IMG/VR virus record: IMGVR_UViG_3300020577_010124 | Location: 96,001 to 160,000 of that record | Direction: 5' to 3' (one strand) | Length of the DNA: 64,000 nt | DNA from: a virus | Taxonomy: Duplodnaviria; Caudoviricetes | In this document: one piece after another, positions 1-64,000 of the stretch | Position numbering within the stretch: the first letter of the stretch is position 1 | Layout: each line of letters opens with the position of its first letter | Position numbers and translations under genes: made by a program | Notes under the pieces: generated by a model | Told to the model about the DNA's origin: nothing | Databases searched by the model: none | The model's input: only the letters and a program-made list of their open reading frames with translations

Positions 1-11079: not shown

Positions 11080-14000
11080 ATGGCGTTCAAAGGCAAAAAA
11101 ACAGGCGGAAAAGGACAAGTTATAGCCGTTGGTCATGATTTTAATGACCTAGCTCCAACTCCATCTCCTATCCCAACACCCCCAGCCCCTCCTACTCCTA
11201 TAATCAATAGTTTTGGCGTAAACAACGCTAACCTTGCTTATGGAGGAGGCTCTGTTGTTCTAACATGGTCAACTTCAAATGTTACTACGGTTAGCATTGA
11301 TAACGGAGTTGGAACGGTTTCTGTAAATAGTAGCGCTATTGTAAATGTAACTGAAAGTACAACGTTCAATCTTTCTGCAACAGGACCAGGCGGAACAGCT
11401 TATGCAAGCGTAAGCGTATCTGTTGCTCCGCCACCACCTCTTCCTACTGTTACGTCTTTTAGCGCTTCTCAAACAACCCTATCCGCTTCTGGCGGTTCTG
11501 TTACTCTAACATGGACTTCTAGTAATGCGACTAGCGCAACTATGGATCAAAGCGTTGGAGCAGTTGCGGTTAATGGAAGTACCGTTGTTTCTGTAACATC
11601 AACTAAGACATTCACTCTAACTGTTAGTAACGTAACAGGCTCAACGCAAGCGACCGTTACGATTACAGTATTGCCTGCTGTTCCAGCAATTACGAGCTTT
11701 ACTGCTTTGCCAGCAACCTTGCCATTTGGAGGAGGTTCTGTTACTCTAACATGGACAACCTCAAATGTATCAAGTGTTAGTATAGATCAAGGAGTCGGTT
11801 CTGTTGTTGTTAATGGCAGTACAAGCATAAGCATAACGGATAGCACGACTTTCAATCTAACTGCAACGGGGCCAGGTGGAACGGTTTATGCAAGCGCAAG
11901 CGTAACAGTGAACTCTGTTCCGCCTCCACCTCCATTGCCAACTATTTCTAGTTTCACTGCTACTCCTTCTACATTTGCAGCAGGCGGTGGAACTACTACT
12001 TTTAACTGGACTTCTAGCAATGCAACTAGCGCAAGCATAGATCATAGTGTTGGAAGTGTTTCAGTTAATGGAAGCACTACAGCCAGCGTAACAACAACGA
12101 CTACTTATACGCTAACTGTTACAAATATAACAGGATCGACACAAGCTAGTGTTACAGTTACCGTATCTCCGCCCATACCGTCTATTACTTCTTTTACTGC
12201 TTTGCCTTCGACGCTTCCGTTTGGAGGAGGAACGGTAACTCTAACATGGACAACTTCAAACATAACTTCTGTTACTATTGATAACGGAGTTGGTTCTGTA
12301 GCAACAAACGGCAATACTACTAAAGCTATAACGACAAGTACGACTTTCAATCTAACTGCGACAGGTCCAGGTGGAACGGTGTTTGCAAGCGCGAGCGTTA
12401 CTGTTTCTCCTCCACCACCTCTTCCTGTTGCTACGAGCTTTACGGCAACGCCTTCTACTTTAGCATTTGGTGGTGGAAATGTAACATTGGCATGGACTTC
12501 AACAAATGCGACAAGCGCAAGTATAGATCAGGGAGTTGGTAGTGTAGCAGTTAATAGTAGTACGGTTGTAAATACAACGACTTCTAGAACATATACGCTA
12601 ACCGTTAGCAATGTAACAGGATCGACTACTCGAAGCACAAGCGTTGTTGTTTCTCCTCCATTGCCTCTTATCAATAGTTTTACTGCAAATCCAACAAGTC
12701 TCGGATTTGGAGGCGGAAACGTAACGTTATCGTGGTCAACTTCTAATGCAGTAAATGTTAGCATCAATAATGGAATAGGAACAGTTGCAGCAAGCGGCTC
12801 GATGGTTGTAAATATAACAACATCTACAGGCTACATACTAACAGCGACAGGAGCAGGAACAGGTATTGATAATACAATAACTAGGTCTGTCTCGATAACC
12901 GTTGCAAGCATACCAGCTTTTACTCCATATGCTGATGTTAATTTGCCTGCCCTAGAAGCAGATAGGTTTTGTTTCTTCTTAGAAACTATGCACTTTGGTC
13001 TTTCAAATGCATGGTATCATACTTTTGTTATTGGAGACAATGTTGGATTTAATAGTCAGTTTCCAGATCTAAACCATATGGTTTGGAAGACGAAGATGAT
13101 TGCTCCAGAAATTAGAATAAACACTTATAGCTGGGGCTATGCGGTTGGAGATCCAGGAACGGCATGGCGAGATGAAGTTTTGTTTGTAAAGCAAAAGTTT
13201 GAAGAAGCAAACTGCCCGTTTGAAAGATATACACTCAACTGTTATCCATTTATGCAGGGGCCAGGAGGCTTCCAAGGAAATCCAAAGAATACTTATCCTC
13301 TTGCTGATCATCCTGATGATTTGTTGCCTTCTGACGGTAGAGCAGCAGGCGGCGCTCAAGACGGTAACTTCTTAGGAGCAACTAACCAAGTAACTCCTTA
13401 TAGAATTAATGCGATAAACGCTTTTAGAAATACCTTTATTACCGATTTTCCTATTATACGTCAACAGTTTGATTTGGCAGGGCTTACAGGTCCAAACGCT
13501 CCTAGACTAGAAGCGATTGTAAGTACACAAGAGCATTTTGGTAGAAACTCTGATTTTGCTCCTGATACTCCAAATGTTCCAACTGTTATTTGGACTAATC
13601 CTGATAGTGTTGACTTTAATAGACAAGGCTGGGTAACAAGGAGTCTTGCTAGTCCTCTTAGTAATAGTAACCTATTTGATGGTTCACAGACTTTTACTAA
13701 TTTCTGTAATACCGTAACTCTTAGAAATGGAGCGCCCGTTCCTCCTCCTCGCTGGGATAGATGGCAGGGTCGAGGTGGGGCGATGGCGGAATTTGAAGGC
13801 GTAGATCAGTTTATCTTTATTACGCCTTATCGAGAAGCATTCTGGGCTGCAACTACACATGCATTTTATAAGGGTTATGTAGAGCCATTCTTTATGGCGT
13901 TTGATTCCGCATTCCCCAATCTCAAACATTATGCCTATCAAGTGTATGGAACAGGCTCATCTCTTGGCGGAATAACAATATTGCCAGGCGGAGATCCCGT

Positions 14001-14595
14001 ATATACAAAGACTCAAGGAACTTTCCCTTATCGTTTGCGAGGACATGGAATAGACTGGTATGGAGAAGGGTTAGGCGGACCTTGCTTTACTTGGAGACAG
14101 TTCTATGATGGAAACATTTGGACTTTGGTAAGCGGAGATACAACAAATAGTTATGCGAATACAACCTTTCATTGGATTAAATATATACTGTTGACATGGC
14201 CTAATCCTCATACAGATCCATTTAATGATAACAGAAATCTTGCTGCTGCTTATAACTATCCTCAAATTCCAGAGCCATATAAAACAAATTGGACAGTAGG
14301 AGATTATCATTGGTGTCAGGCTGTAAGGTTTATACTTGCTATATATGAGCTTAGAATAGCTTATCCTAACGACGGGATATGTCCTTGGATGACTTTGTAT
14401 TACCTTAGAGATCAGACATCATGGAAAACCTTCAAATGGGTAATTCATAGAATGCGAGCTATGGGAGTAAGAAGAGCTTATCTGTGGGATAACTTCTTTA
14501 CAATCAATGATTATTGCGGCGCTGGGTTGAAAAAGGATTTGTTGTTAGAACTGTTCAAAGAAATCAAACCCGATTGGGCAACGGCTGGATGGTAA
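11080..14595 (+). CDS. Surface/virion protein with seven tandem Ig/PKD-like repeats and an aromatic-rich C-terminal domain
   Basis: Seven ~80-aa repeats (ITSFTAxP...GGGxVTLTW...IDxGVG...TxTxxL) joined by polyproline linkers, followed by a ~560-aa W/Y/F-rich domain. Confidence 0.75.
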   Translation: MAFKGKKTGGKGQVIAVGHDFNDLAPTPSPIPTPPAPPTPIINSFGVNNANLAYGGGSVVLTWSTSNVTTVSIDNGVGTVSVNSSAIVNVTESTTFNLSATGPGGTAYASVSVSVAPPPPLPTVTSFSASQTTLSASGGSVTLTWTSSNATSATMDQSVGAVAVNGSTVVSVTSTKTFTLTVSNVTGSTQATVTITVLPAVPAITSFTALPATLPFGGGSVTLTWTTSNVSSVSIDQGVGSVVVNGSTSISITDSTTFNLTATGPGGTVYASASVTVNSVPPPPPLPTISSFTATPSTFAAGGGTTTFNWTSSNATSASIDHSVGSVSVNGSTTASVTTTTTYTLTVTNITGSTQASVTVTVSPPIPSITSFTALPSTLPFGGGTVTLTWTTSNITSVTIDNGVGSVATNGNTTKAITTSTTFNLTATGPGGTVFASASVTVSPPPPLPVATSFTATPSTLAFGGGNVTLAWTSTNATSASIDQGVGSVAVNSSTVVNTTTSRTYTLTVSNVTGSTTRSTSVVVSPPLPLINSFTANPTSLGFGGGNVTLSWSTSNAVNVSINNGIGTVAASGSMVVNITTSTGYILTATGAGTGIDNTITRSVSITVASIPAFTPYADVNLPALEADRFCFFLETMHFGLSNAWYHTFVIGDNVGFNSQFPDLNHMVWKTKMIAPEIRINTYSWGYAVGDPGTAWRDEVLFVKQKFEEANCPFERYTLNCYPFMQGPGGFQGNPKNTYPLADHPDDLLPSDGRAAGGAQDGNFLGATNQVTPYRINAINAFRNTFITDFPIIRQQFDLAGLTGPNAPRLEAIVSTQEHFGRNSDFAPDTPNVPTVIWTNPDSVDFNRQGWVTRSLASPLSNSNLFDGSQTFTNFCNTVTLRNGAPVPPPRWDRWQGRGGAMAEFEGVDQFIFITPYREAFWAATTHAFYKGYVEPFFMAFDSAFPNLKHYAYQVYGTGSSLGGITILPGGDPVYTKTQGTFPYRLRGHGIDWYGEGLGGPCFTWRQFYDGNIWTLVSGDTTNSYANTTFHWIKYILLTWPNPHTDPFNDNRNLAAAYNYPQIPEPYKTNWTVGDYHWCQAVRFILAIYELRIAYPNDGICPWMTLYYLRDQTSWKTFKWVIHRMRAMGVRRAYLWDNFFTINDYCGAGLKKDLLLELFKEIKPDWATAGW
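11198..12912 (+). repeat. Intragenic tandem repeats (7 Ig-like units; alternating A/B, ~495-nt two-domain period)
   Basis: Near-identical nucleotide blocks, e.g. tttactgctttgcc...tttggaggagg...actctaacatggacaac at ~11698 and ~12193. Confidence 0.85.
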
Positions 14596-14599
14596 CTAA

Positions 14600-17500
14600 A
14601 TGATATTAACTAAAGCATCAGTTTTTCTTAGAATCGTTGGCAATCCAAGTTCCTTGGTAAGTTTTGTAGTTCCAGAAGAAGGCTTTGTTTCTTTTGATGC
14701 AGCCAATTTTTCCAAGTTAGAACAAGGTGATCCATACGTTGTATTTGATGTTGTTGCGGACGACTATTATGGTAGTGGTTATCTTTCTGTTGGATACAAA
14801 AGACTTGAATACCTATGGCCGACTATTACGTATCCTATTACAGCAGAAAAGACAGGAAAGTATAATCTCTTTATCCGAGTCAAAACTTCGGGCGAGTTTT
14901 TCAACTTTTCTCTTCTTATCAACGGTGTAAATCTTCTTGATAAGATAGTTACGACTCCTCAAAATCAGTGGACATGGATATCTCTTCCATTGGTTATAGC
15001 TGACAAGAAGAAGTTTGATCTTTCAATCATACCGAAAACCGAAGGTTGTTTGATTGATAGTTTTCATATTTCTGTCAACGATACTTTGCCAGATGTAATA
15101 GAATACCAAAATAGTTTTCTAACCGTACATTTTAGAATGTATGAAATAGATTCGGATTATCAACCAAATATATCATTGCCAATCTACGGCTACAAGACTT
15201 CTATAGAAGATATTCTCGATGATAACTGGTACAATTTTTCTCTTGAAACATTGCCAGCTTATATTTCCAAGACATTCAATCTTCACTATGCGGCAACGTT
15301 GTTTGTTTCTGGATCGAGCGAGAGTCTTTACATTATGTGGGACTATGCTCAAGACAATGGATTTACTTTAGATCCATATCTTCAGACTTGTTCTCTTGTT
15401 TTGGATTCTGATACAAAGACATGGAGCATTGATTGCGAAAAGAAGTTTGCATTGCGTCTTTATTCTTCAAGAGACGCTATAGACGAAAACGCATGCAAAG
15501 CAATCGTGCCTGCTTCTGCTTTGACTACAAAGACCGTCAAAACATTTAGCACGAATACTAGCCCAGTTTTTGTAAATACTAAAGCCGTTCCTACAATAGA
15601 AAATGAAGAAAAAGTACAGCTTAGTTTGCCTGATAGAATCGTTTCTATTGTTATGGACCAAAGCGGTTCTCAAACATGGAATGATAGTAGCGGCGTTCGC
15701 CATGAACTAGCAAGAAGAATGGTAGATAAACTAAACGCTACTTATCCAGGCGATTTGAAATACAATCTTGTTAATTTTCAATCAACTCCTATAAAGATTA
15801 ATTTCTTTGCGGTAACTGAAAATGACAACCTCAACACAAGCGATGCAGGCGCTGCGGCAAGTGAGTTTTTTGAAGACCAAGAGAGCGGATACGCAGGCGT
15901 TAGAATCGTTCGTAAGCAAGGTTCTTATCCAACTGGCCCTCTTGACGGCGATATCGTAACTGAAGGTTTTCTAGAAAGAGCATTTAGCGATGGTCTTGAG
16001 GAAGGCCAAGAGTATTACTACGCAGCCTATACATTCAACTCTTCAGGAGTTTTTAGCGAGGGAACCTTTATTAAGGCAACTCCTAGAGAAAGAATACTTC
16101 CTCACGGCGTTGGTAATTTTACAAGCAGAGTAATAATAGGAACAGGTGTTCGTAGAGACGAAAACACAATTGGTCTATGGCATTTCAATGAAGGCATAGA
16201 TCAAACCATTTATGATTTTAGCGATACTTCATTTACGCTTACTAGCAGCGATGATTTCATATGGCTTAACTTTAGCGATGTTCCAAGCGGAACAAGCGGA
16301 GTTAGATTCAATGGAACAGCAACTCGTTTTGTTGGAACCGACAGTAACGGAGATTTTGTAAAGAGTCATTATACAATGATGGCTTGGATATATCCGTTTG
16401 ACTTCAACTCTAAGAGAACAATCGTTTCGAGAGAATCTTCTTCTACTAGTGCTGTTGGATTCCGTTTCGGAATCAATACCAATAAGACTTTGTTTTTTAC
16501 GTTAGATGATTCAACAATAGCTAGCTCTTCTGCTTTGCTTACAGCAAATCAATGGAATCATGTTGCCGTTACCGTTGATGTTAGCGGAAACGTCGCTAGC
16601 TTTTATATCAATGGATATTTTGCTGGCTCAGGAACATTGGCTCAGGGAGCTAATCATTCTGTTGCCGCAATGAACTTGTATATTGGCGGAAGACAAAGCT
16701 CGTTCTTTGGAAAAATGACGGAGCTAAGTATTCATGATAGTTTGCGTTCTGCTGCATACATCGCTGAGGCGGCGGTTCAGCCTGAAACTTCTACTGATAA
16801 ACTTCTAGACAATGGCGATAGGCTTGTTCTTCTAACTTATGTTGTTTCTGACGACTTTAATTATCCTGGCGGAACTGTAAGAATACTTAGAAAGGAATCC
16901 GTTGGGCCTGCGGTTTTTGATTATGCTACAAGTTCCTCGGGTTCGTCGCCTCAGTTGGTGTTCAAAGGATTTGGCGCTGGACCGTCTCATGAAAATGACG
17001 GAGATGTAGTTTATGAAACTTCAGCTTCTTCTGGTTCATTTACTATAGCTCTTCCTTATGATTATGTTCTTGACAGAACCTATAACTATCGAATATACTC
17101 TAGTAATGTATTAGGAAACTTTAGTTCAAACTCTGACTCTCCAACTATACCAATCAAGATTCCTAATTTCAAGACGAAGGCTGCTCGAAATGCAGCTATC
17201 TCTATGCCTCTAATCGCTCCTGTAGAAAATGCTACGCTTACGATTGGAAATCATAAGAACTATATAACATGGGACGCAGTAACCGACGAAAATGCCGAGC
17301 AAGTTTTGGTATATTGGTCTGATTCTGGATTCCCTATTATCAGTAATGACCAGGGCGTAGACGCAGGAGCCATCTTGGTTTTTAGCGGCAAGCCTTCGGA
17401 TACCTATGTAGTAGATAGAAATATAGATAATCAAATTGTTAGTTACTATGCTATTGTTGTTGCAGATAAGTATGGATTTTATTCGCAGCCAGTTTTTGTA

Positions 17501-20500
17501 TCTGGCGTTCCTGTATCAAATGCTTTTGAGGGGAATATTCCTCTTCTTACTATTAGCAACCTTGGTTATCAGATTGTAAACGAGAATGCTCTTAGCTTGT
17601 CATGGGACGCTCCTGTAAAGTTCCAAAAGGATATTGAGGCTTGGTTTGATCAAAGAGTTGCATTGTACGCTCAGATTACAGACGAGTTTGGCGCGCCTAT
17701 TGCAGATAATAGTCAGATCAGCTTTACAGCAACTGCGTCTGTAGGGTCTGCTCAACTTGCGGAAGATGTTTTCGGAGAAACGATAAGCGGACAAGCATTA
17801 GTGCCTGACGCTAAGAGTTGTTTTATTCTGTCTTCTTCTTCCATTGGTAACGGATTCATTCGCGGCGTTTTCAGAATGACATCTGACCTTGATATACTAT
17901 CCGCAATTAATCAACTTTCAGCAGATGTTAGAGTTTCATATAGCATCCCTGATAGAGACAACCCAGGCTCGAACGTGTTTGAGTTTACTTCGCTTCCTGT
18001 TCATATAGAGATGGACAATCCATTCTCTATGGAAATGCTCAATATTGGCGATAATAACGGATTCTTTGGAGAAGGAACGTCTTCGGGACGAGGCTCTAAG
18101 AGACGAAGAAGAGGAAGTGGCGCGGCTCCTCATGTTGGTTCAGCAGCTACAAGCGCTGGCGGTGATACCGTTAAGGTTCTTTGCAAGAGAACGGTTCCGT
18201 TAGACGACCAATCCTTTATATCAAGCGGTGGTTTGGAGTTCGATCCTGATAAGTTCAAAGAATTCCCAGGCTGTTGGATAAGAAGAACAAGACCATTTGT
18301 ATCAAGAGTTGTTATTCTATATCGAGGAGAAGCGATTTCAAATGCTCCTGATTGCGACGTAGCAGTATTTGAAGCCTCGGACCCTCAGTGCGATCGAGAT
18401 GATAGCTCTAGCAATCCATGTTCTCAAAGCGGCGGAGGAGCTTCTAGTTCTCCGCCTGAGTTTGTTCCAGGCTTTTCTTCTCGAAGAAGTCGTTCGGTAC
18501 AACCTCCTGCTACTTCTTTGCCTTTCCGAACAGGCCTTCAGTTACTTAATGACGGAACAACAAAGCTCGTTTCATATGTTGATATACCTTTGAAAGCGCC
18601 TAGAACTCCGCAAGCTATCATGCTGTTTGCAAAAACAGGCTACAACGGTTTCTTTGCTCGCAAGAAAATGTATGTTGTCTTTGATAATATTCTAAGAATT
18701 GAAACAACTATTGAGCCGCCAGAATCAAATTGCATTGACGTTGCGGAGCAACAAGCTAAAGTCTACCTTATTGATCCAGATAGTACGGACGTAGAAAATC
18801 CTAGAAAACTGGCCGTTCCAGACAGTCAGATTGTTCGTTGGGAATTGAGAAAAGGAACAAGCGGTAAAGATAGGCCATTCTACTCGACAGATAATGTCCC
18901 TACAGGACCAGGCGTATTTTCTTATACAAGAAGCGGAAGCGCTAGAAAAGTATTCTTCGGTCCAGCATGTGGTGTAACATGGCTAACTTATGTTCCATGT
19001 CCAGGCAATATAATCTTGTTGCCTGAGCTTTATGCTATTAAGGCAAGCGTCATATACGACGGACTGCACGCCTTTGAAGAACGTCCAGCTATAGTTTACC
19101 CGCCAGGAGACGTAAGAGGTTTTGGATCTCGCTTCCTCATGCAGATGCCAAACTTTGTAAATGACATATACGCAGACGGATATGATCTAGCTCACGTTAC
19201 TATTTATCACGACCCTAATATTGCTAGTGGTCAGATTGCTGATTGTTTCAAGCAATGCGCAAGAGATTTCAATAGACCAATCTTCTCTTTGGGAAATGGT
19301 CAGATTGTTGATATCGAATCAGGTGGCGACTTTGAGATTCTTTATGGAGATTCGTTGCAAGTTACGTTTGACGAGGCGTTAGACGAGTATGTTATAACGA
19401 ATGCTTCTCAAGAAATTGGGTTCGCTCAAATACCTCTTGCTCAAAGCGGTAATCGCACTGACTTTTACATACGAATCAATAAGTTCCTTGGAAGACCGCA
19501 ACCAGTCAAACCAAATGATAATCAAGACCAAGATCCTCTTAGCAGCACAAATCAATGTTCTTGTATAGAAGTTCCACCTGGACTTTCTAGTAAAACTGAT
19601 TTGAAGATAATAACTGGAAAGACCAGTATTATGTTCAATGGTCAAACAAGATTCTTGTCAGGCGGAGGAGATCTAAAGAATGGCGTTCCTCCAACAACAA
19701 TTGCTCTTAGAGAGCCATTGGATATTTCCATTGTTGATATTCGTCGTAATGGAGAAAGCGTTGAAAAGATCCTATGCGACAGTTTGAGCGTTCATGAGTT
19801 TATTGTTGAAGTAAAGTTCAAAGATAAAGCGGTTCCAAATGGAACACCTGTATTCCTAACTGTTGGCGGAATTAATCCAGAGAAGATTGTTCTTTTCTCT
19901 GATACTATTTTCACGCAAAAACTCAATGATCCTATACTTAACCCAGAGGGCAATAAGAGAAGCTTTGCTTCATTCTTTGTTTATCCATTCAGCGCTCAAG
20001 CTGCATTCTCGGGTCAAGTACAAGCAGAAACCAACTATGATAAGCGAGGCGACGTTGTTCGTAGTATGACAGCTTGTATTACGATCAAGTATGATCCTTC
20101 AGAAAAGAAGCCAGAAGCAACAGTAACTCCTGAAGGCGAAATAAGTAGCGTCTTTAGCGGATCGCTAGATGTTTATGACACGTATACGGATACTTGGTCG
20201 CAAAAAGCTCTAATGAAGTACCCAAGAGGTTGCTTGACTCTTGACTGGTCTTTCGATGCGTATGGAGAACAACTCTATGCGATAGGCGGACTTAATGGAA
20301 AATCAATCTTATCATACAATGAAATGTATGATATTGCAAACGACATATGGCATACTAAGAAACAAATGAGAGTTGCTAGATTCTACCATATGTCTGTTCA
20401 AGATTCAGGCTATATCTACGTATTCGGAGGAATCGTTGCGGACGGTTCTGTTCTTGCTATTTCTCGTTCAGTTGAACGTTATGATATCGTAAACGATGTT

Positions 20501-23500
20501 TGGGAAGACGTTGCTAGCTTGCCTATATTTGGAGAGAATCCATACGGCGTAGCTATGGGCGCTTGCGTAAAGCTTGATAATAAGGTTTACATAATCGGCG
20601 GAATCAGAAAGATTGGACCGCAAGGCAGCATCGAAGCTATGAACGACAGAGTTCTAGTTTTTGATTTGGATACTCAAACATGGAGTTGGAGTTCAGTATA
20701 TGAGGATCTTGATCTAGCGCTATTTACTAGAATATCTCCTACCGCTTTTGCTGACAAGAATGGCGGGTTTATTCATGTTCTTGGAGGAGCGGTAGCGGGA
20801 GAACGAGACGCAGATACGGGCGCTCAATCTCTTGAGTTCTTGACTGATACTTTCAACATCAATATCTCAACCTTTGCTGTTGTTCAAGACGACTATTTGT
20901 ATGATAACTTGCCTAAGCCTCGCTATCGTAATGGTCATGCTCAAATCGGAGACATTCATTATTTCTTAGGCGGAACAAATGGTAAGTCTCAAGTTCTAAA
21001 TCTCTTTGAGAGCGTAGAAGAGACTTCTCCAGTCTTTACCGAGCAAAGACTAGAAAACATGCCTAAAGCAAAGACGGCTTTTGGTTCTACGTCTGATAGT
21101 TGGAGATATGTCTATGTTGGTGGCGGACTAACAAGCGGTAGGCCTGAAGGTTTCCTTCAGATATTGGCAGAGGCTAATCCTGGTTCTATAAGATTGGATG
21201 GGCAGCAGTCTGCGACAGTAAATATAGAACTAAAGAATGACGTAGGCGAACATCCTAATAAGAGTATTAGAGTATTGGTTCAAGGTATTGTTCTTTTCAA
21301 GAATGCTACAGCAAATCAAGACGGTTCTGGTGGGACTAATTCGCAGCAACAATCTGCAAACAGCGCCGCCCGAGATGCTTTGATATATCCTGTTGTCTTT
21401 AGTTCTAACGACTTTGTTATAAACAATGGCGTTGGAGCAACTATAATGTTGCCAAGATCCGAAGACATACTCAAGAAGGTTGATGAAATCAAGAGAAAAC
21501 TTGGAATTGTTGATCCAGTAACGGGCGATAACGGACAAGCAGAAGACAATACGCTTGTTATCAATGAAGGCGAAATTCGCAATCCATATACTATCAAAGT
21601 AAGAATAACTATTCTTGACGGATTCTATTATGGTCAAACCGTAATAGACATCAAAGATAATCAGGATTCAAGCGTATCTACAACTCCTGTTGAGTTACCG
21701 CCTCCAACCGAAACAACAACTACAGTTAGCACTCCTAGCGGGCCTCAAACTACGACTACAACTACCTTCTCTGGATGTAAAGAGGCAAGCGGCAGTCAGT
21801 TTGCTCCTATAGCTAATCAAGGTTCGCAAACGCCTACAACGGACGGAAGCAACGTTGTCATCGATCAGGGTTTGCAGCAGTCAGATAATCCTATATTTGA
21901 CCTAAACCCTTCTCAAGCTCCTCAACTTGATAGTCCAACGGTTTCATACTTCAGCGATATCGAATGGATACCTCAAGTTATTATTAGCGTAGATAACGGA
22001 GATTATGGCAGCATTATCAAAAATCTCAATAGAATGCGTAATGAAATACCATTTGGAGCTTCGCAACTTTATGACGCTCTTTCCAAAACAGCTTCTCTTA
22101 TGCTTGGCGAAGAACTTGATTCGTTTGCCAAATCAATCTATGTAAACACTGACAATGAGGAAAATCTATCCTTTGTTACTGTAGATACTGCTATTGAAGA
22201 TATACAAGCGGTTGACGGATTTGCGGAAACGCCTGTTTTGATAAACAACCTCTCTGTTGTTTTCCCTCTAACTCTATCTGCTCAGCTTGCTAGAACCGAT
22301 ACTGAAAATCTGGATAGAATCTCAAATGAAACAGGCGGACAAAGCCAAACGGTTATTGACGCAAGTTATATTGATGAAGTTCTAAACAATGCGATAGGAC
22401 GAGTAACGGGCTCAATTGGATGGGGCATTTATGAGTGCATAATCGACCTTGGCAAGAACTCTATTATCAATACGATAGCAATTGAGTGCGAGCTATATCC
22501 AAATACAGAGGGCAATTGGAAGATATCAACGAGCGAAGACGGATTCAACTATTCAGTTTATAGTGATCCATTCAATGTCAACAAAGACATACAACTAACA
22601 AACGTTGTTGGAAGATATCTAAAGTTCTCTATTACTCTTTTGAGCGGACTTAGCGCTTCCATTGAAAGCGAGTATGATCTTACTCCAACCCCAGGCGTTC
22701 CAGCTATAACTGGTATATTGATTGATTATAACATCCCAACGGAGAGTTTCATATATATGAACTCAGACGTATTGGATCGTAGTCCTCAACAAGTCGCTAT
22801 TGCTGTATCTGCAAACAGACCGTTGCTAAGCGAAATAGATGTTGGCGTTACAACTAGTAAGTCAACTAATTGGTCAGATTATTATAGCGGTTCTCAACCA
22901 TCAGTTGATAGATTCGGAAAGATATTTGTTCCTATTCGTTATACACAAACGCAAGATCATACTCTAGACGAATCTCTAGAAAACATTGACGGCTTTATGT
23001 GGAAAACAATCTATGGAAGATGGGATGTTACTTCTCAAGTAACAATCAAAGACGAAGATAACAATATCGTTGATCCAGATATTTATAGGCTGTATCCGCA
23101 AGAAGGAATGGTTATTTTTAACTCCAAGCAAACTGGTTCTTTCAGTATTTCTGTAGAGAATGCTGGACGAATCAAAGTTGGTTTGAGAGTCTTGAATAGC
23201 GATTCAGAACAAGCGGTTCAGATAAACGGTCTAGGCTATATGTATAACACCAATGTATTCTTGCCACCGCCTCTATCTCAGCGCCCTCCAACCGTTACGG
23301 ATTTCAATATTACTCCATCTGAACTGACAATATATCAGAAGATTGGACTAACCTATAGATACTTTGACATTAACCAACTTGACGAGCAGCTTGATAAATC
23401 CGAGATCAAATGGTTCATTAATGGTGTTGAAGTTGAGTATCTAAGAAATGTTCGAACATGGAATGATATAACAAATACGGAAGATCCTATTTGGATTTAT

Positions 23501-24340
23501 GCGTTTACTTTTAGCTCAAGCGATGTTCCTAGCGGAACAACCGTAGAACAATACGCTCGTTCTCGCGGCGAAAGCATACTAAAAGTAGGCGATAGCGTTT
23601 ACGCAACTATTCGAGCAAATGACGGAACCCTATTCAGCGAAGTAGTTCGTTCTCAAGCTCTTAGTGTTATAGAGGCTCCTCCGTTTATCTCTAACGTTAT
23701 AGTAAAGGGAAAGAGAAATGACGGTTCGCTTCAAGATACTGTAACAACTGCTACAAGAGCATTTGCTAGCTTTGCTTTCTTCCAAGACGGAACAGGAACA
23801 ACCAAGTCGCAGATCATCTGGTTTGTCAATGGTATTGAGTTCAAGAGAGGAAACCTCAATGAAATCGTTGGAGGTATTTCCAACAACGAAATTATTGTTG
23901 GAGAAATCAAGAACAACATTCTTGGTATAACTTTGGGCAATACTATTGAGGTTCAGATACTTCCAGTTTCAGGTTCTATTATTGGAAATCCAGTAACTAG
24001 TTCTCCTATCTCTGTAGAGAATGATCCTCCTTCTGTAAGAAATGTAGCAGTCAGCCCAAGTCCAACAGCTTCGTCGTCGTCAGCATTGCAGCTAACGTAT
24101 GTCTACGTTGATGTAGAATCTCAACAACAAGGCAGTACGCAGAACGACCAGAGTTCCGTCAAGTGGTATCGAGCCGCAAGGGGTTCAAGCGAGTTTGTAG
24201 AGGTTAGTTCTTTGCAAAATCAGAAGATTGTCCCTGCGGTGAATACCTCTTCGGGCGAGATGTGGAAAGCCGAAGTAATTCCATTCGACGGAATTAGCGT
24301 TGGCACAACTGTAGTAAGCAATATCATAACGATTATTTGA
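14600..24340 (+). CDS. Giant (3246 aa) virion protein: vWA, LamG/concanavalin-like, FN3-like, Kelch propeller and Ig-like domains
   Basis: MIDAS motif DQSGS; LamG (GLWHFNEG...TMMAWI...NQWNHVAVT...FYING); Kelch repeats (LYAIGG, IYVFGG, VYIIGG, HYFLGG, VYVGGG); C-terminal beta-sandwich repeats (IKWFING, IIWFVNG, VKWYR). Confidence 0.75.
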   Translation: MILTKASVFLRIVGNPSSLVSFVVPEEGFVSFDAANFSKLEQGDPYVVFDVVADDYYGSGYLSVGYKRLEYLWPTITYPITAEKTGKYNLFIRVKTSGEFFNFSLLINGVNLLDKIVTTPQNQWTWISLPLVIADKKKFDLSIIPKTEGCLIDSFHISVNDTLPDVIEYQNSFLTVHFRMYEIDSDYQPNISLPIYGYKTSIEDILDDNWYNFSLETLPAYISKTFNLHYAATLFVSGSSESLYIMWDYAQDNGFTLDPYLQTCSLVLDSDTKTWSIDCEKKFALRLYSSRDAIDENACKAIVPASALTTKTVKTFSTNTSPVFVNTKAVPTIENEEKVQLSLPDRIVSIVMDQSGSQTWNDSSGVRHELARRMVDKLNATYPGDLKYNLVNFQSTPIKINFFAVTENDNLNTSDAGAAASEFFEDQESGYAGVRIVRKQGSYPTGPLDGDIVTEGFLERAFSDGLEEGQEYYYAAYTFNSSGVFSEGTFIKATPRERILPHGVGNFTSRVIIGTGVRRDENTIGLWHFNEGIDQTIYDFSDTSFTLTSSDDFIWLNFSDVPSGTSGVRFNGTATRFVGTDSNGDFVKSHYTMMAWIYPFDFNSKRTIVSRESSSTSAVGFRFGINTNKTLFFTLDDSTIASSSALLTANQWNHVAVTVDVSGNVASFYINGYFAGSGTLAQGANHSVAAMNLYIGGRQSSFFGKMTELSIHDSLRSAAYIAEAAVQPETSTDKLLDNGDRLVLLTYVVSDDFNYPGGTVRILRKESVGPAVFDYATSSSGSSPQLVFKGFGAGPSHENDGDVVYETSASSGSFTIALPYDYVLDRTYNYRIYSSNVLGNFSSNSDSPTIPIKIPNFKTKAARNAAISMPLIAPVENATLTIGNHKNYITWDAVTDENAEQVLVYWSDSGFPIISNDQGVDAGAILVFSGKPSDTYVVDRNIDNQIVSYYAIVVADKYGFYSQPVFVSGVPVSNAFEGNIPLLTISNLGYQIVNENALSLSWDAPVKFQKDIEAWFDQRVALYAQITDEFGAPIADNSQISFTATASVGSAQLAEDVFGETISGQALVPDAKSCFILSSSSIGNGFIRGVFRMTSDLDILSAINQLSADVRVSYSIPDRDNPGSNVFEFTSLPVHIEMDNPFSMEMLNIGDNNGFFGEGTSSGRGSKRRRRGSGAAPHVGSAATSAGGDTVKVLCKRTVPLDDQSFISSGGLEFDPDKFKEFPGCWIRRTRPFVSRVVILYRGEAISNAPDCDVAVFEASDPQCDRDDSSSNPCSQSGGGASSSPPEFVPGFSSRRSRSVQPPATSLPFRTGLQLLNDGTTKLVSYVDIPLKAPRTPQAIMLFAKTGYNGFFARKKMYVVFDNILRIETTIEPPESNCIDVAEQQAKVYLIDPDSTDVENPRKLAVPDSQIVRWELRKGTSGKDRPFYSTDNVPTGPGVFSYTRSGSARKVFFGPACGVTWLTYVPCPGNIILLPELYAIKASVIYDGLHAFEERPAIVYPPGDVRGFGSRFLMQMPNFVNDIYADGYDLAHVTIYHDPNIASGQIADCFKQCARDFNRPIFSLGNGQIVDIESGGDFEILYGDSLQVTFDEALDEYVITNASQEIGFAQIPLAQSGNRTDFYIRINKFLGRPQPVKPNDNQDQDPLSSTNQCSCIEVPPGLSSKTDLKIITGKTSIMFNGQTRFLSGGGDLKNGVPPTTIALREPLDISIVDIRRNGESVEKILCDSLSVHEFIVEVKFKDKAVPNGTPVFLTVGGINPEKIVLFSDTIFTQKLNDPILNPEGNKRSFASFFVYPFSAQAAFSGQVQAETNYDKRGDVVRSMTACITIKYDPSEKKPEATVTPEGEISSVFSGSLDVYDTYTDTWSQKALMKYPRGCLTLDWSFDAYGEQLYAIGGLNGKSILSYNEMYDIANDIWHTKKQMRVARFYHMSVQDSGYIYVFGGIVADGSVLAISRSVERYDIVNDVWEDVASLPIFGENPYGVAMGACVKLDNKVYIIGGIRKIGPQGSIEAMNDRVLVFDLDTQTWSWSSVYEDLDLALFTRISPTAFADKNGGFIHVLGGAVAGERDADTGAQSLEFLTDTFNINISTFAVVQDDYLYDNLPKPRYRNGHAQIGDIHYFLGGTNGKSQVLNLFESVEETSPVFTEQRLENMPKAKTAFGSTSDSWRYVYVGGGLTSGRPEGFLQILAEANPGSIRLDGQQSATVNIELKNDVGEHPNKSIRVLVQGIVLFKNATANQDGSGGTNSQQQSANSAARDALIYPVVFSSNDFVINNGVGATIMLPRSEDILKKVDEIKRKLGIVDPVTGDNGQAEDNTLVINEGEIRNPYTIKVRITILDGFYYGQTVIDIKDNQDSSVSTTPVELPPPTETTTTVSTPSGPQTTTTTTFSGCKEASGSQFAPIANQGSQTPTTDGSNVVIDQGLQQSDNPIFDLNPSQAPQLDSPTVSYFSDIEWIPQVIISVDNGDYGSIIKNLNRMRNEIPFGASQLYDALSKTASLMLGEELDSFAKSIYVNTDNEENLSFVTVDTAIEDIQAVDGFAETPVLINNLSVVFPLTLSAQLARTDTENLDRISNETGGQSQTVIDASYIDEVLNNAIGRVTGSIGWGIYECIIDLGKNSIINTIAIECELYPNTEGNWKISTSEDGFNYSVYSDPFNVNKDIQLTNVVGRYLKFSITLLSGLSASIESEYDLTPTPGVPAITGILIDYNIPTESFIYMNSDVLDRSPQQVAIAVSANRPLLSEIDVGVTTSKSTNWSDYYSGSQPSVDRFGKIFVPIRYTQTQDHTLDESLENIDGFMWKTIYGRWDVTSQVTIKDEDNNIVDPDIYRLYPQEGMVIFNSKQTGSFSISVENAGRIKVGLRVLNSDSEQAVQINGLGYMYNTNVFLPPPLSQRPPTVTDFNITPSELTIYQKIGLTYRYFDINQLDEQLDKSEIKWFINGVEVEYLRNVRTWNDITNTEDPIWIYAFTFSSSDVPSGTTVEQYARSRGESILKVGDSVYATIRANDGTLFSEVVRSQALSVIEAPPFISNVIVKGKRNDGSLQDTVTTATRAFASFAFFQDGTGTTKSQIIWFVNGIEFKRGNLNEIVGGISNNEIIVGEIKNNILGITLGNTIEVQILPVSGSIIGNPVTSSPISVENDPPSVRNVAVSPSPTASSSSALQLTYVYVDVESQQQGSTQNDQSSVKWYRAARGSSEFVEVSSLQNQKIVPAVNTSSGEMWKAEVIPFDGISVGTTVVSNIITII

Positions 24341-24341
24341 T

Positions 24342-25106
24342 ATGTCTAAAGAAGCATACTTCCCTACAACTGTAGTTGTTCTCTGTTATAACAACAGAAG
24401 TGTTACGGAAAAGTTTATGGAACTTTTCAAGGCTAACACAACTAACTACAATCTGATTATCATTGACAACGGTTCCTCTGATGGGACCGTTGATTATCTT
24501 AATGAAATCTTTCCTACATTTGAAGGCAATGCCGAGCTAATACTTAATCAAGAAAACTTGGGTGTCATTGGCGGACGCAACCAGGGTTTTGGAGAGTTCT
24601 TGAGTCAAGCTCCTTATCCAACAAAAGGAATGCCGTTTCGATATTCCGAATATTTATGCTTTCTCGATAATGATCAGTTTGTTAGACAAGGATGGCTTAC
24701 TCAATATCATGAGTTTATGCAAAAGGGTAACTATGATATGATAGGAGCGGACGCTTGGCTAATGGATTCAAAGTTTATGCCAAGACACAACTGTTCAAGG
24801 GCTGGGGAATCTTTTACCTATGTTGGTTGCGGCGGAATGATGATAAAGCGAAAGGTTGTTGAAGACCTAAAAGGCTTTGATCCTCAGTTTAATCCAGCAT
24901 ATTTTGAAGATCCTGATTACAACTTTCGCGCAAGAGAAAAAGGCTATAAGATTGGCTGGAACTATCAAGCTCGAATAACTCATCTTCCGCATCAAACCCT
25001 AGGCAAGTCAAATGATAGAATGAAATATTTTGTACAAAGCTTTGATAGGTTCAAGGCAAAATGGAAGGGTAAGGAATTTCCTGCCCTTAGACAAAATCCG
25101 ATTTAA
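24342..25106 (+). CDS. Glycosyltransferase family 2
   Basis: VVVLCYN, IIIDNGSSDGT, NLGVIGGRNQG, FLDND (DxD), YFEDPD. Confidence 0.9.
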   Translation: MSKEAYFPTTVVVLCYNNRSVTEKFMELFKANTTNYNLIIIDNGSSDGTVDYLNEIFPTFEGNAELILNQENLGVIGGRNQGFGEFLSQAPYPTKGMPFRYSEYLCFLDNDQFVRQGWLTQYHEFMQKGNYDMIGADAWLMDSKFMPRHNCSRAGESFTYVGCGGMMIKRKVVEDLKGFDPQFNPAYFEDPDYNFRAREKGYKIGWNYQARITHLPHQTLGKSNDRMKYFVQSFDRFKAKWKGKEFPALRQNPI

Positions 25107-25110
25107 CTGC

Positions 25111-26226
25111 ATGAAGCTTTTAGTATGCACTAATTTTGCCCAACCCTTTCATACAGGCGGAGCCGAGAGGGTCGTTCAGCAAATAACAGAATCGCTTACC
25201 CAAGAACATAAATGGGAATGCTCTGTTCTATGTCAATTTGGAACTAAACCTATTGTTCATAATGGAGTTCAGGTAATTCCTATTGGCAATGCTCCCGAGA
25301 AGACTTTTCTAGATACTGTCGAAGCTATAAATCCTGACCATATCTTTGTTTACAGCGATTGGTATTCTCATTGGGAAACCTTGCTCAAGAATGCCGAAAA
25401 ACTTCGCGCAAAAAAGAGTATTGGACTGGTCGGAATGAATCGGATGCGTTCTCCGCTTACTGCCAACGCCTCAATAGCTCAATCATTTCGGTCTAAGCAT
25501 CATTTGTTCAAAGTATTAGCTCATGCAGACAAGTATATAGATGCTCAAACTTGTAGAGAATGGGGAATCCCTGTTTCAATTATACATAATGCAATAGACC
25601 TAGAAGAATTTTCTCCTCCAACTCTTGATTTTAGGAAAGTATACAATATCAAGACTAAGAAGATGCTTCTATGCGTGGCTAACTTTTTTCATGGTAAAGG
25701 ACAGGAATATTTACTTCCTATTATGAAAAGGTTATCAGACCAGGATGTAACTCTTGTGTTTATTTGTTCTACTTTGGCATTTCGTCCAGGAAACCTCAGG
25801 ATGAAGCAAATATCAGAGCAGATAACGAGAATGAATCTTCCTATACGCATTCTTCAAGATATCCCTCGATCTCATGTTATATCAGCGTATTTTGCCTCAG
25901 ACGCTTTTGTTTTCCCTTCGCAAACTGAATGCGGCCCCATTGTAGTTCTTGAATCTATGGCCGCAGGGAAGCCTTGGGTTGCTCTAAATGTTGGTCATAT
26001 CCCCGAACTCAAAGGGGGTATTTGCGTGCATTCCGTGCCAGGCAGGGGCGAATACCTAGCTTTTGACGATCGAGTTTCTACCGAGTTTGAAAGCGCAACT
26101 CGGAAACTGCTTTCGGATTCAACTCTTTCCGAGCAGATGGGCTTTGAGGGTCGGGCGCAAATAGGCCAAGAATACAATTGGTCGATTATAAGTAGACAGT
26201 ATAAAGAGTTTTTTGAAAGTGCCTAA
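25111..26226 (+). CDS. Glycosyltransferase family 4 (GT-B)
   Basis: GGAERVV, IIHNAID, KGQ, DAFVFPSQTECGPIVVLESMAAGKP, GHIPE. ATG at 25111 preferred over TTG at 25030. Confidence 0.9.
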   Translation: MKLLVCTNFAQPFHTGGAERVVQQITESLTQEHKWECSVLCQFGTKPIVHNGVQVIPIGNAPEKTFLDTVEAINPDHIFVYSDWYSHWETLLKNAEKLRAKKSIGLVGMNRMRSPLTANASIAQSFRSKHHLFKVLAHADKYIDAQTCREWGIPVSIIHNAIDLEEFSPPTLDFRKVYNIKTKKMLLCVANFFHGKGQEYLLPIMKRLSDQDVTLVFICSTLAFRPGNLRMKQISEQITRMNLPIRILQDIPRSHVISAYFASDAFVFPSQTECGPIVVLESMAAGKPWVALNVGHIPELKGGICVHSVPGRGEYLAFDDRVSTEFESATRKLLSDSTLSEQMGFEGRAQIGQEYNWSIISRQYKEFFESA

Positions 26227-26953
26227 AGTAAGCGTCATAACTCCCGTCTACAACTGCGAATCCTTTGTCAAGGAATCGTTGTCTTCTGTTCTGAATCAAA
26301 CTTTTCAGGATTTTGAGTTCATCATTATCAATGATGGCTCGACCGATAAAACTCATGATATCGTCTCGTCCTTTAAGGACAAGCGTATTCGTTACATAAG
26401 TCATGAAGACAATAAGGGAGTTATGGAGAGATCGAAGGAAGCTATTGAGCTTGCCGTAGGAGAATATATTGCCGTCCATGACGGAGACGACGTAAGCATG
26501 TCTATTCGCTTAGAGCAAGAAGTGGCCTACCTAGATGCTAACCCTGAAATTTTTTGCGTAGGTGGACGAGCAAAGAAGATAGACATGAATGGATTCTTCA
26601 TAGGAGACTGGGACTTCCCAACTCCTAATCATGACGACATTGTAAAGATGCTAAGGATACATAAAAAATGCCCTATCATCAATCCTACCTCAATGTACCG
26701 TCTTTCAGTCTATAACGAACTAGGCGGGTATTCTTCTCGCAAAGAAGTAGACGGCGCTCATGATTTCGACTTTTGGTGCCGAGCTATCTTGGCGGGTAAG
26801 AAGTTTCATAATATACAAGACTATCTGATCAAATACAGAGTAAACACAGAAGGCATGACTCGTAGACAGAAGCTAAAACAGTTTGCTGCATATAACACGG
26901 TCATGCTTGAATTTTTGCAAAGGATAAAGAATGTTCAACTTCACGGCTCCTAA
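26213..26953 (+). CDS. Glycosyltransferase family 2
   Basis: VSVITPVYN...SVLNQTFQDFEFIIINDGSTD, GEYIAVHDGDD, HDFDFW. Confidence 0.92.
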   Translation: MKVPKVSVITPVYNCESFVKESLSSVLNQTFQDFEFIIINDGSTDKTHDIVSSFKDKRIRYISHEDNKGVMERSKEAIELAVGEYIAVHDGDDVSMSIRLEQEVAYLDANPEIFCVGGRAKKIDMNGFFIGDWDFPTPNHDDIVKMLRIHKKCPIINPTSMYRLSVYNELGGYSSRKEVDGAHDFDFWCRAILAGKKFHNIQDYLIKYRVNTEGMTRRQKLKQFAAYNTVMLEFLQRIKNVQLHGS

Positions 26954-28124
26954 ATGGACTAATGAGCAAATGGAGATTTTGTACACGGAGCGTCAAAAAG
27001 GAACTCCATACAAAGTCATCAGTAACATGGTTAAAAGATCTGAGGGCGCTTGCTCAGATAAGTACCTATCAACCGATTGGTCGCAATATGACTTTTTTGT
27101 TGCGGACGCAGACGAGATAAAGAAAGCAAAGATCGAAGAAGGCAACTTCAAGGTTGAGCTTAGTATCCAAAACAAGCTTGCGAAGTTTCAGCTTCAGGCG
27201 GATATTGTTGCGGACAAGCTTTTCCAGGCGGCAAGAAAACTCCCTATTGCTCCTATGCCTGTTTATCAGCCGTCTAATCAGCAGAAGCGAACCGCTGAAG
27301 ATATGGGGCTTATTCTAAGCGATCTTCATATTGGACATGAACATACCAATGAAGAAACAGGCGGTCTATCAGAATACAATCTAGACATTTTCCATCAAAG
27401 AATGGAAAACCTGCGGTTGGCCGTTACGGACATCAAAGAACTTCATTCAAAGCTTTATAACATTCCTAAGCTGCATATCTTTTGTTTAGGAGATATCGTA
27501 GAAGGAGCTAATACTGCGGGCGCATGGTCGCCTGTGTATATTGGTACGCCTATCTTCGATCAGGTTATGATTGGTTATAGAACCATTGCTGACTTCATCT
27601 ATTATATGCTTACCTTGTTTGAAGAAGTTCATTTCTATGGTTTGGGCGGAAATCACGGTCGTATCGCTCCTAGCGGCGCAGAAAAGAAGTATAACAACTT
27701 TGATCATTTCTGTTATAAGTATCTTGAGCTAGAGTTCAAGAACGAACCTCGAATCAAGTTCCATGTTCCAAAGACCTGGTGGATGATTGAGGAAATATTG
27801 AATCATAAGTTCCTCATGGTTCACGGCGACGACGTAAAAGCCAAGAACCCTCCTGTTTCTTCGTTCTTGGAACTTGAGCGAAAGATGACAGGTATTACAA
27901 AGCAGATTCCTAACTATACGCTTTGCGGTCACTTCCATAATTGCTCAGAGTATACAACTCACAATGGTAAGGTTCTTATGAATGGTTCATTCGTAGGAGC
28001 AGACGTTTATTCTTTGAGTAATGCAATGCCTGGAACAAGTCCAGAACAGAAGTTGTTTGGAATACATCCGAAGATTGGTATTACTTGGACTTATAATGTC
28101 AATCTAAAGCATTCCCGCAACTAA
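26931..28124 (+). CDS. Calcineurin-like metallophosphoesterase with an N-terminal Myb/HTH-like domain
   Basis: SDLH, GDIVEG, GNHGR, HGD and GHFH motifs; N-terminal KWT...I...VKRSEGAC pattern. Confidence 0.85.
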   Translation: MFNFTAPKWTNEQMEILYTERQKGTPYKVISNMVKRSEGACSDKYLSTDWSQYDFFVADADEIKKAKIEEGNFKVELSIQNKLAKFQLQADIVADKLFQAARKLPIAPMPVYQPSNQQKRTAEDMGLILSDLHIGHEHTNEETGGLSEYNLDIFHQRMENLRLAVTDIKELHSKLYNIPKLHIFCLGDIVEGANTAGAWSPVYIGTPIFDQVMIGYRTIADFIYYMLTLFEEVHFYGLGGNHGRIAPSGAEKKYNNFDHFCYKYLELEFKNEPRIKFHVPKTWWMIEEILNHKFLMVHGDDVKAKNPPVSSFLELERKMTGITKQIPNYTLCGHFHNCSEYTTHNGKVLMNGSFVGADVYSLSNAMPGTSPEQKLFGIHPKIGITWTYNVNLKHSRN

Positions 28125-28151
28125 AGGAAATGCTAACAATTTTGTGAATAA
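28124..28151 (+). promoter_or_regulatory. Candidate promoter AAGGA-N17-GAATAA
   Basis: Lies in a short intergenic gap; same geometry as the site at 51359-51386. Confidence 0.45.
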
Positions 28152-28157
28152 CATTGC

Positions 28158-29222
28158 ATGGACTACAAAATAAGCAATTTCAGTTTGGTTCACAAGGCCT
28201 TGCAGGTACTCTGCAAAAGGCTAGACTGTGACTTTATAGACCTTCCTGTAAGATTTGAGGAAGTAGACTCGCCATCCTTTGATAAGCGCGGTATAGTTAT
28301 CAAAAAGGGCAAATCCGTATTAGATACGATGGTCTATATCTATTCAGCATATGTCAATGCAATGGGAGCTATTTGTGGGCGAAACATAGACACGCTGGAA
28401 GCAAGACATTCTTTGACAAATCTCTTCATAGCAATGTTGAGAGATTTTAGAACCGAATACGGTAGCAAATCAGTCTTCAATAGCGACGATACGTTTCTTA
28501 TGAAGCTTGACCAGTTTCCTGTAGTATGGTTGTTGCTTAAAAACATTTTCTGTCCTTATAAGAATCTACCACTAACAAATGCGAGAGTCGTAGCAACTTC
28601 CGCTAGCGATCATGATGTAGCTATTTACGTCAAAGAAGGCGATACGATTGAAAATGGAGACGAGTATCCTTGCATTTTTGTAAACCTTGATATTGAGAAA
28701 AATGCTGTACGTTCGGCTTTTCTTCTAGTTGAAGCTCTAAGACTTCATATGGACGAAAAAGAATCTCCTGAAGCATTGATACGAGAAGTATTTTCTAACT
28801 TCTTTATGAGGGACCGTCTTATTGATTTCCTTGGAATGGCCTTTATCAATGACGACGAGGTTTCGAACTTTTTAGCTGTACTTTCTATTCTTTGTCAATC
28901 AAAAGAAATTGAAGACATTGCTATGGGAGTCAAGAAACTCGGGGACGTAAAAACGGCTCAAGCGAATCCATATGTAGGTAACTGGTGGTTCTTAGGTTTA
29001 CATGAGAAAATGCTAGATTCGGTTCGAGGTCCAGATTGGTCTACGTCTGTTGCTCTAAAGAACTTCAATCAAGAACTTTGGGACAAAGTGGAAGACGAGC
29101 GAAAGAGAAGGGGAATGTCCGAACTTCCTTTTGAACTTTTGTTGAGAGTCCAAAGCGAAGGCTTACAAGCGACTCCTAATCAGACGATGCAAGAGTTGTT
29201 GTCAAAAACAAGAATTTGGTAA
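28158..29222 (+). CDS. Hypothetical phage protein
   Basis: 354-aa ORF in gene-dense context; no recognisable motif. Confidence 0.6.
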   Translation: MDYKISNFSLVHKALQVLCKRLDCDFIDLPVRFEEVDSPSFDKRGIVIKKGKSVLDTMVYIYSAYVNAMGAICGRNIDTLEARHSLTNLFIAMLRDFRTEYGSKSVFNSDDTFLMKLDQFPVVWLLLKNIFCPYKNLPLTNARVVATSASDHDVAIYVKEGDTIENGDEYPCIFVNLDIEKNAVRSAFLLVEALRLHMDEKESPEALIREVFSNFFMRDRLIDFLGMAFINDDEVSNFLAVLSILCQSKEIEDIAMGVKKLGDVKTAQANPYVGNWWFLGLHEKMLDSVRGPDWSTSVALKNFNQELWDKVEDERKRRGMSELPFELLLRVQSEGLQATPNQTMQELLSKTRIW

Positions 29223-29231
29223 GGAAGAATT

Positions 29232-29483
29232 ATGCCAGAACCAATTGATTACAATGCAATGACAGAGATCGAGTTCCTTAACAAGTCGGCAGCGACTATG
29301 GCTCGTCATGTAAAAAACATTGAGAACATGCTAACGATGATGCGCAATGGGCAGTTTATTGCTGCATATCAACAGTTGAGCGGAACTTATGAAGGGCTTG
29401 AGTATCTTAATCAAGTAACTAAAACTAGAGTCATCTTCAAGGGGGCAACTAGTGAAACTAATACAAACGCCAAGCCTAATTAA
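29232..29483 (+). CDS. Hypothetical protein
   Basis: AAGGA RBS upstream of ATG; fills the gap between neighbours. Confidence 0.6.
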   Translation: MPEPIDYNAMTEIEFLNKSAATMARHVKNIENMLTMMRNGQFIAAYQQLSGTYEGLEYLNQVTKTRVIFKGATSETNTNAKPN

Positions 29484-29691
29484 GTTGATGTCTGATCTAA
29501 AGACTCAACCAGGCGTATTCCCTAATGAGAATAATGACGGTCAAGGCGGATTGTTTTATCAAGATCCTGCCGATGATCCTCAATCCATTATAAAGAGATG
29601 GAATCGAAAACAGAGAGTTCCTAAGCAACGCATTTACCAGCTAGGAATAGACGTACCAAGTGTGATAAAGAATAAGCCAGGGATGTTATGA
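29452..29691 (+). CDS. Hypothetical protein
   Basis: GTG start after AAGGGGG; stop overlaps the next ATG (ATGA). Confidence 0.5.
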   Translation: MKLIQTPSLIKLMSDLKTQPGVFPNENNDGQGGLFYQDPADDPQSIIKRWNRKQRVPKQRIYQLGIDVPSVIKNKPGML

Positions 29692-31226
29692 CCACAGCAG
29701 TAGCTACTGCGATTACTCTTCGCGTAACAGATTCGACAACATATGTTACAGGTAAGCTCTCAAAAGAGATTTATCAAGAGTTCAAAAAGACGCTCGGATA
29801 CAAAGACCCAAATGCTATTTGGCGAGGCAGACAAGCCAAGGCCAAAAACTGGGACGGCTATCTTACGGCTGTTTGTTATAGTAAGACTCACTGTAAATGC
29901 TCTATCAAGAAAGACGGAGTTCACTTTCCCTCTGGATTGTACAGTAGGGCCGCTGATTTTTTCAAGGTCTATGGGGTTCCCTTTTCTGTTGTAGACGAGC
30001 GAAGTAGCTTTGCTAATAATCAAGTCCTTATAGGAACGAATCCTGATTTTCAGGTTCGAGATTATCAGCAAGAAGTTATTGATAAAGCGACTAAACAGCA
30101 ACGAGGCATCATTAAAGTTGCTACGGGCGGAGGTAAGACCGCTATTGGCGCAGGAATTATCTCTAAGCTTGGTGTTGGTCCGTTTATTTTCTATGTAACT
30201 TCTCAAGACCTTTTGCGTCAGGCAAAATCTGAGTTGCAACGATTCCTGAATATCAATGGGCTTCCTATAGACGTTGGCGTTATTGGAGGCGGCAAGTGCG
30301 AAGTTCGAGACGTAAACATCATGACTGTTCAAACAGCATGTAGAGCGCTCGGAGAAAAGTACAAGAAGTTTGACGACGAAGATAGCGAAAAGGAAGAACT
30401 TTCGCAAGAAGCTAAAGACCGTTATGACGTTATTGCTAATCTGATCCATAACGCTAAGGGAATGATCTGCGACGAAGTGCAGCATTGGGCTGCTGAAACG
30501 TGCCAGGTCATTGCTGACCATTCCTATAACGCTAGATTCAGATACGGTCTTTCTGCAACTCCTTGGCGAGATATGGGAGACGATCTCCTTATTGACGCTT
30601 GCTTTGGTCGGCAGATAGCAGATATCAATGCATCCTTTCTTATCAAGAAGGGCATCCTAGTTCGTCCTACAATCTATTTTGTTCATACTCGTAAGAAACT
30701 TGACGACGAGGCGACATACCAGACTGCCTACAAAGAAGGCATTGTGCAAAACGAAGAGCGCAATCTTATGATTGCAAACATTGCGCAGAACATGGTTAGC
30801 GAAAAGCGCAATGTCCTTATTCTTGTCAAGCATATTGAACATGGAACATTGCTTGAAGCATTGATTCCTGATAGCTTCTTTATCAATGGTTCTCATAGCG
30901 ATAAGATGAGAGCGGGTCATATCGAGGAAATGCGAATCAAGAAAGCTCCGATCACTATTGCAACGTCAATCTTTGACGAAGGCGTTGACGTAAAGCCTCT
31001 TGACGGTCTTATCTTGGCTGGTAGTGGTAAGTCGCAAACTCGTGCTTTACAGCGTATTGGTAGAGTTATTCGTACATATGAAGACGTAGCTACAAACTTT
31101 GTGAAGAAAGACGCTTATGTTGTCGATTTTCACGATAACATGAAGTATATGCTCGGTCATAGTAGAGCGCGTCGTCGTATATACGAAACTGAACCCGAGT
31201 TTGTGATTAAGGACTTCAAAGCCTAA
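29688..31226 (+). CDS. Superfamily 2 DNA helicase (UvsW/XPB-like)
   Basis: RDYQ, ATGGGKT, DEVQH, GLSATP, IFDEGVD, QRIGRVIR. Confidence 0.92.
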   Translation: MTTAVATAITLRVTDSTTYVTGKLSKEIYQEFKKTLGYKDPNAIWRGRQAKAKNWDGYLTAVCYSKTHCKCSIKKDGVHFPSGLYSRAADFFKVYGVPFSVVDERSSFANNQVLIGTNPDFQVRDYQQEVIDKATKQQRGIIKVATGGGKTAIGAGIISKLGVGPFIFYVTSQDLLRQAKSELQRFLNINGLPIDVGVIGGGKCEVRDVNIMTVQTACRALGEKYKKFDDEDSEKEELSQEAKDRYDVIANLIHNAKGMICDEVQHWAAETCQVIADHSYNARFRYGLSATPWRDMGDDLLIDACFGRQIADINASFLIKKGILVRPTIYFVHTRKKLDDEATYQTAYKEGIVQNEERNLMIANIAQNMVSEKRNVLILVKHIEHGTLLEALIPDSFFINGSHSDKMRAGHIEEMRIKKAPITIATSIFDEGVDVKPLDGLILAGSGKSQTRALQRIGRVIRTYEDVATNFVKKDAYVVDFHDNMKYMLGHSRARRRIYETEPEFVIKDFKA

Positions 31227-31227
31227 T

Positions 31228-32385
31228 ATGCCACGACAGCTTGAAGACACAGGAAATATGTTTGGAGATTCGCCGAGAGACGCTTTCCTAGAAGCGGCTA
31301 TTCAGGCGCAGAATAAGCTTGCTTTTATTCCGAATCCATACGTCGGTAACAAGCGAAAGATGCTTGCTGATATGGGAATGATTATCTATGACACGATTGA
31401 TCTTTCAAAGGTCAATCATGTCTGCGATCTCTTTGCAGGAAGTTCTGTAGTCGGAGCTTTCTTCAAGATGCTAGGGAAGAATGTTTCTTGTAATGACCTA
31501 CTAGCTTCCTCTTATCTGAATGCTGAAGCTGTGCTAAATAATAGCATGAGCGAGAATGGATGCTTGGGTAAAATTGGCAGAGATAAGTGGTATTTTTTGT
31601 TAGAAAATAAAAACACATCTAGTACAGGTTTTGTAGAAAAACATTATACTGATACAAGATTTACTCGCAAAGAAGCGCAATTTATTGACAACTACTACGC
31701 CAACTGCGCTCAGATGTTTGGATCTTCGCTTAACCCAAGCGACTACTCTTCTACCTATTTCCCCAGAGAACGTTTTACTCAAATGGCTGTTATTCAGACC
31801 TCGTTAATCCATCACATAATGGCATATTGTTATGTTGGCGGTCGTTTGAATAGCGGACAGATTATCGCTTCATTGAAACATCGTTTAGAGCATGATCGGA
31901 ATCATAACCAAGAGATTCCCTTTAGGAAAATGAAGCGATTCTCTTTTGAGATACCAGGAAATTATAGTTATTGCGGTCATGGGGACGTAACGAGCTTTTT
32001 ACAAAACAAACCAGACGAACCTTATGATCTAATCTACATAGATCCTCCCTATGGCGGACAACAAAGCGATTACGCTTTTATGTATCAATTCTTTGAAGAA
32101 TATCTCAATCAAAAGAAGTTTGAAGATATTGATTATCTCAAAGATAACTCTAAGAAATTTGTCAAAGCGAAAACCTACAAGGAAAGCTTTGAAGAACTAT
32201 TGAAATCTCTCCCTAAAGAGTCTATATGGGTCATAAGCTACAACGATAGTAGTTGGGCTAATATTGACGAAATAAGCAGTATCGTAAAAGCGTTCAAACC
32301 TGTTACTGTCAAAAGCATTGAGTACGATTACAAGTATCGTGCTGCTGACAATACTTCAGGAACCGAATATCTGATCATTGGATAA
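31228..32385 (+). CDS. DNA adenine methyltransferase (D12/FokI-like, alpha class)
   Basis: YVGNKRK, DLFAGSSVVG, ND, YIDPPY, ISYN, EYLI. Confidence 0.88.
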   Translation: MPRQLEDTGNMFGDSPRDAFLEAAIQAQNKLAFIPNPYVGNKRKMLADMGMIIYDTIDLSKVNHVCDLFAGSSVVGAFFKMLGKNVSCNDLLASSYLNAEAVLNNSMSENGCLGKIGRDKWYFLLENKNTSSTGFVEKHYTDTRFTRKEAQFIDNYYANCAQMFGSSLNPSDYSSTYFPRERFTQMAVIQTSLIHHIMAYCYVGGRLNSGQIIASLKHRLEHDRNHNQEIPFRKMKRFSFEIPGNYSYCGHGDVTSFLQNKPDEPYDLIYIDPPYGGQQSDYAFMYQFFEEYLNQKKFEDIDYLKDNSKKFVKAKTYKESFEELLKSLPKESIWVISYNDSSWANIDEISSIVKAFKPVTVKSIEYDYKYRAADNTSGTEYLIIG

Positions 32386-33295
32386 GCCAAGTATGGCGAA
32401 GAAGAAAAAGGACAAAGTTGTGATAGCGACTAAGACAAACGACGGTCTAGAAAATATTCTTGTCAAAAGCAATAAAAGCGCAGTCCAAGGAATCGGTCCT
32501 AAAACAAAACGTAAGCAAGATAGTATTCTTGATCTTTTTGAAGAAAAGGATTTGGAACTTGTAGGAAGCGAAAAGCCAAAGAAGGCAAGTAAAGAAATTG
32601 AATGGGAAGAAATTAAGGGATTGTCTAGGGCTGCTTCTGCAATGGCAAAACCAGTAGCAGAATGGACGGGCGTTCAACTATTTCTTCATCTAAAGAAGCT
32701 GTATAAGGATCGGTACAATCAAGACTTATCTATTGGAGATCGTCTGGGATTGCAGCTTGTTCGAGCAATGAGAGAAGATATTATCAAGATAACGGGCGAC
32801 GTACCAACTCCGCAAAATCTAAAGAGCTATCTAGAATGGTTTGTGGCAAATGATTTAGACGCTCTAATTGCGAAGAATGGGGACTTTTACATTCGTCTTA
32901 TTCGAAATAAGCCGTCTATCCGCAGATATTTCAAAGAGGTTCAAAAGCAAAATAATGTCGAAGATGTTATAGAGCATGAAGAACCAATTGAAGACATGGA
33001 TAGTATCTTCCGAGCTAGCAAGGCTAACTTTATAATGAAGTATGGCGTGGTTATAACCCTTGCATGGCTTGTAAAGAAGAAGGGCGCTTCGCTCGATAAA
33101 GCCAAAAAAATCATCATAGATGTCTTGGGAGACATCATGAAAGAGGGAGACTCTAGTTTTTCTAAGGTTGCAAAAACCACTAAGTCTTTATCTCCATATC
33201 CAAATAGCTATAAGTTTGAATGTTTAGACGAGCTATTAGGAATCATCAAGGAAAGAAACATTCAGTTTTCGGAGTCAGCAAAGAGTTATGTATAA
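32378..33295 (+). CDS. Hypothetical protein (basic; possibly DNA-binding)
   Basis: 305-aa Lys-rich ORF overlapping both neighbours; start may be the ATG at 32393. Confidence 0.55.
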   Translation: MDKPSMAKKKKDKVVIATKTNDGLENILVKSNKSAVQGIGPKTKRKQDSILDLFEEKDLELVGSEKPKKASKEIEWEEIKGLSRAASAMAKPVAEWTGVQLFLHLKKLYKDRYNQDLSIGDRLGLQLVRAMREDIIKITGDVPTPQNLKSYLEWFVANDLDALIAKNGDFYIRLIRNKPSIRRYFKEVQKQNNVEDVIEHEEPIEDMDSIFRASKANFIMKYGVVITLAWLVKKKGASLDKAKKIIIDVLGDIMKEGDSSFSKVAKTTKSLSPYPNSYKFECLDELLGIIKERNIQFSESAKSYV

Positions 33296-33845
33296 AGGTG
33301 CAACATTGAATAAGATACTATCAAATGAGGAAATCTACGGCTACACGGTAGTCGTCATTGACGAGACAGGCACGAATAAAGGAGAAATGGTTAAGAGAGC
33401 CGCCATTATCGCTGCTAAAGACAAAGGTTTTGATCTTATTCAAGTTGGCAAGAACGATAAAGGCTTGTCTATCTGTAAGTATGGGGACGCTGGCAAGATG
33501 AAGTATGAAGCTTCTAAAAAGGCTGCGCCTAAACCTGTAAAGCTTAAAGAGATGACCTTTGGCCTCAATGAAGGCTCAAATGATATCCTGGTCAAGAAGA
33601 ATAAAGTTCGGGGAATGCTCGAAAAGAAGTGCATGGTCAAGTTCGCAGTGGAAGTTAAGGGCAGGGAACGAGCATTCATGGAGACAGCTAAACAATTGCT
33701 TCGAGATAGCGTGGCTGATTTATCAGATGTCGCAAAATGGGACGATTTGAAGACTGCTAATACCCCTCGGTCTGTGATTATTTTTGTGATACTCAAGCCA
33801 ACGAAAGACGTAAGCAATGCCGATCAAAGTGAGCGAAAAGGATAG
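33288..33845 (+). CDS. infC: Translation initiation factor IF-3 homologue
   Basis: NEEI...VVVIDETG..KG...A...A...GFDLIQV...CK..D.GK.KYE..KK (IF3-N) plus KEM.F...D...K......L.....VK..V...GRE (IF3-C). Confidence 0.85.
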   Translation: MYKGATLNKILSNEEIYGYTVVVIDETGTNKGEMVKRAAIIAAKDKGFDLIQVGKNDKGLSICKYGDAGKMKYEASKKAAPKPVKLKEMTFGLNEGSNDILVKKNKVRGMLEKKCMVKFAVEVKGRERAFMETAKQLLRDSVADLSDVAKWDDLKTANTPRSVIIFVILKPTKDVSNADQSERKG

Positions 33846-36843
33846 TTCTACTCCTCAACCAGCTAATCCAAAGACTATAGTTCCAGGCTCCTCTCAAGAT
33901 TACGAGCAGCGTTACTTGAGCATGGCAACCACGGAGTTCAATAACAACTTCATTGGTTTGCTTAGAACACGAACGACAACAATCTACGTCTCAACTAACG
34001 AAGAGAAGCGCTTTGTAGATTATCTCTACAATGTTTCTCTGGCTCGCGGTTATGAGGCTTTTGAATGGGACTGTTTCAGAGCGCTCAGAAAGCTGAAGCT
34101 TCCAGACAAGATTACGGTTCCCCCAACATTCGACCTTCGATATCCCGAGGGTATCTTGGGCTATATCATTGAAGAGCTAGAAAAGCGCCAGAAGAAAAAA
34201 GAAGACGGAAACGGAGCAATTTATCTTTGCTGCGATTTTTACCGCTATCTTTCTCCTGATCGTTGTTCTCCTCCAATTGAGAGACAACTCAAGTATATCA
34301 ACCGTCTTACAACCAACTCTCATGTTATCTTGACAGGTCCAAGCTATATCAGCAATCCTGCTCTAGAAAAAGAGATTGCCGTATTGGACTTCCCATTCCC
34401 TAACGAGGAAGAGATTCGTTCTATCTTGTGGGGTTTGGTCAAGAGCGAAAAGGTTCAAAGCGGTTTCCCTACCATTACGAAGATTGCAGAAACTCAGCAG
34501 GAAGAGCTAATCAACTCTGCTAAGGGTCTTACTACAACAGAAGCTATTCAGGCATACTCAAAGTCAATTGTTATGTCTAAGCCGCTTAATGTAAAGCCGC
34601 TAGATATCAACTTGATTCTTCAAGAGAAGAAGCAGATTATCAAGAAAACAGACGTTCTCGAATACGTTGATTCTCATATTGATATGAAAGACGTTGGAGG
34701 TCTTGACGACCTAGTTCATTGGTTGAATCTCCGTAAGGTAGCCTTTATGAAGGATGCTATTGCTTATGGTCTAAAGCCGCCAAGAGGGGCGCTATTGCTA
34801 GGTATGCCTGGTTGCGGTAAATCATTGACCGCAAAGGCGGCAGCAACGCTATACGAAATGCCTTTGCTTCGTTTGGACTTCGGAAAGATGTTCAACTCGC
34901 TGGTTGGAGAATCTGAGAAGATTGCTCGCCAAGCTATTAAGCTAGCGGAGACTGTTGCTCCTTGCGTTTCGGGCGATTCTGTTGTTTATGATAACGAAGG
35001 TAGAACCTATAAGGTTTCTGATCTTTTAGAAGAAGATTTCTTCAAAGATAGAAACTTCTACACCTATTCATTCAATGAAGAATCATGGAAGGTTGAAAAG
35101 ACCAGAGTTCGAGCAGTTATTCGGCATCCCAAGAAAAAGGAAATGATTCGCCTTGTTACTGCTATTGGTTCTGTTGAAGTAACGCCTAATCACAAGATGA
35201 TGATCAATCGTGACGGTAAGCTCATCTGGGAGGAAGCGAAGAATCTAAAGAAGACAGATCTTCTTATAACTCAAAAGCAGTTCAAGAGAGACATCAAGAA
35301 CATGACTGTTGCGGATGTTTTCCCTGATAAGAAAACAGAAGAAACGCTTTCTGTTCAAATGCAAGATCAAACTCATACGGTCACTTTGGGCGGTTCTTTG
35401 CTGAACATGATTCAGTTGGCAGCCCTTGCTGGTTTGGTTGAATCTTGCGGAGTTGTAAATGCTGAAACTGGCGAAATCATGTTGCATAATGACAACATTA
35501 AGGTTGCGCATTTGGCAGCCTCTTTGTTCTCTGCATGCTTCTTGGTTGAACCTGCAATGGAAGGCAAGACCCTTCAACTGACTAATAAAATCATTGCAAA
35601 GCTGCTTGTTCATTTCATACAAAATGTCCATTCTCAACGAGACGACGTATTGATTTTCTATCTTTCAGGTTTCATGCATGCTTCGGCAATATATAGCTAT
35701 CTAGGTACTGATAAGATTCCGTACATAAATCTTCGCATACCTAGTAAGGATGTCAAGCATAGAGTTCGAACAGCGCTTCATATTTTGGGTATCATTGCTT
35801 TTGATACAGGCGAGAACCTATCTGTTCTTGAGAAAGAGCAAATCGAAGATTTGTTGATTGCTATTCCATTCTTGAATAAGAATGTAGCAGACAAGTTGGT
35901 TGATTTCATGGAAGCAACCTCCAAGCTTGATCCTCATACAATTGAGATTGTTGGATACCAGTTGGGCGAATCTATTTCTTCGGTCATGAAAAGCAATAGC
36001 CTCAAAAAGCTAGATTATCATGACGAAGATATAACCATAACAGACAAGCACCATAAGTATATCCATCATTCGATGGCAAGCAAGGTTGCTTATACTCTTG
36101 CTGAGCAGCAGCTTGAGGTTGACGAGAACATAGAGAAGCTGATTAAGTCTGACGTTGTTGGAGTCAAGCTTTTGTCTGTAGAAACGGCTGGGACTCAATG
36201 GGCATACGATCTATCTTGCGAGAACAACCATAACTTCTTTGCAAACGGATTGCTCTGTCATAACTGTATTCTATGGGCAGACGAAATTGAGAAAGGTTTG
36301 GCTGGCGGAGTTGGTCAAGGTTCTGGCGATAGCGGAACAACCAAGAGAGTCATTGGTACATTCTTGACTTGGCTCCAAGAGAAGGAAGCTCCTGTATTCG
36401 TTATCTGTACAGCCAATAACGTTCATGACATTCCTCCCGAGTTTATGAGAGCAGGTCGTTTTGACGAAGTATTCTTCGTTGATCTTCCTAGCGCTAAAGG
36501 TCGTAAGCAGATCTTTGAAGTCTTGTTGCGAAAGTATAGATATGACGCAACAACATTTGATGTTGACGCTCTTGCGGCAAATACGCAAGGCTTCAGCGGC
36601 GCTGAAATCGAGAAGTCTATCGAAAATGCAATGTTCGAATGTTTTTGCGACAATAAGAGACAAGTCAAGACTAATGATCTAATAGCGTCTTGTAAGAGTA
36701 TATCTCCGCTATCGAGTACCAGAGCCGAAGAGTTTGAGACAATGAGAACCTGGGCTGGGGGTCGATGCAAGTTCGCCAATACAAGGGACACAGGCACCAT
36801 TTCGAATAATCCTTCTGGCGAAATAAACAGCCTAGACATCTAA
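33817..36843 (+). CDS. Ycf46-like AAA+ ATPase containing an intein
   Basis: DVGGLD.L, GALLLGMPGCGKSLTAKA, LLRLDFG, GESE, [intein], CILWADEIEK, TFLTWLQE, TAN, PPEFMRAGRFDE.FFVDLP, GFSGAEIE. Confidence 0.92.
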   Translation: MPIKVSEKDSSTPQPANPKTIVPGSSQDYEQRYLSMATTEFNNNFIGLLRTRTTTIYVSTNEEKRFVDYLYNVSLARGYEAFEWDCFRALRKLKLPDKITVPPTFDLRYPEGILGYIIEELEKRQKKKEDGNGAIYLCCDFYRYLSPDRCSPPIERQLKYINRLTTNSHVILTGPSYISNPALEKEIAVLDFPFPNEEEIRSILWGLVKSEKVQSGFPTITKIAETQQEELINSAKGLTTTEAIQAYSKSIVMSKPLNVKPLDINLILQEKKQIIKKTDVLEYVDSHIDMKDVGGLDDLVHWLNLRKVAFMKDAIAYGLKPPRGALLLGMPGCGKSLTAKAAATLYEMPLLRLDFGKMFNSLVGESEKIARQAIKLAETVAPCVSGDSVVYDNEGRTYKVSDLLEEDFFKDRNFYTYSFNEESWKVEKTRVRAVIRHPKKKEMIRLVTAIGSVEVTPNHKMMINRDGKLIWEEAKNLKKTDLLITQKQFKRDIKNMTVADVFPDKKTEETLSVQMQDQTHTVTLGGSLLNMIQLAALAGLVESCGVVNAETGEIMLHNDNIKVAHLAASLFSACFLVEPAMEGKTLQLTNKIIAKLLVHFIQNVHSQRDDVLIFYLSGFMHASAIYSYLGTDKIPYINLRIPSKDVKHRVRTALHILGIIAFDTGENLSVLEKEQIEDLLIAIPFLNKNVADKLVDFMEATSKLDPHTIEIVGYQLGESISSVMKSNSLKKLDYHDEDITITDKHHKYIHHSMASKVAYTLAEQQLEVDENIEKLIKSDVVGVKLLSVETAGTQWAYDLSCENNHNFFANGLLCHNCILWADEIEKGLAGGVGQGSGDSGTTKRVIGTFLTWLQEKEAPVFVICTANNVHDIPPEFMRAGRFDEVFFVDLPSAKGRKQIFEVLLRKYRYDATTFDVDALAANTQGFSGAEIEKSIENAMFECFCDNKRQVKTNDLIASCKSISPLSSTRAEEFETMRTWAGGRCKFANTRDTGTISNNPSGEINSLDI
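34963..36264 (+). mobile_element. Intein (434 aa) with a degenerate LAGLIDADG endonuclease region
   Basis: Starts CVSGDSVV; block B VTPNH; block F YDLSCENNHNFFANG; ends CHN before +1 Cys. Removal restores VAP|CILWADE (Walker B). Confidence 0.93.
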
Positions 36844-36871
36844 CGTGCCATTGTGTTAGGACGGCGTAATA

Positions 36872-37732
36872 TTGGCCGAAAAGGATTGTGCTATGGATTT
36901 AAGTTCTCTTATACGGTACTATCGTTACAACAACTACAAGACCGCCGATAATGGCGGAGCTTGTAAATACTACAAAGGAAATGACCAATGCGAAAGAGCA
37001 ACAAATGGTTGTTTCTGTCGTAAGATGGCAGAAGTTCTAGGCAATATCAGTTATGTTGTTCCTAAAGAACATCGAGGGTTGACTATAAACAACCTACGAG
37101 GGCATTCAAAAGCCAAAGACGGTCAATATATCAAAGTATGGACCGAGAGCAATCAGCTTGCTATTTTGGACACGCTTTCTGATTATCTTTATGGCACGAA
37201 AGACTTGACTCTTATTTCTTCTAGAGAAGACTTCAATAGAGAGTCTAAGTTAGATCAAAGATATGCGGACGGATCAAACCTTGTAATACATGGTAGTCCG
37301 TTCAAGGTTGTAAAGGGCGTAGCAACAAGAGCATTGCCTATGGGCAAGACGCTTATAGCTTCTATCGTTTTGACAGACGCTATTTGGAGACGTTGCTATG
37401 CAACTAATAGAGCGGATACCTATTCGTTTGTTTCATATCAGACTTTGAAGCAAGACCTGCGACTAAAGAATGAAAAGGCTCAAGCTCTCAAAGAATGCGA
37501 CTGGTTAGCTATTGATGATATTAGCACGCCTATCAATGATATGGACTTCAATCATCAAAACTTTATAAGCATGTTTGATGATTTCCTGATGTCAAGAATG
37601 GAAAATCGTCTTCCAACAATTTTGGCCTGTGACTTTAATGCATTGAGCAAAGATTATACCGATATGCTCGGATACAGCTTCCAGAAGCTCATAACTTCTA
37701 GGAATACTTGGCTCATTAAAGTGGGGGATTAA
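36872..37732 (+). CDS. DnaC/IstB-like helicase loader ATPase
   Basis: N-terminal Cys cluster, LVIHG...GKT (expanded P-loop), WLAIDDI, R...RLPTIL; immediately upstream of dnaB. Confidence 0.7.
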   Translation: MAEKDCAMDLSSLIRYYRYNNYKTADNGGACKYYKGNDQCERATNGCFCRKMAEVLGNISYVVPKEHRGLTINNLRGHSKAKDGQYIKVWTESNQLAILDTLSDYLYGTKDLTLISSREDFNRESKLDQRYADGSNLVIHGSPFKVVKGVATRALPMGKTLIASIVLTDAIWRRCYATNRADTYSFVSYQTLKQDLRLKNEKAQALKECDWLAIDDISTPINDMDFNHQNFISMFDDFLMSRMENRLPTILACDFNALSKDYTDMLGYSFQKLITSRNTWLIKVGD

Positions 37733-37735
37733 CAT

Positions 37736-39301
37736 ATGGCTATAAACGATCTTGACTCTCAAGAAAAACTATTACATCTTCTTATCAACAATGAAGGATT
37801 GATTCCTGAGTTTGTGACAGGACAGTTTGGACCTGATTACTTCGAAGATAAGCACAGGCCAATGATCTATGGAATAGAAGAATGTCATCAAGCAGGTGAG
37901 AAATTTACAGATAGCTATTATCTAGATTTTATTGCTAGAAGCGTAGCGAATGGCGACTATAGAAAATGGACAGGAAGTGAAGTCGTAAGTTCTAAGTTCG
38001 CTCAACAAACTGAAAATCGAAACTATCAACTTCTCGCTAATCTAGACAAAGTTGATCCTGCGGACTTCCCATTGGTTTGCCGTAAGGTTCGAGAACATTA
38101 CATAAAGAAACAAGCAACCAAGATACTTGAAAAGTTTAATACCAAACAAAACAAAGATTTTATTGCAGCAACTCAAGAGCTTGCTGACAATATGACGGTT
38201 TTGATTTCTAGCGCTGCTGATAACAGCAATGCTACTTGGTCCAATGTTGACGAATACGGTGACGACTGGTATAGAGAGCTAGAGGACGAGAGTAAGAATC
38301 CGAAGAAGGTTCTCAATACAGGAATCAAGCCATTTGACGAGACAATGCCGAACGGACTGGACATTGGCTCTTTAACTCTCATTGTTGCGGATGTTGGTGG
38401 TTTCAAATCAGCAACCATGATTAACATGGCGTTGAATGTTTGCAAACAAAGCAACGAGGATGTTCTATACGTTTCTCTTGAAATGCCTAAGAAGCGTTTG
38501 ATGCAGAGACTGATATCCAGAGAAGCCGAGGTTGATTCAAAGAAGCTTGGACAACCGCATCTTCTTACTGAAGACGATAAAGCCAAAATCAAAAAGGCTA
38601 TGGAAGACTTCAGGATTATCAAGTCCAAGTTTGCCATACTTGACGCTCAAGAAAGAATGACCGTATCCAAGATACGAGCAGAACTTGAAAAGCGCAGACA
38701 TTTCTTCAGACCAAGAGTTGTTGTTATTGACTATATCTCGATTCTTAGTCCTGAGCCTTGGTATCAAAAGCTAGCAGAGCATAGCTGGTACGGCCAGATG
38801 TGCAAAGACCTTCGTTCTCTTGGTAGAAAGATGGGCTTTGCTGTTCTATCCGCCGTTCAGCTTAATCGAGAGGCTATCAAATCTCTTCGTAATCAAAAAG
38901 AAGGTAAGCAGTCTGTTGGCTCTGACGCTCTTAGGGGTTCTCATGACTTTTCAGCAGACGCAGATAACATCTTTGTTCAAGTTCCTCATCCTGAGCAAAT
39001 GAAAGAGAAGATGTATTTATTCTGCGTAAAGTCTAGATATGGTTCTCCTATGTTTGGTCCGCACAACAATCAATCTAAGGCAACGCTGGACGTTTATCCG
39101 AGCATTGGTAAGATAACAGCATATGTTGACGCTACATGGTCGGTTGAGAACGATCCTATTGCCTCTGTTCTAATGAAGAAAGGGGACGCAATTCCAGATC
39201 CAGCTTTGGACTTGGACTTTGATACGACTCCTCCGCCTGCTCCAAATAAGCCAAAACCTAAACCAAAGCAAAAGAATGAAATTGACGATCTTGGATTCTA
39301 A
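37736..39301 (+). CDS. dnaB: Replicative DNA helicase, DnaB family
   Basis: TGIKPFD, ADVGGFKS, YVSLEM, VVIDYI, LSAVQLNR, GS...ADAD, KSRYG. Confidence 0.92.
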   Translation: MAINDLDSQEKLLHLLINNEGLIPEFVTGQFGPDYFEDKHRPMIYGIEECHQAGEKFTDSYYLDFIARSVANGDYRKWTGSEVVSSKFAQQTENRNYQLLANLDKVDPADFPLVCRKVREHYIKKQATKILEKFNTKQNKDFIAATQELADNMTVLISSAADNSNATWSNVDEYGDDWYRELEDESKNPKKVLNTGIKPFDETMPNGLDIGSLTLIVADVGGFKSATMINMALNVCKQSNEDVLYVSLEMPKKRLMQRLISREAEVDSKKLGQPHLLTEDDKAKIKKAMEDFRIIKSKFAILDAQERMTVSKIRAELEKRRHFFRPRVVVIDYISILSPEPWYQKLAEHSWYGQMCKDLRSLGRKMGFAVLSAVQLNREAIKSLRNQKEGKQSVGSDALRGSHDFSADADNIFVQVPHPEQMKEKMYLFCVKSRYGSPMFGPHNNQSKATLDVYPSIGKITAYVDATWSVENDPIASVLMKKGDAIPDPALDLDFDTTPPPAPNKPKPKPKQKNEIDDLGF

Positions 39302-39942
39302 TGAGCATTATTTTAGACACAATCATTAAGGGAAACAAGATAACGGATTATCTTATTTCTAAGAACGTAAGATGGGCAAACCATGATGGCGGTAGATATC
39401 GTTATCGCTGTCCTCTTCCTTCTCATAGAAATGATTCTACTCCGTCATTCTTTGTTTATGACAAAGCAGATAGACAAGATTTTTATTGCTATGGCTGTAA
39501 AAATGCTGGTTCGATTATACAGCTTATTTCTTGTTACGAACAGATTCCAATAAAGGATGTTATTCAGAAGCTCTCAGAGGGCATGAATATCAACATCAAT
39601 GACATTCTTGAATCTTTGGTACGAGAGATAATTGTAAAATCCACAACCCCAACGCAACAGGGCAAAGAAGAGGCTATGTTAGCTTCTTCTTTGTTCATAA
39701 GTGTTCATATGCATGATTTTCTTGTAAAGGTAGGCTTTGATAAACAGGAATGTGACATCGCAGAGAAAGTCTTTGCGATAACCGATAGCTTGGTTTCCAT
39801 AGACAACCTTGACGAACTAGAAAAGCTTTCTATAACGCTTCCGTCTAAAACCAAGTATAGATATCAACGATTTGTTGAGCTAAAGAAAAAAGAAGAGATT
39901 CAGAACGCGAAAGATTTCAAGAGTTTCATAAATGAGTTTTGA
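39301..39942 (+). CDS. DNA primase zinc-binding (CHC2) subunit; N-terminal half of a split DnaG
   Basis: CPLPSH..DSTPSF.V......FYCYGC...G.II; no TOPRIM domain. Confidence 0.85.
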   Translation: MSIILDTIIKGNKITDYLISKNVRWANHDGGRYRYRCPLPSHRNDSTPSFFVYDKADRQDFYCYGCKNAGSIIQLISCYEQIPIKDVIQKLSEGMNININDILESLVREIIVKSTTPTQQGKEEAMLASSLFISVHMHDFLVKVGFDKQECDIAEKVFAITDSLVSIDNLDELEKLSITLPSKTKYRYQRFVELKKKEEIQNAKDFKSFINEF

Positions 39943-40690
39943 ATTTCATAACAAAGACGCTTTGGATCTTTCAATAGATCCTGTTGATTTAGTATACCTA
40001 GATCCTCCTTATAGTAGTGAAAGCGAAGACGAGTATTATGGCGTTGGTAAGGATCTAAAAGAGTTTGTAGAATACATGAGCGAGAGGATGAAGAATCTCA
40101 AGAAGCTCATGAAACCAGATTCAAATATTCTTGTCCATATGGACTATAAAGCGATTCATTACATAAAGGTGATGATGGACGAGGTTTTTGGGCGGGATAA
40201 TTTCAGGAACGAAATCATATGGTGCTTTAGCAATCCTGCGAGCGCAAAGAGATGGCTCCCTAGAAAGCATAATTCAATTCTATGGTATGGAATGGGTAAC
40301 TACGTCTTTAATCAACCTCGCATTCCATATAAGACAAAAATGAATGTTGGCGGAGCCGCTGCTTGGTCTAAGGAAAAGATCCCTTGGGAACAATACGAAG
40401 CTAAGGGTAAATTGTTAGAAGATTGGTGGACGGACATACCTGCTCTTTGCCGCAACGAACCTGAGAAAACAGGATATGCAACGCAGAAGCCAAATAAACT
40501 TATGCAAAGAGTAGTTGAGATTTGGAGCAATCCAGGGGACCGAGTTCTTGATCCTTTTTGCGGTAGCGGTTCTTTAGTAGAGGCTGCTTTTAGTTTGGGC
40601 AGGCACGGTATCGGTTCAGACAAAAACCCCAAGGCAATAGAGATTGCCATGAAAAGATTAAAAGAGACAGGAACTATTTTTGATTCATAA
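39932..40690 (+). CDS. Amino-DNA methyltransferase (N6A/N4C, beta class)
   Basis: YLDPPY...FRNEIIW...YATQKP..L...VLDPFCGSG. Confidence 0.92.
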   Translation: MSFEFHNKDALDLSIDPVDLVYLDPPYSSESEDEYYGVGKDLKEFVEYMSERMKNLKKLMKPDSNILVHMDYKAIHYIKVMMDEVFGRDNFRNEIIWCFSNPASAKRWLPRKHNSILWYGMGNYVFNQPRIPYKTKMNVGGAAAWSKEKIPWEQYEAKGKLLEDWWTDIPALCRNEPEKTGYATQKPNKLMQRVVEIWSNPGDRVLDPFCGSGSLVEAAFSLGRHGIGSDKNPKAIEIAMKRLKETGTIFDS

Positions 40691-41519
40691 TAGCATGTTT
40701 GATAATCTAGAAACTTTGCAATCTCCTGTTGCCTATCAAGGCGGTAAGCAAAGAATTGCTAAGCAAGTAGTTGACATTATGAAGATTGATTCTTCAACTG
40801 TTTTCTATGATATTTGCTGTGGTAGCGGAGCGATCTCAATTGAGCTTATAAACAAGGGACATCCTGTTGATAAGATTCATATGGTAGATGCAGGACCGTG
40901 GGGATTGTTCTGGAAATGCGTTGGCGACGGAACCTTTGATATAGCCAAGTTTGAAACAATCTGTAAGAGCGTTCCTAAAGAGCCAGCAAACATTCATGAC
41001 TACATTCTTAGTCTTTCCAAACAAAAAGCAGAGATAGATACTGTCTACGTTTTCATACTCCTACAAGCTTCTTCGTTTGGTAGTAAGGCTATTTGGATGA
41101 ACAACAATAAATGGATGAATTGTAGCTTCCGAAGATATTGGTTGCCAACAGAAACATCTAATAGACGTTCGCCAGTAAACCCAATGATGCCAATGCCTAT
41201 GACTCTCTTGGAAAGAGTTAGGGTTATCACCGAGAGAATGAAAGGTATAAAAGGTTACATGCAAGACGCAGCAACTGTTTCTATTGATCCAAGCGCCGTC
41301 GTGTATGTTGATCCTCCTTATGCGGGAACTACGATGTATGGGTTTGGGTTCGACGTTGAGAAGTTTGCCGCTTCTATACAGAATAAGGTCTTCATATCAG
41401 AAGGTAGACCTCTTTCTAAGAATGCTCATCTGATAGAAGGTCAGAGGAAAAAGGGCGGGATTTCTGGTACAAGAAAAAGCGCAAACGAAGAATGGATAAG
41501 CGAATATGAAAGACATTGA
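40680..41519 (+). CDS. DNA adenine methyltransferase (Dam-like D12 family)
   Basis: YQGGKQR, DICCGSGAIS, VYVDPPY. The true start may be the ATG at 40695. Confidence 0.85.
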   Translation: MIHNSMFDNLETLQSPVAYQGGKQRIAKQVVDIMKIDSSTVFYDICCGSGAISIELINKGHPVDKIHMVDAGPWGLFWKCVGDGTFDIAKFETICKSVPKEPANIHDYILSLSKQKAEIDTVYVFILLQASSFGSKAIWMNNNKWMNCSFRRYWLPTETSNRRSPVNPMMPMPMTLLERVRVITERMKGIKGYMQDAATVSIDPSAVVYVDPPYAGTTMYGFGFDVEKFAASIQNKVFISEGRPLSKNAHLIEGQRKKGGISGTRKSANEEWISEYERH

Positions 41520-42378
41520 TTCAATCAAAAACAAGATTATGTGCTGCGACGTTTTAGATGGACTCAAAGAGATTCCTGATGAATCTGTTGAGTTTGTCGT
41601 TTCCAGTCCGCCTTACAACGTCAACTTGAAGGGCTATGGCAATAGAGACGACAACGAGCCTTATGCTGTTTATCTTGAATGGCTAAAGAAGATATTCATT
41701 GAATGCAAGAGAATACTTGTCAAAGGCGGTCGTATTGCTATCAATATTGACGCAATGACTAATAGACAAGAAGACAATGATGTTGAATATGTTCGACCTA
41801 TCTACGGTGATCTTATTAAGATTGGACGAGAGATTGGATTGAACTTTCGAACAGATATCTGCTGGTATAAGCAGAATGCGGTTGGCAAAAAGACTGCATG
41901 GGGAAGCTGGCAGGCGTGTTCTAATCCGATTATTCGTCGTAATCATGAATACATTCTTGTTTGGTCAAAAGACGATTGGCGATTGGACGGAGACATTGAG
42001 CAGTCAGACCTTTCTAAGAAAGAGTTTGAGCAATGGACATTCAGTACATGGTTTATTTCGCCAGAAACAAGAAACCTAAACGGTCATCCTGCTCCATTCC
42101 CAGAAGAACTTGTAGTAAGGCTTATTAAGCTATTTACTTACAAAGGTAATACAGTTGTTGACCCGTTCATGGGAACAGGCACGACGGGTGTTGTAGCAAA
42201 GACACTTAGACGAAACTATATAGGGATTGATAATTCGGCAGACGACGTAGATTTTGCTACTAAACGTATAGCTAACACGTTCAATATGTTTGAGGACGAC
42301 ATACCAAGATCTAAGCGTATAGAGAAGGAAAAAGCAGTAAAGTTGAAGGATGATAAGGTAGAGAACGAGATATTTTGA
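41506..42378 (+). CDS. Amino-DNA methyltransferase (N4C/N6A, beta class)
   Basis: VVSSPPYN, HEYIL, HPAPFPEEL, VVDPFMGTGTT. Confidence 0.92.
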   Translation: MKDIDSIKNKIMCCDVLDGLKEIPDESVEFVVSSPPYNVNLKGYGNRDDNEPYAVYLEWLKKIFIECKRILVKGGRIAINIDAMTNRQEDNDVEYVRPIYGDLIKIGREIGLNFRTDICWYKQNAVGKKTAWGSWQACSNPIIRRNHEYILVWSKDDWRLDGDIEQSDLSKKEFEQWTFSTWFISPETRNLNGHPAPFPEELVVRLIKLFTYKGNTVVDPFMGTGTTGVVAKTLRRNYIGIDNSADDVDFATKRIANTFNMFEDDIPRSKRIEKEKAVKLKDDKVENEIF

Positions 42379-42914
42379 TGGATTTTGAGATAGTTTTTAC
42401 AGATTTGACGCTTCTACAAGCGAATGGCAAGTACAACAAAGTTTGTACCATAATGAACTCGGAAATGCAAAGCGACCTGCTTTCAGTCGAGAAGAAACTA
42501 CGCAAAACAAAAATATCTGTAAGTAAGCCTCCGTCAACTTCTAAATGGATGCTTCGTTCGGAAGTTAGCATTAAAAGTCTTTTCGGGTACGCCAATCTTA
42601 CTTGTCATTTTTATAGTACAGGCAAGATATATGTTGCTCGGTATTTCCCGTCTGTAAGAGATATTCATAATACAGACATTCGCTGTTTGACCCATTGGGC
42701 AAATGAGTATGGATGGAAAGTTCCTGAGCCTCTAAATCATATCGTAGACGAGTGGCCTGCTTTCTGGCGAAACGAATGGGAAACATACATTATTGATTCC
42801 GCCTACCTAGAAAAGAAGTATGGTCCTAGAAAAGACATGCAGTTTGACGATACTATTGATCAGAAGGACGCAACCACAGACCAGGAGGAAGGTGATGACC
42901 CACTCTTGTCCTAA
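42375..42914 (+). CDS. Hypothetical protein
   Basis: Overlaps the upstream stop; Trp-rich; acidic tail. Confidence 0.55.
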   Translation: MMDFEIVFTDLTLLQANGKYNKVCTIMNSEMQSDLLSVEKKLRKTKISVSKPPSTSKWMLRSEVSIKSLFGYANLTCHFYSTGKIYVARYFPSVRDIHNTDIRCLTHWANEYGWKVPEPLNHIVDEWPAFWRNEWETYIIDSAYLEKKYGPRKDMQFDDTIDQKDATTDQEEGDDPLLS

Positions 42915-43125
42915 ATGCGGTAGGTCAATCGGTCAAAATGTCTTTGGCACGATATGCGTCGATTGTAAGGCTTATGTAGCACCGATAGATAAGCCGAAGA
43001 TCGTTAAGGACGCAGAAAGACGATTGCAAGAGCATCAACAACAAATACGAAAGTTTCTTAGAGAGAAACTGATGTATGATATGAAGGCGAAATCAGGAGA
43101 AAGCAATGGCGATCAAGTCAAATAA
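42895..43125 (+). CDS. Small zinc-ribbon protein
   Basis: ATG at 42895 after GGAGGAAGG; CPKC...CVDC. Confidence 0.55.
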   Translation: MTHSCPKCGRSIGQNVFGTICVDCKAYVAPIDKPKIVKDAERRLQEHQQQIRKFLREKLMYDMKAKSGESNGDQVK

Positions 43126-43729
43126 AAGCATAGATTTTGAGTACGAGTTTGAGATGCCCAATGGCGCTCTAACTTCATTCTCGTTACGATTCTACTACAC
43201 TGAAGAATACGGACCAACCCTAGCGGTTCTAGACGAAGAGGGAGAACCAGCAATTAACTTCCCCGTTACTATGTTCTCGGAAGTGACAGACTTCCTACAA
43301 GAGCAAGGGATAATTGAAGGCAAGAAGATTCATTCTCTTCCTCAAGTACCAACGAAGTTGTCTAAGCCAAATATCGCTGGTAAGCCTTTGCTTCCTAAGC
43401 CAAAGCTTGTAACTTCACGACCTGCTCAAACAGTCAATCCTCTTAAGGTTGGAAACAAGAAGTTCAATGCGGTGGAACTCGATATAGATAGCGACGAGCC
43501 AGACGAGCAACCTTATGTCCCAGAAGATCTTATTGCTAAGGAAAAGAATCGTCTAGCGGAGATTAGCGCTGCTGTTGAAGGTAGCGTGCCTTCTGACGCT
43601 CTTTCAACTTCCGCAGAACAAGCTAGCGCTCTTTCTGACGAGGAACTTGCAGAGATTCTAGCGCAGAGACAACAAGCCGTAAAGAAGGTTGATAAGGCTG
43701 GTAAGGTACTTCGTAGAAAAGAAGAATGA
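43106..43729 (+). CDS. Hypothetical protein
   Basis: AGGAG RBS; 207 aa. Confidence 0.6.
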   Translation: MAIKSNKSIDFEYEFEMPNGALTSFSLRFYYTEEYGPTLAVLDEEGEPAINFPVTMFSEVTDFLQEQGIIEGKKIHSLPQVPTKLSKPNIAGKPLLPKPKLVTSRPAQTVNPLKVGNKKFNAVELDIDSDEPDEQPYVPEDLIAKEKNRLAEISAAVEGSVPSDALSTSAEQASALSDEELAEILAQRQQAVKKVDKAGKVLRRKEE

Positions 43730-43953
43730 GTCAATATAAAGTAAAACTTATATCGCTTGATAAGCTGCCTGTTGGCCCAATGGGGGTGGCTCAACCGTTA
43801 TGCAATACTTGCGTAACTAAGGATTGTTCAAATCCTATTGAGCCTATGCAGGTTAGTATCTTTGGGGTTATGCGTGATTGGAAGGTCTATAAAAAGAGCG
43901 CTTCTAATACGTCGATGGTAGTTCATTGTGTCGGTTACAACAGAGATAAATAA
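43726..43953 (+). CDS. Small Cys-rich hypothetical protein
   Basis: ATGA overlap; CNTC...C...C. Confidence 0.55.
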   Translation: MSQYKVKLISLDKLPVGPMGVAQPLCNTCVTKDCSNPIEPMQVSIFGVMRDWKVYKKSASNTSMVVHCVGYNRDK

Positions 43954-44234
43954 TGCCACTATATGAGTATGAAGTTCTTGATAATCAAGGCAAGCCAACT
44001 GGCGAAGTAGTCGAGTTCTTGCAGAAAATGTCAGACGCTAAATATGAAAAACATCCTGAAGACGGAAGACCATTACGATATACTGTTTCAACTCTTGGCA
44101 TGGTTGACGACGGCAGACCTGCTTGGGAACGATGTACTGACGTTCGAGATCATATACGCAGCGCAAAGCCCAAGTATGTAAGTGATACTAAAAAAGGTAT
44201 TCGAGAAAGATACGATCCTAATAAGCACGGATGA
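43953..44234 (+). CDS. FmdB-family regulatory protein (Cys-less variant)
   Basis: MPLYEY...E.LQKMSD....HPE.G..L...VS matches the FmdB N-terminal pattern, with CxxC replaced. Confidence 0.7.
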   Translation: MPLYEYEVLDNQGKPTGEVVEFLQKMSDAKYEKHPEDGRPLRYTVSTLGMVDDGRPAWERCTDVRDHIRSAKPKYVSDTKKGIRERYDPNKHG

Positions 44235-44581
44235 GATACGTCAGGAAACAAATCGTTGTCAAAGTTTTGGCGGACGAGATTATAGAAGATCTCTCTGTTG
44301 TAAAACAGCTTCTTGAAACATTTCAACGTTCTCGAACGGACGCTCATATTAGTTATCGCAAAGATCAATTTGAAACAGCGACTGTTCATGATAGAGTCAG
44401 AATAACGGCTGTTCATGAAAACAGTTTTGACCTGACGGTTATCAATCAAACTCATACAATGAATGTCAAGAAGATTCCAATTGCTGACGTTGATTTTATT
44501 TCAACGACGGTTTCTCCAAATGAAATCTTTGTCAAGAAAAGCGGCATCGTTGAAAAAGGCGACACGCTGGATTTGGCGTGA
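44231..44581 (+). CDS. Hypothetical protein
   Basis: ATGA overlap; ends in TLDLA. Confidence 0.55.
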   Translation: MRYVRKQIVVKVLADEIIEDLSVVKQLLETFQRSRTDAHISYRKDQFETATVHDRVRITAVHENSFDLTVINQTHTMNVKKIPIADVDFISTTVSPNEIFVKKSGIVEKGDTLDLA

Positions 44582-44628
44582 GTTGTGGGTTGCTGTCTGA
44601 AAAAGCCTCTAACGCCGAAAATCTGAGC

Positions 44629-46029
44629 ATGAAGATAACCAACAACGCAGATTTTGTACACTTACATAACCACTCCGAATATTCTCAGTTTGACGGTCTT
44701 AACAAAGTCTCGAACTTTGCCAAGTCAGCTAAAGAAATGGGCTTTAAGGCTCTTGCTTTGACTGACCACGGCAATGTTGGCGGCGCTATCAAGTTCATGC
44801 AGTCTTGTTGGAATAAGGATATCAAGAACTTTGATATCAAACCCATAGTTGGATGCGAGTTCTACCTGTCAAAAGACAGGCATATTCATTTCTCTGAGCG
44901 CAAAGAAGGCTCGAAGATCATCAAAGGTCAGACCGACGAGAAGAAAGGCAATCGTCATCTTGTTCTTATCGCAAAGAACTGGAAGGGTTGGCAGAATCTT
45001 GCTGCTCTCTCTCAACTGAGTTGGACCGAAGGTTTTTATCACAATCCTCGTATTGATTTACCCTTGCTAGCAAAGCATTCAGAAGGGCTTATATGCAATT
45101 CCGCCTGTCTTAGTAGCGTTGTCAACGCAAACCTTCTTCATGATCGTTTTGACGCTGCTAGAGCCGCCGTTGGAATTTTCAAGGATATCTTCAAAGAAGA
45201 CTTTCATCTTGAGGTTATGTATCACGGCATTGACGCTGAGGCGATGATTATTCCAGACATTATCAAGCTTGGCAAGGAAATGAATGTTCCAATCATCGCA
45301 ACGAATGATTGTCATTACTGCTCTAAAGAACAGGGACTATCTCAAGAGTTGTTGATGTGCATGAGTACAAGCAAGTGCTTGCATGATCCAAAGCATCTCA
45401 GGTTCCCATTCCATGAGTTCTATCTAAAGTCGGCAGCAGAGATGTCTCAAATCTTTGGGTCGCATCCTGAAGCTCTGCTTAATACTGTCATGGTTGCAGA
45501 TAAAGTAGATTCAAAGGATATCTATGACAATATGATTTCGGGTATTCGTTTGCCAAGATATAGAATTCCCGCAGGTTTCAACTCTCCCTTTGAGTATATG
45601 GAGCATTTGGCTTGGGAAGGAATGAAGAAGCATAATTGGACAGGTAGCGCTCCTCATGTTGAAAGACTAAAGAGAGAGCTTGCTGACGTAAAGGTTGCTT
45701 GGGATAATAACAAGTACGACTTTGCTACTTATTTCCTTATTGTTCGAGACTACATTCAAGAAGCAAATAATCGAGGCATCCTTACAGGTTGCGGTAGAGG
45801 TTCAGGCTTTGCAAGCGTTCTATTGAGAGTCATAGGCATTACTTATGGTCCAGATCCTTTGCTGTTTGATCTGATTTGGGAACGTTTCCTTGGATTCGAT
45901 GATAAGTATTTCTTGCAAGAAAGCGACTTCTTTGGAGAAGCTGTTGCCGAGAAGGTTGCCGATTCTAATGACGATCTATTCGAAGACAGAGACGTTTCTG
46001 ACGACCTGGGCGGCGTAGATAGATATTGA
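44629..46029 (+). CDS. dnaE: DNA polymerase III alpha, N-terminal piece (PHP domain + first part of palm)
   Basis: FVHLHNHSEYS.FDG, ALTDHG, KPIVGCEFY, HLVLIAKN, PRID, ATNDCHY, YFLIV.DYI, GRGS, WERFL, then an acidic tail and stop. Confidence 0.93.
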   Translation: MKITNNADFVHLHNHSEYSQFDGLNKVSNFAKSAKEMGFKALALTDHGNVGGAIKFMQSCWNKDIKNFDIKPIVGCEFYLSKDRHIHFSERKEGSKIIKGQTDEKKGNRHLVLIAKNWKGWQNLAALSQLSWTEGFYHNPRIDLPLLAKHSEGLICNSACLSSVVNANLLHDRFDAARAAVGIFKDIFKEDFHLEVMYHGIDAEAMIIPDIIKLGKEMNVPIIATNDCHYCSKEQGLSQELLMCMSTSKCLHDPKHLRFPFHEFYLKSAAEMSQIFGSHPEALLNTVMVADKVDSKDIYDNMISGIRLPRYRIPAGFNSPFEYMEHLAWEGMKKHNWTGSAPHVERLKRELADVKVAWDNNKYDFATYFLIVRDYIQEANNRGILTGCGRGSGFASVLLRVIGITYGPDPLLFDLIWERFLGFDDKYFLQESDFFGEAVAEKVADSNDDLFEDRDVSDDLGGVDRY

Positions 46030-46030
46030 T

Positions 46031-46882
46031 ATGGCAGATACGCTCATAAAAAGAGTAGGCGGAAAGGTGAAGATCAGAGAGTGGATCAAGTCCAATCTCC
46101 CTCATCACCAAATCTATTGCGAGCCTTTTGGCGGTAGCTTTGCTGTTGGCTTTATCATGCCAACACCTAATCTTACGTCTTATAGGTTGGTTCTAAACGA
46201 TAGCGATAAGCATGTATGGAACTTGTTTCGAGTTTTGAGGGACTATAGACAAGAGTTTTTGGAGAAGATTGCTGCTAGTCCTTATAGCAGAGAAGACTTT
46301 GATCGATCTGTAGAGTACATTCGTTCTAAAAGAGATTTTGAGAAAGAGAATCCTGTTGACTGGGCGAGAATGTATATCATTTACAATCGACAGTCCATGA
46401 TGGGAAAAGAAGACGGGACATGGGCTATCGCTCGGCAAGGTGAAAACTTCTGTCTTACTTGGGCCTCTATTCCGTCTCTTATCCGAGAAGTAGCAGATTT
46501 CTTCAAGAACGTTTTTGTAGAACGAATGGACTATAAGGAATGCATAGCCAAATGGGACAGTCCTGAAACTCTTTTTTATCTAGACCCTCCATACGAGGGA
46601 GTTGAGAAAGATTTTTATGAAGTCAATAAGAAAGACGGATTTGATCATAAAGGAATGGCCGACCTCCTGAAAACCATTAAGGGAAGCTTTGCTGTATCTT
46701 ACTATGACAGCAAGTATATTCGAGATCTTTATCCTGTTAGCGAAGGCTTCGTAATACATGAAAAGTCTGTTCTTAAACATATGCAGACTACCAAGAAGAA
46801 AGATTCCGTAACAGAGTTGCTTATCGTTCGAGAGAATAGTTGGGCAAAGCAGAATAGTAAAGAACGTTTTTGTTTTGAGTAA
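46031..46882 (+). CDS. DNA adenine methyltransferase (Dam-like)
   Basis: GGK, YCEPFGGS, LND, FYLDPPY, VSYY, ELLI. Confidence 0.9.
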   Translation: MADTLIKRVGGKVKIREWIKSNLPHHQIYCEPFGGSFAVGFIMPTPNLTSYRLVLNDSDKHVWNLFRVLRDYRQEFLEKIAASPYSREDFDRSVEYIRSKRDFEKENPVDWARMYIIYNRQSMMGKEDGTWAIARQGENFCLTWASIPSLIREVADFFKNVFVERMDYKECIAKWDSPETLFYLDPPYEGVEKDFYEVNKKDGFDHKGMADLLKTIKGSFAVSYYDSKYIRDLYPVSEGFVIHEKSVLKHMQTTKKKDSVTELLIVRENSWAKQNSKERFCFE

Positions 46883-46887
46883 ACACT

Positions 46888-47136
46888 ATGGCATATCACG
46901 TTAGTCTGATTAGAAAAGGCGAGTATGGTTGTATTTCTAAGATCCAAGAAGAGCTTGACGAGCTTAAGGATGCAACCTTGCAGAAAAACAAGATAATGGC
47001 TTTGATTGAGCTTTCCGATATGATCGGAGCTATCGAAGGCTTCTTGCAAAGAGAATATCCTTTTATTTCATTAGAAGACCTCAAGAAGATGTCTGACGCA
47101 ACTCGTTCAGCATTTATGGATGGAACAAGAAAATGA
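46888..47136 (+). CDS. Small all-alpha NTP-pyrophosphatase (MazG-like) protein
   Basis: KIQEELDELKDA...IELSD matches the EExxE...ExxD metal-binding pattern of MazG-type folds. Confidence 0.55.
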   Translation: MAYHVSLIRKGEYGCISKIQEELDELKDATLQKNKIMALIELSDMIGAIEGFLQREYPFISLEDLKKMSDATRSAFMDGTRK

Positions 47137-47735
47137 AATGGTTTACGGAGCATAATGATCTTAGAGTTATGGCCGACGCTAGAGACTACTATCTCTATAC
47201 GGAGAAGTATCGTCCTATTGAGGCTCCTTGGATTGTTAGTAAGAAAGCCATAATGATTACGGCTCCTGAAGAATGCGAACCATTTGTTCAGAATGAGTCT
47301 CTTGTTGCTTCGGGCGAGCAATCATTTATGCAGATGATTTTGGATGGGCAACTTAAACGAGGAGCGTACTTTACGATTACCCCTTGTTATAGACCAGCAG
47401 ATGCTGCGAGAAATGACGGATTGCATCTTGCTCAGTTTACAAAGCTTGAACTTATTGATTTCTATGAGAATGTTGAACCTACTCATGAAGATCTTAAGCG
47501 AATGATTGTAGGGGCGAAAAAGTTCATGGAAGATGCTAGAGGGGAAATGCTAGATATCGTGCGAGTTCCCGATTCAGAACATAGAGAATGTTTTACTTTT
47601 GAAAATTACGATATCATGACTGCGGGTCCAGGTGAAATAGAACTTGGTTCATATGGAATCCGACGACATCCCGATATTGGGTATTGGGTGTACGGAACGG
47701 GCGCTGCTCTTCCAAGATTAATGCATGGAGTCTAA
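47133..47735 (+). CDS. Stand-alone class II aminoacyl-tRNA synthetase-like catalytic domain
   Basis: Motif 1-like Y.PIEAP, LVASGEQSF, motif 2 TPCYR...H...FTKLELI, IELGSYG, motif 3 GTGAALPR; no anticodon-binding domain. Confidence 0.75.
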   Translation: MKWFTEHNDLRVMADARDYYLYTEKYRPIEAPWIVSKKAIMITAPEECEPFVQNESLVASGEQSFMQMILDGQLKRGAYFTITPCYRPADAARNDGLHLAQFTKLELIDFYENVEPTHEDLKRMIVGAKKFMEDARGEMLDIVRVPDSEHRECFTFENYDIMTAGPGEIELGSYGIRRHPDIGYWVYGTGAALPRLMHGV

Positions 47736-47740
47736 CGATA

Positions 47741-49726
47741 ATGCCAACTCTACAAGAAATCAAACAAGAACTTTTGGGCTTGGTTAAAGATCCGAGCCTT
47801 CTTCCTCTGTGCGAAGCTGAAATTAAGAAGATGGAATCGACCGAGGGATTGGACGATAAACTCAATCTTGAGAAGTTCTACAGTCTCTATAAGATGTCCA
47901 AGACTCGAAGCGACAATCATAGAAATGTTGTCAACTCATGGCTTGCTTATGCGACTGGAATGGTTACAAAGAAACCAGACGAAGGTTCAACCTTCTTCCC
48001 CAAGCGTCGTGCGTTTGCTAGAAAGAGTCTGCCCGACGTTGATAGCGACTTTGACTATGAGCGTAGAGGCGAAATCTATCAGTATTTGATTGACACGTTT
48101 GGACGAGAATACGTTGGAAATATTGGAACGTATTCAGGTCTAAAAACCAAGTCTTATGTTCGTCGCGCAATAAAGGCGATAGATCCAGAGAAGACATTCT
48201 TCAAAGGATTTGACTTTTGGAAGACAGAAACAAATGCATTAGGTGCTGAGATATTGGATTCACTTCCGCCTCAGTATGGAGCGAAGCTCAAGGTAAAGGA
48301 TGATCAGGGTAATGAACATATTATTGATACTGTTGCTGACGCTGCTAAATACTGTAAGAAATTCTCTTATTACATTACTAAGTATCCCTCTCTTCTTCAA
48401 CACTCTCATAGTATTGAAGGACTACTATCCACTTTTGGAGTCCATGCTGCTGGTATTGTCATATCAAGCGAGCCTCTTGGCAATATAGCGCCTCTTCGTC
48501 AGAGCAAGATTGCGGATAGCGCAACCGAAGAGGGTCCAAAGTATGCTTATGCAACTCAGTTTGAGTATAACGATCTAGAATTCCTAGGTCTAATCAAGTT
48601 CGATATTCTTGCTCTTAGTACGCTCTCTGTCATCTATCGTTGCATGAACATGATTGAGCAGAACTATGGAATCAAGGTCAACATCTACGACCTGCCTCTT
48701 GACGACAAGAAAACCTACGATCTTTACAAGAGCGGCAAACTAACGGGCGTATTCCAATGCGAAGAATACGGAATGCAGAAGACAATGGTAAACATGGGAG
48801 TTGACTCTCTTCATGATATCATGGCTGGAATCGCTTTGTATCGTCCTGGTCCTATGGACTATATTGAAACCTATTGCGCTCGAAAGCATGGCGTAGAGCC
48901 GATTGACTATTTCCATTCTTCGCTAAAGCCCTTGCTTGAGCAGCATCTAAAGAAGACATACGGACTTCCTGTTTATCAAGAACAGATTATGCAAGTATGT
49001 AATGCTGTTGCGGGACTTTCCATTCCTGAAGGTTATGTAGTTATCAAGGCTATTGGTAAGAAAAAGCCTGAGTTGCTACAGAAGTATCGTACTCGTTTTG
49101 TTACTGGCGCAAAAGAAACAAACGGTATCGAGCCAAAGGTTGCGGAAGGCTATTGGGATAAGGTTATTACGCCCTTCGCCGACTACGGATTCAATAAGGC
49201 GCATGCTTGTTGCTATGCATACAACTCATATGCGACGGCGTATTTGAAGGCCAATTATCCTGAAGAGTTTGTTGCTTCCTACTTGAACGTTGAAGTTATT
49301 CGAGCCAACTACGACAAGATTGCTACTCTAGAAAAGATGGCAGACGAAATGAACATTACGATTCTTCCTCGTCACATCAATACTTGTAAGCTTGAATACA
49401 CAATCGCCAAGAGAGCGGACGCTACGAATGGTGTTCCAGGGTCGGAAATCATGCCTTCTATCCGTTGTAAGGGTTTGAGTTTTTCCGCGGCAGAAGAAAT
49501 TGTCAAGCATCAACCATATGCGAGCTTGAAAGAGTTTGCAGAGTTTACGGATACAAAGCTTGTTGATATGAGAGCATTGGAAGCTTTGATTGAGGCAGGT
49601 TTCTTCAAGCCCAAGCAAGGTAGATCACGACCTGCTCAGGATATTCTTGACGAGTTTGAGATGATGAGAGAAGACCTTAAGAAGCTTCGCAAGCGAGGTA
49701 TCGAAGGCGGAAATATGTTTGAGTGA
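47741..49726 (+). CDS. dnaE: DNA polymerase III alpha, C-terminal piece (catalytic palm, thumb, fingers, HhH; no OB fold)
   Basis: SLPDVDSDF, HAAGIVI, IKFDILAL, GVFQCE, ALYRPGP, YQEQIMQ, YGFNKAH, YLKANYP, LEALIEAGFF. Confidence 0.93.
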   Translation: MPTLQEIKQELLGLVKDPSLLPLCEAEIKKMESTEGLDDKLNLEKFYSLYKMSKTRSDNHRNVVNSWLAYATGMVTKKPDEGSTFFPKRRAFARKSLPDVDSDFDYERRGEIYQYLIDTFGREYVGNIGTYSGLKTKSYVRRAIKAIDPEKTFFKGFDFWKTETNALGAEILDSLPPQYGAKLKVKDDQGNEHIIDTVADAAKYCKKFSYYITKYPSLLQHSHSIEGLLSTFGVHAAGIVISSEPLGNIAPLRQSKIADSATEEGPKYAYATQFEYNDLEFLGLIKFDILALSTLSVIYRCMNMIEQNYGIKVNIYDLPLDDKKTYDLYKSGKLTGVFQCEEYGMQKTMVNMGVDSLHDIMAGIALYRPGPMDYIETYCARKHGVEPIDYFHSSLKPLLEQHLKKTYGLPVYQEQIMQVCNAVAGLSIPEGYVVIKAIGKKKPELLQKYRTRFVTGAKETNGIEPKVAEGYWDKVITPFADYGFNKAHACCYAYNSYATAYLKANYPEEFVASYLNVEVIRANYDKIATLEKMADEMNITILPRHINTCKLEYTIAKRADATNGVPGSEIMPSIRCKGLSFSAAEEIVKHQPYASLKEFAEFTDTKLVDMRALEALIEAGFFKPKQGRSRPAQDILDEFEMMREDLKKLRKRGIEGGNMFE

Positions 49727-49785
49727 ACCAATAGCAATCTTTAGTGAGAACGACGATGAAGAAGTCAATAGCGAAAGGTAATCAA

Positions 49786-50106
49786 ATGAGCAATGAAGCA
49801 GAGACTCCAAAAATGAGAAAATCAATCGTCCGTAAGTCTATAACTCGCAAGTACAATACTGCAAAGTTTGAAACTATGGATATCGTAGTAGACCATTCCA
49901 TCGAAGTAGAATGGGACACGATCGAAAATCTTAGAGCAAAGAGCGATAGCGTTACTACGCTTGTAGCCAATGATTTCGAGCAAACAGCTAAGAAAGTCTT
50001 CGAAGATTTCCGTCTAACTTCTACTCCTGCCTCTATGAATGAAGCGGGTCCAGCGAAGCGCGGACTTTCTGCGGAAGAAAAGAAAGACTTTGATAAGCTT
50101 AGTTGA
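49786..50106 (+). CDS. Hypothetical protein
   Basis: ATG at 49786 preceded by GAAAGGT. Confidence 0.55.
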   Translation: MSNEAETPKMRKSIVRKSITRKYNTAKFETMDIVVDHSIEVEWDTIENLRAKSDSVTTLVANDFEQTAKKVFEDFRLTSTPASMNEAGPAKRGLSAEEKKDFDKLS

Positions 50107-50129
50107 AATACAACAATAGGAAGTAGTAA

Positions 50130-51359
50130 ATGTCGCTATCCATAAGTGAGCAGTTGGACTCTATATTTGATGTCCCTAAAAATGGCGCAAATATAAAAGA
50201 AGAAGATACTGATAACAACGATGCAGCTTATGCTGAAGTAGTTGCTACGCATGACAATGCGAGCTTTGATCAAAAAGTCAAGGCGCTAAGCGAGAAGCTG
50301 GCTAAAGACGTTCCCTCGTCGGATGTCCCTAACACTTCAACAGTGGAGGCTTCTTATGTTCAGCCAACCTTTGCCGCCCCAGAACAACCCAAACAATCTA
50401 CCGAAGACGAGTTCCAAACGATACTCTCGCGGTCTGTTCAACCTAAACAGCCTATCGTCGCGCCAGTACAACCCTTGGTGCAAGAACCGATCTTTGATAC
50501 TAAAGATACAAAGCGAGAAGAGCCTGCTAAGAACGATGACACGATACGGAATAACGACAAACCAATTCCTGTCGCTTTGGAAGGAAACGCTGTGAATGAT
50601 GATTCGGTATCCGAGTCAGTTTCGGACGGACCTAGCTCGCCAGTATACAACTTGCAAGTTAACTCAGACGGTTGGTTGCTAACGGCTCCTGCTCCAATGT
50701 ATAGTCACTTCTATACAGAGAAGGCAGCATTCATTCGCCATATCACCGTAAATGGTAAGCCTCTAGAAATAGATAAGTTGACGACTGAGCTTAGAAACTC
50801 AAGCGTTAGCACGAAAGTAGAGCTTACGGATCTGCCAGGAATGGCTGAACGTCTAACGAAGATTCAGGACTTCCTTGATAGAGTTGTTCAAATCAAGGTT
50901 CAGGCAACCAGTCAATGCGCTGCAACAAAAAGAGGCGTTGAGTTGCTTCGAGGGGTTTTGGCTAAGGTTAGCTACGAAAAACCAGCCGCCCGTCAAGACG
51001 GAGTTATTTACGACCATATGCGAGACATTGAGATGTACGCATCAAGAGTCGAAAGCCTTGAGCAGAATGCTAAGGATATATACCACAACTTGTTGGAAGC
51101 GAAAGAAATCCTCAGCCGCAAGATATCTATTGCTATTGAGCTTGTAAAAGAGCAAAATAAGACTGACGGATTGGAGAAGAGTTTCAATAATCTTCCCGAT
51201 AGTTCAAAGAAAACTATGAGCGCTCCTATAGCTACATCTAGTAAGTTGGCGGGCGAAGGATACGACAGGTTGGACGTACAAGAAGCTGTTGTGAAGGCAG
51301 CGGCTCCAAAGCAAGATCGGTCGATAAAAAAATCTGGACAATCTGATTGGATGGACTGA
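50130..51359 (+). CDS. Coiled-coil protein, possibly a UvsY-like recombination mediator, with a long disordered N-terminus
   Basis: Helical C-terminal half ending ...LLEAKEILSRKIS; adjacent to ssb and recA. Function is inferred. Confidence 0.35.
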   Translation: MSLSISEQLDSIFDVPKNGANIKEEDTDNNDAAYAEVVATHDNASFDQKVKALSEKLAKDVPSSDVPNTSTVEASYVQPTFAAPEQPKQSTEDEFQTILSRSVQPKQPIVAPVQPLVQEPIFDTKDTKREEPAKNDDTIRNNDKPIPVALEGNAVNDDSVSESVSDGPSSPVYNLQVNSDGWLLTAPAPMYSHFYTEKAAFIRHITVNGKPLEIDKLTTELRNSSVSTKVELTDLPGMAERLTKIQDFLDRVVQIKVQATSQCAATKRGVELLRGVLAKVSYEKPAARQDGVIYDHMRDIEMYASRVESLEQNAKDIYHNLLEAKEILSRKISIAIELVKEQNKTDGLEKSFNNLPDSSKKTMSAPIATSSKLAGEGYDRLDVQEAVVKAAAPKQDRSIKKSGQSDWMD

Positions 51360-51386
51360 AGGAAAATCCAATAGATAGTCGAAATA
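51359..51386 (+). promoter_or_regulatory. Candidate promoter AAGGA-N17-GAAATA upstream of ssb
   Basis: At the start of the largest intergenic gap; same geometry as the site at 28124. Confidence 0.45.
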
Positions 51387-51390
51387 TATG

Positions 51391-51425
51391 TATGACGAAT
51401 GAGTAACCCATACTTGCTTGTCATA
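51391..51425 (+). promoter_or_regulatory. Stem-loop in the ssb 5' leader
   Basis: tatgacgaatgagta-accca-tacttgcttgtcata: 15-bp stem with 3 G-U pairs and 1 mismatch. Confidence 0.5.
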
Positions 51426-51528
51426 GAGATTCTAGAGAGTACCGAGCGTTTCGAGACTTTCAAACAAAGACGTAGTATAAAAAGCTGAACTCAAGTTTTT
51501 AGAGTTCCCAGAGTTAAGGAGATTTCAC

Positions 51529-52224
51529 ATGGGACAGTTGATTGATTGGGGTAGTGTAGAGCCACAAAAGCCAAGTAAGGGCGGAAGCGGTGGCGGCGGT
51601 AGCGACAAGTTCTTGAAGCTAGAGCCAGGTAAGACGTACCGAGTACGTCCAGTCGGAAAACCATATGTTTTCCATGCTTACTATGTTGCTGCGGCGGACA
51701 ATCCTAAGAAGTTCGCCAGAGCGGTAACGGAAGATCCAGCAAACTGCATAATTCGTCAGAAGTATAACGTTGAGCCAAGAATGCGTTACGCTGTCAATGT
51801 CATTGACCGCGCAGACGGCAAGCTCAAGGTTATGGAAGCGCCTCCATCTGTCTTTGATAAGATCAAGCAATGGGCCAACGCTTCTGGGCAAAACCCAGGC
51901 ACGAATACAGGCGCAGACTTCCAAATCAGCGTAGTCGTTCCTCCTAACGGAGATCGTAAGCGCACTGAGTATCCAACAACTCCAGTTGTTCAGACGCAGT
52001 TTACTGCTGAAGAGCGAGAGATGTTGAATAAGCAAGGTCTATTCAATCTTGAAGAGATCTATGCTGCAACTCCTCAGTCAGAAATCGAAGCTAAGTTGTA
52101 CCCAGGTACTTCTTCAGCAACGGTTACTGTAAAGACCGCTGCGCCGCAAGCTGCGGCTCCCGTTCAGAGCGTAGCTGCAACTGCTGTTGCATCTAAGGCT
52201 TCGAACGACGATCTAGGGTTCTAA
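51529..52224 (+). CDS. Single-stranded DNA-binding protein (gp32-like OB fold)
   Basis: FLKLEPG..Y.VR.VG...RYAVNVIDRADG.LKVME...G.DF.I; Ala-rich linker; acidic-aromatic tail DDLGF; strong AAGGAG RBS; next to recA. Confidence 0.8.
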   Translation: MGQLIDWGSVEPQKPSKGGSGGGGSDKFLKLEPGKTYRVRPVGKPYVFHAYYVAAADNPKKFARAVTEDPANCIIRQKYNVEPRMRYAVNVIDRADGKLKVMEAPPSVFDKIKQWANASGQNPGTNTGADFQISVVVPPNGDRKRTEYPTTPVVQTQFTAEEREMLNKQGLFNLEEIYAATPQSEIEAKLYPGTSSATVTVKTAAPQAAAPVQSVAATAVASKASNDDLGF

Positions 52225-52250
52225 AACTAAATAGAGGTTGATTGAGAAAT

Positions 52251-52285
52251 GCCGTGGTTGTGTAAGCGCCACGGCTTTTTCTTTT
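52251..52285 (+). terminator. Rho-independent terminator after ssb
   Basis: gccgtgg-N11-ccacggc followed by tttttctttt. Confidence 0.8.
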
Positions 52286-52321
52286 CCGACACTATCAATA
52301 CGCGAATAACGGAGAAAAACA

Positions 52322-53581
52322 ATGGCAAAAAAGAGAGATAATGCATTACTGAACTTCGAAGGTTTTGAGTTTGGTACAGAAGGAAATCCTACAGAGTTTA
52401 TACCTAGCGGTCATCATGCGCTTGACTACATTATCTCAAGCGGATTGCTGCAAAATGAGCTTACCGAAACAGGCGAAATGATCGCCTCGGCAGGAGGCTT
52501 CCCAACTGGTAAGCTTGTCATGATTTATGGCGGCGAGGCAGGAGGAAAGTCGTCTCTAGCATATAAGATATGCGGCTCTGCTCAACGAATGGGCAAGATT
52601 CCTATTTGGGTTGATGTTGAAAACTCTTTCAGCGAAACGCTTGCAAAGATTAACGGCGTTGATCTCAAGAGATTGGGTCGTAAGAATATGTACGACAAGA
52701 ATCAACCTGACAAAGTATTCGACGGCGAATATGCTCTTGATTGCGTTATGGACGCATGCAAGAGAGGCGCAGGCGTTGTTGTGCTAGACTCAATTGGTAG
52801 TCTTGTTCCTCGTTACGTTATGGAAAATCCAGCAGACAAAGATACAATGGCAGCATTGGCTCGTTTGCTTGGAAAGACTGTTAACAAGATTAGTAGCTTG
52901 GCAGCAGCAAACGGAACGTTGGTTATCTTCATCAATCAACTTCGTATTACTCCTGGCGCTATGTTCAAAGACCCAGAAGGATACCCAGGCGGAAAAGCAA
53001 TTGCTCACGCTTGTTCTGTTATCTTGAAACTAAATAAGGTCAACGCCAAAGACGGTTACACCTACATTGAAGACGACGAGGGCAAGCCAAAGATGATTGC
53101 TGGTTCTGCTAACGTATTCGTTCAGAAGAATCGTTTTGCAGCGCCTCACTTCGGCGGCATTCGTATCCCGATCTACTACGAAAACTACTTCCCTGAGATT
53201 CAAGATACTGCATTCGAGGTTGGTCGCCAGACAAAGACGATTTCCGTTCGTAATGGAGTTTACACTTGGGGCAAGATCAAGGTTGAGGGAAAGAAAGCGT
53301 TTATTGCAGAGATCGTGGCTAAGAACAAGGTTGGAGAGCTTGTAGCCGAAATCAAAGAAGACGCAAAGAAAGACGAAGCAATCATCCTTCCGACCGAGAT
53401 TTTGAACTACGAGAAGCATGTTGCCTTTGTTAATCAGAATAAAGATAAGCTTGAGAAGAGTAAGCAGTCCAAAGAGCAGAAGAAGTCTAAAGACGAAGAA
53501 GTTGCCGAAGCAATAGGCGAAGAAGATACTACGCCTAACATTGATGTTTCTGATGAAGTCCCTGCAAACGTAGAGCTATGA
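52322..53581 (+). CDS. recA: RecA/UvsX recombinase
   Basis: GGFPTGK...IYGGEAGGKS, WVDVE, VVVLDSI, IFINQLR, PGGKA, KNRFAAP. Confidence 0.93.
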   Translation: MAKKRDNALLNFEGFEFGTEGNPTEFIPSGHHALDYIISSGLLQNELTETGEMIASAGGFPTGKLVMIYGGEAGGKSSLAYKICGSAQRMGKIPIWVDVENSFSETLAKINGVDLKRLGRKNMYDKNQPDKVFDGEYALDCVMDACKRGAGVVVLDSIGSLVPRYVMENPADKDTMAALARLLGKTVNKISSLAAANGTLVIFINQLRITPGAMFKDPEGYPGGKAIAHACSVILKLNKVNAKDGYTYIEDDEGKPKMIAGSANVFVQKNRFAAPHFGGIRIPIYYENYFPEIQDTAFEVGRQTKTISVRNGVYTWGKIKVEGKKAFIAEIVAKNKVGELVAEIKEDAKKDEAIILPTEILNYEKHVAFVNQNKDKLEKSKQSKEQKKSKDEEVAEAIGEEDTTPNIDVSDEVPANVEL

Positions 53582-54354
53582 TAAGCCATTTTGCTGAAGT
53601 AGAACGAGTAGAAATAACTGAGCTATCGCAGCAAACGTTGTGGAATGAGCAGTCAGATGATGTAGCAGAAGCTCTTCGATATTGTCGAGAGGAACGTAAG
53701 CTTTCGGACGACGTTATTAAAAAGTTCCGATTTGGTTACTTTCCTCAAAGACTAAAAAAAGCTGGGCATGACTGGGCTGGAAGGCTCATCATGCCTTTGT
53801 ATGACCCGTATGGAAAACTTGTCGTTCTTACGTCTAGAGATTTTAGATGTAAGGATAAAATGGGGATGCCTCATCTTCATGAAGAGTTTGACAAGAAAAT
53901 GTTCTTGTATGGTGTTGACGTTGCAAAGCCCAACATTATACGCTGGCAAAAAGTCATAATCGTTGAAGGTCAATTCGATACCGCATATTCGCATACAAGA
54001 GGATTTGACGTTACCGTTGGTATTCTTGGTAGCGCATTTTCCATGTACCATGTTTGCGTCTTGGCTCGCTATTGCAGCGAGTTCTTTCTTGTATTCGACG
54101 CAGACGAGTCGGGCTACAGAAACCTAGCAAGGTCAATACGCATGTATAAAACATACGGATTGGACTCCTTCGGCATTCGCTTTGTGCCTGTTTTGCTTCC
54201 GAAGCATAAAGATCCCGATGAGTTCTTACAAAAAGAAACCAAAGAGCAATACACCGCACTTCTTACCGAAGCTAAGAATAAAACCGTCGAACTAGGAACT
54301 ACAGCCTACTACGACCTTCTAGTTAAAAACAATCCCCATATTGAGGAAAAGTAA
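53578..54354 (+). CDS. DNA primase catalytic (TOPRIM) subunit; C-terminal half of a split DnaG
   Basis: F.FGY.P, GRLIMPL.D..G..V....R, LYG, IIVEGQFD, FDADESG, KDPDEF; no Zn finger. Confidence 0.88.
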   Translation: MISHFAEVERVEITELSQQTLWNEQSDDVAEALRYCREERKLSDDVIKKFRFGYFPQRLKKAGHDWAGRLIMPLYDPYGKLVVLTSRDFRCKDKMGMPHLHEEFDKKMFLYGVDVAKPNIIRWQKVIIVEGQFDTAYSHTRGFDVTVGILGSAFSMYHVCVLARYCSEFFLVFDADESGYRNLARSIRMYKTYGLDSFGIRFVPVLLPKHKDPDEFLQKETKEQYTALLTEAKNKTVELGTTAYYDLLVKNNPHIEEK

Positions 54355-54355
54355 T

Positions 54356-55387
54356 ATGCCCCCTGTTGCACAGCCACCTGAAGTAACGAATATAATGAAC
54401 GTTGTTAATACGTGGCTAAAATGGAAGAATCTGAATGGACCGCCCCGCGGACATGAAATGTATCACCCTTCGGCGTTCGGTGGTTGCTTGCGCAAGATGC
54501 AATACCAGCGTTATGCAGGACGAGGGCTTATCGCTCATACTGCTGAAGAACTAGATCCAAAGACTATCCGTATCTTTGATACGGGTCATAGTATGCATGA
54601 AAGATGGATGCATTACTTTGAAGAGATTGGAGTTCTAAGAGGCATTTGGGAATGTACCAACCCAAACTGCGGTCTATGGAATGACGCAGGCGAATATCTC
54701 GGAGATAGAGATGATTGTCCTTATGTAAAGAATGAATATCCAGGCGTAGTAAAGACTCCGCTTCCAAAGCCTCGGGTTTATGGAAGAGATAATAAGATTG
54801 GAGCCTTCAAGCCAAAAGCTTGCGCTTGCGGATGTCATAAGTTCCAGTATCATGAAATTACTGTTGAAGATAAGTCGCTGAACTTTAGAGGTCATTGCGA
54901 TCAAATCCTTGATTTTTCGAACTTCGATTCAGGCACGTTTAGCAAAGGCGTGGCTGTTGACGTTCTATTCAAGCAGGAAGATTTGCCAAAGAAACCAATT
55001 GTTCTTGATATGAAGAGCATCAATGCATTCAACTTCAAGAGCAAACTAGACAATGGACCATCGTTGGTCTATCGAACACAGTTGGTTATCTATTGTAATA
55101 TCCTAGATTTGGATTATGGCGTGCTTGTTTATGAGAATAAAGACGACTCAGCAACCAAAATCTATAAAGTCGATCGCAATGTTGATCTTTGGAATAAAAT
55201 TCAGGAACAAGCAAGTAAGATGAATGATATGGTGAGCGAGCAGTTGCTTCCTCCTCCCAGACCTGTATCTAAAGACGAGTATGAGTGTCGTTATTGCGAT
55301 TTTCAGTCGATGTGTCATAAGTCAAAGGTATGGGATGATCCAGAACTTTTGAGTAAACGACTAAAGTTTTACGGCTTACTAGAATAG
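54356..55387 (+). CDS. Cas4-like PD-(D/E)XK exonuclease
   Basis: HPSAFGGC.RK, G.SMH, GHCD, LDMKS, QL..Y, C-terminal CRYCDF..MC. Confidence 0.85.
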   Translation: MPPVAQPPEVTNIMNVVNTWLKWKNLNGPPRGHEMYHPSAFGGCLRKMQYQRYAGRGLIAHTAEELDPKTIRIFDTGHSMHERWMHYFEEIGVLRGIWECTNPNCGLWNDAGEYLGDRDDCPYVKNEYPGVVKTPLPKPRVYGRDNKIGAFKPKACACGCHKFQYHEITVEDKSLNFRGHCDQILDFSNFDSGTFSKGVAVDVLFKQEDLPKKPIVLDMKSINAFNFKSKLDNGPSLVYRTQLVIYCNILDLDYGVLVYENKDDSATKIYKVDRNVDLWNKIQEQASKMNDMVSEQLLPPPRPVSKDEYECRYCDFQSMCHKSKVWDDPELLSKRLKFYGLLE

Positions 55388-55396
55388 GAGCAACTT

Positions 55397-55714
55397 ATGA
55401 CACCGCATACGCCGTCTGATGATATAACCTTGTTGAAAGTTAAGGGAGAAGGAAGTTTTCAGGACGACCAATCTCGTAAAGAATATGTAAAGAGTTTAGC
55501 TTCAGCAGTTATAACAGTTGTTTCTAAGCATGGACATGCCAAACTGAAAACAGTTGGCGCGTCCTCTGGAAATAATGCTTGGAAAGCCGTGATAATCGCT
55601 CGCGGCGAGGCTGCAAAAAAGGGGATCGACCTTGTGGTTGAGCCTTCTTTTGACAGCGCTTCGTTCGATGGTGGAGATAAGACTGCAATTGTTTTGAAAG
55701 TTGGTCCCCGATAA
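55397..55714 (+). CDS. spoVS: SpoVS-family (Alba-like) nucleic-acid-binding protein
   Basis: LLKV...SLASAV......G...L..VGA...NNAWKAVIIARG.....GIDL...PSF.....DG..KTAI.L.V.PR follows the SpoVS pattern over its full length. Confidence 0.8.
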   Translation: MTPHTPSDDITLLKVKGEGSFQDDQSRKEYVKSLASAVITVVSKHGHAKLKTVGASSGNNAWKAVIIARGEAAKKGIDLVVEPSFDSASFDGGDKTAIVLKVGPR

Positions 55715-56309
55715 GGAGTCTCAGATGCTTGATGAAGATGTAGGAATATCGTTTCCCAAGATCAATGGTATCTTGCAAGGAACGGAAGAACTAACAGATA
55801 AGTATGAGGTTGAGGGCGTTCTTTTGGCTCTTCAACAAATGAACAGAAAAGTTGAGTTTCTAAAAGAACTAAAGCGCCGTAGAGTTTCTTCTATTGACGC
55901 TCAGATTCAAGCAGAAGAAGCTTCTATGGCTACCCTTGAGGATGCTATAAAAGCTTGTATGAAGCGCAATAAAGAAAAGACTCTTGATTTCCCAGGCGTA
56001 GGCAAGGTTGGCGTTCGAGAGACAAAGGGAACATGGACCATCATTGACGAGGAAGGTCTTCGCCGTCATCTTGAAAGCTTGGGTAAGTTCAATGAAGTTT
56101 CGGAAGAGTCTTGGAAGTTCAAGAAGAAAGATTTGAACAAGCTACTAGACGAACTTCAGCAAAACAACAACACTTCAACGTTTGTTGAGAAAGAACCAGC
56201 CAAGACCAGCCTTAGCGTTTCTTTCCCCAAGGAAGAATCCGTAGCTCCTATTCCTGCTAATCCTAATGCAGTCGTAGCTAAGGTTGATCTTGATAAACTT
56301 GTAATCTAA
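55701..56309 (+). CDS. Gam/Gp157-like DNA end-binding coiled-coil protein
   Basis: Long N-terminal helix, then KTLDFPGVGKVGVR...W.I.DE...KKDL; the true start may be the ATG at 55725. Confidence 0.6.
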   Translation: MVPDKESQMLDEDVGISFPKINGILQGTEELTDKYEVEGVLLALQQMNRKVEFLKELKRRRVSSIDAQIQAEEASMATLEDAIKACMKRNKEKTLDFPGVGKVGVRETKGTWTIIDEEGLRRHLESLGKFNEVSEESWKFKKKDLNKLLDELQQNNNTSTFVEKEPAKTSLSVSFPKEESVAPIPANPNAVVAKVDLDKLVI

Positions 56310-56932
56310 TGTCAAGAGCAATTTTTGTTATTGGCCCCCAAGGAAGCGGTTCGTCTGCAACTGCGGGGGCTATGCATTTTCTGGGCATCTCAATGGGAGA
56401 TAACCTTAAGGGAAAGAATCTCCTAAACCCTAAAGGTCATTACGAAGACAAAGATTTTGTAAACATCGTTGATGAATGGAATAAGGGAATTAATCATCAT
56501 AACATCGAAACAATCATTCATGAATATGTAAAGAAGAGAAATGTATCCCCCTTGTGGGGCTTGAAAATGCCTCATTTGGGCATACTTGGAAAGTATCTTA
56601 TTCCTCATATACAAGAATGTCGAGTGGTATCTATTGATCGTAATCCCGTAGCTTGTATTAGAAGCGCTTCGCTTAAGTACAAAGAAAAAACGATTGATAG
56701 TATTACAGCGATGCATGAGACGGTTAGAAAGCTTAGAAAACAGTTTATAGAAGAATTTTCTGTTCCTAATCTAGAAGTTGATTTCAACGAACTTACAGAA
56801 AATCCGAACCTAATAGTACGACAAATAGCCGCTTTTTGCTTTGAGGGGATGGAATTCCCATCCGATAGAAAGATAGAAGAGGCTATAGCTTTTGTAGATC
56901 CAGTTCTAAATCATAAGAGAGAGTTACAATGA
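56309..56932 (+). CDS. Sulfotransferase-family P-loop protein
   Basis: IFVIGPQGSGSSA.AG.M..LG, NPKGHYED, WGLKMP, RNP....S, F.EL..NP. Confidence 0.75.
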   Translation: MSRAIFVIGPQGSGSSATAGAMHFLGISMGDNLKGKNLLNPKGHYEDKDFVNIVDEWNKGINHHNIETIIHEYVKKRNVSPLWGLKMPHLGILGKYLIPHIQECRVVSIDRNPVACIRSASLKYKEKTIDSITAMHETVRKLRKQFIEEFSVPNLEVDFNELTENPNLIVRQIAAFCFEGMEFPSDRKIEEAIAFVDPVLNHKRELQ

Positions 56933-57714
56933 TGTATGACGCAACTTCTGATAAGAAGAAATTGAAAGATTCTAGACTAAAACTAGATAACCTGTACTCT
57001 CGCATTCCTGAAACAAAAGGATGCATGGAGAATAACTCTAAACCAGAATCAGAGGGCGGTTGCGGAGCATGGTGCTGTAAGTTGCAAAGTCCTCAAGTAT
57101 TATATGTAGAGTTTTTGAATAGTTGGAATACTATCTCTCATGAATGGACAGACGCTCAAATAGAAAATCTTATTGAAAGATCTATAAGAAAATATCTATT
57201 CCCTAATAAGGATAGAGGTTGCGTATTTTTGGATAGAGAATCCAATCTCTGTTCTCAACATGAGACAAGACCGTACAATTGTCGAGTATATGGCATAATT
57301 CCCGAAGAAGAATTTAAGCCAAGATATGAGCGACTAAAAATAATCTATCCCGAAACCAGAAATCAATGCGATCTTGTTTCAACTCAGGCGGGTCATAAAG
57401 TTACTGAAACTGAAACGACTAATTGGTGGCTTGAACTTAATGGTATTGAAATGTTTATTGGAATCAAACAAGAAACAATTTCAGACGCACCAGGCGGTTC
57501 GTATAGAACATATCATGATCATATCCTTATTCATATGCTAGGAGAGCAAGGAATAATACAATTAAGCGAACTTCGCAAGAATGGCTCTCCTAATGAAAAA
57601 GAACATACAATAAAGCGTGTTATGGACGCTTTGCGCAAGTTCAAGGAGAAGAAAGTAAATGGCAATTCAAAGGAAAATGCTCCCTCCGAGGAGAGTAAAG
57701 ATACTGGAAAGTAA
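56929..57714 (+). CDS. YkgJ-family cysteine-cluster (putative Fe-S) protein
   Basis: C...CGAWCC...CVFLD....CS.HE.RPYNCRVYG. Confidence 0.85.
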   Translation: MMYDATSDKKKLKDSRLKLDNLYSRIPETKGCMENNSKPESEGGCGAWCCKLQSPQVLYVEFLNSWNTISHEWTDAQIENLIERSIRKYLFPNKDRGCVFLDRESNLCSQHETRPYNCRVYGIIPEEEFKPRYERLKIIYPETRNQCDLVSTQAGHKVTETETTNWWLELNGIEMFIGIKQETISDAPGGSYRTYHDHILIHMLGEQGIIQLSELRKNGSPNEKEHTIKRVMDALRKFKEKKVNGNSKENAPSEESKDTGK

Positions 57715-58018
57715 GTACGTTGAAGAAAGCGACCTTATCAAATGGATGCTACATTTTCAGGATAACGGAATAGAACAAGTTTATGTTTGGCCTAGCACTG
57801 ATTTGCTTAAAGCTCTGAATATCTATAGGACGGAGATAACCCCTAAGATGTTGCATAAGTTTTGCGCAGATATGAAGGGTAAAGAGATTAACTTTGTCAT
57901 AGATAAAGAACCAGAACTACCTGAAGTCGCTATTACTCCTGAGCAAGACGGAGAGCTTTGGAAGGGCGTTAGTGAGCAATTTGAAGCGTTCAAGAATAAA
58001 GTCGAAGAGGACAAATAA
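57659..58018 (+). CDS. Hypothetical protein
   Basis: AAGGAG upstream; stop overlaps the next ATG (TAATG). Confidence 0.55.
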   Translation: MAIQRKMLPPRRVKILESKYVEESDLIKWMLHFQDNGIEQVYVWPSTDLLKALNIYRTEITPKMLHKFCADMKGKEINFVIDKEPELPEVAITPEQDGELWKGVSEQFEAFKNKVEEDK

Positions 58019-58428
58019 TGGACGGGGTAAAGATACGTATATTTGGATCTGCTGATTGCGATATATGCAAGAACTTAATAAAAGCTTTTGAGCATCATGC
58101 AATTCAGTTTGAATACGTAGACGCAAATGCTCCTGATAAAGAAGCACTCTGCGACAAGTATAAAGTAGACCAACTCCCTCACATCCAAGCAGTTTATGCA
58201 GACAACGATAAGCCCTTTCTAACCCATGTTGGATATGTTGGGCCAATGCAGTTTGTTGAGCATATGAAGCAGTATTCAAAGCAGTTAGCGGATTTTACCA
58301 ACTCGTATAAGCAATTAGCCGTAAACAATGTTGATGCAGAAGCAATTCAACAACAGATGAAAGAAGCGAAGAAAAATGTCAAATCAGGGTGTAGTAGTTG
58401 CGGCAGGAAAAATAACGCTAAATCCTGA
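58018..58428 (+). CDS. Glutaredoxin/thioredoxin-like protein
   Basis: IFGSADCDICK...YVD...V.QLP.I; C-terminal GCSSCG. Confidence 0.7.
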   Translation: MDGVKIRIFGSADCDICKNLIKAFEHHAIQFEYVDANAPDKEALCDKYKVDQLPHIQAVYADNDKPFLTHVGYVGPMQFVEHMKQYSKQLADFTNSYKQLAVNNVDAEAIQQQMKEAKKNVKSGCSSCGRKNNAKS

Positions 58429-60337
58429 ACAGGAACAAGCGGCTGATCATGTTAATGGACCATGTTTTGTTCTTGCATGTCCTGGTTCGGGAAAAACTCG
58501 CGTAATCGTTGAGCGTACTGTACGGTTGATTAACAAGGGCTATGACCCTAAATCAATTCTATGCATAACATTCACGAATAAAGCTGCGAAAGAAATGAAA
58601 GAGAGAATTATCAAGGCTCTCCCTGAGCATGGAGAGAAGGTCTATATTAGTACCTTCCACTCGCTTTGCGCAACGATTCTTCGAAAGTATGGGTCATACA
58701 TTGGTTATACCATTAATGCAACGATCTTCAATGACGACGATCAAGAAGGCCTAATGGCTCAATGCGCTCGTCAAGCAGGTCTTGAGCTAACAGCGCCGCA
58801 AATCAAGAGTTTGCTTTATAAGACAAATGATCTTCGAGAAAAGCTCATTGCTGAGGAAGATTTTGCTTCTCATTTCAAGGAAGAAAAAGACGCTACCATA
58901 GCTCTTGAGTATATCGCAAAGATGCGAAAGAATAACCAGCTTGACTTTAGCGGTCTGCTTTCTGAAACGGTTCGGCTGCTAGAAAAAGACGGCGAGATTC
59001 TAAGCAAACTTCAGACTCGGTTTGACTTTCTGCAAGTTGACGAAGCTCAGGATACAAACTTTGCACAGTTTAGGATTGTTCAGCTTATAGGCGCTCATAA
59101 GAATGTATTGATCGTAGGAGATCCAGATCAAGGAATTTATTCTTGGCGCGGAGCTAGATATCAGAACATTGAGGATTTTGTCAAAGACAACAAAGCTAAG
59201 GTTGTATCTTTGCCTCATAACTATCGCTCTACGCCAGAAATCGTTGGCGCTGCTTCTGTATTGATTAAGAAAAACTCGAATCGCCAACAAACGATGGAGT
59301 TCAAGACCAGCAATCCAAGCGGTAAGCCAATTGAATGTTATTGTCTTCCAAGCCCTGAGCATGAGGGACAGTGGATTGCGCAGAAAATCAAGCAGATGAT
59401 CAATAATGAAGGTTACAAGCCTCATGATTTTGCTGTTCTATATCGCTTGAATGCAATGTCAAGAAGCATTGAGCAAGGATTGATGAGCAACGGTATTGCT
59501 TATCAGGTTATTGGAGGCTTCAGTTTCTTTGATAGAGCAGAGGTTCGAGATAGCTTGGCAATGCTTCGCTTCATGATTAATCCTAGCGACGGAATGGCTC
59601 TATCTAGATTCATCAATAAGCCTTCTCGAAGAATTGGAGAAGTAAGCTTAGGACGTATAGAAAACTTCGCAAATGAGAAAGGTATAAATCTCCTTCAGGC
59701 AATGAGTCGAATTGAAGAATTCTTGACAACAGGAGCAGACCGTTCGAGGGTTATTACTGGTTGCAAAGAGATAGTAGAAGCCTTCAGTTTCGATAGAACA
59801 AACCTTTCGATTGGCGAAGTTCTAGGTAAGCTATTGTTGAAACTTAGATATCGAGAGCATCTTGATAGCAAGCATGAATCAAAAGACCTAGAAGACCGTA
59901 AAGAAAACATTCAGGAACTAATCAATGGATGCGCTCTTTATAGCGAAAGACGAGGAAACGATATCGCTGCCTATCTTAGTCACTTTGCTTTGCAATCTTC
60001 CTCAGATAAAGATACAGAAGAGAATACTGTTTCTCTTATGAGCGTTCATGCTAGCAAGGGTCTTGAGTTCCCTGTTGTATTTATGCCTTGTATGGAAGAC
60101 GGACAGTTTCCTCACAAGCGAGCCATAATGGAAAGAGACGGTATAGAAGAAGAGCGTAGATTGTGCTATGTAGGAATGACAAGAGCGCAGAAGCGACTTA
60201 TTATGTCCTATCCTTCTTCTAGAATGTTGAGATATGCTAAAGACAAGATTCGCTGGGATCATACTGAGATCAGCAGATTCTTGTTGGAATCGGGCGTAAT
60301 AAACAGTGTACGAAAGATAACAGGCGACGTTCGATAA
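58376..60337 (+). CDS. uvrD: UvrD/PcrA superfamily 1 helicase
   Basis: LNPEQ, ACPGSGKT, ITFTNKAA, STFHS, VDEAQD, VGDPDQ.IYSWRGA, NYRS, HASKGLEF, EERRL.YVGMTRA. Confidence 0.95.
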   Translation: MSNQGVVVAAGKITLNPEQEQAADHVNGPCFVLACPGSGKTRVIVERTVRLINKGYDPKSILCITFTNKAAKEMKERIIKALPEHGEKVYISTFHSLCATILRKYGSYIGYTINATIFNDDDQEGLMAQCARQAGLELTAPQIKSLLYKTNDLREKLIAEEDFASHFKEEKDATIALEYIAKMRKNNQLDFSGLLSETVRLLEKDGEILSKLQTRFDFLQVDEAQDTNFAQFRIVQLIGAHKNVLIVGDPDQGIYSWRGARYQNIEDFVKDNKAKVVSLPHNYRSTPEIVGAASVLIKKNSNRQQTMEFKTSNPSGKPIECYCLPSPEHEGQWIAQKIKQMINNEGYKPHDFAVLYRLNAMSRSIEQGLMSNGIAYQVIGGFSFFDRAEVRDSLAMLRFMINPSDGMALSRFINKPSRRIGEVSLGRIENFANEKGINLLQAMSRIEEFLTTGADRSRVITGCKEIVEAFSFDRTNLSIGEVLGKLLLKLRYREHLDSKHESKDLEDRKENIQELINGCALYSERRGNDIAAYLSHFALQSSSDKDTEENTVSLMSVHASKGLEFPVVFMPCMEDGQFPHKRAIMERDGIEEERRLCYVGMTRAQKRLIMSYPSSRMLRYAKDKIRWDHTEISRFLLESGVINSVRKITGDVR

Positions 60338-60393
60338 AGACCGCGCAAGTTTTCTAGATGTCATAGTCGATATCCTGACTAAAGGGTATCAAC

Positions 60394-61380
60394 ATGCGCT
60401 ACAACATCATATGCAACGACATTGTTACAGGACTAAATTCTTTACCAGAACAATCAGTACATACTTGTATAACCTCTCCGCCTTATTTTCAAATGAGAGA
60501 TTATGGGTTTGCTAAGCAGATTGGATTGGAAGACGGACCTGAAGCATATGTAGAAAAACTCGTAGAAGCGTTCAAGGCTGTTTCTAGAGTTTTACGTAGC
60601 GACGGAACCCTTTGGGTAAACATAGGCGATACATGCGCTTCTCAAGCGTATATGACGAAAAACTATGGGAAGATAAAGCCCAAAGACCTAATAGGGATTC
60701 CGTTTATGCTGGCGTTTGCAATGAGAGCGGATGGATGGTATCTACGAAGCGACATTATATGGGCAAAGCCTAACCCCTTACCTGGCGGCGTTTCAGACCG
60801 ACCAATTGCTTCTCATGAGTATTTCTATCTGTTTTCTAAATCTGATAGTTATTACTATGACGTAGAAGCAACTAAAGAAAACGCAACCGAGATAAGCAAA
60901 GATGGTACGTTCAAAAAGAGACTGAAGCGAGATGTTTGGAACGTGCCTGTTGCGTCTTTCAAGGGAGCGCATTTTGCTGTATTCCCTCCTCGTCTTATAG
61001 AGCCATGTATCTTGGCAGGAACAAGCGAGAAGGGATGTTGCAAGATGTGCAAGACTCCTTATACTCGCATTATTTCTAAGCATCGCTATGCAACTAGACC
61101 AGGTAGAGATAATAAGATTGATAAGACAGGTTTTGCTAATAGAGATTCGGGTAGGCATTTGACAGAGACTACAACTGAAGGTTGGAAGAAACAATGTTCA
61201 TGCGCTACTGAAGAAGTTGTACCATGTACTGTTTTGGACCCATTTTGCGGCTCAGGAACTACAGGCGTGGTTTCTCTGCAAAATAACAGGCACTTTATCG
61301 GGGTAGACGGAAAGAAAGAATATGTTAAGATCGCAGAAAAACGACTTGCGAATGAACAGAACATATTAGCTGAGGATTAA
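60394..61380 (+). CDS. Amino-DNA methyltransferase (N4C/N6A, beta class)
   Basis: ITSPPY, IIWAKPN, HEY, HFAVFP, VLDPFCGSGTT. Confidence 0.92.
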   Translation: MRYNIICNDIVTGLNSLPEQSVHTCITSPPYFQMRDYGFAKQIGLEDGPEAYVEKLVEAFKAVSRVLRSDGTLWVNIGDTCASQAYMTKNYGKIKPKDLIGIPFMLAFAMRADGWYLRSDIIWAKPNPLPGGVSDRPIASHEYFYLFSKSDSYYYDVEATKENATEISKDGTFKKRLKRDVWNVPVASFKGAHFAVFPPRLIEPCILAGTSEKGCCKMCKTPYTRIISKHRYATRPGRDNKIDKTGFANRDSGRHLTETTTEGWKKQCSCATEEVVPCTVLDPFCGSGTTGVVSLQNNRHFIGVDGKKEYVKIAEKRLANEQNILAED

Positions 61381-61866
61381 ATGGCCTATCTTATTGCGAG
61401 CATTGGAACAAAAGTAAGATTTGGTTTTTCTAAGAGCCTAAACTTTGATAATCTTATGTCTGTACATATAAACGTGCAGAAGAAAACAGTATCATATGAT
61501 TTTCTAGTTAAGACACATGACCAAGCTATTTTTGTGGAAAATAGCGGAAGCATTATGAAGAATGCTGTTATCTTTGATAAGACCTCGACTAATCTACCCT
61601 GTGTATTGGAGACGGACGACAACAATATTCAAGCTACTTTTACAGGCTTTTTCTACGATAGTAGGAAGAATATGTATCTATGCACCGTTGTCCATCCTCT
61701 TGTAGATACAACTAAGGTTGTGGAACAAACGACTGAAGAACAATACGAGCCGATTCACGGTCTTGGAACACTTATGGGAATGGGAAAAAGCCCAGAGAAG
61801 ATTGTTCCTAAAACCTCAGACCCTGTTGATATTGATTTGGCGAAAGCAAATAACCTAGACATATGA
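61381..61866 (+). CDS. Hypothetical protein
   Basis: GAGGA RBS; ends in NNLDI. Confidence 0.55.
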   Translation: MAYLIASIGTKVRFGFSKSLNFDNLMSVHINVQKKTVSYDFLVKTHDQAIFVENSGSIMKNAVIFDKTSTNLPCVLETDDNNIQATFTGFFYDSRKNMYLCTVVHPLVDTTKVVEQTTEEQYEPIHGLGTLMGMGKSPEKIVPKTSDPVDIDLAKANNLDI

Positions 61867-62399
61867 ACTACTCAAGTGTTCTAATACCAAAAGTCGGCGA
61901 TACAATTTTGTTTGAAGAGTACGAAGTAAAGATTCGTTCTGCTCCAAACTTGATTCTATCGCCTAGCGGTAAAGAGCCTGGATTTATTTTCCAGTTTGCT
62001 TTTCCATATGATAAGTTCTTAAACGATATACCAGCCCTAGAAAGTACATTCAATCTTGTAACTCATCCATTTCTTCCACCCGCTACTCTTAGGACATTGA
62101 ATACAGGTAGAGAAATCAAAGATGTTCCTGCTGTAATTTATATGTATGAACCTCATATCGTTGGAGATACGTACAATCTTTACATTGAAGAGCTTGAGGT
62201 TCATGGAAAACTAACCATGACCATTGCCGAAAGCAAAGTGTTTATTGGAATGTTCAAGGGCGGTATTTTGGACTTGCCTTGCATTGAGAGAGCGAAAGAT
62301 GTCGATTTAGAAAGAAAGTCATCGCCCAAATGCGTTCCTACTCCAAAGCCACGGCAAGGCAAGGAGTACAACAAATTTGAAACTCTGGATCTATCATGA
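61863..62399 (+). CDS. Hypothetical protein
   Basis: ATGA overlap; ends in KFETLDLS. Confidence 0.55.
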   Translation: MNYSSVLIPKVGDTILFEEYEVKIRSAPNLILSPSGKEPGFIFQFAFPYDKFLNDIPALESTFNLVTHPFLPPATLRTLNTGREIKDVPAVIYMYEPHIVGDTYNLYIEELEVHGKLTMTIAESKVFIGMFKGGILDLPCIERAKDVDLERKSSPKCVPTPKPRQGKEYNKFETLDLS

Positions 62400-63154
62400 A
62401 TCTAAAAGACTTGAAGGACAAACATAAAGGGAAGCTTGCGTTCGTAACAGGAGCGGGGCCGTCTCTTCGTTTTATTGATCCTCAACTTATAAAGCCTTAT
62501 GTAACGCTTACTTCTAACTCGTCTCTTTTGAAGTTTCCTGATTGTGATTACTTCATTACTGACGACGATGGAGTAAAGACTTGGAACTATTGGCAGATTA
62601 CTGCCCGAGATAGCAAGTGTATTAAGCTATTGTATCAGGATAAACTTACAAACTGTGTTTCTCATCTTCGCCCTGAAGAAATCATTTTCTTTCAACATAG
62701 ACAATGGGCAACTCCTAGCAAAGAAGGCTTGATTTACCATAAAGAAAATGTAAAGCTTACCGACGATCCAGAGTTTCCTATTATTGGCGCTCGAACTTCT
62801 GCGGCTACCGCATTGCATTTTGCATACATCCTAGGTTGCGACCCTATCGTGCTTTTAGGCTGCGATTGCTGTTATGAGGGAACCAATCGCTACTATTGGC
62901 AGTTCCCTGGACAACCCAAGGCTATCGAATACAACAACAGAGTCTTTTCAACGCCCGATAAAGGCTTGTTGAAAGGAAAGCCAGTCGATACTCATTGCGT
63001 AAACTTTGATATCTATTGGCATCATTTTGTTGAAATGAATCCAGAAGTGTCGAAGAACAGAATCATCTATGTTTCGAAAACGGGTATCTTGGACGTATTC
63101 CCTAGAATGACCCTTGAAGAAGTGTTAACAAAATATGGAGATAGAACCAAATGA
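62396..63154 (+). CDS. Maf/MptE-like (DUF115-type) protein; putative nonulosonic-acid glycosyltransferase
   Basis: LKDKHKGK.AFV.GAGPSL...N......PDCDYF...D; TSA..AL.FAY.LGC.PIVLLG.D. Confidence 0.75.
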   Translation: MNLKDLKDKHKGKLAFVTGAGPSLRFIDPQLIKPYVTLTSNSSLLKFPDCDYFITDDDGVKTWNYWQITARDSKCIKLLYQDKLTNCVSHLRPEEIIFFQHRQWATPSKEGLIYHKENVKLTDDPEFPIIGARTSAATALHFAYILGCDPIVLLGCDCCYEGTNRYYWQFPGQPKAIEYNNRVFSTPDKGLLKGKPVDTHCVNFDIYWHHFVEMNPEVSKNRIIYVSKTGILDVFPRMTLEEVLTKYGDRTK

Positions 63155-63894
63155 AGAAACGATTGAACAAAAAAGAAGTAAAAAAGGCGCTCAAAGGATT
63201 CTTTTCACAGCCATTGGTCCCCTCAAAGAAAGATCTAACTAAGATGAAAAAAGACAATGAAAGTCGGATTAAGGAGAGTTGGGGAGACTGGGAGAAGTTC
63301 CGTAAAATCCTAGATTCTTCAACTCCAATTGATCTTAGTTCCTTTGAAGGATTCAAGGGATCAAAAGTATTAGAACCCAGCAAGGTTGTTGCCGTTTCTG
63401 AAAAGACCAATAGCGAACTTCTTCTCAAGCAACTTGTTCGTAATATCATAGAACAAATCAAAGAAGAAACGATGATTCAGTCGCCCAAGCCTACCGCTGA
63501 AGATAAGATGTTTGATTCTATAATTGAAGCGATACCTTCGATCATGATAAAAAACATCAGCAATCGAGATAAGGCAATCAAAATACAGGGTCTTATTGAA
63601 TCGAACAGGTTTGCCTTTGATCGAATCCATCGAACTAATGCTAGTAGCACGGTTGAGAAAAGCGAAGCCATGCTTGAAAAAATAGCTCAGGAAAGAGAGA
63701 AGGTTCGAGAGTTCGCTATCAAAAATAACCTAACAACTATACTGCCCCAATTCTATCATAACGAAGAAAATGGTGAAAGCATTAACCAAAATGCTCTCAT
63801 GGAAGTCTTGAAGGGTGAGAAAACAAATGGTAGAAAACCAAAGAGTGTTAGCAGTAATTCCCGCAAGAGCAGGAAGTCAGGGGCTAAGAGGTAA
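63151..63894 (+). CDS. Hypothetical protein
   Basis: ATGA overlap; helical, Lys-rich. Confidence 0.5.
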   Translation: MKKRLNKKEVKKALKGFFSQPLVPSKKDLTKMKKDNESRIKESWGDWEKFRKILDSSTPIDLSSFEGFKGSKVLEPSKVVAVSEKTNSELLLKQLVRNIIEQIKEETMIQSPKPTAEDKMFDSIIEAIPSIMIKNISNRDKAIKIQGLIESNRFAFDRIHRTNASSTVEKSEAMLEKIAQEREKVREFAIKNNLTTILPQFYHNEENGESINQNALMEVLKGEKTNGRKPKSVSSNSRKSRKSGAKR

Positions 63895-64000
63895 GAACTT
63901 CAAGGTTATTGCTGGCAAGCCCTTGATATTTTGGTCGATAGATGCAGCCTTAGATTGTAAGTTTATTGATACCGTCGTTGTTTCTACAAACGATGCACAC
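63827..64000 (+). CDS. neuA: Acylneuraminate cytidylyltransferase (NeuA/PseF-like), truncated by the window end; not in the ORF track
   Basis: Manual translation: MVENQRVLAVIPARAGSQGLRGKNFKVIAGKPLIFWSIDAALDCKFIDTVVVSTNDAH, containing the IPAR.GS.G...KN....GKPLI motif. Confidence 0.88.
   Translation, partial: MVENQRVLAVIPARAGSQGLRGKNFKVIAGKPLIFWSIDAALDCKFIDTVVVSTNDAH

Follow-up and report, generated by a model that had tools for sequence, protein, structure and literature searches.

A DnaE-type DNA polymerase of a huge phage encoded as two separate proteins, with the cut running through the catalytic palm

Split polymerases and the phage dnaE locus

Family B DNA polymerases split without inteins occur in T4-related phages (gp43A/gp43B) and in Methanothermobacter (PolB), where two genes encode parts that assemble non-covalently. 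In phages, inserted genes lie between these parts. Both belong to another polymerase family and fold than the enzyme described here, and to our knowledge there is no duplicated segment at either break. Closest to the present case is the split minimal Pol III of Iyer et al. 2021 (PMC7824862). Group 2.2 jumbo phages encode a minimal Pol III alpha without a PHP domain, whose halves, an N-terminal NTP-binding unit and a C-terminal Mg-/template-binding unit at distant loci, were proposed to reconstitute one enzyme; these phages also carry a family B polymerase (PMC7824862). A dnaE gene in two pieces is further known from cyanobacterial split-intein DnaE and from the 'fractured genes' of marine metagenomes, which hold another gene between the pieces (PMC2677866). 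We found no paper in the literature describing a two-gene DnaE such as the one reported here.

In the window, the whole 64,000-nt stretch of DNA that was analysed, the DnaE-type DNA polymerase of this huge phage is encoded as two separate proteins, and the cut runs through the catalytic palm (Table 1). Gene 1 (likely start ATG 44629, stop TGA 46027-46029) encodes the N-half and gene 2 (ATG 47741, with GGAG 11 nt upstream) the C-half. The first-pass annotation had placed the end of gene 1, with an acidic tail, about 45 aa past WERFL, and the catalytic PDVDSD in gene 2, at 48032, 1.7 kb and three genes further on. Our analysis agreed: 45 residues follow WERFL (residues 417-421, nt 45877-45891) and end in DDLGGVDRY, and the gap of 1,711 nt is filled by three tightly packed + strand ORFs. 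An acidic tail of this kind was present in 84 of 110 N-halves, 70 of which had the exact GGVDRY end. DnaB and SSB carry DDLGF tails.

Pfam searches matched gene 1 to PHP and to positions 1-97 of the DNA_pol3_alpha profile, and its alignment to M. tuberculosis (Mtb) DnaE1 covers Mtb 2-408. Gene 2 matched DNA_pol3_alpha positions 68-260, the finger domain PF17657 (E=3.5e-50) and PF14579, HHH_6 (E=1.4e-8). The two chains thus hold a PHP domain, a palm with GS motif, DxD and third Asp, fingers and an HhH/beta-binding domain, in the order PHP, palm, thumb, fingers, HhH of Mtb DnaE1 and T. aquaticus (Taq) Pol III alpha, and the nine PHP ligands, GRGS, ERFL, DxD and K.D of canonical DnaE are all present. 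The PHP metal ligands, which the annotation had described as kept, are H13, H15, D22, H47, E77, H110, C160, D227 and H229 and were invariant in 59 relatives (alignment A1). GRGSG and W.RFL were likewise invariant and form the most conserved stretch of the N-half (W417, R419, F420 and L421 in the alignment of 59 sequences), R419 being the counterpart of E. coli R390. In the C-half, K286 and D288 are presumably E. coli K553 and D555.

Unlike canonical DnaE, the phage enzyme is made of two polypeptides, has, ahead of the catalytic strand, a ~105-aa insert that contains a duplicate helix-ERFL segment, and lacks the OB fold and tau-binding C-terminus, ending at the internal clamp-motif position. 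As had been noted, gene 2 stops after the HhH region: Pfam and PHROG profile searches found no OB fold after HHH_6, and the gene ends at position 943 of 1190 of the PHROG 405 profile, structurally at E. coli alpha residue ~925. In the predicted model the C-terminus coincides with E. coli alpha 924-927, beside QADMF (920-924), and the NMFE peptide at this end may bind the sliding clamp. Family searches with the downstream 120-aa and 409-aa ORFs gave no match.

By the published description of the group 2.2 Pol III alpha, the two enzymes share an intein-free break between the NTP-binding and Mg-binding palm subdomains (GRGS/ERFL versus DxD). The phage enzyme differs in being full-size with a PHP domain, in having its halves 12 nt to 2.9 kb apart, and in its duplicated segment, a putative docking module. 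Two complete terminal-repeat genomes of relatives (498,568 and 460,978 bp) encode both halves, and unlike in group 2.2 phages a Pfam search of these genomes, PF00136 included, found no family A or B polymerase, leaving DnaE as the only Pfam-detectable polymerase.

Table 1. Features of the split dnaE locus (positions in the window)
Feature	Position	Strand	Basis or remark
dnaE-N, gene 1, 466 aa	44629..46029	+	Predicted PHP exonuclease domain, N-terminal palm (NTP-binding subdomain), acidic tail
PHP domain, all nine metal ligands present	44659..45225	+	Pfam PF02811, E=7.5e-42; aligned to Mtb DnaE1
GRGS (G389-S392), GS motif of Pol-beta-like nucleotidyltransferase fold	45793..45804	+	Invariant in 59 N-halves
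Copy A of duplicated segment: helix after GS, GIT..DP, WERFL	45814..45891	+	Aligns to Mtb 379-408
GFDDKYF..DFF element, last conserved piece of N-half	45892..45936	+	F423, D433 invariant; D424, F434 nearly so
Variable acidic tail with conserved C-terminal peptide ..DDLGGVDRY	45937..46026	+	N-half comparison
Cassette gene 1: Dam-family N6-adenine DNA methyltransferase	46031..46882	+	Pfam MethyltransfD12, phrog_56, TIGR00571
Cassette gene 2: 82 aa, phrog_6408	46888..47136	+	Weak HisE/MazG-like match
Cassette gene 3: 200 aa, phrog_4806 (annotated histidyl-tRNA-synthetase-like)	47133..47735	+	PHROG match
dnaE-C, gene 2, 661 aa	47741..49726	+	Leader, catalytic palm, thumb, fingers, HhH/beta-binding domain
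Leader residues 1-62, three helices, clade-specific module	47741..47926	+	Helices 4-13, 18-33, 42-53 (model)
Copy B of duplicated segment, residues 63-97	47927..48031	+	Degenerate yet conserved; GRGS not upstream
PDVDSDF, catalytic aspartates D99 and D101 (residues 98-104)	48032..48052	+	Invariant; aligned to E. coli D401, D403
K286-F-D288, third catalytic Asp and triphosphate-binding Lys	48596..48604	+	Invariant in alignment A2
C-terminal GGNMFE, candidate sliding-clamp-binding motif	49706..49723	+	F660 nearly invariant

The duplicated segment at the break

The leader of gene 2 had been read as a degenerate parallel, lacking GRGS, of the palm segment with which gene 1 ends. Alignment of both products to E. 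coli, Taq and Mtb DnaE showed this segment doubled at Mtb 379-408. Leader residues 63-97 aligned without gaps to Mtb DnaE1 379-413, Taq 427-461 and E. coli 367-399, and the ungapped alignment to Mtb extended over C-half residues 63-138 (Mtb 379-454). Mtb 379-408 is covered by both genes, Pfam DNA_pol3_alpha positions 68-97 are matched by gene 1 and gene 2 alike, and in the Pfam and NCBIfam profiles the doubly covered stretch is 25-31 positions long. Since the same 30 residues of a solved DnaE are aligned by both genes, the duplication is real.

When compared with an alignment of canonical phage DnaE, the leader gave an HHalign probability of 97.4% (E=1e-11) over 94 columns that include the catalytic motif. 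The proposed parallel held for residues 63-97 and for the absence of GRGS. Residues 1-62 alone were not significant (P=0.014 versus 0.019 for the reversed control); the register proposed for them was reproduced by HHalign and by the Pfam alignment in one relative, which spans the whole leader (profile 2-136), and their palm homology is suggestive only. As judged from the alignments, the demonstrable duplicate is the last ~35 of the ~95 leader residues. This copy is degenerate, as described, but it is also strongly conserved: no variation was seen at N62, P79, R90 and R94 and almost none at G59 and R89. The invariant N62 stands where the GS serine would be, and the ERFL position is taken by conserved arginines.

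Relatives and the age of the split

The same break point was found in hundreds of related aquatic megaphages, among which the C-half formed >130 clusters and the N-half >120 stand-alone clusters (46-79% identity; contigs up to 505 kb). Relative to a homolog with 70-79% identity, dS was saturated and dN was 0.16-0.23. The halves lie 12-14 nt apart in three relatives (L004, L005 and L006), and the gaps of others hold different cassettes, 1.6-2.9 kb long; counting the three genes of the window as one, there are at least five distinct cassettes, all inserted into an older gap between the halves. A fused gene is seen in L003 and L090, and the fused genes of three relatives (P0120, P0135 and P0139; 1,089-1,106 aa) include the entire ~105-aa insert; in the single-chain P0147 and P0148 the duplicated helix sits behind WERFL. 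Across the junction the fused gene of L003 runs colinear with the split genes of L006, and the adjacent, fused and cassette-filled states all occur within one conserved replication-gene synteny. These forms support the suggested order, in which a partial duplication was followed by fission. Because the halves of some relatives adjoin while others carry different cassettes or a fused gene, the split predates the three intervening genes, which did not cause it. Almost all of the insert has been lost from P0153, a partial sequence within the clade, and the insert is therefore dispensable for a single-chain enzyme. Fused and split forms did not separate on a tree rooted with canonical phage DnaE: they were interspersed, and 7 state changes were required. 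The AU test rejected monophyly of the four fused forms (p=2e-6). Fission and fusion have occurred several times. An assembly error was excluded, as independent contigs from other studies span both junctions and related assemblies share the layout.

Three unrelated genes between the halves could point to a recent break by a mobile cassette, with a pseudogene left behind or replication taken over by another polymerase. We consider this highly improbable: the break recurs in >120 clusters of each half with motifs intact, it is also present without any cassette, and the two complete genomes lack another Pfam-detectable polymerase, so that a recent, non-conserved disruption does not fit. Rejoining of the halves at the RNA or protein level, through a split intein, an intron or ribosomal bypass, has precedents in cyanobacterial split-intein DnaE and the environmental 'fractured genes' (PMC2677866), and inteins are present elsewhere in the DnaE genes of these phages (P0046, P0056 and L087). 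Like the fractured genes, the phage dnaE is in two pieces with genes between. Unlike split-intein DnaE, however, it has no intein halves and no homing endonuclease, it is broken at another point, and its products overlap in the canonical register rather than abut. The first-pass annotation had seen no intein termini and no non-coding room for an intron, and both observations stood: a Pfam search of the two halves detected neither a Hint nor an intein domain, Cys is absent from the N-half tail, the sequence on each side of the break is DnaE-like or conserved in the clade, and an Rfam search of 44000-50200 at E<=1 returned no family, intron or otherwise. The gap is packed with conserved protein genes, namely a Dam methylase, phrog_6408 and phrog_4806, with no homing endonuclease among them; a PDB sequence search with the last gave no match. 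We regard rejoining as barely credible. The origin of the doubled segment could also lie in recombination of two different dnaE genes overlapping at the junction, rather than in an internal tandem duplication. Copy B is closer to the general DnaE consensus (S.LAYA.G.T...P) than to the phage's own copy A, and HHalign of the leader gave P=0.11 with its own N-half as opposed to E=1e-11 with canonical DnaE. However, the latter alignment contains the catalytic motif, which is missing from the N-half comparison, differing constraints after tandem duplication explain the asymmetry equally well, and the N- and C-halves of the clade are similarly conserved and syntenic. This origin, which would leave the two-subunit reading of the enzyme unaltered, appears unlikely.

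Predicted complex and composite active site

A model of the N-half and C-half together reached an ipSAE of 0.86 in three runs, versus 0.01 for the best of three controls, a pass that may reflect memory of solved single-chain DnaE and hence likeness to those structures, not binding. The ipSAE mark is reached by 58 of 80 solved complexes and by 2 of 110 mismatched pairs. Contacts agreed between runs by at least 82%, and partner pLDDT was at least 83. The modelled interface comprises N-half residues 384-395 and 413-436 and C-half residues 30-64 and 88-105; the GS-motif region (384-395) and residues 418-436 of the N-half lie inside it, and leader residues 30-64 meet the N-half palm helices. The model of a fused relative (pLDDT 91.5) superimposed on E. 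coli alpha over 879 of 910 residues (Z 43.5), with Z 41-45 to canonical single-chain DnaE structures. Because this superposition is almost complete, the insert would be additional to the canonical fold. The GFDDKYF..DFF element forms a strand in this model. The isolated C-half model aligned to E. coli alpha 393-925 (Z 26-28), with the structural match starting only at residue ~90; residues 90-94 had pLDDT <50, but the corresponding strand of the fused model is ordered.

Two functional alternatives had been proposed, assembly of the active site in trans or division into a polymerase and a PHP proofreading subunit. According to the second, the C-half would be a self-sufficient polymerase using its own degenerate copy of the N-terminal palm (the G59..N62 loop, helix 66-75 and R89/R90), and the N-half a separate proofreading subunit docked by its palm fragment. 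This would account for a copy B that is colinear with the canonical segment up to the catalytic strand, for the constraint on G59, N62, R89, R90 and R94, and for the Pfam alignment that takes in the whole leader in one relative. However, no part of the N-half is more conserved than GRGSG and W.RFL, which is unexpected for a mere docking piece, and copy B has lost the GS motif. The leader also fails to superimpose on a canonical palm in the isolated C-half model, and in the fused model nearly all of the canonical fold is explained without the insert. A division of labour of this kind is distinctly improbable; trans assembly is the better fit to the invariant GRGSG and W.RFL, to the acidic residues and Lys of the C-half and to the complex model.

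We therefore favour, with a probability of about 0.75, the reading that the two genes encode the two unspliced subunits of one C-family (DnaE-type) polymerase, an obligate heterodimer with a composite active site. Because the same cut is conserved across related megaphages, the enzyme most likely functions as a polymerase of two subunits. The chains would form a physical heterodimer, and catalysis would be composite because the GS loop and ERFL arginine lie on the N-half and the three aspartates and the lysine on the C-half. The N-half would contribute the PHP proofreading exonuclease and the NTP-binding half of the Pol-beta-like palm (strand, GRGS loop, helix and WERFL arginine). The C-half would contribute the metal-binding strand (D99, D101), K286, D288, thumb, fingers, the HhH/beta-binding domain and the clamp-motif-like C-terminal peptide. 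The cut would sit in a flexible linker of the clade-specific insert, between ERFL and the catalytic strand, with the degenerate duplicate forming the C-terminal third of the insert. Since the models place the insert against the palm helices of the N-half, it is most likely a docking module, which would make the break tolerable. A single-chain ancestor would first have gained the insert; a stop and a start codon in the linker would later have separated the chains, an event that probably occurred, or was undone, several times. Unrelated gene cassettes would then have settled in the resulting intergenic gap; the one in this window consists of the Dam methylase, the 82-aa phrog_6408 protein and a protein resembling class II synthetases.

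More tentatively, the duplicated pseudo-palm may have pre-adapted single-chain DnaE for fission, yielding two freely exchangeable subunits and a break that was repeatedly made and healed and served as an accessory-gene landing pad, with the GGVDRY tail and the invariant Asn forming a regulatory or hub-binding device. We know of no counterpart of such a device in cellular Pol III. If this is true, the device might control exchange of the proofreading subunit or tethering of the replisome, alongside the DDLGF tails of DnaB and SSB.

Two genes for one polymerase

The DnaE polypeptide of this phage is divided over two genes (see the table). Gene 1, encoding the N-half, is matched in Pfam by PHP and then by positions 1-97 of the DNA_pol3_alpha model; against solved structures it covers residues 2-408 of M. 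tuberculosis DnaE1, ending exactly after FERFLNP. Behind its WERFL motif, a conserved GFDDKYF..DFF element is followed by a 30-residue acidic tail ending in DDLGGVDRY. A long acidic tail is present in 84 of 110 N-halves, 70 of these with the near-invariant GGVDRY end, which is absent from fused and short-tail forms. The DnaB-like helicase and SSB both end in DDLGF, compared with the DDLGGVDRY of DnaE-N, and these tails may bind one common replisome partner.

Gene 2, encoding the C-half, is matched by DNA_pol3_alpha positions 68-260, the finger domain and HHH_6. Its residues 63-138 align without gaps to M. tuberculosis DnaE1 379-454, Taq 427-502 and E. coli 367-440. The catalytic pair is D99 and D101, and we take K286 and D288 to be the lysine and third catalytic aspartate. 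In a structure model, the C-half can be superimposed on residues ~393 to ~925 of E. coli alpha (Z 26-28), and the protein therefore ends at the E. coli internal clamp-binding motif; its C-terminus superimposes on residues 924-927, adjoining the QADMF clamp motif. This superposition revealed neither an OB fold nor a tau-binding domain in gene 2. DnaE-C ends in GGNMFE, of which the MFE may bind a clamp, and the Dam methylase encoded between the halves ends in RFCFE. A 409-aa downstream ORF was considered as the absent OB fold or as a clamp and rejected: it matched no family, and its atlas matches were helical and of low confidence. The beta-clamp model PF00712 found no match in the window's record or in four relatives; the phage may rely on its host's clamp or on a divergent one.

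The window covers positions 96001-160000 of an IMG/VR virus record 170.5 kb long, whose completeness CheckV puts at 34%, so that it represents only part of a very large phage. The two dnaE genes belong to a replication module, with every surrounding gene on the + strand. Scanning 44000-50300 gave no assignable internal promoter or terminator: sites resembling terminators were no more frequent than expected by chance, and those resembling promoters exceeded expectation modestly (20 versus 11.8 ± 3.5 in shuffles). Megablast of the region against the phage collection returned no match, and the nearest deposited phages, at ~30-38% protein identity, have a single-chain DnaE. The primase also appears divided, with a DnaG zinc-ribbon gene adjoining DnaB in relatives and a separate Toprim gene downstream of RecA.

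Features of the split dnaE locus and of related loci (L numbers) and proteins (P numbers)
Feature	Location	Remarks
Gene 1 (dnaE-N)	44629-46029	+; 466 aa; most likely start ATG, same as relatives; end TGA
GRGS	gene 1 residues 389-392	
WERFL	gene 1 residues 417-421	
DnaE-N acidic tail	45937-46026	
Gene 2 (dnaE-C)	47741-49726	+; 661 aa; ATG preceded by GGAG
DnaE-C terminus (GGNMFE)	49706-49723	
Dam methylase terminus (RFCFE)	46868-46879	
phrog_6408 and phrog_4806 genes	46888-47735	overlap by ATGA
phrog_4806 tandem paralogues	L001 6444-8014	
ORF before Dam	L001 5067-5684; L087 4585-5148; L088 3791-4318	no family match
DnaB-like helicase	37736-39301	
SSB	51529-52224	
DnaG zinc-ribbon gene	window 39301-39942; L006 1461-2132	
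Toprim gene	window 53578-54354; L006 13894-14571	
Upstream of dnaE genes		+; DnaB-like helicase, several methyltransferases, small ORFs
Downstream of dnaE genes		+; two ORFs of no assigned function, SSB, RecA/UvsX-like recombinase, Toprim primase part, Cas4-like nuclease
Intein carriers	L087 2037-4574; P0046, P0056, P0067, P0122, P0134, P0140, P0141, P0150, P0169	

A palm segment present in both halves

The first-pass annotation proposed that a palm segment had been partially duplicated, and this duplication proved real. M. tuberculosis DnaE1 residues 379-408, comprising the helix after the GS motif, GIT.IDP and LLFERFLNP, are matched by both genes, as are Pfam positions 68-97 and 25-31 positions of two full-length NCBIfam DnaE models. 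When the two halves were searched by tblastn against single-chain phage DnaE genes, their matches overlapped by 29-75 residues.

The same annotation had seen the whole leader, the ~95 N-terminal residues of the C-half, as a parallel of the palm. A profile of 128 leaders compared by HHalign with 74 canonical phage DnaE segments, with the catalytic motif and the duplicated residues 63-97 (copy B) included, gave a probability of 97.4% (E=1e-11, 94 columns). The alignment reproduced the proposed register, leader G59 and N62 facing the first Gly and Ser of GRGS. Leader residues 1-64 alone scored no better than a reversed control and were not significant (P=0.014 against canonical DnaE, 0.019 for the control and 0.048 against their own N-half), and the whole leader against the phage's own N-half gave P=0.11. 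Searched alone against Pfam, the leaders of the window and of five related loci (L001, L004, L006, L007 and L008) had no DnaE match, and that of L010 a weak one (E=0.036). In one relative the HMMER alignment to Pfam spans the leader (residues 6-136 to profile 2-136), only with the catalytic motif included. At the level of sequence comparison, ~35 leader residues are thus a proven duplicate, and the remainder is compatible with the palm in length, helix order and register. The doubling may have come about by tandem duplication or by recombination between two dnaE genes.

Age of the break and the genes within it

The break is not recent. C-halves form more than 130 clusters at 46-72% identity, found on JGI, ENA, Tara and NCBI contigs as long as 505 kb. 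PDxDxDF occurs at residues ~90-108 in every one, and PHP in none; stand-alone N-halves form more than 120 clusters. All nine PHP ligands, G387/G389-G393 and W417/R419-L421 are invariant in N-halves (n=59), and leader N62, P79, R90 and R94 together with D99, D101, D103, K286 and D288 in C-halves (n=60). Compared with the closest relative, L001 (70-79% identical), dN was 0.16-0.23 and synonymous sites were saturated; with dS saturated against the only close relative, most segments have no dN/dS ratio. The conserved clusters and invariant motifs contradict a recent, non-conserved disruption. Runs of three studies, one riverine, one wastewater and one unlabelled, yielded contigs with the stretch; one independent contig from another study covers it entirely and others bridge each junction. 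Both halves are present in two complete, terminally repeated genomes of 498,568 and 460,978 bp, in which Pfam detected no family A or B polymerase.

Comparison of fused, adjacent and cassette-separated states within one conserved synteny established that the intervening genes are secondary to the break. The halves are only 14 nt apart in L004 and L005 and 12 nt in L006. Dam-type cassettes of varying make-up separate them in the window, L001, L087 and L088, a cassette of unrelated content, including a class I SAM-dependent-like methyltransferase (Pfam Methyltransf_23/11), in L089 and L010, and two further gap sets of five and seven small ORFs in L007 and L008. L003 and L090 have a single fused gene (1,106 and 1,089 aa), and L003 is codon-for-codon colinear at the junction with its split sister L006, the sole difference being a stop, 12 nt and a start. 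The whole leader is internal in fused P0120, P0135 and P0139, with 127-130 residues between ERFL and PDxD; P0147 and P0148 have only copy B, behind a short spacer, and P0153 has lost nearly the whole insert. P0153 (NCBI MBT6049598.1, 3.6 kb contig), labelled as a Candidatus Scalindua MAG, is nested in the phage clade; its contig probably comes from a phage and was binned into a bacterial genome.

In a tree of the region after the catalytic motif, rooted on canonical phage DnaE, sequences with the insert fell into a single clade (SH-aLRT 100). On this tree, fused and split forms are mixed, requiring seven state changes, and monophyly of the main clade's four fused forms was rejected (AU p=2e-6).

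Several observations concern the cassettes themselves. In the window, a small phrog_6408 protein with a weak HisE/MazG-like match precedes the 200-aa phrog_4806 protein, which is annotated as histidyl-tRNA-synthetase-like and of which L001 encodes two tandem paralogues. Cassette protein P0005 had no sequence match in the PDB. Between the halves of three relatives, the Dam gene is immediately preceded by a ~175-205-aa ORF, absent from the window, which could encode a restriction partner of the methylase. One wastewater contig (run X4) joins 46022 to 46691, skipping 668 nt and most of the Dam gene, with a shorter flank of 34 nt; it may represent a strain with another cassette.

A composite active site and its precedents

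The GS loop and ERFL arginine, the most conserved stretch of the N-half, lie on one chain, and the three acidic residues and the lysine on the other. Because of this division, the simplest and most likely reading is an obligate heterodimer, in which the N-half would give the GS loop and ERFL arginine, and the C-half the acidic residues and lysine, to one composite site. We modelled the N-half with C-half residues 1-500, using alignments of our own, in three runs and three controls. ipSAE was 0.86 in the three runs against 0.01 for the best control; among solved complexes 58 of 80 attain this mark of the runs, and among mismatched pairs 2 of 110. Contact agreement between runs was at least 82%, partner pLDDT at least 83, and contacts numbered ~420. 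The confident predicted interface includes the GS loop (384-395), the WERFL-GFDDKYF element (413-436) and palm helices (352-382) of the N-half, and leader residues 30-64 and residues 88-105 around the catalytic strand of the C-half. The earlier proposal of an active site assembled in trans is favoured, in that the catalytic motifs are divided over two chains and the predicted complex passes its controls; since solved single-chain DnaE structures resemble the pair, that pass shows likeness to them and is not proof of binding.

The model of a fused relative (pLDDT 91.5) and E. coli alpha correspond over 879 of 910 residues; the insert, ~105 aa between ERFL and the catalytic strand, therefore adds to a canonical fold that is already complete. 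In this model the GF... element and the RRVF segment are both strands, and the equivalent residues 90-94 are disordered in the isolated C-half model, which hints that the strands pair across the subunit boundary. Copy A, the helix-to-WERFL segment of the N-half, would be the helix beside the catalytic strand, because it is covalently continuous with GRGS and the isolated C-half matches the structure of DnaE from residue ~90 onwards only.

With neither Hint halves nor a homing endonuclease present, the split-intein dnaE of cyanobacteria and of fractured genes was excluded, which agrees with the first reading of the break as intein-free. True inteins (LAGLIDADG or Hint domains) occur at other N-half or C-half positions in several relatives, and none is used at the break. 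The nearest precedent is the minimal Pol III alpha of group 2.2 jumbo phages, described by Iyer et al. (PMC7824862) as split, like the present enzyme, between NTP-binding and Mg-binding subdomains. Unlike the phage here, that module is by its description without PHP, with distant halves and beside a family B polymerase. Another study noted PF07733 as marking a cluster of the largest marine jumbo phages, and that alone. A non-exhaustive full-text search of the literature found no description of the present arrangement.

C-family polymerases are bacterial replicases and drug targets, and studies of their palm have, to our knowledge, always treated it as a single chain. For annotation, the two 'DNA polymerase III alpha' genes of these ~0.5 Mb aquatic phages most likely specify one enzyme, probably the only polymerase that the phages encode. 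Fission here probably became tolerated through a duplication that preceded the break. Since fused, adjacent and cassette-separated variants coexist in nature, they provide a ready-made system for studying how a composite polymerase site is assembled, how gene fission is tolerated and how breaks in essential genes turn into insertion hot spots. That the NTP-binding and metal-binding halves are separated by a natural, widespread and intein-free cut suggests that assembly of this active site from two proteins is possible.

Follow-up and report, generated by a model that had tools for sequence, protein, structure and literature searches.

What is the function of two small, overlapping genes that lie between the two halves of a phage DNA polymerase gene? 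The question is posed by a 64,000-nucleotide window of a Caudoviricetes genome (positions 96,001 to 160,000 of IMG/VR record IMGVR_UViG_3300020577_010124), in which DnaE is encoded in two pieces on the plus strand. The N-half (44578..46029, +) carries the PHP domain (PF02811, E = 7.5e-42) and the first ~97 positions of the pol III alpha NTPase domain (PF07733 positions 1-97 of 260). The C-half (47741..49726, +) holds the rest of the pol III alpha domain, the fingers and an HhH region (PF07733 positions 68-260; PF17657, E = 3.3e-50; PF14579). It likely starts at ATG 47741, 6 nt 3' of the stop codon of the preceding gene, and its relatives align from residues 1-6 of the protein started there. 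The insert between the halves contains three genes. A D12-class (Dam-type) N6-adenine DNA methyltransferase comes first (46031..46882, +; PF02086, E = 2.3e-24; phrog_56), followed by the gene for an 82-aa protein (46888..47136, +) and the gene for a 200-aa protein (47133..47735, +).

The last two genes are joined by a start/stop overlap. The ATG of the 200-aa open reading frame (47133-47135) shares nucleotides with the TGA of the 82-aa frame (47134-47136) to give the sequence ATGA (47133..47136, +). The original prediction described an 82-aa protein with an EExxE/ExxD signature that is coupled in this manner to the 200-aa protein, and it placed both between two dnaE halves. Both reading frames, the overlap and the signature are confirmed, and the Pfam profiles assign the N-half to the upstream side and the C-half to the downstream side. 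The two proteins belong to large conserved families (phrog_6408 and phrog_4806, the latter with 1,730 clusters at 50% identity), and thus the pair of reading frames is not a product of chance. No second copy of the pair was found in the genome of this record.

The 82-aa protein matches phrog_6408 (E = 1e-31) and is predicted, from its sequence and structural model, to be a mini HisE/MazG-type all-alpha NTP pyrophosphohydrolase with an intact metal-binding site. Its MazG signature consists of E21-E22-x-x-E25 and E41-x-x-D44, and these acidic residues are invariant in the family alignment (A1). Counting K18, which like the lysine of HisE and MazG precedes the signature, the full set is kept in 159 of 160 distinct homologues. 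The helical-hairpin core is also shared with HisE and MazG, which are the best profile and structure matches. Scores remain under the curated Pfam and NCBIfam cut-offs (PF01503, PF03819 and TIGR03188). The PRA-PH profile PF01503 gives 16.0 bits against a cut-off of 21.3 and yields sub-threshold matches in 31 of 34 homologues, while TIGR03188 gives 19.6 bits (E = 7.7e-4) against 42.7. A profile of the family finds only chance matches among PDB sequences.

Structural comparisons of the 82-aa protein used an AF2 model with a pLDDT of 92.4. The four best Foldseek matches, all with E-values >1, include E. coli MazG (3cra), B. cereus HisE (1yvw) and S. solfataricus MazG (1vmg), and 1yvw superimposes with an rmsd of 1.7 over 59 columns at 24% identity. 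Outside its own family, the protein has only MazG, PRA-PH and HisIE proteins as structural neighbours in the ESM Atlas (TM 0.63-0.66). VIA-align scores of Z 5-6 do not rise above the helical background, with generic helical hairpins at similar Z. The protein differs from HisE in that it lacks the first helix and has a family-specific N-terminal G-Y-H...I-x-K-G-x-x-G segment instead. It also differs from HisE and MazG in its length of only 82 residues and in its genetic partner. The family is linked to the SerRS-like core described below and, rarely, to a radical-SAM domain instead (fusions P0159 and P0160). Relatives of these radical-SAM fusions were not found in viral contigs, and none adjoins any core locus.

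The 200-aa protein (phrog_4806, E = 1.7e-30) was originally described as having class II synthetase motifs 2 and 3 and no tRNA-binding domain. Both motifs and the absence of the arm are borne out, and motif 1 is present as well. The motifs comprise Pro32 (motif 1), R87...F102 (motif 2) and G188-T-G-x-A-x-P-R195 (motif 3). Fold assignment rests on an AF2 model with a pLDDT of 94.6. Foldseek matches the model to the cores of PylRS, SerRS and PheRS at E ~1e-9, and VIA-align ranks SerRS first (Z 18-20, rmsd 2.6-2.8, 193-194 residues). Scores of Z 17-20 extend across SerRS, HisRS and GlyRS, consistent with the class II antiparallel beta-sheet core. The whole protein aligns with residues 144-391 of T. 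thermophilus SerRS, which is the catalytic domain only, and has no extension. In the wider family, N-terminal extensions are confined to the Dolichocephalovirinae, such as an RNAP alpha-CTD-like domain in CcrColossus. Profile and structure searches thus uphold both of the folds first proposed for this locus, MazG/HisE-like for the small protein and a class II core, with no tRNA-binding domain, for the larger one.

Sequence comparisons also point to SerRS, at a distance. A phmmer search of PDB sequences with the 200-aa protein finds no match, and the family profile retrieves SerRS with E = 7.5e-7. Curated synthetase cut-offs (TIGR00414, PF00587) are not reached, and no serS match is listed for the window protein at E <=1. 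TIGR00414 scores a fused homologue (P0034) at 15.5 bits against a cut-off of 301.65, and PF00152 scores the window protein at 14.9 bits against 25. When aligned to E. coli SerS with hhalign and MAFFT, the TPCFRxE motif, the TxE glutamate, the E-x-x-S segment and the G-T/S-G...R motif all line up. Likeness to the catalytic domain of bacterial-type (class IIa) SerRS therefore includes the fold across all 200 residues, the motif 2 pattern TPCFRxE...HxF-K-E, the motif 3 arginine, and equivalents of the TxE glutamate, the E-x-x-S segment and the Thr/Ser before motif 3. The differences are equally distinct. There is no N-terminal coiled-coil arm, with which SerRS holds the long variable arm of tRNA-Ser. 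The core is ~55 residues shorter than that of SerRS, its helix after motif 3 is cut short, and its motif-2 loop has ~4 residues fewer than the loop of E. coli SerRS. Unlike SerRS, this core is nearly always paired with a MazG-like partner and is confined to phages and phage-like contigs. Taken at the level of sequence and model, the 200-aa protein is best described as a complete but minimal class II core closest to SerRS.

The core is apparently catalytically active, as judged from its conserved residues. Of 351 distinct homologues, 338-350 carry P32, R87, F102 and R195. At least 99% retain the catalytic residues and those of the ATP and serine sites, among them the arginines of motifs 2 and 3, the Phe that stacks on adenine and the Mg/ribose Glu. 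E62, E170, S173 and T189, which align with the PTAE, REISS and GSG segments of E. coli SerS, are conserved to the same degree. Their equivalents in SerRS belong to the serine and ATP sites, as in the Thermus structures. The window protein has Ala where the fRxE glutamate would be, a position occupied by E or D in 88% of homologues. Serine-type adenylation by this core is somewhat more probable than not.

Conservation of this type bears on whether the synthetase domain has become a sensor. By analogy with HisZ, the core could detect serine and ATP and switch a MazG-like (d)NTP pyrophosphohydrolase on or off, in keeping with a near-obligate association that is often a fusion. HisZ is a class II paralogue that regulates its partner enzyme in the pathway of HisE (PMC9437257), and the HisZ-HisG complex 5m8h appears among the structural matches of the core (Z 17.2). 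However, HisZ has lost adenylation activity (PMC9437257), whereas the catalytic residues of the core are retained in at least 99% of 351 sequences, which argues for catalysis. A regulatory sensor is quite improbable. Membership in a HisG/HisZ/HisE system was rejected, as HisG (PF01634) was not found and the adenylation residues of the core are intact.

The strongest indication of how the two proteins work comes from their distribution. Both genes lie on the same strand within 2 kb of each other in 110 of 114 loci, and either gene order is common. These loci comprise 80 from IMG/VR, nine from annotated phages and 25 from contigs binned as metagenome-assembled genomes (MAGs), with the pair present in 79, nine and 22, respectively. 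Phage records holding the two proteins number 268 and 278 and have the same taxonomic spread. Fusions in which the core precedes the MazG-like domain make up 18 of 249 sampled homologues, and in these proteins the second domain begins 0-13 residues after the motif-3 helix. Near-constant co-occurrence and frequent fusion indicate that the two genes form one enzyme system. It is highly probable that the products are active enzymes in an obligate two-enzyme complex. The prediction of a two-gene functional module is thus well supported: the genes co-occur almost everywhere and are fused in many genomes, the fold and motif of the 82-aa protein agree with MazG/HisE, and the core differs from an ordinary synthetase of full length.

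The pair is found in phages from unrelated lineages, which represent four viral subfamilies and further genera and include T4-like, phi92-like and phiCbK-like phages, cyanophages and megaphages. Among 185,579 species genomes of cellular organisms, 25 core loci were found, 22 of them with the partner gene. All reside on MAG contigs and none comes from an isolate, and a cellular origin or host copies of the pair were rejected on this basis. Existing annotations label the pair as 'histidyl' or 'seryl tRNA synthetase' and 'hypothetical protein', which is a mis-annotation. The literature on the pair holds homology-based annotations only, with no functional study found. No PADLOC model matches either protein, and a known defence system was rejected for this reason.

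To our knowledge, no smaller class II synthetase core that appears active has been described, and no other has an obligate nucleotide-pyrophosphatase partner. Split PylSn/PylSc provides a case where a bare class II core works with a separate partner protein. Like PylSc, EpmA, AsnA, HisZ and the amino acid:carrier-protein ligases, the window-type core is a catalytic core that lacks the standard tRNA-binding domain and has been recruited to a new role. None of these proteins has a MazG-like partner, and the window-type core (~190 aa) is much smaller. HisZ differs further from this core, which keeps intact catalytic residues. The carrier-protein ligases are SerRS-derived (PMC9437257). They differ in genomic context, because neither a recurrent carrier-protein gene nor any other conserved neighbour occurs near the pair. 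All-against-all clustering of reading frames in 80 loci reveals no conserved third gene, with no family beyond the two modules present in more than 14. The two commonest neighbour families run antisense to the pair, one overlapping and one abutting it, and so are probably not real genes.

Known paralogues load tRNA itself or one of its bases, a lysine in a protein, ammonia, the thiol of a carrier protein, or a small amine (PMC9437257). Of these, a protein acceptor would make the system resemble EpmA, whose modification of EF-P is a precedent for protein aminoacylation by a class II paralogue (PMC9437257). The amino acid would be attached to a host or phage protein, possibly to the 82-aa partner itself, which has an invariant K18 and H4. 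However, K18 falls in line with the region of the phosphate-binding lysine in HisE-type enzymes, and the catalytic acidic residues of the partner are all retained. The 80 loci show no conserved gene for a target nearby, and the core resembles SerRS rather than LysRS. Protein aminoacylation is accordingly a very improbable role.

The position of the pair in the window suggested a link to the polymerase. The original prediction, with PurZ/MazZ/DpoZ as a precedent, offered synthesis of an amino-acid-modified nucleotide as one of three possible roles, next to aminoacylation of a protein target and an ApnA-type signal. In a base-substitution scheme of this type, an amino-acid-modified dNTP would be made for the adjacent DnaE while the normal nucleotide is depleted. 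The nesting itself and MazZ-type logic are consistent with this idea. However, nesting of the pair in a split DnaE gene is restricted to this phage and the syntenic contigs L014, L015 and L018, which are close relatives and account for three of the 80 other viral loci. DnaE is absent from five complete pair-bearing phage genomes, PurZ (PF00709) is absent from these and from the 170-kb giant-phage fragment studied here, and the five genomes have no conserved third enzyme. There is no kinase to rebuild the triphosphate, and the pair is spread across unrelated phage lineages. A polymerase-linked function was thus rejected as a general property. Membership in a PurZ/MazZ/DpoZ system was rejected as well, since PurZ was not found and no dedicated polymerase is consistently present. 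Base substitution feeding DnaE is the most improbable of the roles considered here.

Aspects of these phage pathways are nevertheless instructive. Phage all-alpha NTP pyrophosphohydrolases characterised so far, namely T4 gp56 and S-2L MazZ, act on free (d)NTPs and feed the next enzyme. In both the S-2L-type dZTP pathway (MazZ with PurZ) and the T4 pathway (gp56 with gp42), a pyrophosphohydrolase is found beside an ATP-using or one-carbon enzyme that modifies the resulting monophosphate, and window-type pairs have similar neighbours in nucleotide-metabolism clusters. The likeness stops at the ligase. PurZ has an adenylosuccinate-synthetase fold, whereas the class II synthetase fold of the pair's ligase is one that activates a carboxylate. 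The pair also lacks the association with a dedicated polymerase seen in PurZ/MazZ/DpoZ systems.

The neighbourhoods of the pair in other phages favour a role in nucleotide metabolism or replication, as does DnaE in the window. The pair lies between frd and td in Morganella phage MP1, near a helicase gene and nrdD in ESCO32, in the nrdC region of Lazarus, near a primase gene in MaMV-DC and near a thymidylate kinase gene in phage G. MazG-type and SerRS-type genes also sit beside those for a dNMP kinase and ThyX in Citromicrobium phage RXM (PMC8953757). In our preferred reading, the module would be expressed with early replication and nucleotide-metabolism genes and would probably serve in nucleotide-pool manipulation or counter-defence.

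We tentatively prefer a reading in which the proteins are subunits of one phage-specific enzyme system, with the ligase and the hydrolase acting in sequence on one nucleotide, though it falls short of being probable. The core would use ATP to form seryl-adenylate, or its equivalent with another small amino acid of that kind, and pass the aminoacyl group to an acceptor. Since the core has no tRNA-recognition arm, this acceptor would be non-canonical. The MazG-like subunit would act in the same pathway by cleaving a nucleoside triphosphate to the monophosphate and PPi. It may thereby supply or process the nucleotide and render the step irreversible, while the ligase would join the amino acid to the nucleotide to form an aminoacyl-nucleotide. 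This order of events would follow the logic of T4 gp56 with gp42, MazZ with PurZ, and HisE after HisG. A free nucleotide as the acceptor or shared substrate is a doubtful element of the scheme. We know of no studied truncated synthetase paralogue that loads a free nucleotide, and this want of a precedent counts against the preferred reading. An aminoacyl-nucleotide destined for DNA would need further enzymes, for which there is no conserved third gene. The Ala at the fRxE glutamate position of the window protein is another adverse point, as are those loci that lie in tRNA arrays or beside RNA-repair genes and so point to RNA ends.

These last loci support a close rival to the nucleotide-acceptor reading that is absent from the original prediction. 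In it, the core uses the terminal adenosine of tRNA or another RNA as its acceptor and recognizes it without the SerRS arm. The pair would then belong to a phage toolkit for tRNA maintenance or RNA repair, for example by keeping 3' ends charged or protected during host attack, with the MazG-like subunit acting on a nucleotide or on a phosphorylated end as part of that pathway. Ancestrally, the chemistry of the core is transfer to the 3'-OH of A76, its closest structures are SerRS-tRNA complexes, and the PylSn/PylSc arrangement indicates that a separate partner can be workable. Genes for tRNAs occur within 5 kb of the pair in 17 of 60 viral loci, and several pairs are inside tRNA arrays. Of ~115 loci, six from different lineages have an RlaP-family RNA-repair nucleotidyltransferase near the pair, and three have a CCA-adding enzyme there. 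In phi92-like phages, a gene for a YqeY-like protein of the tRNA-binding GatB-tail type directly follows the pair, and phage G has a KptA/Tpt1 gene nearby. In addition, a 2022 survey interpreted a neighbourhood of the rV5 type, with a MazG-superfamily pyrophosphatase among its genes, as a kit for RNA-end repair (PMC9503650).

Several observations make a role at RNA 3' ends unlikely, if less so than the other rivals. The coiled-coil arm that SerRS needs to recognize tRNA-Ser is missing and the motif-2 loop is shortened, while promiscuous serylation of tRNAs would cause mistranslation. No tRNA gene is nearby in 72% of loci. The tRNA association is not accepted as significant because the tRNA regions of tRNA-rich phages are tens of kb long and the comparison has no matched control. 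RlaP is distant from the pair or absent in four of five complete genomes. Finally, the 82-aa protein has invariant acidic residues of a kind fit for catalysis on a triphosphate and not for RNA binding.

Class II synthetases make Ap4A when tRNA is absent, and a tRNA-independent core could therefore be part of a dinucleoside-polyphosphate or alarmone module. The core would make Ap4A or another ApnN from its aminoacyl-adenylate, and the MazG-like subunit would cleave the product or tune its level. LysU is a precedent for Ap4A synthesis (PMC9437257), a MazG-type enzyme could cleave Ap4A asymmetrically, and both active sites are conserved. However, a fused polypeptide that makes and destroys the same signal would be futile, and strict conservation of the serine-binding residues E62, S173 and T189 would be needless for a mere adenylate donor. 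We regard an alarmone module as having little probability.

If the preferred scheme of sequential action on one nucleotide is carried a step further, the pair may make a previously unknown class of phage metabolite, such as a 3'-O-seryl nucleotide or another seryl-nucleotide conjugate, that takes over host metabolism or disarms a defence. In this speculative and rather unlikely version, a tRNA-independent descendant of SerRS would be the maker, and the MazG-like subunit would supply the nucleotide or lock it in. The target in the host would be nucleotide or translation metabolism, or a defence system. Because natural fusions exist, such as the ORF129L type of Microcystis phage MaMV-DC, the question can be addressed with a single recombinant protein. 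Several pair-bearing lineages infect laboratory-tractable hosts, among them phi92-like phages (Justusliebigvirus) of E. coli, phiCbK-like phages of Caulobacter and Lazarusvirus of Acinetobacter.

With ~1,700 clusters of the core at 50% identity, this is among the most widespread uncharacterised enzyme pairs in large phages. Identification of its product would add a new branch to synthetase chemistry outside translation and would probably reveal a new strategy by which phages deal with nucleotides, tRNA ends or host defences.

The 82-residue MazG-like protein and the 200-residue class II synthetase-like protein are encoded on the plus strand at 46888-47136 and 47133-47735, and are coupled, as the original prediction had it, through an ATGA overlap of stop and start codons (47133-47136). 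Its placement of the pair between two dnaE halves also holds. All of the genes belong to one tightly packed plus-strand block with intergenic gaps of -4 to 5 nt: the DnaE N-half (44578-46029) comes first, a D12-class Dam methyltransferase (46031-46882) separates it from the 82-residue gene, and the DnaE C-half (from an ATG at 47741 to 49726) directly follows the 200-residue gene. No promoter-like or terminator-like signals in this block exceed shuffled expectation. The source genome is a 170,562-bp fragment with a CheckV completeness estimate of 34%.

Searched alone against Pfam, the 200-residue sequence gives a weak class II match, and it falls in phrog_4806 (E 1.7e-30). Its AlphaFold model, built from an alignment of 108 homologues, has a pLDDT of 94.6 and matches class II cores in Foldseek (E about 1e-9). 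The best VIA-align matches are seryl-tRNA synthetases (SerRS; Z 18-20, rmsd 2.6-2.8 Å over 193-194 of 200 residues), followed by HisRS and GlyRS (Z about 17-18), and SerRS also ranks first when the family profile is compared with PDB sequences (E 7.5e-7). The whole model aligns within residues 144-391 of Thermus SerRS, so the suspected absence of a tRNA-binding domain is borne out. Alignment to E. coli SerS matches motif 2 (TPCFRxE...HxF-K-E), equates the SerRS 'PTAE' glutamate with E62, and places E-x-x-S at E170 and S173 and G-T/S-G-x-A-x-x-R at T189 and R195; all of these residues recur in 99% or more of 351 distinct homologues. Therefore, the protein is a complete class II core derived from SerRS, sharing the catalytic-domain fold and motifs of that enzyme but lacking its tRNA-binding arm. 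Motifs 2 and 3 had been recognized earlier, and motif 1 is present as well. The conservation points to strong selection to retain a putative site for ATP and a small hydroxy amino acid.

At residue 89, the position of the motif 2 'fRxE' glutamate, the core in the window has Ala, directly followed by Asp at residue 90, while 88% of the 351 homologues have E or D at residue 89. PHROGs and RefSeq label the core family 'histidyl tRNA synthetase', which is a misnomer, and GenBank records use 'seryl-tRNA synthetase'; a 190-residue core without the tRNA-binding arm suits neither name. Phage records list the partner gene as hypothetical. The full-text literature holds homology-based annotations of the pair (for example, PMC8953757) and no functional study, and the pair goes unmentioned in reviews of synthetase paralogues and jumbo phages.

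The 82-residue protein belongs to phrog_6408 (E 1e-31; labelled function unknown). Sub-threshold PRA-PH (HisE) matches occur in 31 of 34 homologues, and TIGR03188 matches with an E-value of 7.7e-4. K18, E21, E22, E25, D28, E41 and D44 are invariant in the family alignment and form the EExxE...ExxD signature, accompanied by a family-specific N-terminal G-Y-H...K-G-x-x-G segment; K18, E21, E22, E25, E41 and D44 are retained in 159 of 160 distinct homologues. The AF2 model (pLDDT 92.4) folds as a helical hairpin with two further short helices after it. Its best Foldseek matches are E. coli MazG, B. cereus HisE, a Thermotoga MazG-related protein and Sulfolobus MazG, all with E-values above 1, and VIA-align matches to MazG and HisE are inseparable from those to generic helical hairpins. 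In the ESM Atlas, all structural neighbours outside its own family are MazG, PRA-PH or HisIE. Profile matches, acidic signature and structural neighbours together thus sustain the MazG-like assignment, and the protein is a predicted mini HisE/MazG-type NTP pyrophosphohydrolase. Two metagenomic homologues (P0159, 332 aa; P0160, 344 aa) fuse this domain, in both orders, to a radical-SAM domain (CxxxCxxC), so that another type of enzyme can also serve as its partner.

By tblastn, the two proteins occur in 268 and 278 phage records with identical taxonomic spread. Annotated phages with adjacent genes belong to unrelated lineages: phi92-like E. coli phages, Acinetobacter, Morganella and Providencia T4-likes, phiCbK-like Caulobacter and Brevundimonas phages, Microcystis Ma-LMM01-like phages, Bacillus phages G (gp286, gp287) and BpSp, Certrevirus CR9 and a Vibrio jumbo phage. 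Among 80 IMG/VR loci collected with the core profile, 79 have the MazG-like gene no more than 2 kb away and on the core's strand (upstream of the core in 44, downstream in 35), and in the remaining one the core lies at a contig end. Pairing is also found in all nine annotated phages and in 22 of 25 MAG-binned contigs, 13 of which are fusions. Core-then-MazG-like fusions account for 18 of 249 sampled core homologues, with the MazG-like domain starting directly after a shortened motif-3 helix. The proposed two-gene module therefore joins two conserved active sites in an obligate genetic linkage that is often physical as well. Clustering of all neighbouring ORFs at the 80 loci revealed no third conserved gene. 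The core family comprises 1,730 clusters at 50% identity, and a species-genome search found it in MAG-binned contigs and in no isolate genomes.

Four 146.4-kb 'Campylobacter phage' records (MG065639, MG065645, MG065656 and MG065689) match at 52.5% identity with the same tblastn score as E. coli Justusliebigvirus phages, whose size they share; their host labels may be wrong.

Linkage to the polymerase is local. Elsewhere, the pair is nested in a split DnaE only in three syntenic viral contigs (67-73% nucleotide identity), and DnaE, PurZ and HisG are all missing from five complete genomes that carry the pair, which argues against a PurZ/MazZ/DpoZ-type reading. At 44578-49726 of the window and in these relatives (L014:1853-7534; L015:1908-8160; L018:1888-7525), DnaE is split into two intein-free ORFs with inserted genes between them. 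The spacing varies, with an extra 173-residue ORF in L014 (3337-3858) and about 650 extra nt preceding the C-half in L015, and the gap resembles a hot spot for insertions.

Other phages carry the pair in the company of genes for early replication and nucleotide metabolism (frd/td, nrd, helicase, primase, thymidylate kinase). An RlaP-type RNA-repair nucleotidyltransferase is nearby in 6 of about 115 loci, a CCA-adding enzyme in three, a YqeY-like protein in phi92-like phages and KptA in phage G. A tRNA gene lies within 5 kb in 17 of 60 loci, some pairs being inside tRNA arrays, a count uncontrolled for tRNA regions that are tens of kb long in those phages. The tRNA and RNA-repair contexts, together with a 2022 survey of settings of this type (PMC9503650), speak for the main rival explanation, a role at RNA or tRNA 3' ends, which we consider less likely than not but close in probability to the reading favoured below.

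Individual loci add further detail. In Cronobacter phage CR9 (L119:2249-6487), the stretch just upstream of the pair encodes an RlaP-family nucleotidyltransferase and an HD-domain-bearing CCA-adding enzyme, and in the phi92-like Escherichia phage ESCO32 a YqeY-like protein (PF09424; L001:5828-6262) directly follows it. Dolichocephalovirinae cores bear N-terminal extensions (CcrColossus gp133, L002:4740-5594; Brevundimonas phage Bambus, L007:3524-4648). The CcrColossus extension is an RNA-polymerase alpha-CTD-like helix-hairpin-helix domain (PF03118, 27.3 bits, above cut-off), which hints at tethering to nucleic acid or RNA polymerase.

Roles for the pair in alarmone metabolism, sensing, protein aminoacylation or DNA modification are less likely. 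We tentatively favour a reading in which the two enzymes would act sequentially on a nucleotide because, to our knowledge, all characterised phage all-alpha NTP pyrophosphohydrolases (T4 gp56, MazZ) hand their monophosphate to the next enzyme. The MazG-like partner would cleave an NTP to NMP and PPi in the same pathway as the core, which would make seryl-adenylate and may transfer its seryl group to a non-canonical acceptor.
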